64,000 nt of DNA, from assembly GCA_041660505.1 (NCBI GenBank), contig JBAZWG010000001.1, positions 243,979 through 307,978 on the forward strand, given 5' to 3'. Below, piece by piece: positions 1-64,000 of this stretch (positions within the stretch are counted from its first letter, which is position 1; each line of letters begins with the position of its first letter). The notes under the pieces were generated by a model. The model worked only from the letters and a program-made list of their open reading frames with translations, had not been told where the DNA came from and searched no databases. The position numbers and the translations under genes were made by a program. This DNA is from Minisyncoccota bacterium. GTDB taxonomy: Bacteria > Patescibacteriota > Minisyncoccia > Phycocordibacterales > JACRKE01.

Positions 1-456
1 GCGATTGAGCTTGTCGATCTCCTTGTCGAAGCCGAGGCGCTCCTTCTTGGTATACATGCCGAGTTGTTTCTTCTCGCGACGCATAGTAAGATCCTCAAGT
101 CTTGCGATGCGCTTCTTGATCTCGGTGAAGTTCGTAAGCGTGCCACCTATCCAGCGTTCTGTAACAAATGGAAGCCCTGCGGCCTTTGATTCTTTATCAA
201 CAATAGCGCGGGCCTCGAACTTGGTGCCGACGACGAGGAGCTGGCCACGGCTCTTACCCAATGCGCGAGCGGCGTCTTCTGCTTTCTTAAGTGTGGCCTC
301 GGTTTTCTCGAGGTCGAATATCTCTGTTCTGTTCTTAACTCCAAAAATATTGGCTTTTTGTGAAGGGTGGCGACGCGAACGGGTGTAGGCGATATGAGCC
401 CCAGCTTCGAAGAGCTTGTCTACCGCCTTAATACCTGCTTCCGTGGGTTGTGTCAT
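1..456 (-). CDS. rpsB: 30S ribosomal protein S2 (3' end runs off the window)
   Basis: The minus-strand translation begins MTQPTEAGIKAVDKLFEAGAHIAYTRSRRHP...LLVVGTKFEARAIV...RWIGGTLTNF, which matches the conserved S2 core. ATG at 454-456. The reading frame is open to the window edge. Confidence 0.85.
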   Translation of the reverse strand, partial: MTQPTEAGIKAVDKLFEAGAHIAYTRSRRHPSQKANIFGVKNRTEIFDLEKTEATLKKAEDAARALGKSRGQLLVVGTKFEARAIVDKESKAAGLPFVTERWIGGTLTNFTEIKKRIARLEDLTMRREKKQLGMYTKKERLGFDKEIDKLNR

Positions 457-512
457 AGTTCGGCTATCGTATCAGAAAATCAGCCTTTAGGCAATAGTGG
501 GGCTATGGTTCT

Positions 513-2006
513 TTATTGTTCCTGGACACCTGACGTACCCTTGTCAACATTGATTGTCAATGTAGTATGAACACTGCCCGGTCCACCCAGAACCTGCACC
601 TGGAAACTGCCGTTCCTACTAGGATGTTTTTTGAGATACACCTGTAATGATACCGGCGCATAACTCGAATTTAATGAGTCGTGATCTGTTTTTGCTGGGT
701 CTATAGAATTCTTGTATAACCAAGATGTAGGATTAGCAGTTATTGAGTCGCTGAATTGGAATACAATATCGTTTTGCGTCAAACCTAGGGCGGCAAGCTC
801 AGTGGCATCAGGCACTAATGATTCTTTGCTTAATGTTATCGCGCCAGTAAACGCCGGATTCGGCGGACCGAATGGTATAACACTAATTATAGAAACTGGG
901 CTTGTGGTCGCTTTTATATCCCCTTTAAACAGTGCCGACACCGCGCTTGGATTGGCGCTTAGCGAATAACCGGCTACCGGCGCATTCACATTAACACGTC
1001 TACCGCCATTGGTATTCTCACAATAATCATCACTTTCTTTTGAATCAGACCCACTGGTTACAACAACTTTTGCTCTAACACTGCCTGCGGTATCGGCCGC
1101 GGTCGAACACTTCATTCTATTACCAGGATTACCACCAATTACCCTGTTAACTTCAGATGAGTTGGTTGGGAAATCAGGAGTACATGTAACATTATCTCTC
1201 TCGGCAATCCATTCATAACTATAGTTACCGGTCCCTCCGCGCGGATAAGCTGTCCAGATTGGCAAAACGGGAGATGCGCTACTATTGCCGTCAGTGGTAA
1301 CCGAACATGTTACTCCAAGCTGTGGTCTGCCGAGAATAACTCCGCAGAGCGAAGGATCATCGCCTACATCACACTTCAACGGGTGGAAATCAACCCAACC
1401 AACATTCAGGTCGCCCCAAACAAACGAATCGTTAGCGCCATCGAGTCTGTTGGCGTTGCCATTGTTTGAGCCGAATTCATCATTATTAGGATAAAAAGTT
1501 ACTCCGTATTGAGGAGGAGTGTTCGATGATAATTTAATCCAACCATCCCAACCACCAAGAGCGCTGTCTGCCTTGAGCGCACCACTGCAGCCGCTCGCGA
1601 ATACCGAGCACGCCCTCGCCCAACCTTGCATTTTGTTATCAGAGACGCTTGCTAATCCAGTACCGCCGCTAGGGTCAGTGCCTCCGGGACTGAACTTTAT
1701 CCAGCCAATACTATCGCTCCAGGCATAACCGGTCAGCGCGCCATTCAAAGCGTTTCCCGAATTCGGTACCCCGCCTTCAACATTCACTCCGTAATTCACT
1801 CCCGGGCTGTAACCATTTAGAGAGTTGAAGCTTATCCAGCCTATGTTGTCGCTCCACGCCCAGCCAGATAGGTTATGCTCGGTGCCGGCGCTTACTGTGC
1901 CTATTTGGCGGTCGTATGAAATAACGCCCAAGACCAGAATTAGGGTTGCGAGACCGACCGAAAGTACGAGCTTACTTTGGCCCGCACCCTTTGTGAATAA
2001 TTTCAT
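513..2006 (-). CDS. secreted/surface repeat protein with an N-terminal signal or anchor and repeated W-S-x-x-I-G-W-I-x-F motifs
   Basis: The N-terminal hydrophobic stretch is LVLSVGLATLILVLGVISY. The motif GWAWSDNIGWISFN/GYAWSDSIGWIKF/GWDGWIKLSS/GDLNVGWVDFHP recurs. The C-terminal half is Ser/Thr/Asn/Gly-rich. Not a prepilin leader (no G-F-T-L-I-E). Confidence 0.55.
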   Translation of the reverse strand: MKLFTKGAGQSKLVLSVGLATLILVLGVISYDRQIGTVSAGTEHNLSGWAWSDNIGWISFNSLNGYSPGVNYGVNVEGGVPNSGNALNGALTGYAWSDSIGWIKFSPGGTDPSGGTGLASVSDNKMQGWARACSVFASGCSGALKADSALGGWDGWIKLSSNTPPQYGVTFYPNNDEFGSNNGNANRLDGANDSFVWGDLNVGWVDFHPLKCDVGDDPSLCGVILGRPQLGVTCSVTTDGNSSASPVLPIWTAYPRGGTGNYSYEWIAERDNVTCTPDFPTNSSEVNRVIGGNPGNRMKCSTAADTAGSVRAKVVVTSGSDSKESDDYCENTNGGRRVNVNAPVAGYSLSANPSAVSALFKGDIKATTSPVSIISVIPFGPPNPAFTGAITLSKESLVPDATELAALGLTQNDIVFQFSDSITANPTSWLYKNSIDPAKTDHDSLNSSYAPVSLQVYLKKHPSRNGSFQVQVLGGPGSVHTTLTINVDKGTSGVQEQ

Positions 2007-2049
2007 ACTAGAAAAAAGTTAATTTCTTTACTCTAGTATACCACGTGCA

Positions 2050-3111
2050 TTATTCGTCGGTATCGGCATTATCCACACCCGCCTGTTCCGAAGCTCGGCT
2101 TCCGGGCTCCGTTTTGAGAAGCCGAGCTTCTGCGTCCAGCGCATCCACAATCGGCTGGAAATTGCCTGCGAAAATTTTCTCGATGTTGTGCCAAGATTGT
2201 TTGATACGATGATCAGTAATTCTATCTTGCAGAATGTTATATGTACGGATTTTTTCGGATCTGTCGCCCGTGCCAACTTGCCCTTTGCGCTCGGCCGAGA
2301 AGCTCTTGGCCGCTTTAGCGTCTTCGAAATCGGCGATCTTTGCGCGCAAGATACTCATCGCCATGTCGCGATTCTTGTGCTGGCTGCGCTCGGAGGTACA
2401 GCGCACCGCGATACCTGTCGGCTTGTGGATAAGGCGCACTGCCGTCTCGACTTTGTTCACATTCTGTCCGCCGGCCCCACCCGAGCGCGAGAATTCCATC
2501 TCAAGATCGGCTGGGTTAATCACAATTTCCTTGTGCTCCATTATAGGTAGTACTGCCACGGTCGCTGTAGAAGTATGCACGCGACCATTCTTTTCTGTCG
2601 CCGGTATTCTCTGGATACGATGTACGCCCATTTCGTACTTCAAAGCATCGTAACTCCCCTTGCCGTCAATTTCGAACGACGCTTCTTTATATCCGCCCAT
2701 TTCCGCCTGCGACTCATCTAATTTTCTAAAATCCCAGCCTTTTATTGCAGAGTATCGCTCATACATTTCGGCAAGTTGCATAGCGAAAAGTGCTGCTTCT
2801 TCCCCGCCGGTACCGGCGCGCACTTCTATCATGAGCTGGTTCGGATGTTCAACATCTTCAACAGTCTTTTTTTCTTCGACAATACTTCTCAAAGTTTTTA
2901 TCTGTTCTTCTTTTTGCGACTCAAGCCGTGCAAGTTCATCTCCGACGAGTTCTTGCAGACTGGCATCAAGCTCGGCCACTTTCTTGGTCTCCTCTATTTT
3001 TAGGGCGAGTTCAAGATACGTGGGCAATAAGTACATTGTCCGCGGGTCTTTTTTGAACTCTTCTATTTCTTGTGAAGTTAGTGGTTCCATTGGAGTGGCA
3101 TGAGCAAGCAT
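2050..3111 (-). CDS. prfA: peptide chain release factor 1
   Basis: Has the GGQ motif ([24 protein letters not shown]) and the PAT tripeptide ([17 protein letters not shown]) that distinguishes RF1 from RF2. The start is chosen at the first ATG downstream of rpmE, and the listed ORF's longer N-terminal extension overlaps rpmE. Confidence 0.85.
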
Positions 3112-3217
3112 GCATTTGGAGGAACTACGGACCGCGACGGCGGGAGTCTTGAGACTTTTCGTACCAACGAAAAAGTCGTGTCCTCCAAGTGCATGACTGC
3201 GAGTGACACGACTGCCG

Positions 3218-3457
3218 TTACTTTGCGGATTTCTTCGTTTTCTTCGGAGCGGCAGCGGCGTTGGCACGGCGAACCTTGAAGCGTTCGACGCGTCCGGCAG
3301 TGTCGATGATCTTCTCGGTACCGGTATAGAACGGATGACAGTTACTGCAGATTTCTACCATAAGAGCCTCCTTAGTAGAACCGACGGTATAAACCGCCCC
3401 GCAAGAACAGGTGGCTTTGGTGTTAGCGAAATATTTAGGATGTGTGTCTGATTTCAT
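3218..3457 (-). CDS. rpmE: 50S ribosomal protein L31
   Basis: [46 protein letters not shown] matches the L31 consensus, including the CxxC...CxxC zinc-ribbon form. Confidence 0.85.
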
Positions 3458-3486
3458 GAGAAAGTACTATATCAAAAAAACCGCAT

Positions 3487-3705
3487 TTAGGCAAACACCT
3501 CGACCGGGAACACGCCGGTCTTGAGTTTAGAGCTGAATCCCATAGGGAATCGCGAACGGGCGTCAAGCATCTCGATGGCGATAATCTTACCTGCGGAATC
3601 GTAGTCAAAGATAACACCCGGCTGTACCTCGTCACTCTCGGCACACTTCTTTTCATTGAAGCGAATTACTAATATGTCCTCTTTTTTATCATAATTGAAT
3701 TTCAT
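3487..3705 (-). CDS. DUF2283-family small protein (antitoxin-like partner of DUF4258)
   Basis: MKFNYDKKEDILVIRFNEKKCAESDEVQPGVIFDYDSAGKIIAIEMLD fits the DUF2283 consensus (MKITYDxExDxLYIRL...PGVIxDYDxxGxLVGIEILD). It overlaps the upstream gene by 4 nt. Confidence 0.7.
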   Translation of the reverse strand: MKFNYDKKEDILVIRFNEKKCAESDEVQPGVIFDYDSAGKIIAIEMLDARSRFPMGFSSKLKTGVFPVEVFA

Positions 3706-3968
3706 GATGTTTTAAAATATTTTTTGACTTTACTTGTATACCACACAGTAACAACATAATTCTTTCGGGGACACTCTTTGTATATTATCACAAGAACGAA
3801 CTGTTTATTCCGTTGCCAGAATTTCTTAATGAGTTGCTTACGCCCTCTCGGGCCGTCGGTTATCGAATCAGGCGATTGAAAGGCCTCTCTGATTAACCCT
3901 TCTGATATCCTATGTTCCTTCGCTCGAATTTTTGCATGTTCACCCAGCTCGATACTTTTGTGTATCAC
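3702..3968 (-). CDS. DUF4258-family protein (toxin-like)
   Basis: An 88-aa protein (HAKIRAKEHRISEGLIREAF...KQFVLVIIYKE...YVVTVWY) consistent with the DUF4258 fold. It is translationally coupled to the DUF2283 gene. Confidence 0.65.
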   Translation of the reverse strand: MIHKSIELGEHAKIRAKEHRISEGLIREAFQSPDSITDGPRGRKQLIKKFWQRNKQFVLVIIYKECPRKNYVVTVWYTSKVKKYFKTS

Positions 3969-4053
3969 TACATAAGACTATCATTTTGGCTTTAAACTTA
4001 CAACGTGTTTGACACCACTACATTTTTGGACGGTAAATACTATATAATATATC

Positions 4054-5436
4054 CTACTGTGAGTCAAGTATATCAATATCCTTCTGGAATGAGGCGGCGC
4101 GGGAGGCCACAGAGGCGCCATAGCCCTTCATGTGCTTCTTCCAGTTGCCGCCGGCGTAATATTTGGCCGCCGCGCACGCTTCTTGGTTATATTGAGAGCT
4201 ATATGTAGCCTTACAGCCTTGCAAGCCATCATTAAGATAGACCGCCGTCGCCGTAAAGGCATCTTCATTATTAAACGGCGAGGCGGGCACATTGCCGGTG
4301 ATAGCCTCGACGCGATGTTGGACTCCTGTCTCGCTATTAACATCCCACCAAGTCGTTGGCATGAATTGAGCAGGGCCCATCGCGCCGCCATACTGGCCAT
4401 CTTTGACAATAGGGCAAGAGACCGGTGTCGTATTCGGATCTTTCCCAATAGCCGTAATGAGCGCCAAGAATGACGGCTTCTGCGTCGCGCTCATAACTGT
4501 CCCTGCTTTATTTTTCCATGCAGTATTATAAAAACATTTACCAAGGTTGCCGCCTATAACGCCGTTCATCCCCGACTCTTGCGTAAGCACGGCAAGGACG
4601 AAGGCGGCGCGCACGCCAATCTTCGACTCCGCTACGCGCACGAGCACCAAGGCCTCACCGAACTTAAGTTGGTTGCCACCGGTAAACTTGATCATTCTGT
4701 TCTTAATCTCCGCCACCACCTTCTGTTTGTCGGCCAAAACTTTTTTATAGGCGGCTTCCTGACCTTTCGTCACTTTGAGCGTTTGATTCTTTTGATTCTC
4801 CAAGAGTGTCGCCTTCTGCTGTTCCAAGACCTGCACCTGCTTCGCCTCGGCCTCTTGCTGTTTCTTGGCCTGTACTATCTTCTTGCTCGCCTCGGTCTCG
4901 GCTTTGGCATCGCGAACTTGATTCAACGTGTCATCTATCTTCTCTTGGACGGAATTGAAGGCACCGGCATCAGCGAACATCTCCGAAATATTTTTGCCGG
5001 AGAGCATTGTCTCGGCGATAGAAATCCTATCGTTCTCGCTTGTCTTGCGCAAGAGTTCAGAGAGATAAACATGCATCCTGTCAATCTTCTGCCCAAGTGT
5101 GCTGATGGTCGTGTTCTTGGCGTGGATGTCGTTTTCCAAATTCAGAATATTTATATTGCGCTGTTTGATCTCGAGTTTGGCCTTCTGAATGCGGAAGTCG
5201 AGGATGGCGATATCGCGCTGGAGGGAAGTCGCCTCCCGGCCTTTGGCATCTATCTTCGCTTGGCTTTGTTCAATCTCGGCCTGGCAGACCTCGAGGCGCG
5301 CCTTCAAAACATCCGGCGTTTCGCCATTTGCTCCGACGTCGCAACTAAGCGTGCCGGCCTGAAGTAGTCTGGTCGAGCTGGTAATACTAACCAAGGCAAT
5401 AATGAACAATAACAAAAAAGACCGCATGTTTCGCAT
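4054..5436 (-). CDS. secreted coiled-coil protein with a C-terminal lytic-transglycosylase-like domain
   Basis: N-terminal signal peptide MRNMRSFLLLFIIALVSITSS. Long K/E/Q-rich coiled-coil segment. C-terminal AAFVLAVLTQESGMNG resembles the SLT catalytic ES-G motif. Confidence 0.5.
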   Translation of the reverse strand: MRNMRSFLLLFIIALVSITSSTRLLQAGTLSCDVGANGETPDVLKARLEVCQAEIEQSQAKIDAKGREATSLQRDIAILDFRIQKAKLEIKQRNINILNLENDIHAKNTTISTLGQKIDRMHVYLSELLRKTSENDRISIAETMLSGKNISEMFADAGAFNSVQEKIDDTLNQVRDAKAETEASKKIVQAKKQQEAEAKQVQVLEQQKATLLENQKNQTLKVTKGQEAAYKKVLADKQKVVAEIKNRMIKFTGGNQLKFGEALVLVRVAESKIGVRAAFVLAVLTQESGMNGVIGGNLGKCFYNTAWKNKAGTVMSATQKPSFLALITAIGKDPNTTPVSCPIVKDGQYGGAMGPAQFMPTTWWDVNSETGVQHRVEAITGNVPASPFNNEDAFTATAVYLNDGLQGCKATYSSQYNQEACAAAKYYAGGNWKKHMKGYGASVASRAASFQKDIDILDSQ

Positions 5437-5472
5437 ACGATCAAGTATACCGTAAACTAATCGGTCTTGCTA

Positions 5473-6144
5473 CTATTTCTTCTCCGGTTTTGCTTCGGCC
5501 GCCTCACCTTCAGCACCTTCTTCCGGCTTCTTGCCTTTATCTACTGTCGTCTCAATCTTCGAGAGATCTACCGGTGCCTCCTCTTCTATCTTCTCTTCTT
5601 TAGGTTCGGAGACGAGTGCCACCACTTCTTCGCCATCATCAAGCGCCACAACACCTTCCGGAAGTGCGATATCTTTAATATGTATCTGATCTTCGAATGT
5701 TGCGAGTTTGGAAATATCAACCTTAAGACCGTGCGGGAGCGAGCGCGGCATCGCCTCGATCTCGAGCTCATGCATCACCTTGACGAGCACGCCACCAAGT
5801 ACTTTGACCGCCGGTGCAACGCCGGTGAATTCGAGCGGTACCTTGACCTGCAGTTTTTTACCCTTCTCGATTACATAAAAATCGGCATGGAGCGGAACGC
5901 CGGTCACTGGATGCACCGCCACGTCGTGGATGAGCGCATCCTTCTCTTCACCGCCGACTTCAAGGGCAATGATAGAAGATTCTCCGGCTTGTTTATAAAC
6001 TTTTGAAAATTGATTGGTGTTGACGAAATAGGAACCCGCCTTCTCCTTCGGTCCGTAGATGGCAATAGGCAACTTGCCTGCCTTGCGGTCAGCATCAAGC
6101 TTCTTGCCAAAGGTATTTCTCGTCTCGAGGGTCAGATTGAACAT
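5473..6144 (-). CDS. rplY: 50S ribosomal protein L25/general stress protein Ctc
   Basis: The N-terminus MFNLTLETRNTFGKKLDADRKAGKLPIAIYGPKE matches the L25/Ctc family. Acidic, Lys-rich C-terminal tail. Confidence 0.8.
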   Translation of the reverse strand: MFNLTLETRNTFGKKLDADRKAGKLPIAIYGPKEKAGSYFVNTNQFSKVYKQAGESSIIALEVGGEEKDALIHDVAVHPVTGVPLHADFYVIEKGKKLQVKVPLEFTGVAPAVKVLGGVLVKVMHELEIEAMPRSLPHGLKVDISKLATFEDQIHIKDIALPEGVVALDDGEEVVALVSEPKEEKIEEEAPVDLSKIETTVDKGKKPEEGAEGEAAEAKPEKK

Positions 6145-6183
6145 GAAGCTGTATTATACCGATTTTAACTGAAAAAGCAAACT

Positions 6184-7155
6184 TTATGTGGCCTTAAGTA
6201 TATTCTGTAGCTTATGGGTATTCCCGTGCTGTAATAATCCCCGATAGGATTGCATTGTAGCAGGGTTATCTAGCCTTATCGCTATATTCCTGAACATCCG
6301 CTTCTTCGTCGCCGTTCGCAATACCTGATGATCGGGGAAATGCACCCACCCGAGGAAGTCTACGCCGGATGCGAGCGTGGCAATGGAGACCTTCTTCGGG
6401 TGTAAAGAAAGATTGAGTTGTGTATTCAAAAAATCAGAAATTTGCGGAATGAGTTGCTCGAGCCACGCCCTATTGTCAGAAAGAAAGACAAAATCGTCGG
6501 CATAGCGAATGTACTGCTTTACTTTGAGTTTGTGCTTAACATACTGATCGAACTCATTCATGTAGATGTTCACCAAGAGTTGCGAAGTGAGATTGCCGAG
6601 TGGCAAACCCGGTTCGAAGCTTGAAATTACTTTCTCGAGCAACCACTGAACGTTTTCGTCAGGAACATATTGCGCGAGTATCCCGAATAAAATTTTGTGG
6701 TCAATGTTTGCAAAGAACTTACGTATGTCGCATTTGAGCACCCAACAGGTATGAGTACAGTTCTTGGACGTTTCACTTCCAAATTTCTCAAACTGCTTCA
6801 GAGCGCGGTGAGTTCCCTTCCGTAGCCTGCACGAATACGAGTCAGAAATGAATGTTGAGTCAAAGAACGGATACAGCTTGCGATACACCGCGTGGCAAAG
6901 AAGTCTGTCGCGAACGTTGGCTTTGTGAATATCGCGAGGCTTTGGGTCGTTTATCTTGAAGTACGTATAACCGCCGTGAACATAGGTAAAGTTTTCAAGG
7001 TCTTGATGAAGGGAGAGTATGTTGCCCATGAGGCGAAGCTGGAAGACCTGAACATCAAGCTTATTTCTTTTTCCGGATAGAAACTCCTGCCAAGCGGCAA
7101 GCAGATTTTCAACGGAAATAATTTCTTCATACGACGTTGTAAATTGCTTTCTCAT
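6184..7155 (-). CDS. DGR reverse transcriptase
   Basis: A 323-aa RT with the YADD box (IRYADDFVFL). The motif GLPLGNLTSQLLVNIY carries the SQ signature of DGR RTs, not the QGxxxSP of group II intron RTs. The size is typical of DGR RTs. Confidence 0.85.
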   Translation of the reverse strand: MRKQFTTSYEEIISVENLLAAWQEFLSGKRNKLDVQVFQLRLMGNILSLHQDLENFTYVHGGYTYFKINDPKPRDIHKANVRDRLLCHAVYRKLYPFFDSTFISDSYSCRLRKGTHRALKQFEKFGSETSKNCTHTCWVLKCDIRKFFANIDHKILFGILAQYVPDENVQWLLEKVISSFEPGLPLGNLTSQLLVNIYMNEFDQYVKHKLKVKQYIRYADDFVFLSDNRAWLEQLIPQISDFLNTQLNLSLHPKKVSIATLASGVDFLGWVHFPDHQVLRTATKKRMFRNIAIRLDNPATMQSYRGLLQHGNTHKLQNILKAT

Positions 7156-7203
7156 GTGATAGTTGTATGGTCTTAAAAAATAAAAATCAAACTATGAAAA
7201 GTA

Positions 7204-7214
7204 CCCCCCCCCCC
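7204..7214 (+). repeat. C11 homopolymer at the 5' end of avd
   Basis: Eleven consecutive C at 7204-7214. A tract of 12 C would put ATG 7194 in frame with avd and give a protein of about 129 aa. Confidence 0.9.
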
Positions 7215-7249
7215 GAAACAACCTTACAATACTCGATCGGCTCGTTAGT

Positions 7250-7582
7250 GTGTATAAACTGTGGATAGTATCTTCCGAATCATTCCCAAAGAAACTCAAG
7301 TACACCTTAGGTGGCAAGATCGACGACCTGTTTCTCGAGTGTCTTGATCTGCTCTTCACCGCAAGCTTCCAACCGAAAGACCGAAAGCTTATTTATCTCG
7401 ACAAAGTATCGGTGCGTTTTGACTTGCTCAAATTTCTACTGCGAATAGCCTGGGAAATTGATGCACTAGAACAAAAGAAATATGTTCATATTTCTGAACT
7501 GCTCGTCGAAATCGGCAGAATGATCGGTGGTTGGATGAACAAGATAAAGAAAGAAACTCAACCCCCGCCGAAGCGAGGGTGA
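7250..7582 (+). CDS. avd: Avd-like accessory protein (four-helix-bundle / 23S rRNA-intervening-sequence protein family). As sequenced it starts at GTG 7250, and it probably starts at ATG 7194 if the C-tract has 12 C
   Basis: SESFPKKLKYTLGGKIDDLFLECLDLLFTA...YLDKVSVRFDLLKFLLRIAWEIDAL fits the four-helix-bundle consensus (FPKEEKYGLTSQLRRAAVSI...FL.IA.GSL.E). The frame is open upstream to 7184 with no ATG. The ATG at 7194 lies in another frame, and one extra C in the C11 tract would join it to this frame. Confidence 0.65.
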   Translation: MYKLWIVSSESFPKKLKYTLGGKIDDLFLECLDLLFTASFQPKDRKLIYLDKVSVRFDLLKFLLRIAWEIDALEQKKYVHISELLVEIGRMIGGWMNKIKKETQPPPKRG

Positions 7583-7593
7583 GAACGTCGAGA

Positions 7594-7696
7594 TTTGCGA
7601 CGGAACACGAACAGGTTGTTGTCGTTCCACTCGTTCGACACCGTGTTCAGGTTCGCCTTGCGACTGCCGTCATCGTTCTGCCATGCATACGACAAC
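7594..7696 (-). repeat. DGR template repeat (TR)
   Basis: A 103-bp direct repeat of 8109-8211. The two differ at 13 positions, and all 13 are T on the plus strand, which is A on the coding (minus) strand. It sits inside a degenerate, Asn-rich pseudo-copy of the target 3' end (spurious ORF 7558-7887). Confidence 0.85.
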
Positions 7697-8028
7697 AATG
7701 ACTCCAGTAGCGCGAGAATATGCAGGGTACCATCCATACCACCGCCCATCGAATACTCTCCGAGCTGAATCGTATATGGGATATAAAATCCACCAGTATC
7801 CTGCACCAAGTATCTTTCGTTTTTAGCTTTCCGCGGTGCGCACTTTCGTAAGGCAAATAAAATTTTTACCCGACGAAACTCCGGCACCGCGGCTTGCAGA
7901 ATTCGGCCGCTCGAAGCGTTGAGATAATCGTTGCCGCGAACAGATTCGCCTACTATCCGCTTCGGATCCTACCATATATTGATTATTTTAAAAATTTTTT
8001 GAAATTCCAGAGGTCCAGAAGCCAAGTT

Positions 8029-8058
8029 CCCCCGTTCCGACTCTGTCGTGAACGGGGG
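8029..8058 (-). terminator. GC-rich hairpin downstream of the VR/target stop (DGR-associated stem-loop and/or terminator)
   Basis: cccccgttccgac-tct-gtcgtgaacggggg forms a stem of about 13 bp with one bulged A and a 3-nt loop. It lies about 50-75 nt 3' of the target stop codon on the coding strand. Confidence 0.5.
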
Positions 8059-8105
8059 AATCCAAAGAACTAAGTCCAGTACCCAAGGGTTCATCGATCC
8101 GAGGG

Positions 8106-8843
8106 CTACTTGCGACGGAACACGAACAGGTAGTTGCCGAGCCACTCGTTCGACACCGTGTGCAGGTGCGCCTCGCGACCGCCGTCAGCGTGCTGCCATG
8201 CAAACGACAACCCACCGTCACACTCGCTCGCCGTGACGACCCCTACTGACTGATAGGGGAAGCCGAATTTGGCGAGCTGAGCAACAATGCTCGACACGCC
8301 GCCGATGATGGCGGCAGGAATGCGGCCGTGTGCGGGAACGAACTGGTCGCCCGCCCACTCGAGGGCTTTGGACGCTTTCGAGTAGATGCCCTTCCCGAAC
8401 CAGACGAGGTAGAACACCTCGATGGTCCTGCCGATCTTGGGCGAAACGTATTGCTCGCCAACGGTCAGGATCGGCCAAGTAAGGTCAGTCTGGGGACAGC
8501 AGGCAAGAATGAATTCGCGCCACGCTGTTGTCCAGTCGACGGGGAGGGTCAGGCGGAAAACCTTCCCGCCCTCGGGGGCCACAACGTCAGTCGCCTCTTC
8601 GATGACACCAAGCTTGAGGGCAATCTCGAGGCTAACCATCGTGGCCGTGCCGCGGATGACGCCGAGCAAATATTCGGCAACGTCCTTGGCCTGGGCTGCG
8701 GTCAGGGAGCAAAACTCCGCGACCGTGCCCTTGAGGGTGAAGAACGCCGTGGCGATGAGCCACAGCCCGTTTGCCATCTTGTTCCCGAGCGAGCGGTTTT
8801 CCCGCTTCGCCATTTCCGTCGCGGTCGCCACTTTCTTCTCCAT
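8106..8843 (-). CDS. DGR target (variable) protein, 245 aa, with the VR encoding the C-terminal roughly 34 residues
   Basis: Strong SD (AAGGAGG) 7 nt upstream of ATG 8843. The C-terminus ...GGLSFAWQHADGGREAHLHTVSNEWLGNYLFVFRRK is encoded by the VR. No obvious signal peptide. About 62% GC. Confidence 0.75.
   Translation of the reverse strand: MEKKVATATEMAKRENRSLGNKMANGLWLIATAFFTLKGTVAEFCSLTAAQAKDVAEYLLGVIRGTATMVSLEIALKLGVIEEATDVVAPEGGKVFRLTLPVDWTTAWREFILACCPQTDLTWPILTVGEQYVSPKIGRTIEVFYLVWFGKGIYSKASKALEWAGDQFVPAHGRIPAAIIGGVSSIVAQLAKFGFPYQSVGVVTASECDGGLSFAWQHADGGREAHLHTVSNEWLGNYLFVFRRK
8109..8211 (-). repeat. DGR variable repeat (VR) at the 3' end of the target gene
   Basis: Aligns to the TR with 90 of 103 identities. 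Every mismatch corresponds to a TR adenine on the coding strand. It is immediately followed by the target stop codon (TAG at 8106-8108). Confidence 0.85.
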
Positions 8844-9111
8844 GGCAACCTCCTTTTACAAAATCCCGATTGCGCATCGGGACGGACATGACCCGTCTGT
8901 GACAACGCGGTACGCGTTGAATGCGACAAGTCAAAAACTGCCGTATAATTTAGCATACTTTACGGCTATCTGTCAAGTAGGAAAATATGAGGTGGCGCGG
9001 TATAATACTATCGTGCTTGGAGGGCTTCGGCCCTGTCACGGCTATCCATGCTGTAGCCAGGCACACTAAAGGACATCGCTCAGGCGGTGTTTTTTAGTTT
9101 CTGGCGACCCT

Positions 9112-9597
9112 TTAATCATTTTCCGGATCACCACCATGCAAAATTCTTTTCTTTGCCTCTTTGTTAATTTTCCAAAACGGAATAATACTCCAGAAATACT
9201 TTTCTCCGCCGGCAACTTCTTTTACAATTACTTTCACGCGCACGTTATCCAGCACTGCGATGAATTCGTAAAACGAAACTTCTTTTAGCTTATGTTCCCA
9301 ACGAGTATTGGTTTTTTGCGGCTCGAAACGTTTGGTCTGAAAAATCCCCTGGACGGTTCTCGAGAGTTTCAAAACTTCCGGTGCCAAGTGCAATAATTTG
9401 AGCCGCGCGTACTGGTCGTGATGCGGACGAGCCTGTTGATCGGACTTAAACTTCAGATGTCGAATACCTTTCGCGTTGAATGAGACAGTACCGCCGAAGT
9501 ACGGACAATACACTGATTTTATTGTTTCATAAAAGGTTTCGGCCTTGTCACGATGCTGGAGAAAATCTGCTTCGTCTTTTAGATTAAATTTTCCCAT
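9112..9597 (-). CDS. hypothetical protein (161 aa)
   Basis: An uninterrupted ORF between the DGR target and obg. No recognisable motifs. It overlaps the obg stop by 14 nt. Confidence 0.4.
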   Translation of the reverse strand: MGKFNLKDEADFLQHRDKAETFYETIKSVYCPYFGGTVSFNAKGIRHLKFKSDQQARPHHDQYARLKLLHLAPEVLKLSRTVQGIFQTKRFEPQKTNTRWEHKLKEVSFYEFIAVLDNVRVKVIVKEVAGGEKYFWSIIPFWKINKEAKKRILHGGDPEND

Positions 9598-10558
9598 TGT
9601 GTTGCGAGATCTTTTCCATCAACTCCTTTGTAAACGCTTTGAGCAAGGCGTCGTCCAATATCGAGACGGTCAGGATTTGTTTATTTTTTTTCCTTAATGC
9701 CGTTTGGATTTTCTTGAGCTCTGTTGGTGTCACCATGTCGGTCTTGGTTATCAGAACGACTTCGGGTTTCTCTGTTAGAGATGCTTCGTGCTGGGCCAAT
9801 TCTTTGCGAATGACAGCGTAATCTTTTACCGGATCGGCAGAGTCGGCCGGGATGCAGTGTAAGAGTAGCTTGGTGCGCTGAATGTGACGCAGAAATTTAA
9901 TGCCGAGACCCTTGCCTTCCGAGGCGCCCTCGATGATACCCGGGATGTCGGCCATGATACTGCCGTCGGGCAAGACGCCCAAGTGCGGTTCGAGAGTCGT
10001 GAAGTTATAATTCGCTACTTTGCTTTTCGACTTCGTGATCGCGTTAAGCAAGCTCGACTTGCCGACGTTGGGGAAGCCGACTAGGCCCACGTCCGCCGTC
10101 AGCTTAAGCTCCAAATATAATTCCGCTTCATAGCCATCACGCCCTGGCTCATAACGCTTGGGTTCGCTTGAGCGCGCGTTCGAGAATTCTTTATTCCCCC
10201 GCCCGCGCAGGCCACCTTGGGCCACCAGCACTTTGTCGCCCTCGTTTGTAAGCTCGTTAATGATACCGCTCGTTTTATTATGAACAACCGTCCCGCGTGG
10301 CACTGGCAGAATGATATCTTCGCCGTCTCTGCCTTCGCGATTGCGATGACCGTTCTCACCATTCTCGGCAATAAATTCTTTCTCGTATCTGAAGCGCGAA
10401 AGGTCGAGCGTCGTACGCGAAGCTTCCAAATAAACAGAACCGCCCATCCCGCCGTTCTTGCCGGATGGCGAGTGCGAATATTTATCCTCGCCGAAGGTAA
10501 CGGCGCCTTGCCCGCCATTCCCGCCTCTGGCCTTGATGGTTACTTCGTCAACTAACAT
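9584..10558 (-). CDS. obg: GTPase Obg
   Basis: N-terminal glycine-rich Obg fold (GGNGGQG...GKNGGMGG...ENGENG...GRDGED). G domain with VGLVGFPNVGKSSLL...DIPGIIEGA. Confidence 0.9.
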   Translation of the reverse strand: MLVDEVTIKARGGNGGQGAVTFGEDKYSHSPSGKNGGMGGSVYLEASRTTLDLSRFRYEKEFIAENGENGHRNREGRDGEDIILPVPRGTVVHNKTSGIINELTNEGDKVLVAQGGLRGRGNKEFSNARSSEPKRYEPGRDGYEAELYLELKLTADVGLVGFPNVGKSSLLNAITKSKSKVANYNFTTLEPHLGVLPDGSIMADIPGIIEGASEGKGLGIKFLRHIQRTKLLLHCIPADSADPVKDYAVIRKELAQHEASLTEKPEVVLITKTDMVTPTELKKIQTALRKKNKQILTVSILDDALLKAFTKELMEKISQHNGKI

Positions 10559-10639
10559 ATATACAGCATACGGTAAATTAGTGAAAATTCAAACCCCGGC
10601 AAGTTTCCTCGCCGGGGTTTGAGAACACTCTGATTATCG

Positions 10640-11971
10640 CTACTTCCGCTTCGGGGGCCACGCGGTGGACCTCCCGATACTGTAGTAGATGAAGCCGTTG
10701 GCCGCCATTCTCTCCGGCTCGAGGATAGACCTCGCGTCGAAGATGACTGGGCTCCGCATCGCGGAGTGAATCTCCTCCCAGTCCTGAATGACGAACTCCT
10801 CCCAGTCGGTGAGAATCGCCAGATAGTCGGCACCGCGAACAGCTTCGATGGCCGTAGCGCAAGTCTTGAACCTATCGGTCTGGAATCCGGTGTAGAACCG
10901 AACTTCGGGGTCATAGGCATTGATGCACGCACCCATGCGCAGCATCTGACCGATACAGTCGATTGCCGGCGACTCCCGCGTATCGTTCGTGTCCTTCTTG
11001 AAGGCCAGACCCCATGCGGCAATCCGTTTGCCGGCGAATTCGGTCTCTTTAGCTGGGTTGTGCTCCTCCATGAGCTCGACCAGATGCTTCCTCTGTCTGT
11101 CGTTGGTCTTGATCGCCGTCTCGGCGAGGAACGACGTGAGCCCCAAGCGTCCGGCCATTGCGGCATACCCCTTGGTATCCTTCGGGAAGCAGCTGCCGCC
11201 GTAGCCGGGGCCGGGGTGAAGGAACTTGTCGCCGATGCGCGGGTCCGCCCCCATCATCTTCAAAACTTGACGGGCATCCATGCCGAGTTTCTCGCAGATC
11301 AGCGCGGCTTCGTTAGCCATACTGATCTTGACCGGCAGAAACACGTTTGCCATCTGCTTGCAGAGGATAGCCTCCTCCGGCTGGCAAACGTAGTACGGAC
11401 GACCTCCGTTGCGATGCCGCTCGTAGAGCGCGTCGAGTAATCGGAGCGCCGGTCCCTGCTCGCGGACACCCACAACGATTCTCGAAGGCATCTCGCAGTC
11501 GGCCACAGCAGTCCCTTCGGCCAGAAACTCCGGATTCGAGGCGAAGTCAACCCTGCTCAACTTCCCTCGCTTCATCTTCTCGATTTCAGCGAATCTGTCG
11601 GCGGGGATGGTGCTCTTGATTACGACCGGATACTCTCGCTTGCCGGCCGCCTTCATCACGCCCTTGACCACGGTCTGCACCATGTGCAGGTCTGTGTCTC
11701 CGTCTTCCATCGCGGGAGTCGGCACACAGACGAACGCGCCATCGGTCGACTCAACCGCCGCGCGCAAATCCGTGGTGAAGTCGAGCCTGCCGGCCGCAAG
11801 CATCCTCTTGAAGAGAGGCTCGAGACCTTTCTCGAAGAAGGGGCACTTGCCTTCGCGCAGGCCGTTCAGCTTCACTGCATCGACATCCACGAAGGTGATC
11901 TTGCAACCCTCCTTGGCGAAGATCACTCCCTGAATGAATCCGACCCAGCCTGCACCAAACATCGCCAATTT
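10640..11971 (-). CDS. ugd: UDP-glucose 6-dehydrogenase
   Basis: MKLAMFGAGWVGF NAD-binding start and the catalytic signature GGSCFPKD. About 60% GC with GC3-rich codons, unlike its neighbours. The start is set at the MKLAMFG Met, which is internal to the listed ORF. Confidence 0.85.
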   Translation of the reverse strand, partial: KLAMFGAGWVGFIQGVIFAKEGCKITFVDVDAVKLNGLREGKCPFFEKGLEPLFKRMLAAGRLDFTTDLRAAVESTDGAFVCVPTPAMEDGDTDLHMVQTVVKGVMKAAGKREYPVVIKSTIPADRFAEIEKMKRGKLSRVDFASNPEFLAEGTAVADCEMPSRIVVGVREQGPALRLLDALYERHRNGGRPYYVCQPEEAILCKQMANVFLPVKISMANEAALICEKLGMDARQVLKMMGADPRIGDKFLHPGPGYGGSCFPKDTKGYAAMAGRLGLTSFLAETAIKTNDRQRKHLVELMEEHNPAKETEFAGKRIAAWGLAFKKDTNDTRESPAIDCIGQMLRMGACINAYDPEVRFYTGFQTDRFKTCATAIEAVRGADYLAILTDWEEFVIQDWEEIHSAMRSPVIFDARSILEPERMAANGFIYYSIGRSTAWPPKRK

Positions 11972-12079
11972 CATCGCTACCTCCGGGCTAAGCCCATTAT
12001 TAACAAAAATCAAAATGCTCTCGAAGAGAGCGTATCAATGATTACAACTACAGGAATAAACCCAAAGTGTCAACCGGAT

Positions 12080-12994
12080 TTATTTCTCGGCGGCATAGTG
12101 ATAGGCCGAGGTGGCAGCGACAGCGCCGAGTGCGGCGGCGGTGATGTCTTGCTTAAAATGGCCAAAGAGGTTAACGGTGTCGCCGGCGGCGAAGAAGCCT
12201 GGGATGTTCGTTGTCATGAGCGCGTCAGATACGACGTATCCGGTAGAGTCCAACTCTACCCCAAGTGACACGGCTAATGCCGAGTTCGGCCGTGCGCCGA
12301 TCTCGATGAATAGACCGTCAAGCACGAACTCGTTACTGCCGTTGTACGGTTTGCTCAAAATTATTTTTTCTAAATGATCTTTGCCGACAATTTCTTTAAC
12401 CTCCGTACTATACAAAATTTCTATATTCGGTCTGGCTTTTACCTGCTCGACAGTTGCCGGTTCCGCACGAACCTTATCACTGCGTACAAGTATTACTATC
12501 TTCTTGCAATATTCCGCGGCAAGCAGGGCGCCTTTGAAGGCCGCGTCCCCCGCGCCCACAACCGCCACCACTTTATCGCCATAAAGTGGTGCATCGCAAG
12601 TGAAGCAATAGTGCACGCCTTTATTGGTAAGCTCCGTCTCGTTCGGTAAATTTAGATGTCCGCGCTCGGTACCAACGGCGAAGATAATTGTTTTCGTTGC
12701 GAACGTCTTCTCGCCCACTGCGACTTCAAAACTGTTGTCTTGTTTCAAAATTTTCGTGGCTTTCCCTGAAATTATCTCCACTCCGCCATCCTTAGCCTGC
12801 TTCTCCATCACCTTCATCAGCTCATAACCGTCGATACCAATAACTCCAGGATAATTCCAAATTACGCCCGCGCGCGCTGTCTCGCCGCCAAAGTCGCCCT
12901 TTACGATTAGAGTCTTCAGTTTATATCGTACTGCGTAGAGCCCGGCCGAGAGGCCCGCTGCTCCGGAACCAATAATAATAGTGTCGTAAATCAT
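12080..12994 (-). CDS. trxB: thioredoxin-disulfide reductase-like flavoprotein
   Basis: FAD-binding start MIYDTIIIGSGAAGLSAG, redox CxxC (HYCFTCDAPLY), and a second NAD(P)-binding motif VVAVVGAGDAA. Confidence 0.75.
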   Translation of the reverse strand: MIYDTIIIGSGAAGLSAGLYAVRYKLKTLIVKGDFGGETARAGVIWNYPGVIGIDGYELMKVMEKQAKDGGVEIISGKATKILKQDNSFEVAVGEKTFATKTIIFAVGTERGHLNLPNETELTNKGVHYCFTCDAPLYGDKVVAVVGAGDAAFKGALLAAEYCKKIVILVRSDKVRAEPATVEQVKARPNIEILYSTEVKEIVGKDHLEKIILSKPYNGSNEFVLDGLFIEIGARPNSALAVSLGVELDSTGYVVSDALMTTNIPGFFAAGDTVNLFGHFKQDITAAALGAVAATSAYHYAAEK

Positions 12995-13039
12995 AGTAAT
13001 TAGGAGGTTAAACCTTGGGCATCCAGAAGGTTTAACCTT

Positions 13040-13300
13040 CTAATTAATTCCCAACAATCCTTTTATCTTTTCTTCGTCAAAGCCGATGGTAATCGTACCA
13101 TCAATATCAATGACCGGCACTCCCGATTGCCCGCCGACTTTAGTCATCATCTCTTGCCGCGCCGCCATATCAGCTTGCACGTTCTTGTCGGTGAAAGGAA
13201 TATTGTGCTCGGTAAACATATCCTTAGCCATGTGGCAGTACCCGCAAGTCGGTGTCGAATAAATTATGACTTTATGTGATGTTGTACTCATGCGACTCAT
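13040..13300 (-). CDS. glutaredoxin-like / NrdH-like small thiol-disulfide protein
   Basis: 86 aa, thioredoxin-fold CGYC motif near the N-terminus (VIIYSTPTCGYCHMAK), and a VPVIDIDG motif. Confidence 0.65.
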   Translation of the reverse strand: MSRMSTTSHKVIIYSTPTCGYCHMAKDMFTEHNIPFTDKNVQADMAARQEMMTKVGGQSGVPVIDIDGTITIGFDEEKIKGLLGIN

Positions 13301-13314
13301 ATTAAATTATAAAT

Positions 13315-15402
13315 TTATGGATTCTTACCTGCCTTCACGTCTGCAATATATTGCTCGCCCTTCGTTTTGAAGTCTGGAATATTTTTTATCATATCTTGAA
13401 GAGTGGCGATAGCGAGATCGCGTTTGCCCGCCTTAAGATAGACGGCGAAGAGCAGGCGGCCAGGCTCCTCATTTTTAGGATAGAGCGCGTAAGAAGCTTT
13501 GAGAATTTCAATTGCCTTATCTAGCTGATTATTTTGCGCATACAGAGTGCCAAGATTATCTATCATCGCCTGCTTGCCGGAGGTGAGGCTTACCGCTTTC
13601 TCGAGTTGCGGGATAGCCAGCTCGAGGTGGCCGACTTGCGCATAGAACATTCCGAGGAATAATCGATAACGCGCATCGTTCGGTGTCGCATCAACCTGTG
13701 CCCGCATCTGCTTCAAAGCAAGTTCAAGGAATGCCTGTCGAGTCTTCTCATCAACTTGCTGATTCGCCCCGGTTTGGAGCGAGAGGGTCAGCAACTGTTC
13801 TCGTGCTTCGGTATTGGCTAAAGTGTTCAGCTCAAAAACTTTATTGAATGAAGCAATCTGCCGCTCTGCCGCCAATTCTCGCGATTCCGTACAAGCCAAC
13901 TTGCCGTCTGCTTGCGCAACTATTTTATCTTTAGCACAAGGACTGATAGCGTCAATAAGAGTCGCGCCAGCGGTGTAAGGCTTGATCGTCACAACATATA
14001 TCAACGGAAACATCGCAATAAATAAAATAGTTGCTACCACATAACGAAGAGTAAGATTTCTTTCATCAGAGCTTGCACTTCCGAGGTTCGACCTCTGGGA
14101 GTCCGAGGTCGAACCTCTGTGATGTTCCGCATCAAAAGTCGCAAGATAAGCGAGCAAAGTAAAGAAAAGTACAGAAGAAAGTAAATTATCGAATACAAAG
14201 AAGTTGTGAATGAAGTAGGCAGCAAGTAATCCGGTTAATACTGCGCGATCGGACACATCGCCTTCTTTACGCTTCCAGATCACAATAAGTGCAACAACAA
14301 ACAGCGACAAGTAAGCAAGTAAACCGAGAATCCCCGCAGCCGATAGCCAATCGAAAAATACATTATGCGCACGATCGAACCATTGCTCCTGGTCGAAGAG
14401 CGACGACTTATAATACTTGTTAAATACGAGATTAAAGTTATCGAGGCCCCATCCAAGTATCGGATGCTCCGCAACTCCTTCAACCGCCATACTCCAGATC
14501 GTGGTGCGCGACCGAACCGTTTGGTCACTAAGGGATACGCTCATGATACGACTGAGCGCATCGTTTGACTTAACGAACACGCTGTCTCTGGCTATGTACA
14601 ATCCGCCCCACACGAAAACAAGCAATACGAGGCTGCCGATTGTTGTCTTGCGCCAGGTACCGCCCTTTTGGATTGCGATAATCACCACCGAAAGAATAAT
14701 CCCGATAATCGTACCGTAGAAAGCACCTCGCGTTTGCGTGTAGAAAAGAATAATGAACTCAAACAACGCAATTATCCCGTAACACCAGCGCTGCCAGACA
14801 ACACCTTGCGCCTTAGTCCATAAGTACAGACAAATAAATATATGAATTAGCAGATAGACGGCCATGTATGCCGCGTTACCGAACGTGCCATCAACGCGCG
14901 GGCCACTCTGTGAACTGATGAGCGCAGAGTTACCGAGTTGTGCGAAGCCGTAAAAGGTCATCCCAATCGATGCGAGGAGTGTTGTGTGCAGCACAATGCT
15001 CCACTGCGTGCGACGCTTCTCTCCCTCCACCGCGCTCATGAGAGAGATGAGCATGATGAAGTAGGTGAATAGGTGCAGATAGGATACCAAACCTTCCATG
15101 CGCTCGAAATTAGACCAGAAACTGCGGAGCGGATTGACGCTAAAAATCGTCGAGAGAGATAGGATTACAATGAAAGCCAGCGTGGCAGAGAGTAACTGCG
15201 ATTTCTTCGGCCAATAATTCTTATCACGCGCAACGAGCAGTATCCACAAGGCAAAACAGATCTCTATGGCAAAACGAAAGAAAAATCCCTTGCCTGCAAT
15301 ATAAGGGAAAAATAAATTAGAAGATATGATAAATGGAGTCACCAACAGTGCGAACAAAAGCCCGCCGAAAATCGTATTGCGCAAATAGGTGTTGAGGTTC
15401 AT
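13315..15402 (-). CDS. O-antigen ligase/Wzy-like polytopic membrane protein with C-terminal TPR repeats
   Basis: About 10-12 predicted TM helices in the first 430 aa. The C-terminal 250 aa have TPR-like repeats (AIPQLEKAVSL...LYAQNNQLDKAIEILK...AVYLKAGKRDLAIATLQ). Confidence 0.55.
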   Translation of the reverse strand: MNLNTYLRNTIFGGLLFALLVTPFIISSNLFFPYIAGKGFFFRFAIEICFALWILLVARDKNYWPKKSQLLSATLAFIVILSLSTIFSVNPLRSFWSNFERMEGLVSYLHLFTYFIMLISLMSAVEGEKRRTQWSIVLHTTLLASIGMTFYGFAQLGNSALISSQSGPRVDGTFGNAAYMAVYLLIHIFICLYLWTKAQGVVWQRWCYGIIALFEFIILFYTQTRGAFYGTIIGIILSVVIIAIQKGGTWRKTTIGSLVLLVFVWGGLYIARDSVFVKSNDALSRIMSVSLSDQTVRSRTTIWSMAVEGVAEHPILGWGLDNFNLVFNKYYKSSLFDQEQWFDRAHNVFFDWLSAAGILGLLAYLSLFVVALIVIWKRKEGDVSDRAVLTGLLAAYFIHNFFVFDNLLSSVLFFTLLAYLATFDAEHHRGSTSDSQRSNLGSASSDERNLTLRYVVATILFIAMFPLIYVVTIKPYTAGATLIDAISPCAKDKIVAQADGKLACTESRELAAERQIASFNKVFELNTLANTEAREQLLTLSLQTGANQQVDEKTRQAFLELALKQMRAQVDATPNDARYRLFLGMFYAQVGHLELAIPQLEKAVSLTSGKQAMIDNLGTLYAQNNQLDKAIEILKASYALYPKNEEPGRLLFAVYLKAGKRDLAIATLQDMIKNIPDFKTKGEQYIADVKAGKNP

Positions 15403-15490
15403 GGGAAAACTATATCACACGGCTTATAAATACCAAAATACCTCTCTGTATAATTGAGATTCATCAATCTACTATGCTATAGTACCGACT

Positions 15491-15982
15491 ATGTACGAGA
15501 AGAAAATTGTCACGCTCGAAACGTTGCTCGACAGGCGGTGCTTATTACAGCAGGCACAGAAGAAGGTTGTGTTTACTAACGGCTGTTTTGATATTCTGCA
15601 TGTGGGGCATAGCCGGTATCTGCAAGCCGCACGTGACTTGGGCGACATGTTGATTGTTGGTGTCAACACCGACCAGTCTGTCCGAAAGCTCAAGGGTCCG
15701 ACGCGCCCGATAAATCTCGAGCGCGATCGAGCGGAAGTTCTGGCCTCACTCGGTTGCGTCGACTATGTTGTCCTGTTTGACGAACACACACCAGAAGCAC
15801 TGATTAGCAAGCTACAACCGGACATCCACGTTAAGGGCGGCGACTATACCGAGGAACGCCTTCCCGAAGCAAAAATTGTGCGAGAATATGGTGGTTCGGT
15901 TGTTATTATACCTCTTACCCCAGATCGATCAACGACACGAACGCTCGAGAAAATACACTCTTGCAAAAACAGGGCCAATTAG
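15491..15982 (+). CDS. hldE: D-glycero-beta-D-manno-heptose 1-phosphate adenylyltransferase (HldE domain II / RfaE2-like cytidylyltransferase fold)
   Basis: VVFTNGCFDILHVGHSRYLQAARDLGDMLIVGVNTD matches the nucleotidyltransferase (H/T)xGH signature of RfaE domain II. Confidence 0.8.
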   Translation: MYEKKIVTLETLLDRRCLLQQAQKKVVFTNGCFDILHVGHSRYLQAARDLGDMLIVGVNTDQSVRKLKGPTRPINLERDRAEVLASLGCVDYVVLFDEHTPEALISKLQPDIHVKGGDYTEERLPEAKIVREYGGSVVIIPLTPDRSTTRTLEKIHSCKNRAN

Positions 15983-16815
15983 TGTTGTTCGAGGTACTTA
16001 CGCCTCATTCTCAGCTTTCTTTGTATTGACTCAAACAGCGACTGTATAATGCTAACTCTTACGGGCACAAAGTTATTTGGTGAAGAAAATTCAATGGAGG
16101 ACGAATGGCGAGGCTTGACCATAAACAAATTGGGATAACTGGTGACCACCGCACGGCCATCAAACGACACAAACATATTCACCACAAAGTCTGGCTTAAA
16201 AATCTCTTCTAACCGAGGGGCCTCCATATGCAGTTTACCAAACTCGGTGTTTATAACAAAAAATAAATTTGTTGGCGTGATCGCGACTAACGCGTAGCCC
16301 TTCTGCTTTGCCAAGTCGCACAACGCACGGGCGGACGCTCCGAAACTTTCACCCTCTGCTTGGACTAAAGACATGGCCGCGGGCACGGTCGGATTATACT
16401 CAATAACCAATACCCGTGGCAGATACTTTTCTATAGACTGGAACAGATAATAGTCGTCGCCATCAATATCAATAGACATCAGGTCTATCTTTTTGTCTCT
16501 GATTTTTATCTCGAGAATACTATCAATAGAATCTTTACCGAACTTTCTTACAAAAGCGCAATACGGGATTACTTTCGTAAACTGCTGTACAATTTTTTCC
16601 AACCCTTTAACTTTTTTTGAGTCCCCTTCAACAAGCACGGCAGACCAACCTTCGTTGTGCCACAGGTTCCAGGTGTTGCTTAAATGCTTCCCGTCCCAGG
16701 CGCCAATCTCCACGCATAATTTATTGCCAATGCCAATACGCCGAAAAATCTCTTGAATGATTCCATCTTCCCCCCATTGCGAGGTGACTTTCTTTTTGTA
16801 TTGTTCGAGACTCAT
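15979..16815 (-). CDS. FkbM-family methyltransferase
   Basis: The motif GxWDG ... MSIDIDGDDYYLFQSIEKYLPRVLVIEYN is typical of the FkbM family. Confidence 0.55.
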   Translation of the reverse strand: MSLEQYKKKVTSQWGEDGIIQEIFRRIGIGNKLCVEIGAWDGKHLSNTWNLWHNEGWSAVLVEGDSKKVKGLEKIVQQFTKVIPYCAFVRKFGKDSIDSILEIKIRDKKIDLMSIDIDGDDYYLFQSIEKYLPRVLVIEYNPTVPAAMSLVQAEGESFGASARALCDLAKQKGYALVAITPTNLFFVINTEFGKLHMEAPRLEEIFKPDFVVNMFVSFDGRAVVTSYPNLFMVKPRHSSSIEFSSPNNFVPVRVSIIQSLFESIQRKLRMRRKYLEQH

Positions 16816-16818
16816 AGG

Positions 16819-17745
16819 TTACGTTAATCTTTTTCCTACTAGATACCACTGACCTTTGGCATGTGTAATTGGGTATTCTGTCCAAATATAGGCACCAAGT
16901 TTTTTCTTAAACTCATCAAAGTATTCTCGATTTTTTATCCCACCAAATTGCTCTTGATATGCGACGAGTATGTATTCCGGGTGACCAATGACTTTCATAA
17001 AAGTGTCTCTGACCTCGAGCGGCGCCTCACTCAAAGACCACAGCGCAATCAGTAGCCCCAGATCTTTTTGCGCCGTGCTGGTCAACTCAGTCTCTGAAGA
17101 AACCAGCTCAATCCGATTATCTTTAAGAAGTTTATTGACCCCCAGATAAAATCCCTGGAGCGCGGAAAATTCTGGCAGGTCATAAAGCACATATCGGTTG
17201 GTGTACCCCATTCGATAGAGTATTCTGCAGGTGTTGCCGTACCCACCCCCGAATTCAATGATAGAATTGCATCTCGCCAGATTAAAATCTGTGCGGTCTA
17301 ACAGTTGTGACAGATTATATAGGTGGTGCACGGTGTTCCCGCTGGTCCATGGATACCAAGGATAGTGTGGTGGGTTACCGACTGGAGACTCCGACAGCGC
17401 GTGCTTATATACATTCAACCAGTTTTGATTTTTTTGTAACTCATGCAACTCACATACGCTACTGGAGCAAAACATCGTCCGCTGTATGACCGGCCAAGAA
17501 ATAAACTTGGACGGGTCATCTCCGATATGGATGTGGTATCGAAGCTCGGCAAGATTTTTTTGCCATTTCTCGTTGGCTGAACCGGCTTCTTTCTCCCGCG
17601 CAGAATTTATCTGCACAATTTCCATTTTTAGTTTTTCACCTGCGTTTCTAACTTCTTCTTGTATATCTGCGACAGAGCGGAACGCAACCCCCGGAAAAAT
17701 ACCGCAGAAGCCGTTGAATACCGACTGTACTAGTTTGCGTAGCAT
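16819..17745 (-). CDS. putative sugar O-methyltransferase (class I SAM MTase fold)
   Basis: IEFGGGYGNTCR glycine-rich SAM-binding loop. The overall length and layout resemble putative sugar O-methyltransferases. Confidence 0.45.
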   Translation of the reverse strand: MLRKLVQSVFNGFCGIFPGVAFRSVADIQEEVRNAGEKLKMEIVQINSAREKEAGSANEKWQKNLAELRYHIHIGDDPSKFISWPVIQRTMFCSSSVCELHELQKNQNWLNVYKHALSESPVGNPPHYPWYPWTSGNTVHHLYNLSQLLDRTDFNLARCNSIIEFGGGYGNTCRILYRMGYTNRYVLYDLPEFSALQGFYLGVNKLLKDNRIELVSSETELTSTAQKDLGLLIALWSLSEAPLEVRDTFMKVIGHPEYILVAYQEQFGGIKNREYFDEFKKKLGAYIWTEYPITHAKGQWYLVGKRLT

Positions 17746-17799
17746 AGGTAGAGACTCAATATAGCATATTTGTATATCCTATGATAATCTTTTGGCCAT

Positions 17800-18849
17800 A
17801 TGAGTTCCGCACTTGTTACAGGCTCCGCAGGACTGGTTGGTTCAGAATCTGTCCGATTTTTAGTCGATAAAGGTTTTGACGTGGTCGGGATCGACAACAA
17901 TATGCGCCAGTACTTTTTTGGTGCCGGCGCAAGTACGGCAAAAAATAACGACCGGCTCAAAGAAGCATTCAAGAAAAAGTACGTGCATCATAACATCGAT
18001 ATCAGAGATAATGAAGCAGTAGCAAAGATTTTCAAAAAACATAAATTCTCTCTTGTTATTCACACCGCGGCACAACCATCGCACGACTGGGCGGCCAAAG
18101 AGCCGTTCACCGACTTTAGTGTCAATGCAACCGGCACGCTGGTACTTTTAGAAAATTATAGAAAATACTGTCCCGTAGCAACTTTTATCTTCACCTCAAC
18201 AAACAAGGTTTATGGTGACACACCCAACTACCTACCGCTTGTCGAAAAGAGGTTGCGCTATGAGATTAACTCAAAACACAAATTCAAAAACGGCATTGAT
18301 GAGACGATGAGCATTGACCAAACCAAACATAGCCTATTCGGTGCATCAAAGGCTGCCGCAGATTTACTGGTCCAAGAATATGGCAGATACTTTGGTCTAC
18401 ATACGGGAATTTTCCGTGGCGGCTGTATTACCGGCCCGGCACACAGCGCGGCACAACTCCACGGCTTCCTCGCCTATCTGGTTGCCTGCGTTGCGACTGG
18501 CAAACCATATATAATATTCGGCTATAAGGGTAAACAGGTGCGTGATAACGTTCACGCCTACGATTTGGTGAATATGTTTTGGCAGTATCATCATAATCCG
18601 AAATGCGGCGAGGTGTACAATGCCGGCGGTGCGCGTCATTCAAACGTCTCAATGCTTGAGGCAATCGATAAAGCAGAAAGAATCTTGAAGAAAAAGTTAT
18701 CGTACACGTACGTCGACACACCACGTATAGGCGACCATCAATGGTATATTTCTGACGTATCAAAGTTCGAAAAAGACTTCCCGAAGTGGAAGTTCACCTA
18801 CGACATTGACGCGATTATGCGAGAGCTGTGCAACGTCTATATATCCTAG
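17800..18849 (+). CDS. NAD-dependent epimerase/dehydratase (CDP-paratose-2-epimerase-like)
   Basis: Rossmann start [16 protein letters not shown] and a catalytic-region motif [14 protein letters not shown]. Confidence 0.7.
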
Positions 18850-19606
18850 ACAGAGAGGTACCAATATAGGGCAACTCAAATATTTGTCTGCGTAGATATG
18901 CCGCATATGGCTCAACCGGACGAATCGTGAGATCAAGTCGTATCCCCTCTCTTTCACACAGCTTTACTGCGTCGTAATACCAACGTCCCCGCTTGATGGC
19001 CGTTGCGAAGTATGGCAGTGGTGAATCGTGTTGCATCACCGAAAGTAATTTTTTGCTGTATTGAGCTGTTTTTTTACTGCCCTCAAACTCAAATTTCCAG
19101 GGAGTGATGTCTGCCGTAAGTAAATCCAGAAAAGTCTTTTTATCCCAGATGCACGTCTGTAGCGAAATGCTATAGTCACTTCCCCTTATGAGTTCACCCA
19201 GTCTCATTTCTTGGTCAATTATTTTCTTTGGCGCCGGTGACGGATGCAACTTTATATATACTGCATTGAGTAATCGAAAGTTTTTTACGAGCAGCTCGAT
19301 ACGTGTTGTATCGACAGGCGCCATTAGAAAGTAGTCCTCCTGCATATAGATAAAAAGATCTCCAGGGACAGAACGCACCGCAGCACCGATGCGCTTGCCC
19401 CACTCTGCCGGTACGTCACCGTATTGCTCTGAGGTAATTGTATGCACGCGCGAATCGGGATAGACTTTCTTACTCGAGATAAGATAGAGCGGATAGGGGC
19501 AATCGGGCCAGTACTTGAAAAACAAGGTAAAAAAAGCCTCCCACGCGTCACTATAGCCATCCGAGGAGGCAATAATAATTGCACAGGGATAATCTGTTGT
19601 AACCAT
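18815..19606 (-). CDS. hypothetical protein (263 aa)
   Basis: A clean ORF convergent with the epimerase gene. No recognised motifs. Confidence 0.4.
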
Positions 19607-19654
19607 AAAAAGAAACTATACCACAGCAATGCGAGTTATGGTATAGTACGTAAA

Positions 19655-20893
19655 ATGAAACCTGCTGTTATACGGGCGCTTCGCTGGATCGAGAGGTTTA
19701 CAAAGACCGATATGGTTTTTCTGACGAAGAACGCCATCTGGCCAGTTATCGGACAAGTGGTAGCATCCGGTACTGCGCTTGTGCTTGCAATAGCTTTTTC
19801 ACGCTTCATTTCCAAGGAAACCTATGGCACGTATAAATTCTTAATCTCTTATCCTTCACTCTTCGGATTCTTACTGTTGCCCGGGATGGCAACCGCACTC
19901 CAGAGGTCTATCGCACGGGGGTTTGACGGAGATTTTGCGCGGGCAGTACGGAGTAAACTGCGTTGGTGTGTCTTGTATATTTTCGTGGGGTTTGTTATCG
20001 CCGGTTATTACCTCATACAGGGAAACACGGTCTTCGCGGTCGGTATCGCTCTCGTATTTATCTTTTCTGGTTTCAGCGATCTGTACGGACTCTACGGAGC
20101 AATATTTTCCGGACGAGCGCTTATTAAGGATGGCACGATGCGATATATTCTTGGTCAGTCATTTTATTTTTTTTCGGTGCTCGTAATCATGTACACGACG
20201 CACAATCTGCTCCTCATCATCGTAGCCGCATTTGTGCCGTGGTTCTTGGTAAATTATTTTTTTTATCGGGAAGTCACACATAATGAGCTTCATAATACGA
20301 ATACTGATCCCGATATGCTTCTGTACGGCAAACACCTCTCCTTTATTGCGATTCTCTCTTCCTTTGTCGCCAATCTGGACAACCTACTCGTTTTCCATTA
20401 CCTGGGTGCCGTGGATTTGGCTATCTATTCCTATGCACAAGCAATTCCTGAACAGATCAAAGGTCCGTTAGGCAGTATCGACGTCCTGCTATTCTCAAAA
20501 TTTGCCAAGCGCAAGGAATCAGATGTGAAAAATAATATGCTGCATAAATTTCTGGTGCTCGGTATCTGCTTCACCGGAATCACGGTCATCTATTGGTTCC
20601 TTGCACCTTATTTTTACACAATACTGTTTCCTCAATATGTAGACGCCATCTGGTACTCTCGCGTCTTCGCTCTTTCTCTTGTTTCATTGAGTTTTATTCC
20701 CGCAAGTATTTTTTTGTCCGCCCATGGAAAAATACGCGAGCAATACTATGTGAGTCTCGCCACGTCTGTGGCGCAATTGGTGACCATGTTTGTCTTTATC
20801 GTGCACTGGGGGCTTATCGGGCTCATTGTATCAAGAGTCATTGTACGATTCTTTGGTGGTGGGTTAAATACCTATTTTGCCTTACGCATGTAA
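19655..20893 (+). CDS. polysaccharide flippase (Wzx/MATE-like, oligosaccharide flippase family)
   Basis: About 12 predicted TM helices. The start is set at the MKPAVIRAL Met, which is internal to the listed 483-aa ORF. Confidence 0.65.
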   Translation: MKPAVIRALRWIERFTKTDMVFLTKNAIWPVIGQVVASGTALVLAIAFSRFISKETYGTYKFLISYPSLFGFLLLPGMATALQRSIARGFDGDFARAVRSKLRWCVLYIFVGFVIAGYYLIQGNTVFAVGIALVFIFSGFSDLYGLYGAIFSGRALIKDGTMRYILGQSFYFFSVLVIMYTTHNLLLIIVAAFVPWFLVNYFFYREVTHNELHNTNTDPDMLLYGKHLSFIAILSSFVANLDNLLVFHYLGAVDLAIYSYAQAIPEQIKGPLGSIDVLLFSKFAKRKESDVKNNMLHKFLVLGICFTGITVIYWFLAPYFYTILFPQYVDAIWYSRVFALSLVSLSFIPASIFLSAHGKIREQYYVSLATSVAQLVTMFVFIVHWGLIGLIVSRVIVRFFGGGLNTYFALRM

Positions 20894-22033
20894 GCGTTTT
20901 TTTTCGATTTTGGCAATCAGTATATCTACTGCCTCTACAACCATTTGGACACTAATGCTGTCGATCTGGCGACGAGCTTCGACGTGATCATAGACCGTGG
21001 CATTCATCGTCCAAATTTGCGGCTCTCCGTCTTTCGCGGGAACGACGAGATGATACTCGCCCCGTGGTGCCATTTCGTGCACATCGATCGCTCCCGTAAT
21101 ATCGATGGTGGGAACCCCCGAGGCTTCGGCGATAAAAATAGGGCCGGTATCGACGCTTACCGTTAGATCCATTAAACTGACCAGCGCCTTAACTTCATCG
21201 ACCGACGTCCCCAGCGTATCGGTAACGCAATCAGAATGGCGCATGTGCGCGATCATTTCATCATTTTCTTTTCGGTTAAGCTCGCTACCAATACTGAAGA
21301 TATGCGCGTTATACTGTTCGACGAGGTAATCAGCTACTTGGGAAAACTTTTTCGGTTCCCACTGTTTGACCGTATTGCCCGCGCCAGACATTATGCCGAT
21401 TCGCAGGGCATACTGACGACGGGGACTTGAAACTATCTCTTTTGCTTTCCGCTCGGCAGTCGGAGTCCAATAGATGTATTTTTTTGTATCTTCGGTATAG
21501 ATACCTATCGGCTCGAGCAGGCGTAAATATTCTCGGGGAACGTACTGGCGCATATGATGGTCTTTCGGAATGACAAAATTACGGATTATTTTATAGGGTC
21601 GCGTTTCATATGGGCTCCATCCATCACGAATCACTGGGGCAACAATAGTTTTTATTCCCGCAAGGTAGAGCGCGGCAAGCGAGTGAAAATTAACGACAGT
21701 AACGCAGCCAAAATCGTAGGTGTTATTTTTCAGCTTTTCGATTATGTGCGGTACATCTTCCCAAACAATATATTCGTCTACATCAGGGTTGCCTTCCAGC
21801 ACTCTTCGATTGATTGCATTTCCAATAACGGTGAGTCGGCAACGGGGGTATGATCTTTTTACCGCCCGGAACATCGCCGTTGTCACAATCATGTCTCCGA
21901 ATTGTCCGCGCTGAATGATGATGCCAGATCGAGGGTCCGTCAAGTGACCATTCGCCTTCCCCCTAAATAGATAGTGCAAAAAACACCGAGCAATCAATCT
22001 CGAGTTCTCAAAAATTACCTGCAAACGTTTCAT
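20882..22033 (-). CDS. glycosyltransferase family 9 (heptosyltransferase)
   Basis: Heptosyltransferase-like layout: IIQRGQFGDMIVTTAMFRAVKRSYP ... VSVDTGPIFIAEASGVPTIDI. Confidence 0.7.
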   Translation of the reverse strand: MKRLQVIFENSRLIARCFLHYLFRGKANGHLTDPRSGIIIQRGQFGDMIVTTAMFRAVKRSYPRCRLTVIGNAINRRVLEGNPDVDEYIVWEDVPHIIEKLKNNTYDFGCVTVVNFHSLAALYLAGIKTIVAPVIRDGWSPYETRPYKIIRNFVIPKDHHMRQYVPREYLRLLEPIGIYTEDTKKYIYWTPTAERKAKEIVSSPRRQYALRIGIMSGAGNTVKQWEPKKFSQVADYLVEQYNAHIFSIGSELNRKENDEMIAHMRHSDCVTDTLGTSVDEVKALVSLMDLTVSVDTGPIFIAEASGVPTIDITGAIDVHEMAPRGEYHLVVPAKDGEPQIWTMNATVYDHVEARRQIDSISVQMVVEAVDILIAKIEKKRLHA

Positions 22034-22129
22034 GTTCTTGGAAGATTAGTCGGGTAGCCAATTACTTGTGATTATACAGGGTCGATGATATCATTAATCT
22101 CATTACAAAAAAAGGGTTAAACACACATC

Positions 22130-22684
22130 ATGATACAGGAGTATTTGGAAGAATCAATTGCTGTTCAAAAGGCCGCACTTGGAAATCAAGAATTTGTCAC
22201 AAGTGTCGAAATGGCCGGGAAACAGCTCCGAGAATCCTTGGCGGCAGGAAAGCGTATATATATTGCAGGAAACGGCGGTGGGGCGGCTGAGGCACAGCAT
22301 TTATCCGCAGAACTTCTCGGAAAATACAAATCAATGCGACGAGCTTTCCCTGCCGTGGCACTCACGACTGATACTTCCCTATTAACCGCTTGGGCAAACG
22401 ACACAAGCTTTGATTATATCTTCTCAAGGCAGCTTGAAGGGTTGGGGCAAACCGGGGATATTTTTATGATCCTTTCAGCGGGAGGAAATTCACCAAACTT
22501 GGTTGAGGCGCTCAAGACCGCAAACAAACTTGGTATGGTTTCAATTTGTCTTCTTGGTAAAGGAGGGGGACGAGCAAAAGAAATATGTACCATCCCTGTT
22601 GTAGTCCCTTCAGAGGTGACCGCCCATATTCAAGAAGTTCACCTAATGCTCGTACATTTTTTCGCCGGACTCTTCGAGGAATAA
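22130..22684 (+). CDS. gmhA: D-sedoheptulose 7-phosphate isomerase (SIS domain)
   Basis: A 184-aa SIS-domain protein: RIYIAGNGGGAAEAQHLSAEL ... DIFMILSAGGNSPN. Confidence 0.85.
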   Translation: MIQEYLEESIAVQKAALGNQEFVTSVEMAGKQLRESLAAGKRIYIAGNGGGAAEAQHLSAELLGKYKSMRRAFPAVALTTDTSLLTAWANDTSFDYIFSRQLEGLGQTGDIFMILSAGGNSPNLVEALKTANKLGMVSICLLGKGGGRAKEICTIPVVVPSEVTAHIQEVHLMLVHFFAGLFEE

Positions 22685-22704
22685 ATTCTGAGTGTTGCCT
22701 ACTC

Positions 22705-23418
22705 ATGCGTATGCCTGAAACCACTTTTTTGCCCAAGGCAATACTTTGGGATATCGAGGGAATATTCGTTGACACCGAAACACTGCATTTTGAGGCATGG
22801 CAATGGCTCATGGAACACGAACAGGTCTCCCCACTTGACGTACAGGAATACCGACCGTGTATCGGTCGAGGCTCGTCGGAAAATATACAGACAATAGCCG
22901 AGATACGAAACATACGAGGAGACCTTGACAACCTCCGATGGCTTCGCAGACAAAAATTTGAAGAATTACGTCACTGTGGAATTCCCGTAATTTCAGAAAA
23001 CGTAAGGCTGCTTAGAGATTTTGTATCGACGTTTCCTCTGGTTCGACACATTGCAGTGTCTTCCGCGACTCGTTCGGACATAGAAGAAAATTTGAAGATC
23101 GCGGGTATCAACCAGTTCTTTGAGTTAACCGTTTCGTATCAGGATAAACAAGGAATGCGCAGAAAGCCGGCTCCAGATATGTACCGCTATGCCTTGGAAC
23201 GTGCACGACTTGACCCGAGGGATTGTCTGGCGTTTGAAGACACTCATAGTGGGGTAATAGCGGCGAGCAATGCGAGAATCATCGTGATTGCGCTGCCAAC
23301 TCACCTCACCGAAGGACAGGATTTTTCTGTGGCAAATTTTGTGGTGCCGGCGGGCGGGGAAAAAAGCGCCTCAGGGATATTGCACGCCTTACGCAAACAT
23401 GCTTACGAAGAAAAATAA
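22705..23418 (+). CDS. HAD-superfamily hydrolase (candidate heptose-bisphosphate/sugar phosphatase)
   Basis: HAD motif I ILWDIEGIFVDTE, plus downstream motifs (VSSATR, a Lys in motif III, and FEDTHSGVIAA for motif IV). The start is at the ATG 20 nt after the gmhA stop. Confidence 0.65.
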   Translation: MRMPETTFLPKAILWDIEGIFVDTETLHFEAWQWLMEHEQVSPLDVQEYRPCIGRGSSENIQTIAEIRNIRGDLDNLRWLRRQKFEELRHCGIPVISENVRLLRDFVSTFPLVRHIAVSSATRSDIEENLKIAGINQFFELTVSYQDKQGMRRKPAPDMYRYALERARLDPRDCLAFEDTHSGVIAASNARIIVIALPTHLTEGQDFSVANFVVPAGGEKSASGILHALRKHAYEEK

Positions 23419-23995
23419 AAAAAGACCGTTGCAGATTCACATCGATGGTGCAAAGCGTGCAGGTAAGACCACGCTTGGTAAGGGGTTGCGAATAGAACTT
23501 ACCAAGCGTGGCATGCGCGCCGTACTTATTGATATGGACGAGGTTCGAACAAAGATCTTCGGCAAAAAAACAGGCCTCCCAGATTCCAAAGAAAGTCTTC
23601 ACTATCGGGATATTGTAGCTCGCATCATCTGCGCACTTATTGTCCCCTTAATTCTATCGGCGGGGGGAGTCCCGATCGTCGTCATGGACCATCGCCGCAA
23701 ACAGATGTTCCTAGATATTCTGAAAGTCTCAAATGAGCTTGAAACCTCCTTAAAATTCATTGTTCTTCAATCTCCTTCCCTGGAAGAAGTCACGCGGAGG
23801 GCGCACCGTAAAAAAGAGGATGATTTTTCAGACATGACGGACTTCTCGGAACCAAAGATTTTGCGTAGCTTTCTAAACAGTGTCGCACGCGTCCAACACA
23901 CATATCGGGACACAGCACATCACAAACTTCTCCAAATATCCCAATCTACGCCCGAAGACATGGTCGCGCGCGCACTGCAGTTCATACTTAACTGA
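23399..23995 (+). CDS. P-loop NTPase/kinase-like protein
   Basis: Walker A GAKRAGKTTLGK. About 198 aa. It overlaps the HAD gene's 3' end. Confidence 0.45.
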   Translation: MLTKKNKKRPLQIHIDGAKRAGKTTLGKGLRIELTKRGMRAVLIDMDEVRTKIFGKKTGLPDSKESLHYRDIVARIICALIVPLILSAGGVPIVVMDHRRKQMFLDILKVSNELETSLKFIVLQSPSLEEVTRRAHRKKEDDFSDMTDFSEPKILRSFLNSVARVQHTYRDTAHHKLLQISQSTPEDMVARALQFILN

Positions 23996-24001
23996 CACAC
24001 C

Positions 24002-24730
24002 CTAGCCCAGCGACTCAAGAGACTTCCTGCTGTCGTTAAGAAACTGTAAGACCGTTTCTTTTGTCCGAGCGCTCTGCAATAACTTCGCAATAACTTCGGG
24101 AGGGATCGTGAGGATATGCGCCCCGGCTCGCGACCAATACTCGACATTTTCCGGGCTCCTCACCGACCCCACGATTATTTCTATATCCTTGTACTGATGA
24201 AAATCAAGCCAATTTCTTACATCGCGTATAACCTCAAACGCTCTTTCGACACCCTGTTCCTCGGAAATTCTCCCCGCAAAAAGGCTGATGAAGCTTGGCC
24301 CCCTCGTCGTGGCCCTGCTCATATGCCCAGAAGCAATCGCCTTGGCTGCCAAAATTGTTTGATTAAAGGTTGTCATCGCGGTTACATTCACGACAATACC
24401 CTCAGCCACAAGCGTTTTAATCACAGGTAGCAATGAGGTGCCGTTTCGATCGGTAATCGTAACTTTTACCGCTATGTTTTTTGCCAGGCGCGCAAATTCT
24501 CTTGCCTGTTTCAATATTTCCTTTGGAACATCGGTTGTAACTTCAACACTGTAGGACATCGGTGCGATGAGCTTCGCAATCTCAATCGCCCTCTGCTTCA
24601 TTCCCTTCTCTCCGCCGGTAACACCGGCCTTCAAAAAAATTGTCGGGTTGGTCGTTACCCCGTCACAAACACCCCACGATACATATTTTTCAATTTCTGC
24701 GATGTCTGCTGAGTCAATGAATATTTTCAT
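24002..24730 (-). CDS. tal: transaldolase / fructose-6-phosphate aldolase family
   Basis: MKIFIDSADIAEIEKYVSWGVCDGVTTNPTI matches the short transaldolase family. Confidence 0.85.
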   Translation of the reverse strand: MKIFIDSADIAEIEKYVSWGVCDGVTTNPTIFLKAGVTGGEKGMKQRAIEIAKLIAPMSYSVEVTTDVPKEILKQAREFARLAKNIAVKVTITDRNGTSLLPVIKTLVAEGIVVNVTAMTTFNQTILAAKAIASGHMSRATTRGPSFISLFAGRISEEQGVERAFEVIRDVRNWLDFHQYKDIEIIVGSVRSPENVEYWSRAGAHILTIPPEVIAKLLQSARTKETVLQFLNDSRKSLESLG

Positions 24731-24744
24731 GGAACTTATATTAT

Positions 24745-25695
24745 TTACACTATCGTAAGTAAAGCTTTTTTCTTAGGGGGGGTCGTGCCTGGAATCGTTG
24801 TAGAAAGTGCCGCCCAGATATTCGCCACCTCAAGAGTGTCTTTTGGATTATTTCGGTCACCCAGACAGACGGCTGCGAGGAAGGCGTCTCCGGCACCGAC
24901 AGGATCAACGGCATCCACCCGACGTGGGGCGGTTTTTATAAACGTATCGCTGATTAGAGCAATCGATCCATTTTCGCCCAGTTTTACAATTACATTTTGT
25001 AAGTGCAGCTTCTGTTGTATGCGCTTGATAGACTTCTCGGGTTCGAGCGGGTTAAACGAGGGATACACTGCTTTGGCTTCGTTCTCGTTCAGTAGCATAG
25101 TATGAGCACCCGCATACAAGTGGTGATTGCTTTTGCGGTGCGCTATTTGAGCGTCAATATAGAGCGGTTTTTGAAATTTTTTACTCAAGTCAAGGAGTTT
25201 TTTAATCAATTTTCGGGTAAGCAGCCCGTGTTGCGGGTCCATAATCACCACGACATCTACTTTATCGACAAGAGACTCTACCTGTGCAATAATTTTGTTC
25301 TCAAGTTTTCCGTCAATAGTGTGGTTATCGGCGCTATTTAAATGCAGTAGCCGCTTGCCGTCAACAAACAATCTCTTTTTTACGGTTGTACGACGACTCT
25401 TGTCAGTGAAGAAAAACTTATGCAATCTCTTGTGGCGCAGGGAATTATAGAGTTTTGCATCACCGTCTGCGCCCACAATAGAAACAAAATAGAGAATTCC
25501 TCCCAATTCAAGAATGTTATTTGCAACCAAACCGTTACCTCCAAACGCGACGGAGGTATGAACCTCTTCAATCCGGGGAACAGAAACACCGAGAGCTTGG
25601 CCGGCTGATTTGCCCTGAATATACACATCCAAAATCACATCGCCGACGAGTAGAACCTTTTTTTGAGCAAATGATTGTATAATGTTTACGTTCAC
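24745..25695 (-). CDS. hldE: D-beta-D-heptose 7-phosphate kinase (HldE domain I / RfaE1, PfkB family)
   Basis: KKVLLVGDVILDVYIQG N-terminus and the PfkB C-terminal motif DPVGAGDAFLAAV. Confidence 0.8.
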   Translation of the reverse strand: MNVNIIQSFAQKKVLLVGDVILDVYIQGKSAGQALGVSVPRIEEVHTSVAFGGNGLVANNILELGGILYFVSIVGADGDAKLYNSLRHKRLHKFFFTDKSRRTTVKKRLFVDGKRLLHLNSADNHTIDGKLENKIIAQVESLVDKVDVVVIMDPQHGLLTRKLIKKLLDLSKKFQKPLYIDAQIAHRKSNHHLYAGAHTMLLNENEAKAVYPSFNPLEPEKSIKRIQQKLHLQNVIVKLGENGSIALISDTFIKTAPRRVDAVDPVGAGDAFLAAVCLGDRNNPKDTLEVANIWAALSTTIPGTTPPKKKALLTIV

Positions 25696-25778
25696 GGCCA
25701 GGAAACTATCTGGGTGATATTACCATAGGAATTAGCGTGTTGCAAGGGCACGTCGATTCCTTTTCGAACATGCAGTTC

Positions 25779-26579
25779 TTACTTCGTGAATTCGAAAATA
25801 CCCGCGGCACGCCAGCGATAGATCAGATACCTGTCTAGCAACCAACTCGTGCGTGAGACGAAGATGCCGATGTATTTCTTTGGTCCATGCCATTTTTGAA
25901 CACCGCTCCGAAAGTCTTCCTTATAAAACTCGTCGACGGAGAAGCGGCGGCTAGCGAAGGACGCGCCGAACGAAAAATATTCCCCGAGTGTATAGATGTT
26001 CTCATTTTCACCGCGTGCCCGTTCTTTTCTACAGAAAAAAAGTTTCGTAAACTGCTTATATAGCGGAATATTTAGAACGACGGGATCGTTGATAAAAAGA
26101 ACAATCCCGCCTCGTTTTAACGATCGATGTATTTCTCGGAATGCCTGGTGCGGATCATCAAAGTGGTGTACGGCAGCACGTATGTATATTTGGTCAAAAA
26201 ATTCATTCGGGAAAGGTATTTTTTCAGCCGGAAAAGAGTGCGTATGCATTCCCGCGAGACTCGTATCAAAAAATTTGGCGGCTTTCACAATATTTCTGGT
26301 CAATAAGGGTTGAGAAAGCTCGCTCACATAATATTCGTGTTGCGGATACTTTTTTTTGCAAAATATGCTGAAATCCCCGGCCCCCGCGCCAATCTCAAGG
26401 ATTCGTTCTAGGGAACACGCTAGATGTGCGTCAATCAATCTTTCATAGCGGGTGCGCTTGGAACTTCCTCGGGTATAGGTATTGCGAAAAAAAGTTTCGA
26501 TATCGGCTTCTCCGCCATCGTGCCCAAAGACCGTCTGGGACATCCGAAAGCGCAGCTCCTTTTCAATAGCATTGTTCAT
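25779..26579 (-). CDS. class I SAM-dependent methyltransferase
   Basis: ILEIGAGAGDFSIF SAM-binding motif. Confidence 0.6.
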   Translation of the reverse strand: MNNAIEKELRFRMSQTVFGHDGGEADIETFFRNTYTRGSSKRTRYERLIDAHLACSLERILEIGAGAGDFSIFCKKKYPQHEYYVSELSQPLLTRNIVKAAKFFDTSLAGMHTHSFPAEKIPFPNEFFDQIYIRAAVHHFDDPHQAFREIHRSLKRGGIVLFINDPVVLNIPLYKQFTKLFFCRKERARGENENIYTLGEYFSFGASFASRRFSVDEFYKEDFRSGVQKWHGPKKYIGIFVSRTSWLLDRYLIYRWRAAGIFEFTK

Positions 26580-26588
26580 GAATAGTAT

Positions 26589-27731
26589 CTAGTGGTCGCT
26601 AAGGATGCTATCGTACGTCTGCAACGTTTCTTCCGCTGTTTTTTTCCAGCTAAATCGACCGGCATCTTGGCTGATGTTATTCTTAAGGTTTTGATACAGT
26701 GTCTGATCCAACAGCACGCGTTCAAGTGTCGCACTGATTTGACTCACGTTATGCGGGTCTACGAGTAGGCAAGAAGTTCCTGCAACCTCTGGCAAAGATG
26801 ACGTGTTAGAGACGATTACCGGTGTTCCACACGCGATTGATTCGACCACCGGCAACCCGAAGCCCTCAAATAGAGAGGGAAACGTAGATATGTATGCACA
26901 GGAATACAGCTTGCGCATCTCTGCCTGTTTCATGCCTCCCAAAAACACGATGTGGTCATTCACTCGTAACTTTTTAATGAGCGCCTCGACCTTCTCTTTA
27001 TATTCACGCTCGCGATATTGGCCGACAAACACAAGGGAGAAATTTTTACGAAGACTTGCTGGTAACCCTGCGTATGCTTCGATGAGTCCTAGTGTGTTCT
27101 TCCTTGGCTGAAGCTGTCCGACGCAAAGAATGAAATTTGTTAATCCATACACCCGCTCGACATGCACACGGTCGGCATCCGGATAAAAGTCCGAGTTGGC
27201 GGCTTCATAGATAACACTGATTTTTTCGGGTGCAAGATTGGTATATTGAACCAAATCTCGTTTTGTGAATTCGGATACCGCAATAAACTTACGGCAGTTT
27301 TTGATCATCGCAGCAAGTTTATTGTCGAGCAATGTTTGCGACCTCGCCTTTGCCCATGATGAATCGTGGTACGGAGCCAAATCGTGAATGGTTACCACTG
27401 TGGCGCAATGCAAATCGCGGTATTGTAACGGATTAGTAAAATGGAAAACATCGATATTCTGTTTTCGCACTGACCTTTGCTCAAGAAAACAGGAGACTCG
27501 ATCACTGACGCCGATGAGCTCTTTTCTACCGAACGCGGAGAGTATCGCAGGCACGTAGACTACACGAGGAAATCTTTCGCGAGGCCTTCCCTGAAGCCAG
27601 TCGTGAACATAATCAAAAAAAATGAATTCTTCACCCGAGGCAACACGGGGCAGCCAACGGCATAATTCACGTGAGTACGTAGCATTACCACCGTGAGAAA
27701 GAGCACTGATATAGTCTATTCCGATTCTCAT
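26589..27731 (-). CDS. glycosyltransferase family 4
   Basis: C-terminal GT4 motif FPSLFEGFGLPVVESIACGTPVIVSN. Confidence 0.75.
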   Translation of the reverse strand: MRIGIDYISALSHGGNATYSRELCRWLPRVASGEEFIFFDYVHDWLQGRPRERFPRVVYVPAILSAFGRKELIGVSDRVSCFLEQRSVRKQNIDVFHFTNPLQYRDLHCATVVTIHDLAPYHDSSWAKARSQTLLDNKLAAMIKNCRKFIAVSEFTKRDLVQYTNLAPEKISVIYEAANSDFYPDADRVHVERVYGLTNFILCVGQLQPRKNTLGLIEAYAGLPASLRKNFSLVFVGQYREREYKEKVEALIKKLRVNDHIVFLGGMKQAEMRKLYSCAYISTFPSLFEGFGLPVVESIACGTPVIVSNTSSLPEVAGTSCLLVDPHNVSQISATLERVLLDQTLYQNLKNNISQDAGRFSWKKTAEETLQTYDSILSDH

Positions 27732-27829
27732 ATTAAAAAATCGCTTTGGTATTTAACTGAATTAGAATCATCATTTTTCTACAATTATCCAAAGATAGTT
27801 ACCTCTTCCAAAGAACTCGACTGCCGAAG

Positions 27830-28669
27830 CTAAAAGTGGCTGAAAAAGCATGTTCTTGATACTGCCCCCCCCGAATACTTAGGGCCAGTGGTTACGATGG
27901 ATGCAGGAAATACGCAGGCTGTTTTTTGAAACTTTTTTGGTTTAACTACCCCGAGTCTTTCTAAAGAACCACGTATCGTTAGATTTTTTGGGTCAAAATC
28001 TCTTTTTCCCTTTTTTATGATTTTAAATCCTACCTTCTTAAGAATCATTTCGATGTTATTTGAATCAAAAAGATATACATGCTCAGAATATACTGGTTCG
28101 TGTTCATACTGAACCTTCTTAAGCAAATAGCTGCTCATATCTGGCGTTTCAATGACAAGTCTTGCCCCGGTTTTCATATATTTGAAAACGACCTCAAGGG
28201 CACGTATTGGTTCAGTTAAATGTTCAACAACGTGGAACATGGTGACAGTATTGATACAGTTTTGTTCTAGTATATGTCCACAATCTCCGATAGTTACTTG
28301 TCTAATATCTAAACTGTGTTTCTTCGCATATTCTTGAGCGATACTGCCTGGTTCTATACCAATCAAGTTTTTGTAGCCCATATCTCTTAATGTTTCAAGG
28401 AAGATGCCTTCGCCACATCCGATATCGCATAAGTTATCTAAGGTAACGTATCTTTTTATTGTTTCTATTCGGTCTACCGTATTAGAGATTCTAGAATTAG
28501 TCTTTCCCTTGCTTAACTGAGGATCTATGTTTTCATAATAATCTTCGCCCAACAACGAGTCGGCTATCCAAAATAGATTGCAACCTGAGCAACGTAGAAG
28601 TTGTATGTTATTTGCAATGAGGGGTTTCCCCTTAAGGTTGCACTGTATGCAAAAATTAGTATTTTTCAT
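27830..28669 (-). CDS. class I SAM-dependent methyltransferase with an N-terminal zinc ribbon
   Basis: CIQCN...CSGCN zinc ribbon followed by the SAM-binding motif LCDIGCGEGIF. Confidence 0.65.
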   Translation of the reverse strand: MKNTNFCIQCNLKGKPLIANNIQLLRCSGCNLFWIADSLLGEDYYENIDPQLSKGKTNSRISNTVDRIETIKRYVTLDNLCDIGCGEGIFLETLRDMGYKNLIGIEPGSIAQEYAKKHSLDIRQVTIGDCGHILEQNCINTVTMFHVVEHLTEPIRALEVVFKYMKTGARLVIETPDMSSYLLKKVQYEHEPVYSEHVYLFDSNNIEMILKKVGFKIIKKGKRDFDPKNLTIRGSLERLGVVKPKKFQKTACVFPASIVTTGPKYSGGAVSRTCFFSHF

Positions 28670-28712
28670 CTTATGGCTATTTAGAGATTTTTATTGTATC
28701 ATACGGTTCATT

Positions 28713-30029
28713 ATGTGGAAACACCTGGCCAAATACCTTTATGTATACCTGTTGGGATTGTCCATCGTTAACGTTTTGATTTTTGGTATTCCACACAATA
28801 CTGTTTGGAATAATGGTCCAGCAAATTTGCAAAAGGATCAGTTGGGCTATCATCAATATGCAATAAACATCTCTTCAGGCAATGGTTACAACATCAGTGG
28901 AGAGGGTTTCAATAGTGTTCGAGAGCCGATCTATCCCGCTTTTCTTGCCTTAATCTATCTTCTCTTCGGCCAGGGAAATGGTCGCGCAATTATTATGGTT
29001 CAAACCGGCATTCTATCCATTATTGGATATATTGCCTACATCTTATTCTTACGGGCGGACGAGAAACATTTAGGGATCGTCATTGCACTGGGCATTGTTA
29101 TGTTGCCCTACTATGGCTATTATGCAGCAGAATATATGACTGAGCTCTTCTTTGCTGGCATGCTTATTTTCTGTCTTTACTGTATGGTCCTATTTGTGGC
29201 CGAGCCGGGCTCGCGACGAAATCAGGTTGTGTGCGGTCTAGTATTTGCCCTGACAGCGCTTACCCGCGTACAGATGCTCTTTTTCCCTTTTTTCTTTTCC
29301 GTATTTTTCTTGATACTGTATCGTCGACACATCACCAAGGCACTGTGGCAGCTAGCGATGGTCTTACTATTTTTCTGTGTTCCGATTCTGTCTTGGACGC
29401 TAATCGTATATCAGCAAACCGGCCGTGTGGCGATAACAGAAGGAAGACAAGAGATTGCGATTCACGAGCGCGCAGTACGTTCAATGTTGAGTTATACGGA
29501 GATGCTCCAATATACAAAGGCTTGGTTGATACGTAGTGTCGAAGGGGGCACCGCATCCGTGATACTGGATACATACGACGTAAAAGGCCTTGTTGACAAA
29601 GAATATTTACAACGAGCAACCACGCGTCCACTAAAAGACCAGATCCGAAATACCGATCTTGCGACAATCCGGACACATATAGGTCACTATTTTTTTGGAA
29701 ACGTGATAGAAGCGATGAAATTGGTCTACGTCGAACATGATTACTCCAGTTACATGAATCGATACTTCCGCGTTGCCGTGTACGTATTCATATACGGTCT
29801 ATTCTTCCTAGGTTTGTATGGTTTTTACCAATACCGTCACCGCTACTCGCTCTTGATGTTTACGCTAGAATCCTTGACGCTTTTGATTATTGCCTACCAC
29901 ATTGTTATGCTGTCTCTCTTTGACGCGATACCGCGAATGAATACTCCCTTACACGCACTCTACCTGCTGGTTGGCGCTATTGGCTTGTGGCAGTGGGTAC
30001 ATTTTGCGCTGACTGAACAGAATACATGA
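28713..30029 (+). CDS. polytopic membrane glycosyltransferase (GT-C, ArnT/PMT-like)
   Basis: More than 10 predicted TM helices, with an ArnT/PMT_2-like arrangement. The start is set at the ATG downstream of the divergent upstream gene. Confidence 0.5.
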   Translation: MWKHLAKYLYVYLLGLSIVNVLIFGIPHNTVWNNGPANLQKDQLGYHQYAINISSGNGYNISGEGFNSVREPIYPAFLALIYLLFGQGNGRAIIMVQTGILSIIGYIAYILFLRADEKHLGIVIALGIVMLPYYGYYAAEYMTELFFAGMLIFCLYCMVLFVAEPGSRRNQVVCGLVFALTALTRVQMLFFPFFFSVFFLILYRRHITKALWQLAMVLLFFCVPILSWTLIVYQQTGRVAITEGRQEIAIHERAVRSMLSYTEMLQYTKAWLIRSVEGGTASVILDTYDVKGLVDKEYLQRATTRPLKDQIRNTDLATIRTHIGHYFFGNVIEAMKLVYVEHDYSSYMNRYFRVAVYVFIYGLFFLGLYGFYQYRHRYSLLMFTLESLTLLIIAYHIVMLSLFDAIPRMNTPLHALYLLVGAIGLWQWVHFALTEQNT

Positions 30030-31824
30030 CGAATCTGCCCAGGGTCGCTTCGTATTTGAGGAATGGCAACCGCATATAAATCCGCAGATCTTGTTGCGTA
30101 GGGTCAACAACCAGATACGTTATCTGATACTTAGTAAGTTGCGCGTACAGGTCCCCGCTTTCAAACGCGGTATATTGTGCGATGATACTGTTTTTCACAC
30201 CATCAAAATAGCGTTGGATATCAGCATCACTTCGAATCTTTCCGAGCCAGCCCGGAGCTCCGCAGCAAAATATATCTACCCAATCACGAAAGAACGTCGA
30301 GTATAGTGAGTGCATATTTATTTGCAAGTATTCAGGGAGATTGGAATGTTTTATTTTTCTCAGATGAAGATCGAGTAAGTAATTATACATAACTCTACTG
30401 TCGGGAACTCCTGAGAAAACGTCTATCGAATGGTATACATCGCACGGGGTTAGTGCGGTCACAAAACGATTAAGCTCGCTTTCAGGATTGCTCGCAACGT
30501 AGACGACGCAACCCCGATCATGTGGGCCAACTCGCGTGTTTAGCCACATAAACACCTTTCCATACGATTGCAGCTCTGCATAGGTATCCATACCGAAGGG
30601 TACGCTTGCGATGGTGCGATACACGAACGCGAGCGAGATGCCGATAACAACTACAATATACAACTTCCACAAGAAAGAAATTTTGGTTCGGATAAAATTT
30701 TCAACAAGCACCGTGAACACCACGAACATAAGGGGGACGGTGTATTGGGCAAAATGTGACGGCCAAATAGTAAATCCGGTTAGAAGTTGTTGTGTGTACA
30801 CTAGCATAGAAGACCCGATCATCACAAATACAAAAACCCACCAAAGCGGGACTCTCTCGGAGGGTGTCGTTTTGCGGTACCACACAAACACAGCGCCTCC
30901 GATACACAAAATCAGTATGCAGAGCATATTAATGATTGGTAGATGCGTAGAAAAAAGCCCCTGCTTATACAAGCTGTTTGGAACAGTCGCATGTGTTGCG
31001 GTCATAAGCACCGCAATAACATACAAACTGTTTACCAAAGCGCCGATACATGATATCCCAATCAGTATATATACGGTTCCCCATTCTTTTTGGCTCATAT
31101 ACCAGGCAAAGTACAGGAGCGTAACAACGACTGCCAAGAAAAAAGAAAAGAAATACCCGGACATAACCCCAAGAACAAGCCCGCCGATGATAGCCGTACG
31201 CCGGCTTTTTCGAACGGTAGAGATTAGTGCAACAACGATGTTTAAAAATAAAAACAGGAATATGCCGCCTGTTATTGGATTAACCAACCTTCCCCATTGT
31301 GAGGCATAGTATTCGTGGACACCATTTTTTAGAAAAGCAAAGAAACTTGCATAATCGATTACATGATACGAGACAACAACAAACAGTGCACCAGCAATTG
31401 CGGACAGTTTTGCTCTGTTGCTTTTTATGACTGCCAATGCGTAGATTAACGTGTATACCAGAAGAAAAAGAATTGCCGGAAAAACAAATCTTGCAATCAG
31501 AATGATGCTTACTAATGATTGTCCGGTGAGGTAGTGCGGCACCACGTAAAACAAGAACTCTCCCGAAGGTGGCACAAAAGAAGCGATGTCTTTGTACTCG
31601 TGGAAAAATGCAGATCCTGCGGTAGGATGCCCGTCAATGATTTCTTGCATCCTCGTCATATACTCGCCTTCGGCGTCTGCAAGAAGGTAGGGCACAGAAT
31701 GATAACCAGCTCCGAGCGCAGCCTGAGAAATGACTTGCGGGGCACCAAAGGTACTGCCGACGAGCAGCGCAATTATCATTACCCAATAATGGCGTACAAA
31801 AATCTGACGTAAACGGTGGAACAT
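29977..31824 (-). CDS. large polytopic membrane protein (GT-C-like, uncharacterised)
   Basis: 615 aa, with more than 12 predicted TM helices in the N-terminal two thirds and a soluble C-terminal domain. Confidence 0.45.
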   Translation of the reverse strand: MFHRLRQIFVRHYWVMIIALLVGSTFGAPQVISQAALGAGYHSVPYLLADAEGEYMTRMQEIIDGHPTAGSAFFHEYKDIASFVPPSGEFLFYVVPHYLTGQSLVSIILIARFVFPAILFLLVYTLIYALAVIKSNRAKLSAIAGALFVVVSYHVIDYASFFAFLKNGVHEYYASQWGRLVNPITGGIFLFLFLNIVVALISTVRKSRRTAIIGGLVLGVMSGYFFSFFLAVVVTLLYFAWYMSQKEWGTVYILIGISCIGALVNSLYVIAVLMTATHATVPNSLYKQGLFSTHLPIINMLCILILCIGGAVFVWYRKTTPSERVPLWWVFVFVMIGSSMLVYTQQLLTGFTIWPSHFAQYTVPLMFVVFTVLVENFIRTKISFLWKLYIVVVIGISLAFVYRTIASVPFGMDTYAELQSYGKVFMWLNTRVGPHDRGCVVYVASNPESELNRFVTALTPCDVYHSIDVFSGVPDSRVMYNYLLDLHLRKIKHSNLPEYLQINMHSLYSTFFRDWVDIFCCGAPGWLGKIRSDADIQRYFDGVKNSIIAQYTAFESGDLYAQLTKYQITYLVVDPTQQDLRIYMRLPFLKYEATLGRFVMYSVQSAQNVPTATSQ

Positions 31825-31831
31825 GGATGAG

Positions 31832-32527
31832 TTATTTTTTAGCTACGGGCGGCTTTTTTGCGACGCAATAAACAACCGCAGCCATGTCAATGGATTTTGG
31901 CCAGTATGAGAAAATGAAGTCCAAAAGTTTTACCGGAAAGAAAAGGATCATGGATATATCCAATAGGAACCAGTACAACGTATCATTGCCGACCGAAAAT
32001 ATCGTTGCCACCAGGTAACAGATAATTACAGTGAGTGAGGAAAAAGGACCTGCGCGTACACCGATCTCTAGAATTTCGAAACCACTGAGTAGTTCGATCA
32101 ACCCCAACTTCGTCCATCGGGTAAAGTCTGACGGCGACGAGTGGAACGGATAGATGAATGGTACGGTTATATATACAAGCCCGTTCGGTTTTAACACGCG
32201 ATATACTTCTTGAATTGCTTTCCCTGGCGTTCTAAGATGTTCAAAAACTGTATCACTGATAATCGCGTCCACTGTGGCACTTGCGAGGGGCATGTCGGAA
32301 GCATCTCCGATAATATCTACTCCCGGATATTGAGCAATATCCATATTGGTGACTCCGGGAGCAATAATCTTCGGTCCAGAACCAAGGTTTATAATCGTTC
32401 CGCGTACTGTATACTCACATAGAAAACGTTTTGGACTCAGTCCACGCAGAAGGAGGGGGCCGAAAACAACCGCAAAAAAGTAGTAAAATCTTGGCCATTT
32501 TTTGAAGTGTTCTCTAAATATTGACAT
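31832..32527 (-). CDS. class I SAM-dependent methyltransferase with a C-terminal membrane anchor
   Basis: SAM-binding motif INLGSGPK, an LKPNG motif, and hydrophobic C-terminal helices. Confidence 0.6.
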   Translation of the reverse strand: MSIFREHFKKWPRFYYFFAVVFGPLLLRGLSPKRFLCEYTVRGTIINLGSGPKIIAPGVTNMDIAQYPGVDIIGDASDMPLASATVDAIISDTVFEHLRTPGKAIQEVYRVLKPNGLVYITVPFIYPFHSSPSDFTRWTKLGLIELLSGFEILEIGVRAGPFSSLTVIICYLVATIFSVGNDTLYWFLLDISMILFFPVKLLDFIFSYWPKSIDMAAVVYCVAKKPPVAKK

Positions 32528-33270
32528 TATAGTACGTTAGCAGATTTCTTTCTTGCCACACACATGATAGACACCCCAAATGGATAGTTCGTATAGTGGA
32601 GGAGTTTTCCTTCTGCGTGAAATACCAGATACAAAAATCTGTTCCATATGTTTCTAGTGAATATATTCTCGTTTTTCATGGCAAATACTGGAAGTCGAGA
32701 AATCATTCTCACGAGAAAAATGGGGGGGAATAAGAAAAAATTGAAGTAGCTTGTGCGCACAATATCGAATCCTGCATCGCGCAGATCTTTCAACAGTTTG
32801 TTTTTTGTGTATCGACGTTTGTGTTCACTCAATACATCGGTCACACTCCAAAGAAACTCGAAGGCAGGGACAAATATGATCACAGTGCCTCCCTGTTTAG
32901 TCACTCGAAGTAATTCTTGCAATGCCTGATGTACGTCATCAATATGCTCGAGGACATCAAGAGCAAGCACCACGTCGAACGTATTATCAGAAAACGAAAG
33001 GTGTGCACAAGACTCAAGGAAAAGATTTTTTATGCCCCTTTTTTTACAAAAATTTATTGCTTGTTCAGATGGATCGACACCAATCACGCTTCCGAAAGGT
33101 TCTAACGCCTGCAGTAATGCTCCCGTGCCACAGCCGATATCTAAGATAGTACGCCTGTCTGAATTAACCGAGTGCTTTCTGATAAGTTGAACTACGATTT
33201 CTCTTCTAACCCGGTACCACCAGTGTTCAAGCTCGTAGGTGTATAAGGTCTGATAGTGGCTAATCTTCAT
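32527..33270 (-). CDS. class I SAM-dependent methyltransferase
   Basis: SAM-binding motif ILDIGCGTGALL and the acidic motif DVVLALDVLEH. Confidence 0.7.
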   Translation of the reverse strand: MKISHYQTLYTYELEHWWYRVRREIVVQLIRKHSVNSDRRTILDIGCGTGALLQALEPFGSVIGVDPSEQAINFCKKRGIKNLFLESCAHLSFSDNTFDVVLALDVLEHIDDVHQALQELLRVTKQGGTVIIFVPAFEFLWSVTDVLSEHKRRYTKNKLLKDLRDAGFDIVRTSYFNFFLFPPIFLVRMISRLPVFAMKNENIFTRNIWNRFLYLVFHAEGKLLHYTNYPFGVSIMCVARKKSANVL

Positions 33271-34270
33271 GGGTTGTGTTCTTTGAATCCTGAGATTTTT
33301 TAATCCACGCAAATGTCTCGCTGAGACCTTCCTGTAAGGATACGGTGGGCTTGAAGGAAAGCAGCCTTTTCATTTTTGAATTGTTACCGACCCGAAAAGT
33401 CCCGTGGGTTTCGTCCTTCGCCACATGTACAGGAACCAGTGGAGATCTTGCCACCTTGAGCATACTGTCAGTGAGCTTTATAATACTCGTTGCAGAACCG
33501 GACGAAACATTCACTATCTCGCTATCAATGTTCCGCTCCAATGCGCGCAACGTCGCTTCAACAGCATCCGTAATATATATATAATCAAGTGCCTGCTTGC
33601 CGTCGCCGCAGATCAGGGGCGGCTGGTGTTCAAGAATTCGTTGGAAATTCTTTAGTATGACCGATTTATAACCGGAACCCGCATATTGGCGCGGACCATA
33701 CACGAAGTGATAGCGAAGCGCAATCCAGGAAGTACCGTACTTTGCTGCAATATAACCCAGCAGATGCTCGCCGGCGAGCTTAGATATTCCATATACCGTG
33801 TCGGGAAGCGGCGTCTCTTCCTCTTGATACTTTGGCTTATGACGTCTTCCGTACGCATAGAGCGAAGAAGCGAAAATAATTTTTTGAACACCTTCTTGGG
33901 CGGCAATCTCGAACAGTTCTTGCGTGCCAAGAATATTCACTAAAAAAATTTTCTGAGGAGTCTTTTTTGATTGATTATGCTTCTCGGCCGCAAGGTGGAT
34001 CAAATAATCGATCTTATGCTTTTTAAAAATATCCCGCAATACTGACGAATCGGCGTATCCGAGTGAAAATTCGATGACGGGGACTTTTGTTGTAACTTGC
34101 GGCGAAACTGTAATATTGCTTTCTTTTCCATACTCAAGACTGTCGATGATTACGACCTTTCGCGCACCTCTCCTCAATAGTGCCTCAGCCATGTGCCCGC
34201 CAATAAATCCGCACCCTCCAGTCAGGAGAATAGTCTTGTCAGCAATTGGATACCCGTTCTGCGTGGTCAT
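33260..34270 (-). CDS. NAD-dependent epimerase/dehydratase (UDP-glucose-4-epimerase-like)
   Basis: Rossmann start ILLTGGCGFIGGHMAEAL and the catalytic motif YGISKLAGE. Confidence 0.8.
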   Translation of the reverse strand: MTTQNGYPIADKTILLTGGCGFIGGHMAEALLRRGARKVVIIDSLEYGKESNITVSPQVTTKVPVIEFSLGYADSSVLRDIFKKHKIDYLIHLAAEKHNQSKKTPQKIFLVNILGTQELFEIAAQEGVQKIIFASSLYAYGRRHKPKYQEEETPLPDTVYGISKLAGEHLLGYIAAKYGTSWIALRYHFVYGPRQYAGSGYKSVILKNFQRILEHQPPLICGDGKQALDYIYITDAVEATLRALERNIDSEIVNVSSGSATSIIKLTDSMLKVARSPLVPVHVAKDETHGTFRVGNNSKMKRLLSFKPTVSLQEGLSETFAWIKKSQDSKNTTHED

Positions 34271-36459
34271 GGATTGTGTCTTAACCCATCTTTGATTACT
34301 TGGAAATCTAGGTTGAGTGACGAAAGGCTTGGTTGAAACTTTCCGGTTCGACCAAGCGGAAATGCTTCCAGAAACTGAACTTCAATTTTCAAATCTGGCC
34401 CCAGATAATCTTGTAAGATTTTAAAAATTTCTGTGAGCAAATCGTCCGTGTATCGTGGTCCTTTGATAATTCTCAATATAATGGTGCCGAACTCACGTTG
34501 TTCAACTTGAAATTGTCTGATACCGTAGTCAAATTCCTTAAAGAGGTGCAGAAAAAAGGAGCCGGGTACATACTGTTTTCGAGTGCCGATGATAATAGCC
34601 TGGGTTCTGCCATGAATTTCTCCCATGAGCGGCAGACCGCGTCCACAGCTACAAACTTCGTCTGTTGCAGTTGCTAAATCGCCGATACGATATCGAATAA
34701 AGGGCATGCAAAAGTTGTTGAGGTCGGTAATCACAACTTCCCCGACCTCGCCGGGTTTTGCGGGTTTACCGTCCTTGATGATTTCAACAATATACTGTTC
34801 CGCCATGATATGGTGTCCGCGGTGCGCGTTACATTCATATGCGATGCCGCTAAATTCTCTTGCCCCATATTTGTCAAATACTTTTGTCATAAATACCTGT
34901 TCTACGGTTGTGCGGCTCTGGGGAGGCAGAGACTGAGCAGAAGAAATAATACCCTTCGGCCTAATCTGCGTAAGTGGGTTATCGCGCACATACTGGGCGA
35001 GCATGTTGAATGATTCGGCATACCCATCGATAAGTGATGCCTTGCTCTGGGCGATCAGTCGAACGATTGCCGGCAAATTTTCACGCTTCATGCGGTATGC
35101 CGGAATAAATTTTCTGCGGGTCATGAAAGCGTCAATAAACTCCCGGACAATCTGACTTGTATTCATACCGATTGTTTGGTGCCACAATCGCAGACAACGA
35201 TCTCCAAACCGGTACCCTGTCCATTCTTGACTTCGCAACGTTGCTGCCCAGCGGATCTCTAACTGCGTTCGGTCTGCATAACAAATGAATGGCTGGCCCG
35301 TCGAGCCACTGGTTGAAATCCTGTAGATGTTTTTCTTGTCATGGTTATCTGAAAACAAATCGAAATACAGATTCTCACGTACCGTTTGCTTGTCGAGAAA
35401 TGGCAATTTCCGCAAATCATCGAGGCAGGTTATATCGTCAGGGGTTATTCCGAGTTTTTCAAAAAGATCATGATAATAAGCGACGTGGCGATAGGAGTGA
35501 TCGAGCAGTATCTTGAGTTTTTTGAATTGAAGCTTTTTTATTTTTTCGGGAGGCAACCATTGCGTTTTTCGTAAAATCCAAAAGTATCGTATCGCTTCCC
35601 GAGTGATCATCCAGTGGTGAATCGGCATGAGCAAACCATATACGTAAAAATATATTTTGCGAGCTGTTGACCATGGAACAGACTTATCGAGTACATTGTT
35701 TTCGTCCGAGAACCTCTCGAGTAGCGTGATCGAATTAAATCGAATCCGATACTCAAAAAAAGCTTTGCCAATGTCAGCCAAAGCTTTTGCGACCACCAAC
35801 AGAGGGAAGGAACGCAAAAAAGATTGTCCCACGAGTCGTTTATCAAACAACGTCTCAACTTCACGGATCGAATATCCCTTTGCATGTGCGGCAACAGTAA
35901 TCAGCGACTGAAAATAAAAATAGGAAAAACGGTGCTGCAAGACATCAAGGAAGACTTCTCGACGAGTAAGGATAAACCCTGATTTATTGTCTCGAGATCT
36001 CATGCCGAACAGTACATTGAGAATTTTATTCAGTGCAATACTCAACAAATACCGTGTCCCCTTTTGTCGGCCTATGCTACTTCTCCATCCTTGTACGAGG
36101 TCGACATTTGATTGTGTGTAGTCACGATATAACCGAATAATGTCCTCGGGTAAATTTTGCAGATCTCCGTCAATAATGCACACTAAGTTCCCCGTAGCTG
36201 CTCGAACTCCCTCTTTCCATGCAGTTTCGATTCCTCGATTCGTGGCGTGAAAAACACCTCGTATTTTGTTGGGGAACTGGAGTTCTTTTTCTCGTATAAT
36301 CCTCGCGGTATCATCGCGGCTTCCATCATCAACAAGGATAAGCTCGCTCGAGATGTTAAGTTTTTCGAAGACCTTCAAAAGACGATCGCAGAGCTCGGGA
36401 ATATTGCCCGCTTCATTAAAGCAAGGAACAATGACGCTTAGTTCTCGTGTGCTTTTCAT
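34267..36459 (-). CDS. fusion protein: GT2 glycosyltransferase (N-terminal) plus CapK/PaaK-like adenylate-forming enzyme (C-terminal)
   Basis: N-terminal GT2 motifs LSVIVPCFNEAGNI...LVDDGSRDDT...IDGDLQ. The C-terminal half has the acyl-AMP ligase P-loop ISTSGSTGQPF and a CapK-like layout. Confidence 0.65.
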   Translation of the reverse strand: MKSTRELSVIVPCFNEAGNIPELCDRLLKVFEKLNISSELILVDDGSRDDTARIIREKELQFPNKIRGVFHATNRGIETAWKEGVRAATGNLVCIIDGDLQNLPEDIIRLYRDYTQSNVDLVQGWRSSIGRQKGTRYLLSIALNKILNVLFGMRSRDNKSGFILTRREVFLDVLQHRFSYFYFQSLITVAAHAKGYSIREVETLFDKRLVGQSFLRSFPLLVVAKALADIGKAFFEYRIRFNSITLLERFSDENNVLDKSVPWSTARKIYFYVYGLLMPIHHWMITREAIRYFWILRKTQWLPPEKIKKLQFKKLKILLDHSYRHVAYYHDLFEKLGITPDDITCLDDLRKLPFLDKQTVRENLYFDLFSDNHDKKNIYRISTSGSTGQPFICYADRTQLEIRWAATLRSQEWTGYRFGDRCLRLWHQTIGMNTSQIVREFIDAFMTRRKFIPAYRMKRENLPAIVRLIAQSKASLIDGYAESFNMLAQYVRDNPLTQIRPKGIISSAQSLPPQSRTTVEQVFMTKVFDKYGAREFSGIAYECNAHRGHHIMAEQYIVEIIKDGKPAKPGEVGEVVITDLNNFCMPFIRYRIGDLATATDEVCSCGRGLPLMGEIHGRTQAIIIGTRKQYVPGSFFLHLFKEFDYGIRQFQVEQREFGTIILRIIKGPRYTDDLLTEIFKILQDYLGPDLKIEVQFLEAFPLGRTGKFQPSLSSLNLDFQVIKDGLRHNP

Positions 36460-36471
36460 TAAGGTAACGCC

Positions 36472-37614
36472 TTAGTTTGTTTTGATAAATTGAACAACGT
36501 TCTTTGCTCGCCCATTCCATGTATATCGTACAACGTCTTTTTTGGCCTGTTCGGCCCTCCGTCGGGCTTCTTCTGAATGGCTAAAGATATACTCTATCAT
36601 ATTCTGAAGATTTTTTCCTTCCGAGTCGGGATGAAAAAGAAAAGCGGACTTTTCGTCGACAATCTCACGCAACGATGGCAAATCGGAGACAATAATGGGC
36701 CTGCCCGACGCCATATGAGGAAAGAGCTTCATTGGTGAAGTGTATAGCCTTGAGATCGCAGAGTCCGCAGTATTTGGGATGACGAGAATATCTGCAGCAG
36801 CTTGGTTTTCGGCCAGTTCTGCATATCGCGTTTGTCCAAGGAAGATGACGTCCGGATATTGCCCGCGAAGCTGCGAGGCTTCCTTCTGGCTGCCTCCAGC
36901 AATGACAACCGAAATACCTTTCGCCTTTAGCCCACCTGAAATCTTACAAAGTTGTCGATACCCCTTTCCTTCGCTCAGCGACCCAAGGTACATTACTACT
37001 TTGGCTCCTTCGGGGATGCCGAGTTTTTTGCGTGCAGCAATTGCATCATAATGTGTCCGGATGAACGCCTCTCCAATAGCGTCGGGAGCGACGCAAGAAT
37101 TAAAGGACGGCCTGATGTCACGCAAGTATCTATCAAGCCCGTCGGTGATGGGAATAATGCCTGAAGCGTGGGTCAGAATACGTGCAACCATCCATCGCCG
37201 CGATGGCGTATGCGGCTCCCAAAAGAATTTTACCCGAAGGAAACTAAACGCAAAAGCCACAATAGCATCCCGTGTATAGAGAATATCGTTCGATGAAGAT
37301 TTTTTGACCATGCCGCAAGCCTGCAATACATATCGAGCGGTCTGGACGGCAAACCCGACCCTGCCAGCCCAAGTAATCTCAGTGGCGGGTAGATAGGTAA
37401 TCGTAAAATTTTCTCGAATCGCGTAGTAGCCGAAAGGGTCTTGCGAGATAGCGGTGGTCCGTCGCGGCACAATGAGCTCAACACGAACCCCCTGGTCGGC
37501 AAAAGCTTCGCACATATTCATAATCTGGGCACCGTGTGCTTTTTCGGTTGGAAGGCGAATATTGGCAAAATATCGCAAGCGCGGAGCTGTTTTCATTTTT
37601 TTATACCAATACAA
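36472..37614 (-). CDS. glycosyltransferase family 4
   Basis: GT4 two-domain layout. C-terminal motif PSLREIVDEKSAFLF. Alternative start MKTAPRL at 37596. Confidence 0.7.
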   Translation of the reverse strand: MYWYKKMKTAPRLRYFANIRLPTEKAHGAQIMNMCEAFADQGVRVELIVPRRTTAISQDPFGYYAIRENFTITYLPATEITWAGRVGFAVQTARYVLQACGMVKKSSSNDILYTRDAIVAFAFSFLRVKFFWEPHTPSRRWMVARILTHASGIIPITDGLDRYLRDIRPSFNSCVAPDAIGEAFIRTHYDAIAARKKLGIPEGAKVVMYLGSLSEGKGYRQLCKISGGLKAKGISVVIAGGSQKEASQLRGQYPDVIFLGQTRYAELAENQAAADILVIPNTADSAISRLYTSPMKLFPHMASGRPIIVSDLPSLREIVDEKSAFLFHPDSEGKNLQNMIEYIFSHSEEARRRAEQAKKDVVRYTWNGRAKNVVQFIKTN

Positions 37615-38330
37615 AAAACGGTCGATCCCTGCGGCAGTGAGACGTGCCTAATAAGGACTGACTCGATAGTAAGAATCAGATAGAAAAGATTGTTCATGCC
37701 ACGGGAGACTCTTTTTATATCAGACCGCGAAACTAATGGGGGGAACAGTTGATCAATTCTCCGTTTCAGATATACAAACGGAAAGAGAAAGAAATTTGCG
37801 TAGGTGCTTCGTTCCACCTGTATGCCGGCATCTGCGAACAATTGCTCCAATTCTTTGCGTGAATATCTATGCCGCGTCATGTTAACTTCGTCGTGAGGGC
37901 CGCGTAAATACTCATGCGCAGCAACGCTGACCATCAGTCTTCCATTGGGCTTTAGTGTCCGTGCGAATTCTTTCATGACACGACTGTCACTCGGTATATA
38001 TTGATGATAGATGACATCAAGGGATACGATCATATCGAAGAAATTATCGGGAAACGGCAAACTATTTACGTCGGCTCGTACGGTATTGGCAACTCCTCGA
38101 CTTCGGCAAATCGCAAGAGCCTCTTCTTCGATATCCACTGCATAGACAGTACCGAATCGGTTGATCTTTGCACTAAACCACCCCGTGCCACATCCCGCAT
38201 CTAAGATACACAAGTTTTTCGGAGAGACGGAAAATCTTTGCACCAGGACAAGCGCGATTCGCGACATTCCTTGGAACCACCAGTGGGTGGTATCGTTATC
38301 TTTGAAATTGTCATACTCTTGTTTCTGCAT
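37593..38330 (-). CDS. class I SAM-dependent methyltransferase
   Basis: SAM-binding motif ILDAGCGTGWF and a DMIVSLDVIYH motif. Confidence 0.7.
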   Translation of the reverse strand: MQKQEYDNFKDNDTTHWWFQGMSRIALVLVQRFSVSPKNLCILDAGCGTGWFSAKINRFGTVYAVDIEEEALAICRSRGVANTVRADVNSLPFPDNFFDMIVSLDVIYHQYIPSDSRVMKEFARTLKPNGRLMVSVAAHEYLRGPHDEVNMTRHRYSRKELEQLFADAGIQVERSTYANFFLFPFVYLKRRIDQLFPPLVSRSDIKRVSRGMNNLFYLILTIESVLIRHVSLPQGSTVFCIGIKK

Positions 38331-38354
38331 ATCTCCGAATACAATGTAAGAATA

Positions 38355-38972
38355 TTACTTTACGACAAAAATATTATACCCGCTCACCTGTTTGGTTTTT
38401 GCGTACCCGAGTATTCGATCGAAGAATCCTGCGCTACGAAGGAAAAAGTTCGACCTACCGAGGGGAGTCAGTCTTATCAGCGTCTCTATTGCGCCACGCA
38501 CCGGAGCAACTTCCACCGTGGAAAAATCTTTAAAGAGATACTGAACGGAGTCGTGCGTAAACCGCCAGAAATCTTTATAATAACCGATTTCGGCATGATA
38601 ATAGTAGAGAAACGGCACATATACAAAGAGATATCCACCCGGCTTGAGCACGCGCAACATTTCCTGCGCGGCAAGCAGGGGGTTCTCAACATGTTCCAAT
38701 ACGGCAATACAGATGATCGCATCAGTGCTGTTATCCATAAACGGAAGCGCATGAATATCCCCCACGATATCAGGATTATAATCCGGTACTGGATCCAAAA
38801 TTTTATACTCAACATTTTTTAAGAGTGGCTCAATCCATGCGCGTGACGGGTCGTATCTGTTATTCTTCTCTTTGATAATCCGCAGTCCACCTCCAATATC
38901 AATAACCACTTTCTTTTCATTAAAAATCTTAGTGATTTTTTCGTCAAAAAATTGTTCCCAAATTGCTTTCAT
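38355..38972 (-). CDS. class I SAM-dependent methyltransferase
   Basis: SAM-binding motif VIDIGGG and the motifs DAIICIAVLEH and LKPGG. Confidence 0.65.
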   Translation of the reverse strand: MKAIWEQFFDEKITKIFNEKKVVIDIGGGLRIIKEKNNRYDPSRAWIEPLLKNVEYKILDPVPDYNPDIVGDIHALPFMDNSTDAIICIAVLEHVENPLLAAQEMLRVLKPGGYLFVYVPFLYYYHAEIGYYKDFWRFTHDSVQYLFKDFSTVEVAPVRGAIETLIRLTPLGRSNFFLRSAGFFDRILGYAKTKQVSGYNIFVVK

Positions 38973-40078
38973 TAGTTTTCTTTATAAAACGTTTGTATGG
39001 TACGACAGACACGTCGCACGTCTGCATTCGTCAACTCTGGATACAACGGCAATGACAGAATTTCTTTTGCCGCTTTGCTCGTCATTGGAAGATCCTTATC
39101 GGTATATCCAAAAAACTTATATGCGGGTTGCTTAAAGATCGGCATGGGGTAGTGAATTGAGGTTATCACATCGTGGTCGGCGAGATATTTTTTTAATGCG
39201 TCGCGCTTATCGGTTCTAATCACAAACTGGTGCCATACGCGTTTCACTTTCCCAGAAGAAATTTCTGGCAAAATAAGTGGCGCGCCATGCAATTCTTTTA
39301 TATACAAATCGGCCAGATGTTCGCGTGCAGTATTCCAGGCGTCCAAATACGGCAAACCCCAGCTCAAAAAAGCTGCGTGAATCTCATCAAGTCGGCTATT
39401 CACTCCTTCCGTAACATTATGATATTTTGATGCTTCACCGTAATTTCTGAGCGCCTTGAGTTTTTCATACAGTTTTTTGTCGCGCGTCACGATGGCTCCA
39501 GCGTCCCCGATGGTGCCGAGATTCTTGGTCGGGTAAAAGCTGTAACATCCCATCACGCCGAAGGAGCCAACTTTCTTGCCCGCATATTCGGCTCCATGCG
39601 CTTGGCAGCAATCTTCGATGATAAAAAGTTTATATTTTTTTGCAACCTTCATTATGCTATTCATTTCTGCCGGATATCCGTACAGATGCACGGGAATGAT
39701 TGCTTTTGTTTCTTTGGTAATTTTAGACTCAAGCTTTGTCGTATCAAGATTAAAAGTCTTTTCGTCGATATCTACAAAAACGGGAGTCGCACCCGCCATT
39801 CGAATAGCGCTCACGGTCGGTGTTGCCGTGTTGGCAACGGTGATGACTTCATCCTCATGCCCTACCCCCACTGCTTTTAGTGCCAGAAACAGAGCGTCAG
39901 TGCCAGAATTTACGCCCACAGTGTAGGGGATGTTCAAATACGTAGAGAAACTTTTTTCGAATACCTCTAATTCTGGTCCCAGAATAAATACGCCACGCCT
40001 TAAAACACGCTGCATGGTGGAATTTACTTCTGACCTATATTTATTATATTTTCTCTTAAAATCGAAAGGTGTGATCAT
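38972..40078 (-). CDS. DegT/DnrJ/EryC1/StrS-family PLP-dependent sugar aminotransferase
   Basis: The PLP-Lys region CYSFYPTKNLGTIGDAGAIVT and the overall DegT layout. Confidence 0.85.
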   Translation of the reverse strand: MITPFDFKRKYNKYRSEVNSTMQRVLRRGVFILGPELEVFEKSFSTYLNIPYTVGVNSGTDALFLALKAVGVGHEDEVITVANTATPTVSAIRMAGATPVFVDIDEKTFNLDTTKLESKITKETKAIIPVHLYGYPAEMNSIMKVAKKYKLFIIEDCCQAHGAEYAGKKVGSFGVMGCYSFYPTKNLGTIGDAGAIVTRDKKLYEKLKALRNYGEASKYHNVTEGVNSRLDEIHAAFLSWGLPYLDAWNTAREHLADLYIKELHGAPLILPEISSGKVKRVWHQFVIRTDKRDALKKYLADHDVITSIHYPMPIFKQPAYKFFGYTDKDLPMTSKAAKEILSLPLYPELTNADVRRVCRTIQTFYKEN

Positions 40079-40083
40079 GGGAA

Positions 40084-40503
40084 TTATTTTACCAGAGAAA
40101 GAAAGTCTTCGTAGTTTCTAATATAATCGTTTGCGTCGTAATAATCATCAGCAAGCACCAGAATAACGCAGTCCGGTGAGAAATCGGTCATTTCGTGCCA
40201 AAGCATGGCATCGAGCTTAATTCCCATGTACGGGTTGTTCATGGTGATGCTTTGTTTTTTGCTTCCGTCATCAAGATTCAAAACAAAAGACCCATTAACA
40301 CAAAAAATTATTTGATTTTGTTTTTTATGCGCATGCTTACCTCTTACCGCAGTTCTCTTTTTTAGATTATTAATATAATAAATCCGTTGTATCTTGAATG
40401 GCACACTACGTTCTGATTCGCCAATGGTTAAAACGCCGTCATTTCGATCATCAAAGTGTTGGAGGAAAACGATACCGGAATTTTTTACTTTAATTTCTAT
40501 CAT
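40084..40503 (-). CDS. sugar 3,4-ketoisomerase (FdtA/WxcM-like cupin)
   Basis: A roughly 140-aa cupin-like protein. The start is set at the ATG 40503, which forms an ATGA overlap with the upstream gene's stop, and the listed ORF's N-terminal extension overlaps that gene. Confidence 0.55.
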   Translation of the reverse strand: MIEIKVKNSGIVFLQHFDDRNDGVLTIGESERSVPFKIQRIYYINNLKKRTAVRGKHAHKKQNQIIFCVNGSFVLNLDDGSKKQSITMNNPYMGIKLDAMLWHEMTDFSPDCVILVLADDYYDANDYIRNYEDFLSLVK

Positions 40504-41804
40504 TTCAATATGTAATATGAATAATAAGATATACCGCAGAAATATCGCCCTTTTTGTTCTATCGTAAATACCCGACCAATAAGCTGTTCCCACTCTTCTT
40601 GCGAACGAATAAACTTACCCTGGTCATGAGCTTGTACAAATCTCGTTATTGGAAAGGAATTCTTGGTGTCCTCAATGATCAATAACCTTGCACCTGGTCT
40701 AAGTACGCGTTTAATTTCAGAAAAGGCACGTAAACTTTGTGGATCAGAAAGGTGGTGGAAAACTCCTACCACAAAACAGAGACCGAAATACTGGTCAGAA
40801 AAAGGAATTGTATGGCCGTCGAAGTTAACAAATCTACCTTGATGATGTTTTTTTGCATAGGCGATACTGATCGCGTCGGTATCAACCCCAACATATTGCT
40901 GCGGGTCAAAGACGGTTGACAATACTCCGGTTCCACACCCGAAGTCGAGTATTGGTCCTTGGGGTGCATATGTGGTAAGCGTATTGAGCAGCAGTTGACG
41001 GTGACGCCAAAAATTTAGCTCGATAATTCGCCGAATAACCAGGCCAACCGATGGTTGTGTAAAAAAACGGTAGACCCTGCCCGTTAGTCTTGGTATGAAT
41101 AGCTCGACCCAGAGGAACATCAAGCGCCACAGAGTCAAGGTAACCCTCTTGAAATTGAAAAATTGAGACTTCCCATACACCCGGAAATAGTGAGAAATAC
41201 TTACTTCCGTGAAATGTGCTCCCGCGAGCTGCAACTTTTTCACTATTTCTATCGTGATGGTTCCTGTTGTACTCGTCAGGTGAATGCGGTTTAGCAGTTC
41301 TTTGCGAATTAACCGAAAATCACAATCGGGGTCGCGAACCGGCAACGTGAATAATCCGCGCATTGCATATTGGTACAACGATCCGATGATTATGCGATGA
41401 AGAGGGTCGGAGCGTTTACGTTTGTAGCCGTTAACGACATCGACCGCAGGAGTGACGGCGGCGGCAAGCTGTAAAAGTTCGCGAACGTCGTATTGTCCGT
41501 CGCCGTCTGTATAAAAGACCCATTCCTTACTGCTTGCTTCGAACCCGCTTCGCAACGCTCCCCCGTAGCCGTGATTATACGAATGATAGATAATCTTGAG
41601 AGAAGGGAGTTTCTTGGCAAGATCTGCGAGTAGTTCTCGACTTCCATCGGTCGATCCGTCGTCAACGACAATAATTTCATAGTCGGGTGTTAGTCGCTCA
41701 GCCGTGCGTTGTGCCTCTAAAATTAACGTACCAATGGTTCCCTTATCATTATAGCAAGGAAAGAAGATGGAGAGCGAAGATAATTTTCTGTCGATGATGC
41801 TCAT
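40500..41804 (-). CDS. fusion protein: GT2 glycosyltransferase (N-terminal) plus class I SAM methyltransferase (C-terminal)
   Basis: N-terminal motifs LSIFFPCYNDKGTI...VVDDGSTDGS...TDGDGQ. C-terminal SAM-binding motif ILDFGCGTGVL. Confidence 0.7.
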   Translation of the reverse strand: MSIIDRKLSSLSIFFPCYNDKGTIGTLILEAQRTAERLTPDYEIIVVDDGSTDGSRELLADLAKKLPSLKIIYHSYNHGYGGALRSGFEASSKEWVFYTDGDGQYDVRELLQLAAAVTPAVDVVNGYKRKRSDPLHRIIIGSLYQYAMRGLFTLPVRDPDCDFRLIRKELLNRIHLTSTTGTITIEIVKKLQLAGAHFTEVSISHYFRVYGKSQFFNFKRVTLTLWRLMFLWVELFIPRLTGRVYRFFTQPSVGLVIRRIIELNFWRHRQLLLNTLTTYAPQGPILDFGCGTGVLSTVFDPQQYVGVDTDAISIAYAKKHHQGRFVNFDGHTIPFSDQYFGLCFVVGVFHHLSDPQSLRAFSEIKRVLRPGARLLIIEDTKNSFPITRFVQAHDQGKFIRSQEEWEQLIGRVFTIEQKGRYFCGISYYSYYILK

Positions 41805-43270
41805 TTTTTCAAAAATACATAGCTACCAACGAGCTGCACATGTGAATATTTTCCAAAAAGCGGCGACGTTGAACTGTAGGATTCTTGATGCATGGCAACG
41901 ATATCCGGTGTACCTTCTTTCAAGGCGAGGAGACTATCTGAACCAATATCGCCGCCATCGTTATGTATATACTGATAATAATTCCTTGAGTCGGGAAGAA
42001 AAAGAGCAATCTCCGGTGCGTTGTATATCAGGAATAGGCTTTTTTTCGGAATAGACGCGATGTAGTTCTCCAGCAATTCTGATTTATGGCTGTTATACGA
42101 GAGCGCAACAAAAGACCCCCTCCACAATAGCTTGATGTTTATCGCAACAAGTCCAAATAACAGTATCACCGCGATAAGTCTCGCTAGAGACTTTGAGAAT
42201 TCAAACTTTTGGCTAATGAACTGCGCGATGTCAGTCAGATTTACCGGCAAGAAGAACAGATGTAGAACTAACGCAATAAACAAATACCGATACCATCCCG
42301 GCGTTCTGAGGTACGCTAGGAAGATCAGTATCGAATAAACCAGTGCGATAAGTTCGAAACTTCGGATATGTTTTTTGGCATAATATCGGGTCACTATCGC
42401 CGCGCACCAAATAATCAACGTTCCCATGTAGTATGCTGGAGTGTATTCAGTCACAAACCTGCGCACATTCTGCACAATAATTAGAGGAAGATCTCCTAAG
42501 CTATATGGATTAATGTAATACTGCATAACCCCGGAAAACGTATCAGTTTGGTTGAATTGGGTCACTGCCCACAGGAGGAAAGCGATTCCGAAACCAATCA
42601 GTGCATAGAGCATCCCCTGCTTAGAAAAAGTTTTCCTGCGAAGAAAAAAGATAAGTAGCGTCGCCGGAATCAACGGGAGTAAAATCGGCTTCGTTGCCAC
42701 CGCAAGCCCCAGAGCGACACCGGCAAGTACGTAGTGTCGATGGGTTGAAGTGTTTCTTGTTTCAAGACGGTAGACGGCGTACAAGAAAAGCAATAGGTAG
42801 AACAATCCGGGTATCTCTGCAAGAAAATTCTTGCCGTTTCCAAAGATTGAGGGAAATGATGACACGACCACTACTGTTGCGAGAGCACTCAAAAAACCTG
42901 CCAGCTGATACGAAAAAAAGAAAACCGTCCAAAAGAATGCCACGAGAAAGAGAACTGCCGCGACACGTAAACTAAGTAAATTTTTACCTAATATCTTCAC
43001 CACCACAGCCGCTGGGTATAAATAGGGGTAACCGCCGGTAATGCGAGACCCGGAGGTAACAAGATCCGGGGAAGTGCGCACGCCCAGTTGCCCCACGTCC
43101 ACAATATTGAATGCTGCCTGGCCATACCAACCTTCGTCCATCCAGGTAGGCGGATTCTCGGTAAGGTGATGGGTGGACTCAAAAAGGAAAAACAAAAAAA
43201 CAACGGCGATACTGCCTACGCGTACATATCGGTTCTCAAACATATTCTTGATGGACTCCATTGGTAGCAA
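41801..43270 (-). CDS. polytopic membrane glycosyltransferase (GT-C, ArnT/PMT-like)
   Basis: 489 aa, with more than 10 predicted TM helices. Confidence 0.5.
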   Translation of the reverse strand: MLPMESIKNMFENRYVRVGSIAVVFLFFLFESTHHLTENPPTWMDEGWYGQAAFNIVDVGQLGVRTSPDLVTSGSRITGGYPYLYPAAVVVKILGKNLLSLRVAAVLFLVAFFWTVFFFSYQLAGFLSALATVVVVSSFPSIFGNGKNFLAEIPGLFYLLLFLYAVYRLETRNTSTHRHYVLAGVALGLAVATKPILLPLIPATLLIFFLRRKTFSKQGMLYALIGFGIAFLLWAVTQFNQTDTFSGVMQYYINPYSLGDLPLIIVQNVRRFVTEYTPAYYMGTLIIWCAAIVTRYYAKKHIRSFELIALVYSILIFLAYLRTPGWYRYLFIALVLHLFFLPVNLTDIAQFISQKFEFSKSLARLIAVILLFGLVAINIKLLWRGSFVALSYNSHKSELLENYIASIPKKSLFLIYNAPEIALFLPDSRNYYQYIHNDGGDIGSDSLLALKEGTPDIVAMHQESYSSTSPLFGKYSHVQLVGSYVFLKK

Positions 43271-43293
43271 TAATACTACAGGTAAATATCGAT

Positions 43294-44367
43294 TTAGACA
43301 ACTTCTTTCAGTTCGGCCAGCAATTGCTCGGGGCTTGCGAAAATAGAGATAAAATATGCATCGACGCGAAGCTGTTTTTCGAAAACTCTTCGCGCTTCCT
43401 TTTGCATGGCAATCAAAGAGTTGCTCGTTTGCTCACGGTAAAATTTTGAGATGATTTCTGGACTATCCATGATCTCTGGGTATGGAATTCGTACTAGACA
43501 TTTTGAGTAGTCGAGCGTACCTTCAAAGGGCAACACCGTTTCGGTATCGAGTAACACCGGTATACGACCAAGGCTCATGATTTCGTAGAGACGAGCTGAG
43601 TCATTCATGTCACCTCGTACCGCGAGCGAAAAGTTTGATTGCTTGATATTGGCCACAAACTCCTGACGACCGGCGTCGGCCGCCACGGTAATCGTATTCT
43701 TATGCAAAAAGAACGCACTGCGTCGAATGAACTTAGATTCTATGAGTGTTGACTGCTCTAATCTGTGCAGTATTTTCTTACGAAAGTATATTCCCTGTTT
43801 TAGGGTTTCCAGCTCTGGAGTATGTGTAAGTGACTTTTGTACGTTGATGAATTGATGATACAACATCGCGCGCGCGCGTTGTCGCAGACTGGCGTACTCT
43901 GCCCAACCGCAAAATCCAACCGACGGTTTTGTATGCGCCTTGGCTTGATAATCGATCCCCCACCGAGCACCGAGATCTTCGACAAACAGCGGGAGCTTGA
44001 TTTCGTTCCTTTTCTTTTTGAAACGATATAGGGCATTCTTGAAAATGATCGCTTCGGGAATATCAATATCGTAGTCGATGTCGCCGTAAGCGAAAATAAT
44101 CAGTCGCTTATGCTGAAGTTTTGCCAAGTCAACATAATGGGAGAAGAGTTCCTGATTATCCTTGATCTGCCCATAGTTATGCGGTAGCAAAATAAAATCA
44201 GCGTCCTCGGGCCGGCCGGTAATCGCTACGACCGGCTCGGTAAACTGCTTGAATATGCCATCACTAAAAAGACTCTTCCCCGCTCGGTGTTGGATCTTAA
44301 AGTTCGGGTAGAGCAGATGGGTCAGCGATACTCCTTGTTGAGTTTTATCGTAGTATATCTTTATCAT
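43294..44367 (-). CDS. hypothetical protein (possibly an exostosin-like glycosyltransferase)
   Basis: A 357-aa soluble protein in the glycan operon. The family call is weak. Confidence 0.35.
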   Translation of the reverse strand: MIKIYYDKTQQGVSLTHLLYPNFKIQHRAGKSLFSDGIFKQFTEPVVAITGRPEDADFILLPHNYGQIKDNQELFSHYVDLAKLQHKRLIIFAYGDIDYDIDIPEAIIFKNALYRFKKKRNEIKLPLFVEDLGARWGIDYQAKAHTKPSVGFCGWAEYASLRQRARAMLYHQFINVQKSLTHTPELETLKQGIYFRKKILHRLEQSTLIESKFIRRSAFFLHKNTITVAADAGRQEFVANIKQSNFSLAVRGDMNDSARLYEIMSLGRIPVLLDTETVLPFEGTLDYSKCLVRIPYPEIMDSPEIISKFYREQTSNSLIAMQKEARRVFEKQLRVDAYFISIFASPEQLLAELKEVV

Positions 44368-45329
44368 AAGATTCCTTTTTCTTTTGCACGGTCGACTATC
44401 GAAAGCACACGCGCTTTGGTTGAATGTGTGTCGAGAATTGTTTGATATTCATCGACATCACGGTCAAATTTCCATTCGTTTGTTTTCAGTAGGATTCCGA
44501 GCTTCTCTAGTTGTACTTCAAATTCATTGATATTTTTAAACTGAAATATCCTTTGATACTCGAGCATACTACTCCCCAATTCGTAAATATCGATTTGTTC
44601 CGTAAGCAAGGTACAGTTGTTGGCCAAAATCTCCCAAAAGCGCAGGGTGTCGAATCCGCCGCCGCCAACCGAGATACCAACTTTTGTTCGTGCAAGAATG
44701 TCATAAAATCTATCTTGCGACCTTTGACTCCGGAAGTCACGATTAAACAAAGAGCTGGTATGTTTTGTGGCATAGGTAAATCCATTCTTATGACACCATG
44801 ACTCTAAAAATTCTGTCGCCTCGCGTCGAAGTGGCGGATACTTGTCTTGACCAAAGATACAGGCAAAGTCAACGTCCTTCTTTTGGCCTTGCTGATAGTG
44901 TATGTAACGCCGCTCGATGCCGAAAGGTAACGGAATGATATTGTGGCTATAGGGCTTTTCACGCCGAAAATAGAGCGCGCATTTCTTTAACATTTCCCGA
45001 TTGATTGCTCCTCTGCCCTCGTACGTTCCTTCAATGACTTTTCTCTGGATCTCTCTGTCGTATCGATTATTCTTACCGAGTTCGCTACCGTCAATATATG
45101 CCGTCCTCCCCCATCGATCCACGCGTGCCGCGAGATTGTATTGCGAACCGAACTTGTTTGAGAGCAGTAGAATAAGATCGGCTTTTTGCGCCGCTTCAAT
45201 TGAATGTTCGTCCACAAAAAAATAGTCGATTGCTTGGTCTTGCTTCAGAGCATCAAGGCCATCAAGAATCGTCTCGACAAGATAATCCTGGCCATCGAGT
45301 GTAGAAATTACGGCAATATTATATCTCAT
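44364..45329 (-). CDS. hypothetical protein (321 aa) in the glycan operon
   Basis: Clean ORF with a 4-nt overlap with its neighbour. No recognised motifs. Confidence 0.4.
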   Translation of the reverse strand: MRYNIAVISTLDGQDYLVETILDGLDALKQDQAIDYFFVDEHSIEAAQKADLILLLSNKFGSQYNLAARVDRWGRTAYIDGSELGKNNRYDREIQRKVIEGTYEGRGAINREMLKKCALYFRREKPYSHNIIPLPFGIERRYIHYQQGQKKDVDFACIFGQDKYPPLRREATEFLESWCHKNGFTYATKHTSSLFNRDFRSQRSQDRFYDILARTKVGISVGGGGFDTLRFWEILANNCTLLTEQIDIYELGSSMLEYQRIFQFKNINEFEVQLEKLGILLKTNEWKFDRDVDEYQTILDTHSTKARVLSIVDRAKEKGIL

Positions 45330-46389
45330 GTTTCGAAAGGCTTGCGATCAGCTCGTTCACTATTGATTTTGGCTGCAAATTCTTACAGTAATACTCATAA
45401 ACATTTTTTGAAATGGTTCCAGAAAATCCTCTATCCGAATAGAGTTTCAATATCTTTTCGGCCAAATCCTTGCCGTCTGCTGCTCGGCAACCGAGGTAGT
45501 GTTGATTATCGACAAAATACTCCTGTAGCGCCGGCGTGTTTGCGGTGATAATAGGTTTTTGCATCGCCGCGTACTGGTAAAACTTATTTGGAATCACTCG
45601 AGCTGCTTTTTCTGAAGCACCGAATATTCCGAGGCAAATATCGAACCCCGCAATAATACGCGGTAGTTGTTCTTGGGGGACAGCTGGTAAGCAGTTAACT
45701 GAAGATTCAAGCTTATATTTCTGTATAAGCTTGAATATGTTTTTCTCATCTTGGCCAGAACCAACGAGCGTGAATGTAATATCAGCGTGTTCGCGCAAAA
45801 TTTTAGCCGCTTCAATAATATACTGTGCACCGTGGAGCGGTGAGAACATCCCCGTAAACCCAACAACGAAATTTGTGTGAGGTGGCATTGGTAATGGTCT
45901 AAAAATCTCTGGGTTCGCCGATACCGGCACGCGAATGAATTTTTTAACCGAAACACCGAACGCCTTTGTTATGTATGTAATATGCTCGTTGGTATCCAAT
46001 AAAATACACGAAACGAGATGTGCACTATACCAGTCATAGAACCAGTCACGTAACCCGCGCATACCCCATCCTGTGTACAATCTCCTGTCGAGTACGTTTG
46101 TGTCGTATAACGACAGAAACATGTCTATAATGGCCTTTTTGCCCCACAGAAGACATGCTATCCAATAAACGCTCTGTCCAGGGAACCCAACGATAACAAC
46201 ATCGAACATCCTGCGTTTTTTCAGCTGAAAACCTTCATGTAACAATTGCCAATATTTGCTAAATCCCGAGTATTTTTTTGGATCAACTCTGCACTCGACA
46301 ACCTCTACCCCGTTTTCTCTTAATCCCATCATTAACACCTGGTTACGGGCATATTCGGGGTCATAGATTCCAAAATAACAAATCTTCAT
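45319..46389 (-). CDS. glycosyltransferase family 4
   Basis: GT4-like layout, with MKICYFGIYDPEY at the N-terminus. Confidence 0.7.
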   Translation of the reverse strand: MKICYFGIYDPEYARNQVLMMGLRENGVEVVECRVDPKKYSGFSKYWQLLHEGFQLKKRRMFDVVIVGFPGQSVYWIACLLWGKKAIIDMFLSLYDTNVLDRRLYTGWGMRGLRDWFYDWYSAHLVSCILLDTNEHITYITKAFGVSVKKFIRVPVSANPEIFRPLPMPPHTNFVVGFTGMFSPLHGAQYIIEAAKILREHADITFTLVGSGQDEKNIFKLIQKYKLESSVNCLPAVPQEQLPRIIAGFDICLGIFGASEKAARVIPNKFYQYAAMQKPIITANTPALQEYFVDNQHYLGCRAADGKDLAEKILKLYSDRGFSGTISKNVYEYYCKNLQPKSIVNELIASLSKHEI

Positions 46390-47432
46390 TTCAGATATTT
46401 TGTGATTTTTGTAATCAGCTTCTGTAACCCGAATTTTTCTGACCAGTCTTTTTGCAATTCTTGAATTGCTGTCCCGTTTCCAGAACCAACATACTTTAGG
46501 ATTTTTTCTGCCAAATCTTCCGGGTCTCGATACTTTATCATAAATTCTTCTGTGTAGTTACCGAAATATACCCCGAAGGCTTCATTGGCGACAAATACCG
46601 GTGTGCCGCAAACGACTGACTCAATAACCGTTTTGTCTAGGCCACCAGTCGGGCACAGATTAACCGTTACATTCGCGCGCTTCATATACCCTGCCACTTC
46701 TGTATATGGCACATTGCCTTTAAACTCAACCTGTTGCTCAAGGCCGAGCTCTTTGGTTTGTTTCTTTAAACTCGCTAAATAGTCTTGATCTGCCACGGTG
46801 GCTGGGCCACCGACAAGCACAATCTTAAGTGGCTTAGAAAGTTTCTGCTTAAGCAACTTTCCCGCCTCGATTAATACGTCAAGATTTTTTATCTTTGTGA
46901 TACGGCCGACGTGCAATATCATGAAAAAATTTTCATCCGGCTTCCCTGTAACCGCATCGAGTAAAGGCACATCAATGCCGTGTCCCAGGACTTTTACTTT
47001 CTTACTCTTGAGGTTGAAACTTTCGGGCGCTGAAGTGAAAATAATGTTTGTTAGTTTCTCTGCTATCCGCAATTTTAGATCGACGTTTTTATGCGTGTAC
47101 CAAAGGCTCACTTTCTTACCCATGAGTCGCCAGAAGAATCCGCCGAGCACCACATATTCAGGATTCATATGCACAAATACCGCATCGTAGTTTTTCCGTT
47201 CGCGAAAAATGTATCGATAGAAATTTACCAGTTCAGTAAAGCGTGAAGCGCCATGTTCTTTCCCGAGCGAATATATATGAACGTTATTTGTCAAGTTATA
47301 CGTGCCTGTACCGAGCGCGATAACAGTCACCTGTTCGCATTGCGCTGAAAACTCGCGTAGCCAACGGATGAAAAACCCTAGCGTATTGTTCGGATCGCCT
47401 TCATCGACTTTTTGTGTGCAAATGAGAATTTT
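46386..47432 (-). CDS. glycosyltransferase family 4
   Basis: The start is set at the MKILICTQKVDEG Met. Has the GT4 motif SVVCGTPVFVAN. Confidence 0.7.
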   Translation of the reverse strand, partial: KILICTQKVDEGDPNNTLGFFIRWLREFSAQCEQVTVIALGTGTYNLTNNVHIYSLGKEHGASRFTELVNFYRYIFRERKNYDAVFVHMNPEYVVLGGFFWRLMGKKVSLWYTHKNVDLKLRIAEKLTNIIFTSAPESFNLKSKKVKVLGHGIDVPLLDAVTGKPDENFFMILHVGRITKIKNLDVLIEAGKLLKQKLSKPLKIVLVGGPATVADQDYLASLKKQTKELGLEQQVEFKGNVPYTEVAGYMKRANVTVNLCPTGGLDKTVIESVVCGTPVFVANEAFGVYFGNYTEEFMIKYRDPEDLAEKILKYVGSGNGTAIQELQKDWSEKFGLQKLITKITKYLK

Positions 47433-47445
47433 CATGACAAATTGC

Positions 47446-48279
47446 CTACTCGCCATATACCGCTTTAATTTTATCCAAATCTTTTTGTGAACCGCGAAGC
47501 AGTGAAATATTTTTATCTCGTATTGCCTCGAATACTTTTTTTCCAATATTATCATTCAGGCTTTTTGAATATGATTCTATAAAGGCCTCGAAGTCTTTGA
47601 CGAAGCAGTCGCCGCCGGCACCTCGCCCGCTCTTGTGAACTGGGTTAAGGTACTTATCGCACATATACGGGTCGGCAGAAATTGCGCTCTTTATACGTTC
47701 CCAGTCTGCCTTGTGCGCCGTACCAAGGTCGAAAAGCGTATTGGCGAATACGACCTGCATCACGCCGTGAATATTGTGTGCATATTTTATAATTTCCGCT
47801 TCTTCAGCTGTGCAAATGAGCTCATACGCCGCCTTTGGCAATATATTCAGAATTTCGTTCGCAATCTTCTTGTGCTTGTCGTCCCAGACTGGCACACCGA
47901 TAATATTTCTGTCTGGATGTGATGCGTTCTGTGCTGCAGTCTTCTCGACGAGAAATTCCGGTGAATGAAAGACGGTACAATGCGTGAATTCTTTCGCAAG
48001 TTTTTTCGTACTGCCTGGGATTATCGTTGACTTAATTATCGCAACCTTGCCTTTGCCTACGAGTGGTAAGACCGCATGCAGATAGCTCATATCAAAACCG
48101 GTCTGTTTCGTTGGTGTCGGCACCGCAATAAATACGAATTCGCAATCTTTTATTTTCTTTTTATTTTCTATATATTCCGGCTCAAGCGAATAACGAACAA
48201 CGGCAAATCCACGATTTTCGAAATCATCTGCATAGTTCTTGCCAATCCACCCCTGGCCAATAAAGCCTATTTTGTGCAT
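47446..48279 (-). CDS. short UDP-glucose/GDP-mannose-dehydrogenase-family protein (lacks the C-terminal UDP-binding domain)
   Basis: NAD-binding start MHKIGFIGQGWIGKNY. The GGDCFVKD catalytic-Cys signature lies near the C-terminus. Only 277 aa. Confidence 0.5.
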   Translation of the reverse strand: MHKIGFIGQGWIGKNYADDFENRGFAVVRYSLEPEYIENKKKIKDCEFVFIAVPTPTKQTGFDMSYLHAVLPLVGKGKVAIIKSTIIPGSTKKLAKEFTHCTVFHSPEFLVEKTAAQNASHPDRNIIGVPVWDDKHKKIANEILNILPKAAYELICTAEEAEIIKYAHNIHGVMQVVFANTLFDLGTAHKADWERIKSAISADPYMCDKYLNPVHKSGRGAGGDCFVKDFEAFIESYSKSLNDNIGKKVFEAIRDKNISLLRGSQKDLDKIKAVYGE

Positions 48280-48343
48280 ATTTTCGGTTGAATTTCTATT
48301 TCTCTTTTAGGCTCATCTGTGGTAGCATAGCATACATCTTTGC

Positions 48344-49819
48344 ATGAAAATAGTAAAAACTGAAACACTTATCATTGGTGCCGGACCTGCGGGGCTCGCG
48401 ACCGCCATGGAACTCTCAAAGGCAGGCAAAGAATTTATTCTTATCGAACGGCAAGCTTCTGTCGGCGGACTTTCCAAGACATATACATTCACCGAAAGTG
48501 ATGGTCTGACGTTTTATACCGATAATGGACCTCATCGCTTTTTTTCGAAAAACCCACATTTATACAAGTTTATTGAAGACATTTTGCATGAAAAATGGAT
48601 TAAGGTGAGGCGCCAGACGAGGCAGTTCATTGACGGAAAGTTTTACGATTATCCCGTGAATGCTCCGCAAGCTTTACGCAACCTTGGTACATCAAAAGCA
48701 ATCCGCATGGGTATCGACTATGCAATCGCGAAGCTACACTATGGATTGTTCAGAAAAAAAATAGCAAGTTTTGAAGATTATGTCGTCGCGAACTTTGGAC
48801 GATCGCTTGGAGAGTTTAGTATGATCAATTACACAGAAAAGATCTGGGGAATTTCAGCAAAGGACATCCACCCGGATTGGGCGGCACAACGCATAAAAGG
48901 ACTAAGCTTTATTTCATTATTGAAAGAAGCTGGAGCAAAACTTTTTGTGGCGGGTGGGGGCCGAAAGAAACCGAAATCTTTGATAGACACGTTTTACTAT
49001 CCTGCGCAAGGAACGGGTCTCATTTATGAAACGATCAAAACGCGTCTTCTTGAAAAAGGATACCGCGTGTTACTTAACACTGCGCCAAAAACATTCCAGC
49101 ACGCAAACGGAACTATATACTCGGTCGTCGTAGATTCTCCGGAAGGCGAGCTACTTTTTGAATGCAAACAGGTAGTAGAGTCGATTCCGATGACTGAATT
49201 CGTAAAAATGCTCCGGCCGCTGCCACCCAAACCCATACTTGAGTCATTAGCAAAACTACGCCACCGCAGCCAGGTGTATCTTTTCGTCACACTGAATAAG
49301 GAGTCCGTCACCCCCGATCAGTGGATTTACTTTCCTTCAAAGCACGTACCCATAGGACGGGTTAGTGAAATGAAAAATTTCAGTAGCCACATGAGTCCTC
49401 CGGGAAAGACCTCACTTTTCATTGAGTATTTCTGTTTTGAGGGAGACGAAGTGTGGAACATGAACGCGGAGCAGCTTTTTGCGTACACCTTGCCATATAT
49501 TCTCGAGGCTGGTCTATTTACAGCAGCTGAAGTACGAAACTATTACATGATCAAACAAAAGAATGTGTATCCGATTTATGATCTACACTACAAGGAATAT
49601 TTATCAGTAGTCAAGAACTATTTGGACACATTTACAAACCTGTTTTACATTGGGCGCCCGGGAAGATTCCGCTATAACAACCAGGATCATTCGCTCGAGA
49701 TGGGAATGTTAGCCGCGAAGAGCATTATCGACGGCACACACTACGATATCGAATCCGTGGGCGAGGAAAAAGAATATTTTGAAAAGGGCACGGTACCCTC
49801 GGGTACAACAGGCGCATAA
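48344..49819 (+). CDS. FAD-dependent oxidoreductase (UDP-galactopyranose-mutase/amine-oxidase-like)
   Basis: ILIIGAGPAGLATAMELSKAG dinucleotide-binding start. Paralog of the gene at 51194-52657. Confidence 0.6.
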   Translation: MKIVKTETLIIGAGPAGLATAMELSKAGKEFILIERQASVGGLSKTYTFTESDGLTFYTDNGPHRFFSKNPHLYKFIEDILHEKWIKVRRQTRQFIDGKFYDYPVNAPQALRNLGTSKAIRMGIDYAIAKLHYGLFRKKIASFEDYVVANFGRSLGEFSMINYTEKIWGISAKDIHPDWAAQRIKGLSFISLLKEAGAKLFVAGGGRKKPKSLIDTFYYPAQGTGLIYETIKTRLLEKGYRVLLNTAPKTFQHANGTIYSVVVDSPEGELLFECKQVVESIPMTEFVKMLRPLPPKPILESLAKLRHRSQVYLFVTLNKESVTPDQWIYFPSKHVPIGRVSEMKNFSSHMSPPGKTSLFIEYFCFEGDEVWNMNAEQLFAYTLPYILEAGLFTAAEVRNYYMIKQKNVYPIYDLHYKEYLSVVKNYLDTFTNLFYIGRPGRFRYNNQDHSLEMGMLAAKSIIDGTHYDIESVGEEKEYFEKGTVPSGTTGA

Positions 49820-49847
49820 CGGCTATCTTTTTTACATCGATTGCCGG

Positions 49848-51185
49848 TCATGACTGTCTGGTGTCGACGGGTCTAGTTTTGGGCGTCTTTTTCATATACT
49901 CACAAAAGTATACGAAGAGTATGACAATAAATGGTAGCGCAGGCAATCGATATTTCGGATTACTGCTCGGTCCGGGAGTAATGGTAAAATACAGCACGCA
50001 AAACGCAAAGAGCAGTAATGTGTAATAGAGGTCTTTATTTTTCCGCACCTTCCACAACAATGACCCGATGGCCAGGTACACGAATACAAAAACGAACTGG
50101 GTCGCATACTTCAAAAATTCACTCCACGGATCTTTGGTCTCGGGATTGTAGGGAAAAGGGATGATCTTTGCGTGGTCAAGGTAATATATTGCGGACAGGT
50201 CATTTGCTACCAGGTTGCGTATGAAACCGACGAAATGCTCGCCGGCATACCCGATGGGGTTGTGGCTTATTCGTTGTAGGACCACGTGCATATATTGTGA
50301 TGAATACGATAGATTTCTTTCAGGCTCTCTGACTTGTGACGGGGCTATCGGTTGTGATTCATCGGCGAATATAAAATCGTGAGTGTGGTACGCGTAAAAA
50401 TTATACGCGGTGATTGAGGATAATTCGGCGACTCCAAAAACAATTTTATTTCTAATGACCCACGGCACGAGCACAAGGGACGACAACGCAATAAACAACA
50501 ACGCATGTCTGACGGCAGTTGCGATTTTCAGTTTGCGATAACACATGCACCCAATCCATAGTGCAAGAAGCGGGATGAGATACGTGCCGACCGGCTTAGC
50601 CAAGATACTTAAACCGAGCGCAACAGCCGAGAGAACGAGGTCTGTCGTTTTTTCGGTACGACTGAATCGTACGAGTCTGTATATCACATAGACAAACAGA
50701 AAGACGAAGAGCGCATCTGGTTCGAGTAGATTAGTTTGATATGCCAAAAGCGGCCAAATAACGATCAGCAGACCAGCAATAAAACTCGCATTTTTCGAGA
50801 GAAATAATTGAGCAAGTCGATAGACGTAGATACCGATTCCCGAAAGGAACACGTCTAAAACTAAAACGGCTATCCAGATTCCGGATATTCCAAAAAAGTA
50901 AACAGCGGGGGCAAGAAGAAGCGGAAATAAGGGCGTGCGGAAACTATCCGGCTGGAACGGCGGATCAGGAAATCGAGAGTAGACGCCGTGGTGTACCAAA
51001 TTTCGCGCATCGAGAAGGTAATTTTGGAGATCATTACCGGTTATGGAGATACCATTGTTCGCAGCATAGAAAGCGCCGGCGCCATAAAAAAAAAGGAGGA
51101 GAAAAAATGCCGACAAGCGGGCGAGCAGACCAAGCCCAAACAATAGTCGTTCATTATAGCTATCTTGTGCAGCTTCAGGCTTCAT
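49848..51185 (-). CDS. polytopic membrane protein (GT-C/PMT-like)
   Basis: 445 aa, with more than 10 predicted TM helices. Confidence 0.45.
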   Translation of the reverse strand: MKPEAAQDSYNERLLFGLGLLARLSAFFLLLFFYGAGAFYAANNGISITGNDLQNYLLDARNLVHHGVYSRFPDPPFQPDSFRTPLFPLLLAPAVYFFGISGIWIAVLVLDVFLSGIGIYVYRLAQLFLSKNASFIAGLLIVIWPLLAYQTNLLEPDALFVFLFVYVIYRLVRFSRTEKTTDLVLSAVALGLSILAKPVGTYLIPLLALWIGCMCYRKLKIATAVRHALLFIALSSLVLVPWVIRNKIVFGVAELSSITAYNFYAYHTHDFIFADESQPIAPSQVREPERNLSYSSQYMHVVLQRISHNPIGYAGEHFVGFIRNLVANDLSAIYYLDHAKIIPFPYNPETKDPWSEFLKYATQFVFVFVYLAIGSLLWKVRKNKDLYYTLLLFAFCVLYFTITPGPSSNPKYRLPALPFIVILFVYFCEYMKKTPKTRPVDTRQS

Positions 51186-51193
51186 CGCTTCCT

Positions 51194-52657
51194 TTAAAAC
51201 CTAGGAATGTTATACGGCCATTTTTTTTGCTCCTCTTCATGATACTCTGCGTCCGAGTTTACATTAAACACGTCGTACTTGCGTTCGCCGGCCATAATAT
51301 TCTTGACCGCAAGAAATGCCGTCACCATAGAGTGGTCGCTGTTATTGTACTTATGAATGCCTCCTCGGCCAATCGGGTGCAAGTTGCTTATGCTGTCTAC
51401 CTCTGCACGAATACGCGATATCTTTTCTTGATATTCGAGGTCGTAGACAGGGTACACGTTCTTCATGCGTATAACCGAGGCATCAAGAATTTTATCCCGC
51501 GTGACAAAACCTAACCTTAAAAAGTCACTGATACCCTGTTTTTTCAACTCCTCATCAGTCATGCCCCAGAGCAGATCGCTGGTAATCGCGTTACATGTAT
51601 ACTCAAGTCCAATAACCGTTTTACTGCTGTCGGGGACCATGAATGGACTCCAATTTTTATAGTTTTGAAAGCGTATAGGCTTCATACCCTCGTCATGCGT
51701 ATAGATCCAGTTGTCAGGACAAATATTTGGCTCATTTACGATGATGCCAACAGTGATGAAATCGCGCATTTTTAGCTTTTGCGCAGCTTCCAAAACTCCG
51801 TTTGACAGCGGTGGTGCGATTTGAATGGCGAGCTCTCTAAACGGCATCGTCGATACAAATTGATCGCCTCGTATCTGCTCCTTGACTCCGTTCCGCAGAA
51901 CTTCTACATATTCAACGCGACCGTGCACAATATGAATATCTGTCACCTTATTGCCCAACTGTATTGTACCTCCTTTTTCTCGTATCACCTTCGCCACCTT
52001 CTCCCACATTTGGCCGGGACCTAATTTTGGATAGTTAAAGGTATCAATAAAGCTTTTGACACCACTTCCGCTACTGAACTTTTTCTTGAGCGGATCAATC
52101 AGCGTGTTCCATACCGACACCCCTTTTATGCGCTGTGTCGCAAAATCGGTGGCAAGCTGGTCGCACGGTATTCCCCATAACTTTTCGTTATAGTCGATGA
52201 AAAAAGGTTTTGCCAAAAAGTCGCCGAAGTTATTTTGGAACCATGCCTTCATGTTGGTCACCGGTTTGATAGGGAAAAATCTGCGGTACGTATATGACCC
52301 GACAAATCGAAGAGCAAACACCGGCCCAAACTTCCACGATATCTCAAAAGGTTTAATGGGATATGAAAAAAATTTCTTTTTATAAAACCAGCGGGAACTC
52401 CGCGGCCGTTGCAAGAAGTCGTTTCCCAAAATAGCATGCCACCATTGCATTACTTCTTGATTTTTCGAAAAAAATCGGTGCCCGCCTATATCGAAGCGAT
52501 ACCCTTTGTAATTCACTGTTCGAGAGATTCCTCCTACGTAAGTAGGATCTTCTTCGAGAATCAACACCTCTTGTCCGTGACGAAGAAGTTCGAGCCCCGC
52601 AGTCAAACCTGCCGGGCCGGCACCGATAATTATTACTTTCTGTTTTTTTTCAATCAT
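51194..52657 (-). CDS. FAD-dependent oxidoreductase (paralog of the gene at 48344-49819)
   Basis: The start is set at MIEKKQKVIIIGAGPAGLTAG. Has a matching HRFFSKN motif and the same C-terminal layout as the paralog. Confidence 0.6.
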   Translation of the reverse strand: MIEKKQKVIIIGAGPAGLTAGLELLRHGQEVLILEEDPTYVGGISRTVNYKGYRFDIGGHRFFSKNQEVMQWWHAILGNDFLQRPRSSRWFYKKKFFSYPIKPFEISWKFGPVFALRFVGSYTYRRFFPIKPVTNMKAWFQNNFGDFLAKPFFIDYNEKLWGIPCDQLATDFATQRIKGVSVWNTLIDPLKKKFSSGSGVKSFIDTFNYPKLGPGQMWEKVAKVIREKGGTIQLGNKVTDIHIVHGRVEYVEVLRNGVKEQIRGDQFVSTMPFRELAIQIAPPLSNGVLEAAQKLKMRDFITVGIIVNEPNICPDNWIYTHDEGMKPIRFQNYKNWSPFMVPDSSKTVIGLEYTCNAITSDLLWGMTDEELKKQGISDFLRLGFVTRDKILDASVIRMKNVYPVYDLEYQEKISRIRAEVDSISNLHPIGRGGIHKYNNSDHSMVTAFLAVKNIMAGERKYDVFNVNSDAEYHEEEQKKWPYNIPRF

Positions 52658-53715
52658 TGTGACAATAATGCACGATACTGCTCTAAATATTCTGTCGTAG
52701 AAATCATCGAGGGAAGTTTCGGTACGGCAGGATTGTGAAGCAACTGTAGGATACCGGACGCAACCGTCTTTGTATCCCATCCTACTACAACTGCGCTGAC
52801 TTCGCGAGCGACTCCAACATCAGTTGAGATTATGGGCGTACCGCAGGCGGCCGCTTCTACTAGCGTCATGCCGTATCCTTCATACCAAGACGTGTTCAGG
52901 AAAATATCGGCTGTTTTGTAGTAGCTGGCCAAGTCGTTGGTCCAGGGCTCGAATAGAACAGTAGTGAGTAGTGAGCAGTGAGCAGTGAGCATTTTTAAGT
53001 TTTCAAACTCGGGGCCGGAGCCGACGATAATCAAACCGACTTTGGGATTTTGCTTGCTCACTTCTTTCATTGATTCTATGGCGAGGCTGATGTTTTTCTC
53101 CTTGGTCAAGCGCGAGGCCATCAGGATTATTTTCTCGAACTGCGGATATTTTTTATGCAAATCTGCATTTATTGGCGCGTTTTTTAACTTGTCTGTGTCG
53201 ACATATATCGGGAGAACGTGAATTGGCGGCAGTGAGCAGTGAGTAGTGAGCAGTGAGGTTTCTATTCTTTCCGATACAACGCGTATTGAGTCGGCTTTGG
53301 GCAGCAAAAATTTGGCTATTTTTACTCGTATCCAGTTTAAAAAAGAATTTTTTGTAAAATAAGGTGAGAGAAAGTCAGTGTGAATTTGCAAGTTCAATTT
53401 CACGCCGAGTTTTTTTGCTATGCGCCAACCGATGAAACCGATTTCGAATGGGTCCTGGGCGGTGATTACGTCTGGTTTTATTTCTGGAGTCCAAATAAAT
53501 GCGCGCAAGAATGAAATTGTATGAATCGTTAATTTTTCATTCACTTTCAACTTTAAACTTTCCTGCCTGCCGGCAGGCATGGCAACTTTAAACCTCTTAA
53601 CCACGAGCAGAATATCGAGCTGTCCAAATACACTCGCGTATTCAAGCATTCGCCTACGAGCATCACTTCCCTCCTCCAATATCTTCCGGTCGGTTGAGAG
53701 CATTAAGACCCGCAT
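52654..53715 (-). CDS. glycosyltransferase family 4 containing two heptanucleotide repeat tracts
   Basis: GT4 motifs LNTSWYEGYGMTLVEAAACGTPIISTD. The start is set at the MRVLMLSTD Met. It contains the (Y)AGTGAG x4 tracts at 52959-52991 and 53230-53257. Confidence 0.65.
   Translation of the reverse strand: MRVLMLSTDRKILEEGSDARRRMLEYASVFGQLDILLVVKRFKVAMPAGRQESLKLKVNEKLTIHTISFLRAFIWTPEIKPDVITAQDPFEIGFIGWRIAKKLGVKLNLQIHTDFLSPYFTKNSFLNWIRVKIAKFLLPKADSIRVVSERIETSLLTTHCSLPPIHVLPIYVDTDKLKNAPINADLHKKYPQFEKIILMASRLTKEKNISLAIESMKEVSKQNPKVGLIIVGSGPEFENLKMLTAHCSLLTTVLFEPWTNDLASYYKTADIFLNTSWYEGYGMTLVEAAACGTPIISTDVGVAREVSAVVVGWDTKTVASGILQLLHNPAVPKLPSMISTTEYLEQYRALLSQ
52959..52991 (+). repeat. tandem heptanucleotide repeat tract (TAGTGAG/CAGTGAG x4)
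   Basis: cag-tagtgag-tagtgag-cagtgag-cagtgag-ca, inside the GT4 gene. Confidence 0.85.
53230..53257 (+). repeat. tandem heptanucleotide repeat tract (CAGTGAG/TAGTGAG x4)
   Basis: cagtgag-cagtgag-tagtgag-cagtgag. It lies about 240 bp from the first tract, in the same gene and orientation. Confidence 0.85.
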
Positions 53716-55202
53716 ACCTCGGAAATTATTTCTAAATTCTTTTGTATCACATTCTCCCAAGTCTGCGAGTACGAAAGCTCTTTTACCCAATTTTGTGCTT
53801 GTTTATAGCCATTTTCTGACAGCAAGAAATTCAGCTTCTCTATGAATTCTCTTTCATTGCGCGGGTTGAAGAGCATATTTTCCGGCAGTGCGAACGGCAT
53901 GCCGTTCTCGCGGCTCATAAGTGTCGGCTTGCCGAAGGCGAAACCTTCCAGCACATAGTTCGGGTTAAATTCGGTCAGCGCCGGCGCAATTGTCAGCATG
54001 CACTTTTTTAAATATTCGTCTTTTTTTTCTCGAGACACAGTGCCCACCGCCTTAACGTTTCCGATAGCGATTTTAATTTCTTGCGGACCACTTCCCAAGA
54101 TGTACAACGTTGCATCGATATCAGAAAAAGCCTTGATTACGAATCCAAGATTTTTATACTCGACGAGCCTGCTCGCGAATATTACTGAACGTTCAGAATA
54201 TTGTATTGGAGAAATTTTTGTCGGAAGTGGGTTAGGAATCAAAATAATTTTTTTTGCAGGTATAGAGTAGTATTTCTCGCACACTTTCGCAAGCAACTGG
54301 CTGGGAACAATTACTTTTTTCGCATGTTGCAGTACGGACTTCGTTATGTTATAAAAACGAAAATTTGAATATTTTTCTGTTTCGTAAAATGTAATGCAGG
54401 ATTTGCTGATTAGCCCCTTTTCTGCACCTCGCTCCCAAACTATGTCGCCGCCCACGCGAATTATATATGGCTTGCGCAAAAGTCTGGCGACGTAGGCGGC
54501 TACTCCGGAAGAAACCGGATCCATCACATATATAATATTCGCGCCGATAGATTGCCGTGCAACAAAGAACGCAAAGACTAGATGCCGAAGCCCTGCCGGC
54601 AACCGAAGTAATTTAGAAAATATAACCAGCCGGACCTCGTGACCAACCCTCGTAAATTCTTGAACATATTTCTCGGCATGAGTTGACGGACCGCCAGCGT
54701 CTGGCGGGTATGATGGCGTGGCTATCACTATTACATATTTCCCAGCCGGATGAATATGTTTGAAAATGAAAAATTTGTTTATAGAATAGGTTACAACCGC
54801 AGTGGCCAGACCGATGATGATTTGTGATATAAGATAGTTTATATGTAGAAATTCGACGAAAACATACAGCGCGTAGGTATTGATCGCTAGGTTTATGAGA
54901 GCGACAGAAAAGTAGATAATGAGCTCGCGATGCGCGCCTTTGAGTGTGCGCTTACCGAATGTCCAAAACTTCTGCAGGAAGAAGCTTATCCAGAATGCGA
55001 TAATCCAAGCGATTATCGATGAGTATATATAATGTATGCCGAGAAAGTGGGTGAAGGCGAAAAGGAGCGCAATATCAGTCCAAGCCGACGTGCCACCAGC
55101 TATAATATACTTGATTACACGGCGGTGGGCGCGAGTATATTTATCTATTCTCGGGAATGTCTCCTCGAACAGACTTTTTAAACTTTCGTAATGTCTAAGC
55201 AT
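53703..55202 (-). CDS. GtrA-like membrane domain fused to a GT4 glycosyltransferase
   Basis: N-terminal 4-TM GtrA-like region (IIAGGTSAWTDIALLFAF...KFWTF). C-terminal GT4 fold. Confidence 0.6.
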   Translation of the reverse strand: MLRHYESLKSLFEETFPRIDKYTRAHRRVIKYIIAGGTSAWTDIALLFAFTHFLGIHYIYSSIIAWIIAFWISFFLQKFWTFGKRTLKGAHRELIIYFSVALINLAINTYALYVFVEFLHINYLISQIIIGLATAVVTYSINKFFIFKHIHPAGKYVIVIATPSYPPDAGGPSTHAEKYVQEFTRVGHEVRLVIFSKLLRLPAGLRHLVFAFFVARQSIGANIIYVMDPVSSGVAAYVARLLRKPYIIRVGGDIVWERGAEKGLISKSCITFYETEKYSNFRFYNITKSVLQHAKKVIVPSQLLAKVCEKYYSIPAKKIILIPNPLPTKISPIQYSERSVIFASRLVEYKNLGFVIKAFSDIDATLYILGSGPQEIKIAIGNVKAVGTVSREKKDEYLKKCMLTIAPALTEFNPNYVLEGFAFGKPTLMSRENGMPFALPENMLFNPRNEREFIEKLNFLLSENGYKQAQNWVKELSYSQTWENVIQKNLEIISEVCGS

Positions 55203-56307
55203 GAAGAGATTCGAACAAATTGCGCATACGCATCCCTACAGACTGCCACGAATAGCCTGATTTGACCAGCTCATAACCGCCTTTACTCACATGTTCATAC
55301 AGTGCAGGATTTTGAACCAAACGTGTGACTGCTTGGGCAAAATTTTCTGGACTTTCCGGCTCGCAGAAAATACCCGTCTCGCCGTCCTTAAGAAAATCCG
55401 GGATACCGCCAACAGGTGTGCCTATAATAGGCACACCTTGTGCCATCGCCTCAAGGAATGAACTACCGAGCCCTTCTGTGCGGGACGGCCGTACGAAAAT
55501 GTCACCTTGTTTAAGATATTCTATCGCCTGCTCATACGGTACTGCTTGATCTAACGTGACTCGTCCCGCCACATCAAGCTCTTTCGCAAGTTTAATTAGA
55601 TTCTCTCGTTCAGCCCCATCGCCAACATTCTTAAATATAATATTCTCCGGCAACACTTTAAGCGCGCGTATCACGATATCAAATCCATTCTTCTTCTCGA
55701 GTCTCGAATTGGAAATCAGAATTATCTCCTGTGGAGGTCCGACCTCCGAAAAATTCGGAGGTCGGACCTCCACAGGGACTTCAACCCCATTCGGCACCAC
55801 TATCGGCATCCCGCGGAAACCCATCTGCTTGCCGAAGCTCGCTAGATAATTTGATATCGCCTGAATAGCGTCGGCTTTTTCAAAAAGCAGACGGAAGAGC
55901 GGGCGCAGAATTCCTACACGCTTCATGATGTGTTCTATCGGATCGCCCTCCTGAAGCGTGAGTAAAAGTGGCGTACGCGAGAAAAATATTTTGTACAAAA
56001 GCGCAATCCCGCCAGAGTATCCGGCCATAATAGACCAGGAAAAATCATAAGGCTGTTTGAATGTAAGTCTTACTGCTTTTAGAAATCCTCCGACAATATA
56101 GCCATATTTTGTCGGCCAGGCGATTCTGTATATCGTTATATTATTTTTGGTCTCGATACTTTGCCACTCTGTATTAAATTTCCAAGTTATCACGTCGAAG
56201 TGAATGTCGGGATTGAGCTCCATGATTTTGCGCGGCGCAATCTCCCCTCCGCTTTCGAACGGATAAAATGCCAGGGAGAATATTATTACTCTTTTCTCTG
56301 AATTCAC
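55195..56307 (-). CDS. glycosyltransferase family 4
   Basis: GT4 C-terminal motif RPSRTEGLGSSFLEAMAQGVPIIGTPVGGIPDF. Confidence 0.75.
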   Translation of the reverse strand: MNSEKRVIIFSLAFYPFESGGEIAPRKIMELNPDIHFDVITWKFNTEWQSIETKNNITIYRIAWPTKYGYIVGGFLKAVRLTFKQPYDFSWSIMAGYSGGIALLYKIFFSRTPLLLTLQEGDPIEHIMKRVGILRPLFRLLFEKADAIQAISNYLASFGKQMGFRGMPIVVPNGVEVPVEVRPPNFSEVGPPQEIILISNSRLEKKNGFDIVIRALKVLPENIIFKNVGDGAERENLIKLAKELDVAGRVTLDQAVPYEQAIEYLKQGDIFVRPSRTEGLGSSFLEAMAQGVPIIGTPVGGIPDFLKDGETGIFCEPESPENFAQAVTRLVQNPALYEHVSKGGYELVKSGYSWQSVGMRMRNLFESLHA

Positions 56308-58370
56308 GGTCTTTTGGTATTCCCGAATCGCTGCCGTTTATCATCTTCGGTCACTTGGACCGTGCGGCGGAGGACATCCTCGGGTATCTCTTTTATAACC
56401 TGTTGGAGGGGTGCATTGGTTACTTGCTGTTTTGCCGGTTCTGGGGCTTGAATTATGACTTTTGGCGGTGTAGGTGGCGGAGGCGTGGGTATAACAGGTT
56501 GCGAGATAACAGGCTTGGGCACGAAAGGCGGAGTAACTGGTTTCGGTGGCATCGGCGTCGGAAGCGGTGTTACAACAGTGCGCTTAAGAACATCTTTTTC
56601 TAAAACGTTTTTGATCGTTTTCTGTAGTTCGCTCAAATTGCTCTCGCCTTTTTCTTCAAGCTTTTTTAATACCATCGGCTTGCTGGCCTCGGGAATTTTC
56701 GGTTCATCGGGTTCGACTTCCAGCCTTAGAGCGCTCGCCAGATCACTGCTTGCCCCGGCCTTCTGAATTTTCTTTTTTATTTCTTTTATACTGTCGAACT
56801 GCGTGCTCGCCCGCGCCATACGTTGCATGAGAGAGTCAGCCGGCCGTGGTATCGACTTGTTTGCTGACGACGCAGTAGAATATGCTTGCCTCTGACCGGG
56901 TTCAGCTTCAAACTCAATACCCAAGCTTGCTAGCCCAGAGATGCCATGATTGGTGGCAAGACTAGATGATATTGGTACTGTCTGATTTGTGGCGGGTTTG
57001 GACGATTCCGTGGGGTTCGTCGGCCGAACAGACGCGGGTGTGTCTGTTTTAGGCGCCGGTTCTGCTCCGGCGGGCATCATTCCACTCCAGTCATTAATCT
57101 CTCGTTCAACCACTTCTCGCGATCGGCAGTAGCGTTTGTGCGAAGCGTCGATAATCTCATCCGCCGTACAGACCTCACCTTCAGCCTTCGCCGGGGGCAA
57201 AGTGTAGGCAGAGAATGGCCGGCTGGTAACGCCGTCTATCATGAGGCGAGTGTAAATTTGGTAGTTCGGCAAGTTAACCATGTCGGGCGCGAGGAAGTCG
57301 GGGGTGAGTTCTTTCTCGAGGAACTCTGCGTCATCGGCACCGACGCGGAATATCACCATTGTACCGGCATTACCAAATACCGCATCGCGCACCTTGGTCG
57401 AGTTATCTTCGGCTAATTGCCCGATATATTGATGCGCGATAATAAGGTCGAGACGATATTTGCGCGCCTCGGAGAGAATATCGGCAAACGAGTCGGTCGC
57501 GAAATTCTGGAACTCATCTACATACAGATAGAAGTCTTCGCGATCTTTCTCTGGTATGCGCACGCGTTCCATTGCGGATAGTTGGATCTTGGTGATAAAC
57601 ATTGAACCAAGAAGGTCGGAGTTATCTTCGCCAATGCGCCCCTTCGATACGTTAAGCAAGATTATCTTGCGCTCATTCATCATGTCGTAGAGGTTGATAG
57701 TGCTCTTCTTCTGGCCGACTATATTTCTGACGAGAGAAGTAGACAAGAATTGCCCGACTTTATTCTGAATTGGCGCAATCGCCTCACTGCGGAACTTCTC
57801 TTGCCAGTTCTCGTATTCGTTAATCCAGAATGTCAGCACCACCGGGTCTTTAATATTCGCCACAATCCTCTGACGATAATTTTTGTCTACCAAAAGTCGC
57901 GGAATGCCGAGTAGCGTCGAACCCGGCGTATCGAGAAGCGCCAAGACGCAGTTGTTCATTATATATTCCATTCTCGCCGACCAGACGTTAGCCCAGATCT
58001 TCGTGAAGATTCCCATAAGACCTGATGCGATTAAATGTTTCTTCTCCGGATCGTCGAGCTCGAGCACGTTGAAGCCGGTGTGGAAGGCCGGATCGGCCGG
58101 ATTAATGTAGACAACATCATTCAAGCGATGTTTGGGAATTTGGGCGAGCAAGCCCTCCACGAATTCTCCGTGCGGGTCGACGACGCAAAGCCCCGCGCCA
58201 TTGCGAATGTCTTGGACGGCCAAATTATTTAAAAGCACCGTCTTGCCGGTACCCGACTTGCCGATAATATAAAAATGCTGTCGGCGGTCTTTGTGTTTAA
58301 TACCGAAACGCACGCGCTTGTCGCGATGATTAGTCTCGGCGAAATAGGTTACTCGATTGTCCTCTAGCAT
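56304..58370 (-). CDS. soluble VirD4/TrwB/TraD-like (type IV coupling protein-like) P-loop ATPase with a Pro-rich C-terminal tail
   Basis: Walker A HFYIIGKSGTGKTVLL followed by VVDPHGEF (compare TrwB GATGTGKS...VDPNGD). Walker B FYLYVDEFQNF and a downstream AHQ motif. No N-terminal TM segment. The start is set at ATG 58370, and the listed ORF starts at GTG 58430 inside the palindrome. Confidence 0.6.
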   Translation of the reverse strand: MLEDNRVTYFAETNHRDKRVRFGIKHKDRRQHFYIIGKSGTGKTVLLNNLAVQDIRNGAGLCVVDPHGEFVEGLLAQIPKHRLNDVVYINPADPAFHTGFNVLELDDPEKKHLIASGLMGIFTKIWANVWSARMEYIMNNCVLALLDTPGSTLLGIPRLLVDKNYRQRIVANIKDPVVLTFWINEYENWQEKFRSEAIAPIQNKVGQFLSTSLVRNIVGQKKSTINLYDMMNERKIILLNVSKGRIGEDNSDLLGSMFITKIQLSAMERVRIPEKDREDFYLYVDEFQNFATDSFADILSEARKYRLDLIIAHQYIGQLAEDNSTKVRDAVFGNAGTMVIFRVGADDAEFLEKELTPDFLAPDMVNLPNYQIYTRLMIDGVTSRPFSAYTLPPAKAEGEVCTADEIIDASHKRYCRSREVVEREINDWSGMMPAGAEPAPKTDTPASVRPTNPTESSKPATNQTVPISSSLATNHGISGLASLGIEFEAEPGQRQAYSTASSANKSIPRPADSLMQRMARASTQFDSIKEIKKKIQKAGASSDLASALRLEVEPDEPKIPEASKPMVLKKLEEKGESNLSELQKTIKNVLEKDVLKRTVVTPLPTPMPPKPVTPPFVPKPVISQPVIPTPPPPTPPKVIIQAPEPAKQQVTNAPLQQVIKEIPEDVLRRTVQVTEDDKRQRFGNTKRP

Positions 58371-58416
58371 GAGTATAATTCTAGCATAAAATCGTGAATG
58401 CTTGTATAATATTGCC

Positions 58417-58430
58417 GTGCATATATGCAC
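58417..58430. promoter_or_regulatory. perfect 14-bp palindrome GTGCATATATGCAC between divergent paralogous ATPase genes (candidate operator), flanked by TATAAT-like -10 boxes
   Basis: The sequence is its own reverse complement. TGTATAAT lies at about 58403-58410 on the plus strand, and TATAAT-like hexamers on the minus strand at about 58436-58450. Confidence 0.5.
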
Positions 58431-59930
58431 AGATATTATCAGATATTATATTGTATGGAAGTTGGGAAAATTCAAAAGATACGTTATACCCCGCCACCGG
58501 CCGAGCTTGCTACGCCCGATAATACCGAGCTCCAAAATTTGACCTGCCTCGGCAAAACGAATTACGTCGTGGCGATGGACGACCGGCGCTATATCTTTGG
58601 CATCAAGCGTATGGACCGCACGCGCCATATGTACGTCATCGGCAAGTCCGGCGTCGGTAAGTCTAAACTCTTGGAAATCATGATCCGCCAAGATATCGCC
58701 CACGGCGACGGCCTCTGCCTTATGGACCCGCACGGCGATGTCATCGAGGACGTGCTTGAGTTCATTCCGGAAGACCGTATAGACGATGTTGTCATCATCG
58801 ACCCATCAGATACCGCCTTCCCGGCATCATTCAACCCATTAGTCGGCGTTGAGGCCGATCTCAAACATCAGCTCGCTCAAGGTCTTATCGAGGTGATGCA
58901 AAAACAGTTCGGTGCCAACTGGACACCGCGCTTAGAGCACGTCTTCCGCTTCACCGTTCTTGCTCTCCTCGACTATCCGTACGCCACGATGCGCGGGATG
59001 CTTATGATGCTAACCGACCGCAACTACCGCCAGAAGGTGGTCGAGTATATTCAGCATGATGTGGTGAAAAGATTCTGGGCAATCGAATTCGCCGACTGGT
59101 CGGAGAAGTTCGATACCGATGCCATCATTCCGCTAGTCAATAAGCTTGGACAGTTTCTTTCAAATCCGCTCCTCGGTAATATCTTCGGCCAGCAGAAGAA
59201 CTTAATCGACTTCGAAGCGCTGATGAACAGCAAGAAATTAATTTTCATCAACTTGTCCAAGGGCCGCTTGGGTGAAGAAAACTCTTCGTTCTTCGGCTCA
59301 ATGCTCATCACCAAGATCAAGCAAGCCGGTATGGCGCGCGCCAAGATGTCTCGCTCGGCCCGCCAAGACTTCTACTTATATGTAGACGAGTTCCAGACCG
59401 TCGTCACCGACACTTTTGAAAATATCTTATCAGAGTCTCGTAAATATGGACTTTGTCTTATTGTCGCGCACCAGTACGTCGCCCAACTCTCGCCCAAAAT
59501 CCAGCAAGCGGTGCGCGGTAACTCCGGCACAATAGTCACCTTCCGCGTCGGCGGTGATGATGCCGAGTCGCTCAAGGCCGAGATGGCCCCGCTCATCGAG
59601 CCGAAGGACCTCATCAACTTGGGCCTCCGCGAGTTCTATATCAAGATGACCATCGACGGCGAGACCTACGACCCGTTCTCGGCTGAAACTTTGAAAGTTT
59701 TGCCCCCGCTTCACGAGTCGTATAAAGACCGCATCATCGCCGCCTCGCGCTCAAAATACAATATCCCGGTAGAGCTTGCCGAGCAATTAGTCCGCGAAGA
59801 AGACGAGAATTTGAAGATGAATAAAGGCCCATCGAACAACGGCGCCGGCGCGACCACTACGGCAACCCTCACCTCATCACCAGCGCAAGCCCCAGGCACG
59901 GGCGACAGCTCTCCCGAACCGCTTATATAA
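58425..59930 (+). CDS. soluble VirD4/TrwB/TraD-like P-loop ATPase (paralog of the gene at 56304-58370)
   Basis: Walker A HMYVIGKSGVGKSKLL followed by LMDPHGDV, Walker B FYLYVDEFQTV and the AHQ motif. Alternative start at ATG 58455 (MEVGKIQ). Confidence 0.6.
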   Translation: MHRYYQILYCMEVGKIQKIRYTPPPAELATPDNTELQNLTCLGKTNYVVAMDDRRYIFGIKRMDRTRHMYVIGKSGVGKSKLLEIMIRQDIAHGDGLCLMDPHGDVIEDVLEFIPEDRIDDVVIIDPSDTAFPASFNPLVGVEADLKHQLAQGLIEVMQKQFGANWTPRLEHVFRFTVLALLDYPYATMRGMLMMLTDRNYRQKVVEYIQHDVVKRFWAIEFADWSEKFDTDAIIPLVNKLGQFLSNPLLGNIFGQQKNLIDFEALMNSKKLIFINLSKGRLGEENSSFFGSMLITKIKQAGMARAKMSRSARQDFYLYVDEFQTVVTDTFENILSESRKYGLCLIVAHQYVAQLSPKIQQAVRGNSGTIVTFRVGGDDAESLKAEMAPLIEPKDLINLGLREFYIKMTIDGETYDPFSAETLKVLPPLHESYKDRIIAASRSKYNIPVELAEQLVREEDENLKMNKGPSNNGAGATTTATLTSSPAQAPGTGDSSPEPLI

Positions 59931-59986
59931 AGACTGGCAAGGTTCAAATGGTGGGAATTGGCCCGCCCTTGTGATATTATCTCCTT

Positions 59987-61723
59987 ATGCCCAGCAAAAC
60001 CCCCAAATTCGATTCTGCGCTTGATGCCATTTTCGCCACCTTGGCGCCTCACGAACGCGTTTGCAAACAGTGTAATCTTTCGTTCCAAATAGAGGCCGAG
60101 GATATCGAATTTTTGAAGAAATTAAGAGTCCCGCCACCGACTCTCTGCCCGCGGTGCAGGCTACAGCGACGTATGGCATCACGCATACGGTTGCGCCCGG
60201 TGTTTTATAAAAAATCATGTGCAGCGCCCGGCCACAGCGAGAAGATAGTTTCATTTCTTGATGAAGATAATCCTGTGCCAGTCTATGATGATGCATATTA
60301 TCGGAGCGATGCTTGGGACCCGTTCAGTTTCGCCACCACCTACGATGCGAGCGTGCCGTTCTTTAAAAAGTTCGCCGAATTCGCCGCCAACTTCCCCCAT
60401 CAGACTGCCAACAAGGATGTCCAAAGTATCAACTGCGACTTCGTTGTTTCGGGCGTACAGGCCAAGAATTGCTACTACGTCGCCGTGCCGTACCTTTCGG
60501 AAAATTTACAATATGGCCACCTCGGGGTGAACTCAAAAGATTGCCTCGAATTCTTGAGTATTGATAGTGTGGAAAATTCCTACCATTCGGTGCGCGGCCT
60601 TCGTTCCTATAACTGCCTCTTCTGCGTTGACTCTGCTGACTGCGTTGATTCATCATTCTTGTTCGACTGTAAAAATTGCATGAACTGCTTTATGAGCAGC
60701 AATCTCCGCAATGCTAAATATGTTTGGAAGAATGAACAGTTGAGCAAAGAGGTATACGAAAAAAGGCTTTTGGACGTTGATCTCGGCAGTTATACAGTAC
60801 TGGAGACATATCGCCGAAAGTTCGAAGAACTGTGCAAAAAAGCGATTCACAAGAATCTGGATATTTTGAAATCGGAAAATTGCGTCGGTAACAATCTGCG
60901 CAATTGCAAAAATTGCATCAACACATATGAATGTTTCGGGGGCGGAGAAAATATCAAAAACGTTATGAGCTCGCTCAAAGTCACGGATTCACTAGATACT
61001 TACGGCAGTACAGACACATCCCTCGCCTATGATTGTGCCGGGACCCCTGTTTGTATTAAATGTAAATTTTCTTTGCTTATCCGCACTGGCCTCGAGGTGG
61101 AATATTCGGTTGAATGCATTAACGTGGAATTCTGTTTTGCCTGTTTCGGTCTGCGAGGAAAAAAGTTCTGTATTTTCAACAAACAATACGATGAAAATGA
61201 GTATTGGGAGAAAGTCGACGCGATTAAAACAGCGATGCTTGCTCGCGGCGAATATGGCGAGTTCTTCTCTATTGCCGACAGCCCATTCCCATACAATGAC
61301 AGTGATGCACAGCTCGAATTCCCTCTTACAAGAGATGAAGTATCGGCGCGAGGCTGGAAGTGGCACGATAAAAAAGAAAATCCTGTTGACCTTTCAGGGT
61401 TGAACGTCATCAAAGCCGCCGACCTGCCGGACAATATACGAGATGTTACCGATGACATTCTGCACAAGGCAGTCTTGTGCATGGAGACCGGCCGGCCGTT
61501 CCGCCTTACGCCGTACGAGCTTGCCTTCTACCGCCAGCACAATCTTCCGCTTCCGCGTCTTCATCCCGACGTGCGCATCAATAAGCTTTTCGAATTCCGT
61601 ATCCCCTATCACCTCTATACAGACACCTGTAAAAAGTGCGGCAAATCAATCCAATCTGGCTATGATCCGGATAAAGGATATACTGTCTACTGCGAACAGT
61701 GTTATCAGCAAGAAGTTGTTTAA
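59987..61723 (+). CDS. Cys-rich protein with N- and C-terminal zinc ribbons and internal CxxCxxC repeats (family unknown)
   Basis: 578 aa. N-terminal CKQCN...PPPTLCPRCR. Internal CKNCMNCF, CKNCINTYEC and CIKCKF motifs. C-terminal CKKCGK...YCEQCYQQEVV. Confidence 0.5.
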   Translation: MPSKTPKFDSALDAIFATLAPHERVCKQCNLSFQIEAEDIEFLKKLRVPPPTLCPRCRLQRRMASRIRLRPVFYKKSCAAPGHSEKIVSFLDEDNPVPVYDDAYYRSDAWDPFSFATTYDASVPFFKKFAEFAANFPHQTANKDVQSINCDFVVSGVQAKNCYYVAVPYLSENLQYGHLGVNSKDCLEFLSIDSVENSYHSVRGLRSYNCLFCVDSADCVDSSFLFDCKNCMNCFMSSNLRNAKYVWKNEQLSKEVYEKRLLDVDLGSYTVLETYRRKFEELCKKAIHKNLDILKSENCVGNNLRNCKNCINTYECFGGGENIKNVMSSLKVTDSLDTYGSTDTSLAYDCAGTPVCIKCKFSLLIRTGLEVEYSVECINVEFCFACFGLRGKKFCIFNKQYDENEYWEKVDAIKTAMLARGEYGEFFSIADSPFPYNDSDAQLEFPLTRDEVSARGWKWHDKKENPVDLSGLNVIKAADLPDNIRDVTDDILHKAVLCMETGRPFRLTPYELAFYRQHNLPLPRLHPDVRINKLFEFRIPYHLYTDTCKKCGKSIQSGYDPDKGYTVYCEQCYQQEVV

Positions 61724-61756
61724 ATAGAGAGTTCAACTCTCTATTATAAGGCTAAA

Positions 61757-63466
61757 ATGGAAACTAGAACCTGCCAGAATTGTAACGAGAACTTCGTCAT
61801 CGAGCCGGAAGACTTTGAGTTTTACGAAAAAATAAAAGTTCCGCCCCCGACTTGGTGCCCGGAGTGCCGGCGGTGGCGGCGCATGTTCTTTCAGAACGAG
61901 CGCGGGATTCGTAAAACTTCATGTGCGCTTTGCGGCCAAACGACACTCTCAATGTTCAACGACAAAGTACCGCATGTTGCCTACTGCCATAGCTGCTGGT
62001 GGGGAGATAAATGGGATGCGCTAAACTTCGGTCGTGATTACGACGACAAGGTTTCTTTTTGGAATCAATTTTTTGAACTCTTCCGCACCACGCCAACTCC
62101 GGCGGTGAGTAACGAAAATCCAATCAACAGTGACTACGTCAATCACACCTCTAACGCCAAAAACTGTTATCTGATTTTCTTTTCTGGCACACCACTACCC
62201 AATGAAGACTGCTACTACTCTTATCGCATAGACGGTTGCCGGGGCTGTATCGACACGGCTTATACCACCCAGAGCGAAGACTGTTACGAATTGATGGACG
62301 GCACCAAGTGTAATAAGGTGCAATTCGGGAGATATGTCGAAGAAACTTTCGACAGCATGTTCCTGGACGACTGCAAGAACTGTTCCGACTGCTTCGGCTG
62401 TTCCAAATTAAGAAACAGGAATCACTGCATATATAATGAGCAATACAGCAAGGCGGATTATGAACGCGAGCGCAGTAAGATAGATTTGGGCAGTTATGCC
62501 AATTTAGAAAATTTTAAAATGGCTTTCGCCGAGTTTAATGCTAAAACGCCCAAGCGCTTCGCCAATATAATTAAATCCGAAAATTGTACCGGCGACAACA
62601 TAACCGGCTGCAAAAATTGCAGGGATTGTTATGTCATAAAAAATTCAGAGGATTCCCGCTTCGCCGAGATGTGCCCAGGCGGAGTACGCGATTGTTACGA
62701 TCTCCGCATTGCCCGTGGCGAACAGCTTTATGAAGACTTCGCGGTACTCCGGTCATCAAATGTCTACTTCAGTGTGATCTGTCTAGACAGTAAGAATGTC
62801 CAGTATTCTTATTTTATGATTAACTGTTCAGATTGTTTCGGCTGTGTCGGACTAAAGAATAAGCAATTCTGTATCTTGAATAAGCAATATGCCGAAGAAG
62901 AATATCGCTCATTGTTGCCGAGAATCATCGCCAACATGAACGGTTTGCCCTATACTGGCAAAAACGGCGCAGTATATAAATATGGTGAATTCTTCCCTCT
63001 CGATGAAAGCCCCTATCTATATTACGACACCCCGGCGAACGAAGTTTTGCCTTTATCAAAAGAAGAGGTTATCTTGCGCGGTTTAAATCTGGACGATGAG
63101 CTCTCGCGGAATTATAAAGTAACGGTGGCAAAGGGTAATATCCCCGACCACATTCGCGATGTCCCCGACTCTATCACTAACGAAATTCTAGAGTGCGCTC
63201 ACAAGGGTCAATGTCTGCACAGGTGCGCCACCGCCTTCCGCATCACCCCGTTCGAATTGGCTTATTATAAAAAATTCAATCTCGCTCTGCCCACAATTTG
63301 CAGTAACTGCCGCCACTACGAGAGAATTAAATCAAGAAACCCTTTAAAGCTCTGGCACAGAAAGTGTATGAATGTTGGATGTCAAAACGAGTTTGAAACG
63401 TCATATTCTCCCGACCGCCCGGAGATTATCTATTGTGAATCTTGTTATCAACAAGAAGTAGTATAA
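61757..63466 (+). CDS. Cys-rich protein, tandem paralog of the gene at 59987-61723
   Basis: 569 aa. N-terminal CQNCN...PPPTWCPECR. Internal CKNCSDCFGC, CKNCRDCY and CSDCFGCVGLKN motifs. C-terminal CSNCRHY...YCESCYQQEVV. Confidence 0.5.
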   Translation: METRTCQNCNENFVIEPEDFEFYEKIKVPPPTWCPECRRWRRMFFQNERGIRKTSCALCGQTTLSMFNDKVPHVAYCHSCWWGDKWDALNFGRDYDDKVSFWNQFFELFRTTPTPAVSNENPINSDYVNHTSNAKNCYLIFFSGTPLPNEDCYYSYRIDGCRGCIDTAYTTQSEDCYELMDGTKCNKVQFGRYVEETFDSMFLDDCKNCSDCFGCSKLRNRNHCIYNEQYSKADYERERSKIDLGSYANLENFKMAFAEFNAKTPKRFANIIKSENCTGDNITGCKNCRDCYVIKNSEDSRFAEMCPGGVRDCYDLRIARGEQLYEDFAVLRSSNVYFSVICLDSKNVQYSYFMINCSDCFGCVGLKNKQFCILNKQYAEEEYRSLLPRIIANMNGLPYTGKNGAVYKYGEFFPLDESPYLYYDTPANEVLPLSKEEVILRGLNLDDELSRNYKVTVAKGNIPDHIRDVPDSITNEILECAHKGQCLHRCATAFRITPFELAYYKKFNLALPTICSNCRHYERIKSRNPLKLWHRKCMNVGCQNEFETSYSPDRPEIIYCESCYQQEVV

Positions 63467-63469
63467 AAC

Positions 63470-63497
63470 AAAAACCGCTTACGCGGCTTTTGTTTCT
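63470..63497 (+). terminator. putative intrinsic terminator after the Cys-rich gene pair
   Basis: aaaaaccgc-ttac-gcggctttt forms a short GC stem followed by a T-rich run (ttttgtttctt). Confidence 0.4.
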
Positions 63498-63654
63498 TCG
63501 TATCTTTTGATTAGAGCTTTCTGGTCTTTATTCGCTTCACGAACCACCTCCATTAGTAACTTCTTTTTTTCCCCTGCGGACGCACCATAAAAGAACTCTG
63601 AAAAGTCCGTTTGCGGGGGTGTATTTCTCTGAAATAAGGCTTTAATAACAGCAA

Positions 63655-64000
63655 TCATACAAGGATTTCGATTAGTTGCTCTTTAGTATACTTTGTTGCC
63701 AAGAAGTAGTCAATTTTGTCGATATTTAACTCCAGGCTTTCGATTGCATTGTCGTTATTCTTAATTACGAGGTTAAGCTCTATTTTATTACCAAAATCGG
63801 CTTTAGCCTTATTAACATTTTCTTGAGCCATAAAGAACCCGCGAATAAACGTTTCTTTTGACACTCTCCTCCCTTCAAGTGTCTCTCTTTTCTTTGTGAA
63901 TTCCCATGCTTGGAAAGGTTCTTGGTAAACAAAGTAGATTTCTACTTTTCTATTTCGCTCAAGCGAGCGGGTGATATTTTTAGTTGAATCGGCATAGGCA
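63655..64000 (-). CDS. hypothetical protein, 3' part (the frame is open to the window edge)
   Basis: The minus-strand frame ...QAWEFTKKRETLEGRRVSKETFIRGFFMAQENVNKAK...EQLIEILV* has no stop before position 64000. Confidence 0.3.
   Translation of the reverse strand, partial: AYADSTKNITRSLERNRKVEIYFVYQEPFQAWEFTKKRETLEGRRVSKETFIRGFFMAQENVNKAKADFGNKIELNLVIKNNDNAIESLELNIDKIDYFLATKYTKEQLIEILV

What the first reader, a model, noticed from the sequence alone, without database searches (positions are those of the whole stretch)
56304..59930. Divergent paralogous soluble T4CP-like ATPases sharing a palindromic operator
Two VirD4/TrwB-like P-loop ATPases are transcribed divergently from an 84-bp region. 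They carry Walker A (GKSGTGKT and GKSGVGKS) followed by VDPHGE, Walker B YLYVDEFQ and the AHQ motif, and neither has TM helices. The intergenic region holds a perfect 14-bp palindrome GTGCATATATGCAC (58417-58430) that overlaps both putative promoters. This implies shared autoregulation or a dedicated repressor. No other T4SS components are present in the window. These may serve a non-canonical translocation or DNA-uptake function. The first paralog carries a long Pro/Thr-rich C-terminal tail (PLPTPMPPKPVTPPFVPKPVISQPVIPTPPPPTPP).
Basis: partly seen in the sequence, partly recalled or inferred. Interest (0 to 1): 0.55.

Follow-up and report, generated by a model that had tools for sequence, protein, structure and literature searches.

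The report
TMD-less coupling-protein ATPase pair, Patescibacteria
Two related VirD4/TrwB-type motor ATPases without membrane anchors sit back to back in a Paceibacterota (CPR) genome; the pair occurs across this bacterial group, the 'shared operator' palindrome is a strain-specific insertion, and the conserved partners are the cysteine-rich zinc proteins encoded just downstream.

Summary
The sequence observation holds. Two 43%-identical P-loop ATPases (P1 56304-58370 minus strand, P2 58455-59930 plus strand) are divergent across 84 bp. They have no hydrophobic segment, and a perfect 14-bp palindrome lies at 58417-58430. Family assignment also holds: Pfam, a PDB profile search and Foldseek all place them nearest TrwB/VirD4 coupling proteins, ahead of HerA, with no FtsK signal.

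The operator idea is not supported. The palindrome lies in a 24-30-nt insertion that is absent from the two closest relatives with the same divergent layout. It sits downstream of the conserved P2 -10 box. Palindromes of this size occur at chance frequency in the window. The divergent layout is itself lineage-specific: in 26 of 27 related species with both genes in view, they are co-directional.

What is conserved is a module. P2 is followed on the same strand by 1-5 paralogous ~575-aa cysteine-rich zinc-ribbon proteins (here 59987-63466, no known fold) in 53 of 68 species. Two small membrane proteins usually lie upstream but are absent from this window. Most P1 orthologues carry a zinc finger that this lineage has lost.

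Published work already counts about two such homologues per Patescibacteria genome, with function unknown. I consider this a new variant of a known kind, of moderate interest.

The parts
56304..58370 (-). P1: TMD-less VirD4/TrwB-type ATPase paralogue, 688 aa. ATPase plus all-alpha domain covers about residues 1-440 (57051-58370). Disordered tail covers residues 441-688 (56307-57050).
   Evidence: Pfam TrwB_AAD_bind 4.4e-13, TraG-D_C 1.7e-7, DUF87 1.6e-8. Orthologues are about 70% identical across Paceibacteria. Motif coordinates. No hydrophobic segment.
56307..57050 (-). P1 C-terminal tail. A low-complexity Pro/Lys/Ser/Thr linker with conserved short motifs: LGIEF (56910-56924), NLSEL (56625-56639), IPEDVLRR (56364-56387). 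It lacks the CxxC-x17-CxxC zinc finger found in most orthologues.
   Evidence: About three quarters of the 120 best P1 homologues carry PF23477. P0255 and P0284 score 3.8e-15 and 2.5e-13. Tail sequences compared; composition.
58371..58454 (.). 84-bp divergent intergenic region, 29% G+C.
   Evidence: Alignment with relatives.
58378..58383 (-). Conserved -10-like box for P1. It reads TAGAAT on the minus strand, is preceded by TGc, and ends 7 nt before the ATG, so the transcript is possibly leaderless.
   Evidence: Invariant block ATAATTCTAGCATA in the window, L082, L086 and L087. Promoter function is inferred.
58405..58410 (+). Conserved -10-like box TATAAT for P2 (GAATGCTTGTATAAT).
   Evidence: Conserved in the window, L082 and L087. 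Promoter function is inferred.
58417..58430 (.). Perfect 14-bp palindrome GTGCATATATGCAC, lineage-specific.
   Evidence: Absent from L082 and L087 and from the loci of all other organisms; the single match among 179 loci, L001, is this same organism. Chance statistics. The RNA fold of the 5' region is not unusual, z = -0.5.
58430..58449 (+). Tandem direct repeat CAGATATTAT x2. It is part of the same insertion and supplies two TATTAT -10-like boxes, the second 5 nt before the P2 ATG.
   Evidence: The promoter scan finds TTGCCG-16-TATTAT at 58412-58439.
58455..59930 (+). P2: TMD-less VirD4/TrwB-type ATPase paralogue, 491 aa, with a short disordered tail ending in the conserved PEPLI (59913-59927).
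   Evidence: Pfam TrwB_AAD_bind 3.8e-10. NCBIfam conju_CD1115 1.3e-11 nearly full length. AF2 model pLDDT 78; Foldseek top hit TrwB at 6e-10. 65-72% identity across Paceibacteria. PEPLI conservation.
59987..61723 (+). [not shown]
   Evidence: The only Pfam or NCBIfam hit is the C-terminal CxxC-x17-CxxC finger, just under threshold. AF2 pLDDT 85, pTM 0.88. No structural match in the PDB or BFVD. Synteny.
61757..63466 (+). [not shown]
   Evidence: Tandem arrays of 1-5 or more copies in related loci.
55195..56307 (-). GT4 glycosyltransferase. Its start overlaps the P1 stop by 4 bp. It is context only: in this lineage P1 heads a glycan-biosynthesis operon.
   Evidence: The same order is seen in L082, L086 and L087.

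Best explanation
**What it is (high confidence, about 0.85).** P1 and P2 are the two conserved paralogues of a chromosomal VirD4/TrwB-type coupling-protein ATPase that lacks a transmembrane domain. Nearly all Patescibacteria carry this family. The window comes from a Candidatus Paceibacterota genome.

The divergent layout is a recent inversion seen only in this small lineage. The palindrome is part of a 24-30-nt insertion in the P2 leader and is not a conserved operator. Each gene keeps its own conserved -10 box, so the two are probably expressed constitutively from back-to-back promoters.

**How it works (inferred, about 0.35).** The ATPases form RecA-type rings. Partner membrane proteins bring them to the membrane. 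In most relatives these are a 2-TM ~460-aa protein and a 1-TM ~175-aa protein encoded just upstream of P2; in this genome they lie outside the window. This parallels the TMD-less coupling protein TraJ of pIP501, which works with a small membrane protein.

**Shown:** family and fold, absence of a TMD, synteny, and non-conservation of the palindrome.
**Inferred:** oligomeric state, membrane recruitment, and the client relationship with Z.
For: **Family**
- TrwB_AAD_bind is the best Pfam hit for both, above the curated cut-off, together with TraG-D_C and T4SS-DNA_transf.
- Best NCBIfam hits are conjugative TraD and the CD1115 VirD4-like family, which aligns nearly full length with P2.
- The family profile hits only TrwB among PDB sequences, 1.5e-6.
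- The AF2 model has an all-helical insertion at residues 134-258, between the Walker A and Walker B segments.
- Foldseek ranks TrwB first (6e-10, TM up to 0.55), with Cagbeta (TMq 0.53) and DotL. HerA scores TM 0.35-0.43. FtsK is absent from the top 50.

**Distribution**
- More than 7,800 homologues, 65-72% identical across Paceibacteria orders.
- PMC12102498 reports 5,713 VirD4-type homologues in 2,918 of 3,035 Patescibacteria genomes. [quoted passage not shown]
- PMC10633639 states that the essential Saccharibacteria T4SS lacks a recognisable coupling protein.
- TMD-less coupling proteins with a small membrane partner are a recognised subfamily (PMC7434980).

**Module**
- Among 80 species-level loci, 53 of the 68 with at least 3 kb downstream have 1-5 Z genes after P2. 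All 128 Z genes are on the same strand as P2.
- P1 is in the flank in 27 loci: 26 co-directional, 1 opposite.
- The 2-TM protein lies within 2.6 kb upstream in 43 of 70 loci.
- Starting from Z genes instead, 17 of 34 long metagenome loci hold P1 or P2 within 8 kb. The 2-TM/ATPase/Z trio persists in lineages where the ATPase is only 42-49% identical.
- P1 orthologues carry a CxxC-x17-CxxC finger (PF23477, 3.8e-15) of the type found, at sub-threshold score, at the Z C-terminus.

**Palindrome:**
Against: - No T4SS gene lies within 64 kb, and the literature reports that these homologues are rarely near virB4.
- The Saccharibacteria homologue was not essential although the T4SS was (PMC12102498). 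Two redundant paralogues could explain that.
- About 70% identity across orders is unusually high for coupling proteins and would also fit a housekeeping role.
- Z proteins are large, zinc-bound and of fixed length, which is atypical for secreted cargo. Half of the Z loci have no ATPase nearby.
- The membrane partners are not in this window, so membrane recruitment is untested for this genome.
- Foldseek E-values for HerA are close to those for TrwB.
- A strain-specific regulator binding the palindrome cannot be excluded.
Confidence: 0.6

Rival explanations
1. T4SS-independent machine. P1 and P2 are cytoplasmic or membrane-associated translocases that have been exapted. With the Z proteins and the zinc finger they act on nucleic acid (DNA uptake, segregation, RNA handling) or remodel proteins, as a core housekeeping function of Paceibacteria.
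For: - No TMD.
- Not linked to virB4 (window scans).
- About 70% identity across orders, and conserved synteny with secD/secF and a sigma70_r4/HARE-HTH gene rather than mobile-element genes.
- The P1 orthologue finger is of the CxxC-x17-CxxC type.
- PMC12102498 itself says exaptation cannot be ruled out.
Against: - No nucleic-acid-processing gene (relaxase, nuclease, recombinase, ComEC) is in the conserved module.
- All closest characterised relatives are secretion coupling proteins.
- The Patescibacterial T4SS otherwise lacks a coupling ATPase.
- The window lineage lost the finger yet keeps the gene under strong conservation.
Confidence: 0.3
2. The palindrome is an operator shared by both promoters, giving joint autoregulation or control by a dedicated repressor.
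For: - A perfect 14-bp palindrome in an 84-bp region has a chance probability of about 1.3%.
- It lies between a -35-like TTGCCG and a TATTAT box.
- It is the only one of the six palindromes of this size in the window that falls between genes.
Against: - Absent from L082 (P2 88% identical) and L087 (P1 75% identical), which keep the divergent layout and the flanking promoter blocks.
- Absent from the loci of every other organism: the only match among 179 loci, L001, is this same organism.
- About 35 bp from the P1 -10 box, so it does not overlap both promoters.
- Neither ATPase has a DNA-binding regulator domain.
- No regulator gene is adjacent.
- The divergent layout itself is not ancestral.
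Confidence: 0.08
3. Defence or conflict ATPases: HerA-like or MADS mad8-like components of an anti-phage system, with Z proteins as effectors.
For: - PADLOC mad8 hits at 1.6e-13 and 4.9e-13, plus weak HerA hits.
- Foldseek hits to HerA-Sir2 and HerA-DUF4297 complexes.
- Z genes form variable tandem arrays.
Against: - The mad8 score is no better than the TrwB score.
- The genes are near-universal, vertically conserved and syntenic with housekeeping genes, unlike defence islands.
- Z proteins hit no PADLOC model.
- No nuclease, Sir2 or methylase partner is present.
Confidence: 0.04

Closest known systems
TrwB (R388) / VirD4 type IV coupling proteins
   Same: RecA-type nucleotide-binding domain with Walker A and B motifs. 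An all-alpha domain is inserted in it. The TraG-D_C region is present. These are the best sequence and fold matches.
   Different: - No N-terminal transmembrane domain.
- Chromosomal, duplicated into two conserved paralogues.
- Not next to virB4, a relaxase or oriT-type genes.
- About 14-18% identity to TrwB in structural alignments.
- Long disordered tails with their own motifs or a zinc finger.
TMD-less coupling proteins of Gram-positive MPF_FATA systems (TraJ of pIP501 with membrane protein TraI; CD1115 family of CTn2)
   Same: - No TMD.
- P2 aligns over nearly the whole CD1115 profile.
- In most relatives small membrane proteins are encoded immediately upstream, as TraI is for TraJ.
- Patescibacterial VirB4 is nested in MPF_FATA (PMC12102498).
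   Different: - Those proteins are encoded inside conjugative T4SS operons; P1 and P2 are not.
- NCBIfam scores are far below the equivalog cut-off (44 against 250 bits).
- The upstream membrane proteins have no detectable similarity to any Pfam or PDB entry and are absent from this window.
HerA / FtsK-SpoIIIE translocases
   Same: The same ASCE P-loop superfamily. There are weak DUF87 hits, and HerA appears among the Foldseek hits.
   Different: - DUF87 scores are lower than TrwB_AAD_bind.
- TM-scores are lower (0.35-0.43).
- No NurA partner.
- No FtsK_SpoIIIE Pfam hit at E <= 0.1, and FtsK is not among the top 50 folds.
Xanthomonas X-T4SS effectors with a shared VirD4-interacting C-terminal domain (XVIPCD). 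This analogy is recalled from my own knowledge and was not tested.
   Same: A family of otherwise divergent proteins shares a conserved C-terminal module and is handled by a VirD4-type ATPase. This is the model for reading the Z arrays as clients.
   Different: The Z C-terminus is a zinc ribbon, not an XVIPCD. No interaction or secretion data exist. Z proteins have a fixed length and architecture.

Membership tests
Type IV coupling protein (VirD4/TrwB/TraG/TraD) | P-loop nucleotide-binding domain with Walker A and Walker B | tested here: met
   GKSGTGKT / GKSGVGKS and YLYVDEFQ in both proteins. Pfam TrwB_AAD_bind, T4SS-DNA_transf and TraG-D_C are above their cut-offs.
Type IV coupling protein (VirD4/TrwB/TraG/TraD) | All-alpha domain inserted in the nucleotide-binding domain | tested here: met
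   The AF2 model of P2 has a helical insertion at residues 134-258. The TrwB_AAD_bind alignment spans residues 55-356. Best folds are TrwB, Cagbeta and DotL. This is a prediction, not a solved structure.
Type IV coupling protein (VirD4/TrwB/TraG/TraD) | N-terminal transmembrane domain | tested here: not met
   Maximum 19-residue hydropathy is 1.1-1.2. Orthologues are 480-500 aa with no N-terminal extension. A TMD-less subfamily is recognised (PMC7434980).
Type IV coupling protein (VirD4/TrwB/TraG/TraD) | Encoded with, or functionally tied to, a T4SS (virB4) and/or a relaxase | tested here: not met
   No T4SS or relaxase hit in the 40 other ORFs scanned across the 64-kb window. None in the conserved neighbourhood of 80 related loci. 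The literature reports only 148 of 5,713 near virB4. A functional tie at a distance is not testable here.
Type IV coupling protein (VirD4/TrwB/TraG/TraD) | Hexameric ATPase that binds substrate or DNA and couples it to the channel | not testable with these tools
   Needs biochemistry or genetics.
TMD-less two-partner coupling protein (TraJ/TraI of pIP501 type) | Soluble ATPase plus an adjacent small membrane protein | tested here: inconclusive
   A 2-TM protein lies upstream of P2 in 43 of 70 related loci and a 1-TM protein in 39 of 70. Neither is in this window. Homology to TraI could not be tested.
HerA helicase | HerA central domain as the best match, HAS barrel, NurA or other nuclease partner | tested here: not met
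   DUF87 scores 35 and 24 bits against TrwB_AAD_bind at 49 and 40 bits. NCBIfam helicase_HerA scores 13 bits against a cut-off of 970. TM-scores are lower. No nuclease neighbour.
FtsK/SpoIIIE | FtsK_SpoIIIE motor domain and gamma domain | tested here: not met
   No FtsK_SpoIIIE hit at E <= 0.1. No FtsK chain among the top 50 Foldseek matches or in the PDB profile search.
Operator shared by divergent promoters | Palindrome conserved in orthologous intergenic regions and overlapping the core promoter elements of both genes | tested here: not met
   Absent from L082 and L087 although the flanking -10 blocks are conserved. It lies 7 bp downstream of the P2 TATAAT box and about 35 bp from the P1 box. 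It is not enriched over chance in the window.

The most novel reading that the evidence does not exclude
P1 and P2, together with the upstream 2-TM and 1-TM proteins, are the missing coupling machinery of the essential Patescibacterial type IV secretion system. The tandem, fast-diverging Z proteins would then be its first identifiable cargo family: zinc-binding effectors delivered into host cells and recognised through their conserved zinc-ribbon end. About 2,100 Z clusters at 50% identity score E <= 1e-30, and the fold has no relative in the PDB or BFVD.
Probability: 0.25. Interest if true: 0.8.

Novelty: new variant of a known kind. Interest (0 to 1): 0.42.

Why it matters
Patescibacteria are a large share of uncultured bacterial diversity and live attached to host cells. 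Their type IV secretion system is essential for that lifestyle in the one genetically tractable species, but its substrates and coupling ATPase are unknown.

Published surveys counted about two VirD4-type homologues per genome, far from virB4, and left their role open. This analysis adds three things:
- The homologues form two strongly conserved paralogue families without membrane anchors.
- They are syntenic with small membrane proteins.
- They are syntenic with arrays of a large, uncharacterised cysteine-rich protein family.

That gives concrete candidates for interaction and secretion tests. For the finding as submitted, the main result is negative: the palindrome is not a conserved regulatory element.

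Tried and rejected
- **Palindrome as regulon marker.** I searched the window at up to 2 mismatches and all 179 fetched loci. The only other copy is in the same organism's own contig.
- **5' hairpin or riboswitch-like leader.** The RNA fold z-score is -0.5, and there is no Rfam hit anywhere in the window.
- **HerA/FtsK assignment.** Rejected on Pfam, NCBIfam, PDB profile and fold ranking.
- **Defence-system assignment.** The only real PADLOC hit is mad8, no better than TrwB, and the Z proteins hit nothing.
- **Function of Z proteins by homology.**
  - Pfam and NCBIfam find only a sub-threshold terminal zinc finger.
  - Foldseek against the PDB and BFVD gives nothing below E 0.05.
- **Function of the upstream 2-TM protein.** No Pfam hit and no PDB sequence hit. 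It could not be submitted for structure prediction because it is not encoded in the window.
- **Mobile-element origin.** G+C of the ATPase genes is only slightly above the window mean. There are no tRNA genes. Relatives in IMG/VR contigs are distant (25-49% identity) and lack Z and the 2-TM protein. I did not examine them further.
- **Literature.** No paper in the library links TrwB with Parcubacteria, or describes the paralogue pair or the zinc-protein arrays.
Full report
**1. Observation**

The region holds two long ORFs on opposite strands. The longest-ORF starts (GTG 58430, ATG 58425) fall inside the intergenic palindrome. Orthologues begin at MLEDNR... and MEVGKIQ..., and the database proteins are 688 and 491 aa. 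The real genes are therefore P1 = 56304-58370 (minus strand) and P2 = 58455-59930 (plus strand), separated by 84 bp.

The two proteins are 43% identical over 471 residues. Neither protein has a hydrophobic stretch. The maximum 19-residue hydropathy is 1.2 and 1.1, against 2.7 for real membrane proteins from related loci.

GTGCATATATGCAC is at 58417-58430 and is unique in the window. The window comes from a Candidatus Paceibacterota MAG, on a 719-kb contig.

**2. Family**

Sequence evidence:
- Pfam ranks TrwB_AAD_bind first for both proteins (49 and 40 bits; cut-off 20.5). TraG-D_C and T4SS-DNA_transf are also above cut-off. The HerA central domain scores lower.
- NCBIfam's best hits are conjugative TraD families and the CD1115 VirD4-like family of the Clostridioides element CTn2. 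CD1115 aligns with P2 over residues 52-370. All scores are far below the equivalog cut-offs.
- A profile of 38 family members hits only TrwB among all PDB sequences, at 1.5e-6.

Structural evidence:
- The AlphaFold model of P2 has pLDDT 78 and pTM 0.79. It shows a RecA-like core with an all-helical insertion at residues 134-258.
- Foldseek ranks TrwB first (6e-10, TM up to 0.55), with Cagbeta and DotL.
- HerA has similar E-values but lower TM-scores. VirB4 follows. FtsK is not in the top 50.

These are VirD4/TrwB-type proteins that lack the usual N-terminal membrane domain. A TMD-less subfamily is already recognised: TraJ of pIP501, which works with the small membrane protein TraI (PMC7434980).

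**3. The palindrome and the divergent layout**

Only the nearest relatives keep the divergent layout:
- L082 and L084: P2 88% identical, 54-bp spacer.
- L087: P1 75% identical, 60-bp spacer.

Alignment of these spacers shows a conserved core, ATAATTCTAGCATAAAA...GAATGCTTGTATAAT. I read it as two back-to-back -10 boxes:
- TGcTAGAAT on the minus strand, ending 7 nt before the P1 ATG.
- TATAAT at 58405-58410 for P2.

The window then carries 24-30 extra nucleotides that the relatives lack. These are the palindrome plus a tandem CAGATATTAT x2. L087 has only a half-site (GTGCAATAAC) and L082 has GTGAATAAT.

Other relatives:
- In L086 (P1 83% identical), similarity breaks off right after GAATGCTTGTA.
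- In L085 (P2 90% identical), other genes lie upstream.
- Among 80 species-level loci, the P1 orthologue is in the flank of P2 in 27: 26 on the same strand and one convergent.

Further evidence against an operator:
- The exact palindrome occurs in no other fetched locus except the same organism's own contig.
- Perfect palindromes of 14 bp or more number 6 in the window against 4.9 +/- 2.2 expected.
- The leader does not fold unusually, z = -0.5.

The palindrome is real but lineage-specific, lies in the P2 leader or promoter spacer, and is about 35 bp from the P1 -10 box. A strain-specific regulator cannot be excluded. The chance of such a palindrome in that 84-bp stretch is about 1.3%. Nothing else supports a shared operator.

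**4. What is conserved instead**

Clustering of all ORFs in the 85 loci held at that stage, followed by gene-order strings and Pfam, gives a typical Paceibacteria order:

secD - secF - sigma70_r4/HARE-HTH protein - 2-TM protein (~460 aa, no Pfam or PDB match) - 1-TM protein (~175 aa) - P2 - [cutA] - one to five tandem 'Z' genes - often P1.

Counts anchored on P2:
- 53 of 68 loci with at least 3 kb downstream have Z genes after P2.
- All 128 Z genes are on the same strand as P2.
- The 2-TM gene lies within 2.6 kb upstream in 43 of 70 loci.

Counts anchored on Z genes in metagenomes:
- 17 of 34 loci of at least 12 kb contain P1 or P2 within 8 kb. A rough expectation for two genes in a genome under 1 Mb is a few percent.
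- Arrays reach six copies.
- The 2-TM/ATPase/Z trio recurs where the ATPase is only 42-49% identical (L133, L149, L153).

In this lineage P1 instead heads a glycosyltransferase operon with 4-bp overlaps. The same order is seen in L082, L086 and L087.

**5. The Z proteins**

- The only family hit is the C-terminal CxxC-x17-CxxC finger (PF23477 / TIGR04272), just below threshold.
- The AlphaFold model is confident (pLDDT 85, pTM 0.88). It has no match in the PDB (best E 3.5) or BFVD (best 0.05, zinc ribbons only).
- The family is large: 5,225 clusters at 50% identity at E <= 0.001 and 2,139 at E <= 1e-30. Almost all are 545-600 aa.
- All named members are Paceibacteria-type CPR.

**6. The tails**

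About three quarters of the 120 best P1 homologues carry PF23477 after the ATPase domain. P0255 scores 3.8e-15 and P0284 scores 2.5e-13.

The window's P1 and its closest relatives (P0242-P0245) have lost the finger. They keep the motifs LGIEF, NLSEL and (E/D)IPE(E/D)VLR(R/K), which flank a variable proline-rich linker. The 'Pro/Thr-rich tail' is therefore a linker, not a special domain.

P2 orthologues end in a conserved PEPLI after a disordered stretch.

**7. Literature**

- PMC12102498 reports 5,713 VirD4-type homologues in 2,918 of 3,035 Patescibacteria genomes, about two per genome, and VirB4 in 2,417 genomes. Only 148 of the homologues lie near virB4. [quoted passage not shown]
- PMC10633639 notes that the essential Saccharibacteria T4SS lacks recognisable coupling and relaxase proteins.
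- I found no paper in the library describing the two paralogue families, their lack of a TMD, or the link to the Z arrays or the 2-TM protein.
- My own inference: the 80% (VirB4) and 96% (coupling-protein) genome frequencies are what about 80% MAG completeness would give for one and two universal genes. They do not separate the models.

**8. Mechanism**

Shown:
- Family and fold.
- Absence of a TMD.
- Phylum-wide conservation.
- Synteny with the Z arrays and the membrane proteins.
- Non-conservation of the palindrome.

Inferred:
- Ring-forming ATPases are docked to the membrane by the 2-TM and 1-TM proteins, as TraJ is thought to be by TraI.
- They act on the co-transcribed Z proteins, as cargo or adaptors for the Patescibacterial T4SS.

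I put this at about 0.35. A T4SS-independent translocase or remodeller working with the Z proteins is about 0.3. A shared operator is below 0.1, and a defence system below 0.05.

**9. Verdict**

The ATPase pair is one more instance of an already counted but uncharacterised Patescibacterial gene family. The undescribed part is the conserved module with a novel-fold zinc-protein family. I rate it a new variant of a known kind, interest about 0.4.

Noticed in passing
window 6184-8843 (minus strand): A diversity-generating retroelement. The reverse transcriptase (RVT_1, 1.8e-23) is at 6184-7155. A 102-nt template repeat is at 7595-7696 and a variable repeat at 8110-8211, at the 3' end of ORF 8106-8843. 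All 11 mismatches fall on adenines of the template copy.
   Followed up: partly
[not shown]
   Followed up: yes
L002-L081, e.g. L017 4076-5467 and L067 5440-5964: Two conserved membrane proteins lie immediately upstream of P2 in most Paceibacteria. One has 2 TM segments (~460 aa, C-terminal motif ESRKxGPPAGL) and one has 1 TM segment (~175 aa). Neither has a Pfam or PDB match, and neither is in this window.
   Followed up: partly
[not shown]
   Followed up: no
window about 10600-56307: About 46 kb is almost entirely cell-surface glycan biosynthesis. It includes GT1, GT2, GT4, GT9 and GT47 transferases, Wzy_C, three PMT_2 proteins, DegT, epimerases, UDP-glucose dehydrogenase, GtrA fusions and FAD oxidoreductases. 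In this lineage P1 is the first gene of its last operon.
   Followed up: partly
L168-L179 (IMG/VR contigs): Twelve contigs classed as viral encode relatives of P1/P2 at 25-49% identity. They have no Z or 2-TM neighbours. Their context was not examined.
   Followed up: no
window 59913-59927; alignment A1: P2 orthologues end in a conserved PEPLI peptide after a disordered linker. This may be a docking motif.
   Followed up: no

What the first reader, a model, noticed from the sequence alone, without database searches (positions are those of the whole stretch)
59987..63466. Tandem paralogous Cys-rich proteins (about 570 aa) with terminal Zn-ribbons and an identical C-terminal tail, next to the T4CP-like ATPases
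Both proteins begin with a Zn-ribbon (CxxC...VPPPT[LW]CP[RE]CR). Each contains about 10 internal C-x2-C or C-x2-C-x2-C units (CKNCMNCF, CKNCINTYEC, CKNCSDCFGC, CKNCRDCY, CSDCFGCVGLKN). Both end with a second Zn-ribbon followed by the identical tail Y-C-E-[QS]-C-Y-Q-Q-E-V-V. No signal peptide is present and no known family is recognised. Their position immediately downstream of a T4CP-like ATPase gene suggests a hypothesis. The invariant tail could be a recognition signal for a coupling-protein-type ATPase. Alternatively, the proteins could be metal-rich scaffolds or nucleic-acid-binding partners in an undescribed system.
Basis: inference. Interest (0 to 1): 0.65.

Follow-up and report, generated by a model that had tools for sequence, protein, structure and literature searches.

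The report
Cysteine-rich zinc proteins beside orphan ATPases
The two genes belong to a very large, uncharacterised protein family found only in ultra-small Patescibacteria (CPR); the family sits in tandem arrays next to "orphan" conjugation-type ATPases whose role in these bacteria is an open question.

Summary
ORFs A (59987-61723, 578 aa) and B (61757-63466, 569 aa) are full-length paralogues (34% identity, E 2e-98) with 5-7% cysteine. They follow a VirD4/TraD-like ATPase gene.

They are not a local oddity. The family has about 5,700 clusters at 50% identity, all in Patescibacteria and all unnamed. It is absent from phage and plasmid collections.

The architecture is [two Zn ribbons]-[solenoid half]-[solenoid half]-[two Zn ribbons], and both pairs are internal duplications. 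AlphaFold models are confident (pTM 0.9) but have no PDB neighbour.

Genes form co-directional arrays of 2-8 ancient paralogues, interleaved with two transmembrane-less T4CP-like ATPase types. 25 of 32 T4CP1-seeded loci of at least 10 kb carry the family.

The "identical tail" is family-wide and is part of the zinc-ribbon fold. It matches an internal segment of the N-terminal module, so it is not evidently a secretion signal.

Best reading (inferred): non-enzymatic metal-stabilised partners (adaptors or clients) of the orphan ATPases.

Function remains untested. Exported cargo, independent metalloprotein and defence sensor remain rivals.

The parts
59987..61723 (+). Paralogue A (578 aa), the A-type family member. 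It has an extra N-terminal helix, and the ligands of inner Zn ribbons 2 and 3 are mostly lost (only C78 and C498 kept).
60011..60316 (+). A, N-terminal di-zinc-ribbon module (aa 9-110). It consists of a zf_Tbcl-type ribbon (C26/C29/C54/C57), an Arg-rich helix, and a degenerate CxxC-x17-CxxC ribbon.
   Evidence: hhalign N module vs C module: probability 99.7%, E 1.3e-26; Pfam PF13451 E 0.053; conservation
60395..60778 (+). A, solenoid half S1 (aa 137-264). It has a cysteine ladder in strict 3-residue register and ends in C228-x2-C231-x2-C234 followed by the ...NLRN..Y...N..Y..E.Y motif.
   Evidence: hhalign S1 vs S2: probability 99.9%, E 1e-34; Cys autocorrelation; AF2 model
60845..61225 (+). 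A, solenoid half S2 (aa 287-413), homologous to S1. Its end cap holds C377, C383, C386 and C395.
61451..61720 (+). A, C-terminal di-zinc-ribbon module (aa 489-578). It consists of a degenerate zf_Tbcl-like ribbon (C498) with a basic helix (R530, R534) and a CxxC-x17-CxxC ribbon (C548/C551/C569/C572). It ends in Y-Q-Q-E-V-V-COOH.
61757..63466 (+). Paralogue B (569 aa), the B-type, which is the majority type. All four Zn ribbons are intact: C6/9/34/37; C56/59/77/80 (CxxC-x17-CxxC); C480 with C515/518; C537/542/560/563.
58425..59930 (+). T4CP1-type VirD4/TraD-like ATPase (501 aa). Walker A is GKSGVGKS, there is no transmembrane segment, and the conserved C-terminus is ...EPLI-COOH. It is the first gene of the apparent T4CP1-A-B operon (gaps of 56 and 33 nt).
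   Evidence: Pfam TrwB_AAD_bind 4e-10 and TraG-D_C; phrog_5156 4e-54; no TM; tail
56304..58430 (-). T4CP2-type VirD4/TraD-like ATPase (708 aa), divergently oriented. It has no transmembrane segment and a long Pro/Thr-rich C-terminal extension. It is 46% identical to T4CP1 over the ATPase region.

Best explanation
**What is shown.**
- A and B are two members of a very large, Patescibacteria-restricted family of soluble ~575-aa cysteine-rich metalloproteins.
- Each protein is a double solenoid (two homologous halves with an internal cysteine ladder). It is capped at both ends by the same two-zinc-ribbon module (zf_Tbcl-type ribbon plus CxxC-x17-CxxC ribbon).
- The genes sit in co-directional, operon-like arrays of ancient paralogues.
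- The arrays are interleaved with two types of transmembrane-less VirD4/TraD-like hexameric-ATPase genes. In many genomes these ATPases are preceded by two small membrane proteins.

**What is inferred.**
- The family members are non-enzymatic, metal-stabilised partners of these 'orphan' ATPases. Each paralogue would act as a specificity adaptor or as a client.
- Engagement would be through the conserved basic surface of the C-terminal ribbon module. The conserved acidic ...E-P-L-I-COOH tail of the T4CP1-type ATPase is a candidate docking peptide.
- The ATPase would then remodel or translocate the bound protein or nucleic acid.
For: **Family size and restriction.**
- Searches with A and B found 1139 and 5496 homologues. 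A profile search found 5745 clusters at 50% identity.
- At least 573 GTDB species genomes encode a relative, nearly all labelled as CPR.
- There is no match in phages or plasmids, and only one fragment in 2.9 million viral contigs.

**Architecture.**
- Internal duplications are supported by hhalign: N vs C module 99.7%, E 1e-26; S1 vs S2 99.9%, E 1e-34.
- Zinc-ligand cysteines are 95-99% conserved.
- A CxxC-x17-CxxC domain was shown experimentally to bind Zn in M. mazei proteins (PMC12704099).
- AF2 models have pLDDT 86 and 88 and pTM 0.90 and 0.89.

**Not an enzyme.** Nearly all conserved core residues recur at offset 149 in both halves (D188/D337, Y199/Y348, L240/L389, N249/N398, Y257/Y406), which indicates structural repeats.

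**Arrays.**
- 201 genes occur in 80 loci, with up to 8 per 20 kb.
- All 85 adjacent pairs are co-directional, with a median gap of 13 nt.
- 154 of 159 members have their closest relative in another species.

**ATPase link.**
- The ATPase is the only strongly recurrent neighbour (34 genes in 24 of 80 loci).
- 21 of 34 are directly adjacent to a family gene, and 33 of 34 are on the same strand.
- Adjacency is 21 observed against 7.6 expected, P about 3e-5.
- In the reverse test, 25 of 32 T4CP1-seeded loci of at least 10 kb carry the family.
- The arrangement T4CP2-F-(F)-T4CP1-(F-F) recurs.

**Solubility and candidate docking elements.**
- ATPases are soluble: 88 of 90 have no TM-like segment before Walker A.
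- 45 of 46 T4CP1 orthologues end in [EQD]P[LMIV][IVL] after an acidic stretch.
- The family's ZnR3 region has a median net charge of +6.

**Literature.** 5,713 VirD4-like T4CPs were found in Patescibacteria, only 148 near virB4, and the authors raise exaptation (PMC12102498).
Against: - No physical interaction, metal content or activity has been measured. The partnership rests on gene order only.
- Only about 45% of family-seeded loci of at least 20 kb contain an ATPase (14 of 31), so many arrays lie away from it.
- A related T4CP2-like clade has essentially no family gene nearby (1 of 14 loci of at least 10 kb), so the ATPase can work without an adjacent family member.
- Some shared synteny may be inherited rather than selected, because the loci come from related lineages.
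- The proposed docking pair (acidic EPLI tail and basic ZnR3 patch) is pure inference.
- The overall pI is mildly acidic (median 6.2), which does not favour a general nucleic-acid-binding protein.
Confidence: 0.45

Rival explanations
1. **Exported cargo.** The paralogues are substrates (effectors) recruited by the T4CP-like ATPases. They would be delivered through the Patescibacteria MPF-FATA-type T4SS, or another envelope channel, into the host cell. The analogy is tandem Bep effector genes next to virD4 in Bartonella (from my own knowledge).
For: - No signal peptide or TM segment.
- Multi-paralogue arrays lie directly beside T4CP-like genes.
- The C-terminus is strictly fixed.
- Many loci encode two membrane proteins (X and c4) just upstream of T4CP1.
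- There is precedent for a TMD-less T4CP anchored by a separate small TM protein: TraJ and TraI of pIP501 (PMC12857230).
- The T4SS is widespread in Patescibacteria and lacks known substrates and relaxases (PMC12102498).
Against: - The tail is part of the ribbon fold and is homologous to an internal segment.
- Paralogues are ancient, of near-constant length and under strong conservation across classes. This is unlike typical fast-evolving, lineage-specific effectors.
- Up to four zinc ribbons plus a solenoid would resist the unfolding that T4SS transit needs (established knowledge).
- No VirB4 or channel gene was recognised in the window annotation or among the recurrent neighbour clusters of the 160 fetched loci.
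- Only 148 of 5,713 T4CPs lie near virB4.
Confidence: 0.2
2. **Independent metalloprotein.** The proteins are Zn- or Fe-S-binding redox, metal-storage or structural (filament-forming solenoid) proteins. Their function would not involve the ATPase, and the synteny would reflect inherited gene order or co-regulation.
For: - Cysteine content is 5-7%, in a strict 3-residue register.
- A conserved C-x2-C-x2-C motif occurs with distal conserved cysteines, and conservation is complementary between the two halves.
- Lower model confidence in S1 (pLDDT 55-79) is compatible with a missing cofactor.
- More than half of family-seeded loci show no ATPase within 10 kb.
Against: - There is no match to any Fe-S, radical SAM or ferredoxin family, even at E<1.
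- The ATPase is the only strongly enriched neighbour, is almost always co-directional and sits at operon-like gaps.
- The other neighbours are unrelated housekeeping genes.
Confidence: 0.17
3. **Defence or conflict system.** Diversified paralogues would act as sensors, and a HerA/mad8-like ATPase as the motor or scaffold.
For: - The ATPases hit PADLOC mad8 (E 5e-13 and 2e-13) and HerA models weakly.
- Several paralogues per ATPase resembles sensor diversification.
- wHTH regulators (TrmB, PaaX-like) are occasionally interleaved.
Against: - The family has no PADLOC hit.
- No nuclease, toxin or effector domain is present in the family or among recurrent neighbours.
- Paralogues are ancient orthogroups, not rapidly diversifying.
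- The loci lie among housekeeping genes, not in variable islands.
- The family is nearly universal across species rather than patchy.
Confidence: 0.08
4. **Mobile-element or phage-derived cargo.** The array would be selfish DNA.
For: - The ATPases match phage family phrog_5156 strongly (E 4e-54 to 5e-58).
- They have distant homologues in Bacillus jumbo phages.
Against: - The family is absent from 50,697 phage records and 72,556 plasmid records, and essentially absent from 2.9 million viral contigs.
- No integrase, transposase or repeats were recognised among recurrent neighbours.
- Base composition is not distinctive.
Confidence: 0.03

Closest known systems
Treble-clef / zinc-ribbon domains zf_Tbcl (PF13451), zf_Tbcl_2 (PF23477) and TIGR04272 CxxC-x17-CxxC
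   Same: - The terminal modules carry exactly these motifs.
- The CxxC-x17-CxxC spacing is exact in A ribbon 4 and B ribbon 2.
- 25 of 60 and 16 of 60 members hit the two Pfam models.
- Zinc binding by this domain type has been shown experimentally in M. mazei small proteins (PMC12704099).
   Different: - The known domains are about 40-aa stand-alone or repeated units of unknown function.
- Here they occur as a fixed pair, duplicated at both ends of a 280-aa unmatched core.
- A and B themselves score below the curated thresholds.
Type IV coupling proteins (VirD4/TraD/TrwB) with their substrates and accessory proteins
   Same: - The neighbouring ATPases match TrwB_AAD_bind, T4SS-DNA_transf and TraG-D_C above Pfam thresholds.
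- A conserved C-terminal tail after an acidic stretch recalls the TraD tail that binds TraM (from my own knowledge).
- Cargo genes next to the T4CP recall Bartonella bep arrays (from my own knowledge).
   Different: - There is no N-terminal transmembrane domain.
- They are not near virB4 or a relaxase.
- They pair or fuse with a distinct ~400-aa X domain shared with phrog_5156.
- The partner family resembles no known T4SS substrate or relaxosome protein.
Narrow cysteine-ladder beta-solenoids and left-handed beta-helices (Tenebrio antifreeze protein; hexapeptide-repeat LbH enzymes)
   Same: - The core is a repetitive coil with cysteines in strict register and rung spacings of 9 or 12.
- The only weak sequence or fold hits to the core are TmAFP (E 2.1) and LbH proteins (Foldseek E 1-8).
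   Different: - None of these hits is significant.
- TmAFP is secreted and disulfide-bonded, whereas this family is cytoplasmic in anaerobe-type bacteria.
- There is no hexapeptide-repeat Pfam match and no acyltransferase or carbonic-anhydrase residues.
HerA-type ATPase plus partner modules (HerA-NurA; HerA-Sir2/DUF4297 defence; MADS mad8)
   Same: - The motor is a FtsK/HerA-superfamily ATPase encoded in an operon with non-ATPase partner proteins.
- There are weak PADLOC HerA and mad8 hits.
   Different: - The partner has no nuclease or Sir2-type effector domain.
- Several ancient paralogous partners accompany each ATPase.
- The context is housekeeping chromosome rather than a defence island.

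Membership tests
zf_Tbcl_2 / TIGR04272 (CxxC-x17-CxxC zinc finger) | Two CxxC pairs separated by 17 residues | tested here: met
   A: C548-x2-C551-x17-C569-x2-C572. B ribbon 2: C56-x2-C59-x17-C77-x2-C80. Read from the sequence.
zf_Tbcl_2 / TIGR04272 (CxxC-x17-CxxC zinc finger) | HMM score at or above the curated cut-off | tested here: not met
   A scores PF23477 25.8 bits against a cut-off of 27, and TIGR04272 23.1 bits against 36. B has no hit. 25 of 60 relatives hit PF23477 at E<0.01.
zf_Tbcl_2 / TIGR04272 (CxxC-x17-CxxC zinc finger) | Binds one Zn ion through the four cysteines | not testable with these tools
   Shown only for M. mazei small proteins by ICP-MS (PMC12704099).
zf_Tbcl (PF13451) | HMM score at or above the gathering threshold (24 bits) | tested here: not met
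   A scores 13.9 bits and B 16.2 bits. 16 of 60 relatives match at E<0.01. The motif C..C...F.I...D..FY.K..VP.P..CP.CR is present.
Canonical T4CP (VirD4/TraD/TrwB), for the neighbouring ATPases | FtsK/HerA-type nucleotide-binding domain with Walker A/B plus the all-alpha domain | tested here: met
   TrwB_AAD_bind scores 39.5 and 49.2 bits (cut-off 20.5); TraG-D_C and T4SS-DNA_transf are also above cut-off. Invariant GKSGxGKS and DEF motifs are present.
Canonical T4CP (VirD4/TraD/TrwB), for the neighbouring ATPases | N-terminal transmembrane domain anchoring the hexamer to the membrane | tested here: not met
   Maximum KD19 is 1.11 and 1.21. 88 of 90 homologues have no TM-like segment before Walker A.
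Canonical T4CP (VirD4/TraD/TrwB), for the neighbouring ATPases | Encoded with a T4SS channel (virB4) and/or a relaxase | tested here: not met
   None was found in the annotated large ORFs of window region 28-56 kb (plus one at 13-15 kb) or among recurrent neighbours of 160 loci. The literature reports 148 of 5,713 near virB4.
T4SS substrate / effector, for A and B | C-terminal translocation signal recognised by the T4CP | tested here: inconclusive
   The C-terminus is fixed in 553 of 567 members. However, it is part of the ribbon fold and homologous to an internal N-module segment. Recognition itself is not testable here.
T4SS substrate / effector, for A and B | T4CP- and T4SS-dependent export | not testable with these tools
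   Needs secretion assays in a CPR-host co-culture.
Fe-S proteins (ferredoxin-type 4Fe-4S, radical SAM) | CX2CX2CX3CP or CX3CX2C motif with a matching family HMM | tested here: not met
   The motif here is C-x2-C-x2-C-x2-C. There is no Fer4 or Radical_SAM hit even at E<1 or among 60 relatives.
Left-handed beta-helix (hexapeptide repeat) proteins | Hexapeptide-repeat HMM match and a significant fold match | tested here: not met
Known anti-phage defence proteins (PADLOC) | Match to a PADLOC model | tested here: not met
   A and B have 0 families. Only the ATPases hit mad8 and HerA.

The most novel reading that the evidence does not exclude
The arrays, the two soluble VirD4-like ATPases and the membrane proteins X and c4 together form a previously unknown, Patescibacteria-specific translocation machine. 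Its paralogous zinc-capped, cysteine-ladder solenoid proteins would be the exported cargo, or the carriers of nucleic acid, delivered to host cells. This would make them the main effector repertoire of episymbiotic Paceibacteria and Peribacteria, and it would explain the thousands of 'orphan' T4CPs in the phylum.
Probability: 0.15. Interest if true: 0.9.

Novelty: categorically new. Interest (0 to 1): 0.68.

Why it matters
**Genome investment.** Patescibacteria have tiny genomes (under 1 Mb), yet many devote several ~1.7-kb genes to this one unannotated family. Up to 8 copies occur within 20 kb. The paralogues have been kept for a very long time, which argues for an important lineage-specific function.

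**An open question becomes testable.**
- A 2025 survey found 5,713 VirD4-like coupling proteins in the phylum, almost all away from the T4SS. It could only suggest that they were exapted (PMC12102498).
- The conserved linkage shown here gives those orphan ATPases a concrete candidate partner.
- Pull-downs, AF-multimer, metal analysis and genetics in the few cultivable strains can now address the question directly.

**Structure.** The core appears to be a confidently predicted fold with no PDB neighbour and an unusual cytoplasmic cysteine ladder. That makes it interesting for structural and metallo-biochemistry.

Tried and rejected
**Searches that gave nothing useful.**
- Sequence family searches of A and B in Pfam, NCBIfam, PHROGs and PADLOC gave nothing for the core.
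- A profile search against PDB sequences gave only LIM-like noise on the last ribbon (E 0.01) and TmAFP at E 2.1.
- Foldseek against PDB for both models, and against BFVD for A, gave nothing below E 0.01.
- The source-contig look-up beyond the window end returned only a 3.9-kb Logan contig. The JGI 527-aa product was not on record, so copy number per genome is unknown.
- Six literature probes found no description of the family or of its ATPase link. The Lipocone paper was irrelevant.
- The promoter and terminator scan was no better than shuffles.

**Ideas rejected.**
- Phage or plasmid origin: there are no matches.
- Recent lineage-specific expansion: 154 of 159 members have their closest relative in another species.
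- The tail as a pair-specific feature: it is family-wide and part of the fold.
- Enzyme with a unique active site: conserved residues recur in both repeats.
- General basic nucleic-acid binder: median pI is 6.2, with only one basic patch.

Full report
**1. The observation**

ORF listing confirms two adjacent same-strand ORFs at exactly the stated coordinates. A is 59987..61723 (578 aa) and B is 61757..63466 (569 aa), separated by 33 nt.
- They align over their full length at 34% identity, E 2e-98.
- Cysteine makes up 5.4% of A and 6.9% of B. The median for 52 other ORFs of the window is 1.1% and the maximum 3.6%.
- Both start and end with CxxC...CxxC ribbons and both end in YCE[QS]CYQQEVV.
- Neither has a hydrophobic segment.
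- The gene 56 nt upstream (58425..59930) matches T4CP families (TrwB_AAD_bind, TraG-D_C). So does a second, divergent gene at 56304..58430.
- Two corrections apply. The number of internal CxxC units is 6 in A and 8 in B, not about 10. B has four zinc ribbons rather than two.

**2. Where it comes from and how big the family is**

A is identical to a 'hypothetical protein' of a Candidatus Paceibacterota MAG on a 719-kb contig.
- Searches with A and B return 1139 and 5496 homologues.
- A profile search of 1.84 billion representatives finds 5745 clusters at 50% identity, 2414 of them at E<=1e-30. The best 150 are all 498-612 aa and matched end to end.
- Every named hit is from Patescibacteria/CPR, including Paceibacterota and Nomura-, Giovannoni-, Lipton-, Yanofsky-, Staskawicz-, Gribaldo-, Falkow-, Peregrini- and Peribacteria. 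Names are 'hypothetical' or 'zinc-ribbon domain' only.
- The family is absent from 50,697 phage records and 72,556 plasmid records.
- It has a single marginal fragment in 2.9 million viral contigs.

**3. Anatomy**

No library recognises the core. Pfam, NCBIfam, PHROGs and PADLOC give nothing for A or B. Pfam gives nothing for the core of 60 diverse members. Only the terminal ribbons hit zf_Tbcl (16 of 60) and zf_Tbcl_2 (25 of 60).

Profile-profile comparison of sub-alignments of a 567-sequence alignment shows two internal duplications:
- The N-terminal module (A 9-105) is homologous to the C-terminal module (A 489-573): probability 99.7%, E 1.3e-26.
- Solenoid half S1 (137-264) is homologous to S2 (287-413): probability 99.9%, E 1e-34.

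The architecture is therefore [ZnR1 (zf_Tbcl) + ZnR2 (CxxC-x17-CxxC)] - S1 - S2 - [ZnR3 (zf_Tbcl-like) + ZnR4 (CxxC-x17-CxxC)].
- Ligands of ZnR1 and ZnR4 are 95-99% conserved.
- ZnR2 is complete in about 31% of members and ZnR3 in about 57%.
- B has both inner ribbons. A has lost them except C78 and C498.

In the solenoid halves, cysteines occur only at spacings that are multiples of three. Autocorrelation is positive at lags 3, 6..., 30 and negative at all other lags, with the strongest peaks at 3, 9 and 12.

Each half ends in C-x2-C-x2-C-x2-C-x8-C. Conservation is complementary between the halves:

| Cap position | S1 residue | S2 residue | Conservation S1 / S2 |
|---|---|---|---|
| a | 228 | 377 | .90 / .80 |
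| b | 231 | 380 | .89 / .45 |
| c | 234 | 383 | .96 / .47 |
| d | 237 | 386 | .76 / .97 |
| e | 246 | 395 | .43 / .87 |

Almost all other highly conserved core residues recur at offset 149 in both halves (D188/D337, Y199/Y348, L240/L389, N249/N398, Y257/Y406). This points to repeat structure rather than a single active site.

AlphaFold2 models with about 90-sequence alignments are confident. A has pLDDT 86.1 and pTM 0.90. B has pLDDT 87.8 and pTM 0.89. Both show the same layout, and S1 is the least confident part.

**4. The tail**

553 of 567 members stop exactly six residues after the last CxxC, with consensus C-E-x-C-Y-x-x-E-V-[YVAIL]-COOH. The tail is therefore family-wide.
- It lies inside the zf_Tbcl_2 / TIGR04272 model, which matches up to residue 575-576.
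- Column by column it corresponds to an internal conserved segment of the N-terminal module: V99/V567, Y100/Y568, [D/C]101/C569, [Y/C]104/C572, W105/Y573, D108/E576, W110/phi578.
- Its conservation is thus explained by the ribbon module's fold.
- A role for the free carboxy-terminus is possible, because almost no member extends beyond it, but the data do not require one.

**5. Genomic organisation**

In 80 loci from GTDB species genomes (+-10 kb), tblastn and ORF clustering find 201 family genes.
- Locus counts by copy number (1, 2, 3, 4, 5, 6, 7, 8 copies) are 29, 17, 14, 13, 2, 2, 2 and 1. Many loci are truncated.
- All 85 adjacent family pairs are co-directional, with a median gap of 13 nt.
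- The paralogues are old. For 154 of 159 array members the closest relative is in another species.
- Intra-array identity has a median of 40%, and 1 of 216 pairs exceeds 60%.

The only strongly recurrent neighbour is the T4CP-like ATPase, with 34 genes in 24 loci.
- 21 of 34 are directly adjacent to a family gene and 29 of 34 lie within two genes. 33 of 34 are on the same strand.
- Adjacency is 21 observed against 7.6 expected within these loci, binomial P about 3e-5.
- Other recurrent neighbours are housekeeping genes (ABC ATPase, DnaK/DnaJ, MurD, S9, L9, L21, CysRS, RecR, CutA1) or wHTH regulators (TrmB, PaaX-like).

The reverse test used 80 metagenome loci seeded on the ATPase:

| Seed clade | Loci >=10 kb | With a family gene |
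|---|---|---|
| T4CP1-type | 32 | 25 |
| More distant T4CP2-like clade | 14 | 1 |

In the distant clade, the conserved neighbour is instead a Sigma70_r4 + HARE-HTH protein. A frequent order is T4CP2 - F - (F) - T4CP1 - (F - F). In the window, T4CP2 is inverted and T4CP1-A-B follow.

**6. The ATPases are not canonical coupling proteins**

- They have Walker motifs and the all-alpha domain.
- They have no transmembrane domain: 88 of 90 lack any TM-like segment before Walker A.
- No VirB4, channel or relaxase gene was found in the annotated large ORFs of window region 28-56 kb. That stretch is an envelope-glycan cluster.
- None was found among recurrent neighbours of the 160 loci either.
- In at least 12 loci T4CP1 is preceded by two membrane proteins. 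These are X (~450 aa, 1-2 TM helices) and c4 (~170 aa, one TM helix plus a helical domain with an R-x4-H motif).
- X is homologous to the N-terminal domain fused to the ATPase in Peribacteria (E 9e-15). The fused form matches phage family phrog_5156 (E 6e-69).
- T4CP1 orthologues end in [EQD]-P-[LMIV]-[IVL]-COOH in 45 of 46 cases, after an acidic stretch. T4CP2 types never do.
- The literature states that Patescibacteria encode 5,713 VirD4-like T4CPs, only 148 of them near virB4, and that exaptation cannot be ruled out (PMC12102498).
- A TMD-less T4CP anchored by a separate small TM protein has precedent in TraJ/TraI of pIP501 (PMC12857230).

**7. Interpretation**

Shown:
- A huge, CPR-restricted, uncharacterised family.
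- A duplicated ribbon-capped double-solenoid architecture.
- Ancient paralogue arrays.
- Conserved operon-like linkage with soluble VirD4-like ATPases.

Inferred (confidence 0.45):
- The proteins are non-enzymatic, metal-stabilised partners (specificity adaptors or clients) of these ATPases.
- A concrete but untested docking hypothesis pairs the one strongly basic patch of the family (ZnR3 region, median net +6) with the acidic ...EPLI tail of T4CP1.

Rivals:
- Exported T4CP-dependent cargo (0.20).
- ATPase-independent Zn or Fe-S metalloprotein or filament (0.17).
- Defence sensor set (0.08).
- Mobile-element cargo (0.03, largely refuted).

**8. Limits**

- All functional statements rest on gene order, conservation and predicted structure.
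- The 160 loci are the best-scoring subsets, not random samples, and related lineages are not independent.
- Per-genome copy number, and genome-level co-occurrence with VirB4, X and c4, could not be computed.
- Literature coverage is limited to the open-access library searched.

**9. Verdict**

- The core matches no known family or fold with the tools available.
- The gene-cluster type appears undescribed.
- It bears directly on an open question, the role of orphan T4CPs in Patescibacteria.

Noticed in passing
L087:8047-10002 (also L083, L086, L089, L093, L104, L119, L121, L124, L137); not present in the window: A conserved co-directional operon lies upstream of T4CP1. Its order is Sigma70_r4+HARE-HTH protein, then X (~450 aa, N-terminal TM helices, no Pfam match), then c4 (~170 aa, TM helix plus a helical domain with 'AHRLRNxLVHTP', an R-x4-H HEPN-like motif seen by eye), then T4CP1, then family genes. 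X is fused to the ATPase in Peribacteria (L056:6295-8535; BLASTP E 9e-15).
   Followed up: partly
window 59919-59930 (C-terminus of T4CP1) and 46 orthologues in fetched loci: T4CP1-type ATPases end in [EQD]-P-[LMIV]-[IVL]-COOH in 45 of 46 cases, after an acidic low-complexity stretch. T4CP2-type ATPases never do. This may be a partner-docking peptide.
   Followed up: partly
window 56304-57080 (-): T4CP2 carries a ~250-aa Pro/Thr/Ser-rich, apparently disordered C-terminal extension that T4CP1 lacks.
   Followed up: no
window 61757-61882: The JGI gene call for B (P0121, 527 aa) starts about 42 codons downstream of the ORF start. That call would delete the conserved first zinc ribbon (C6/C9/C34/C37), so the 569-aa start is the better call.
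   Followed up: partly
window ~28500-56300, mostly minus strand: A large envelope-glycan biosynthesis cluster occupies this stretch. It includes several GT1/GT2/GT4 glycosyltransferases, three PMT_2-type mannosyltransferases, GtrA-like, a DegT aminotransferase, an epimerase, UDP-glucose dehydrogenase-like and two FAD amine-oxidase-like proteins. A Wzy_C O-antigen-ligase/TPR protein lies at 13315-15402.
   Followed up: partly
L136-L161 (e.g. L140, L141, L149, L155, L161): A T4CP2-like clade (54-59% identity to window T4CP2) has no Cys-rich family gene within 10 kb. It is consistently preceded by the Sigma70_r4+HARE-HTH protein. The ATPase therefore has a wider distribution and another recurrent partner.
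   Followed up: partly
L077:14281-15051 and 6 other Peribacteria-type loci; L068:7245-7763: TrmB-family wHTH regulators (11 genes in 7 loci, 14 adjacencies to family genes) are interleaved in the arrays of some lineages. PaaX_M-type proteins are too.
   Followed up: partly
L037 (JAMPXW010000002.1, 268 kb) and L048: These contigs are labelled Burkholderiales and Gammaproteobacteria. They carry four family genes plus T4CP1 and T4CP2 (L037), or one family gene (L048). Mis-binned or mislabelled CPR contigs seem more likely than true occurrences outside CPR.
   Followed up: no
T4CP-seeded loci, e.g. L123:11535-12623, L094:1624-3531: DnaK and DnaJ genes recur near the T4CP1/family cluster: DnaJ in 12 loci, and a DnaK-sized cluster in 10 ATPase-seeded loci and 8 family-seeded loci. 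This could be inherited synteny or a chaperone link; the two were not distinguished.
   Followed up: no
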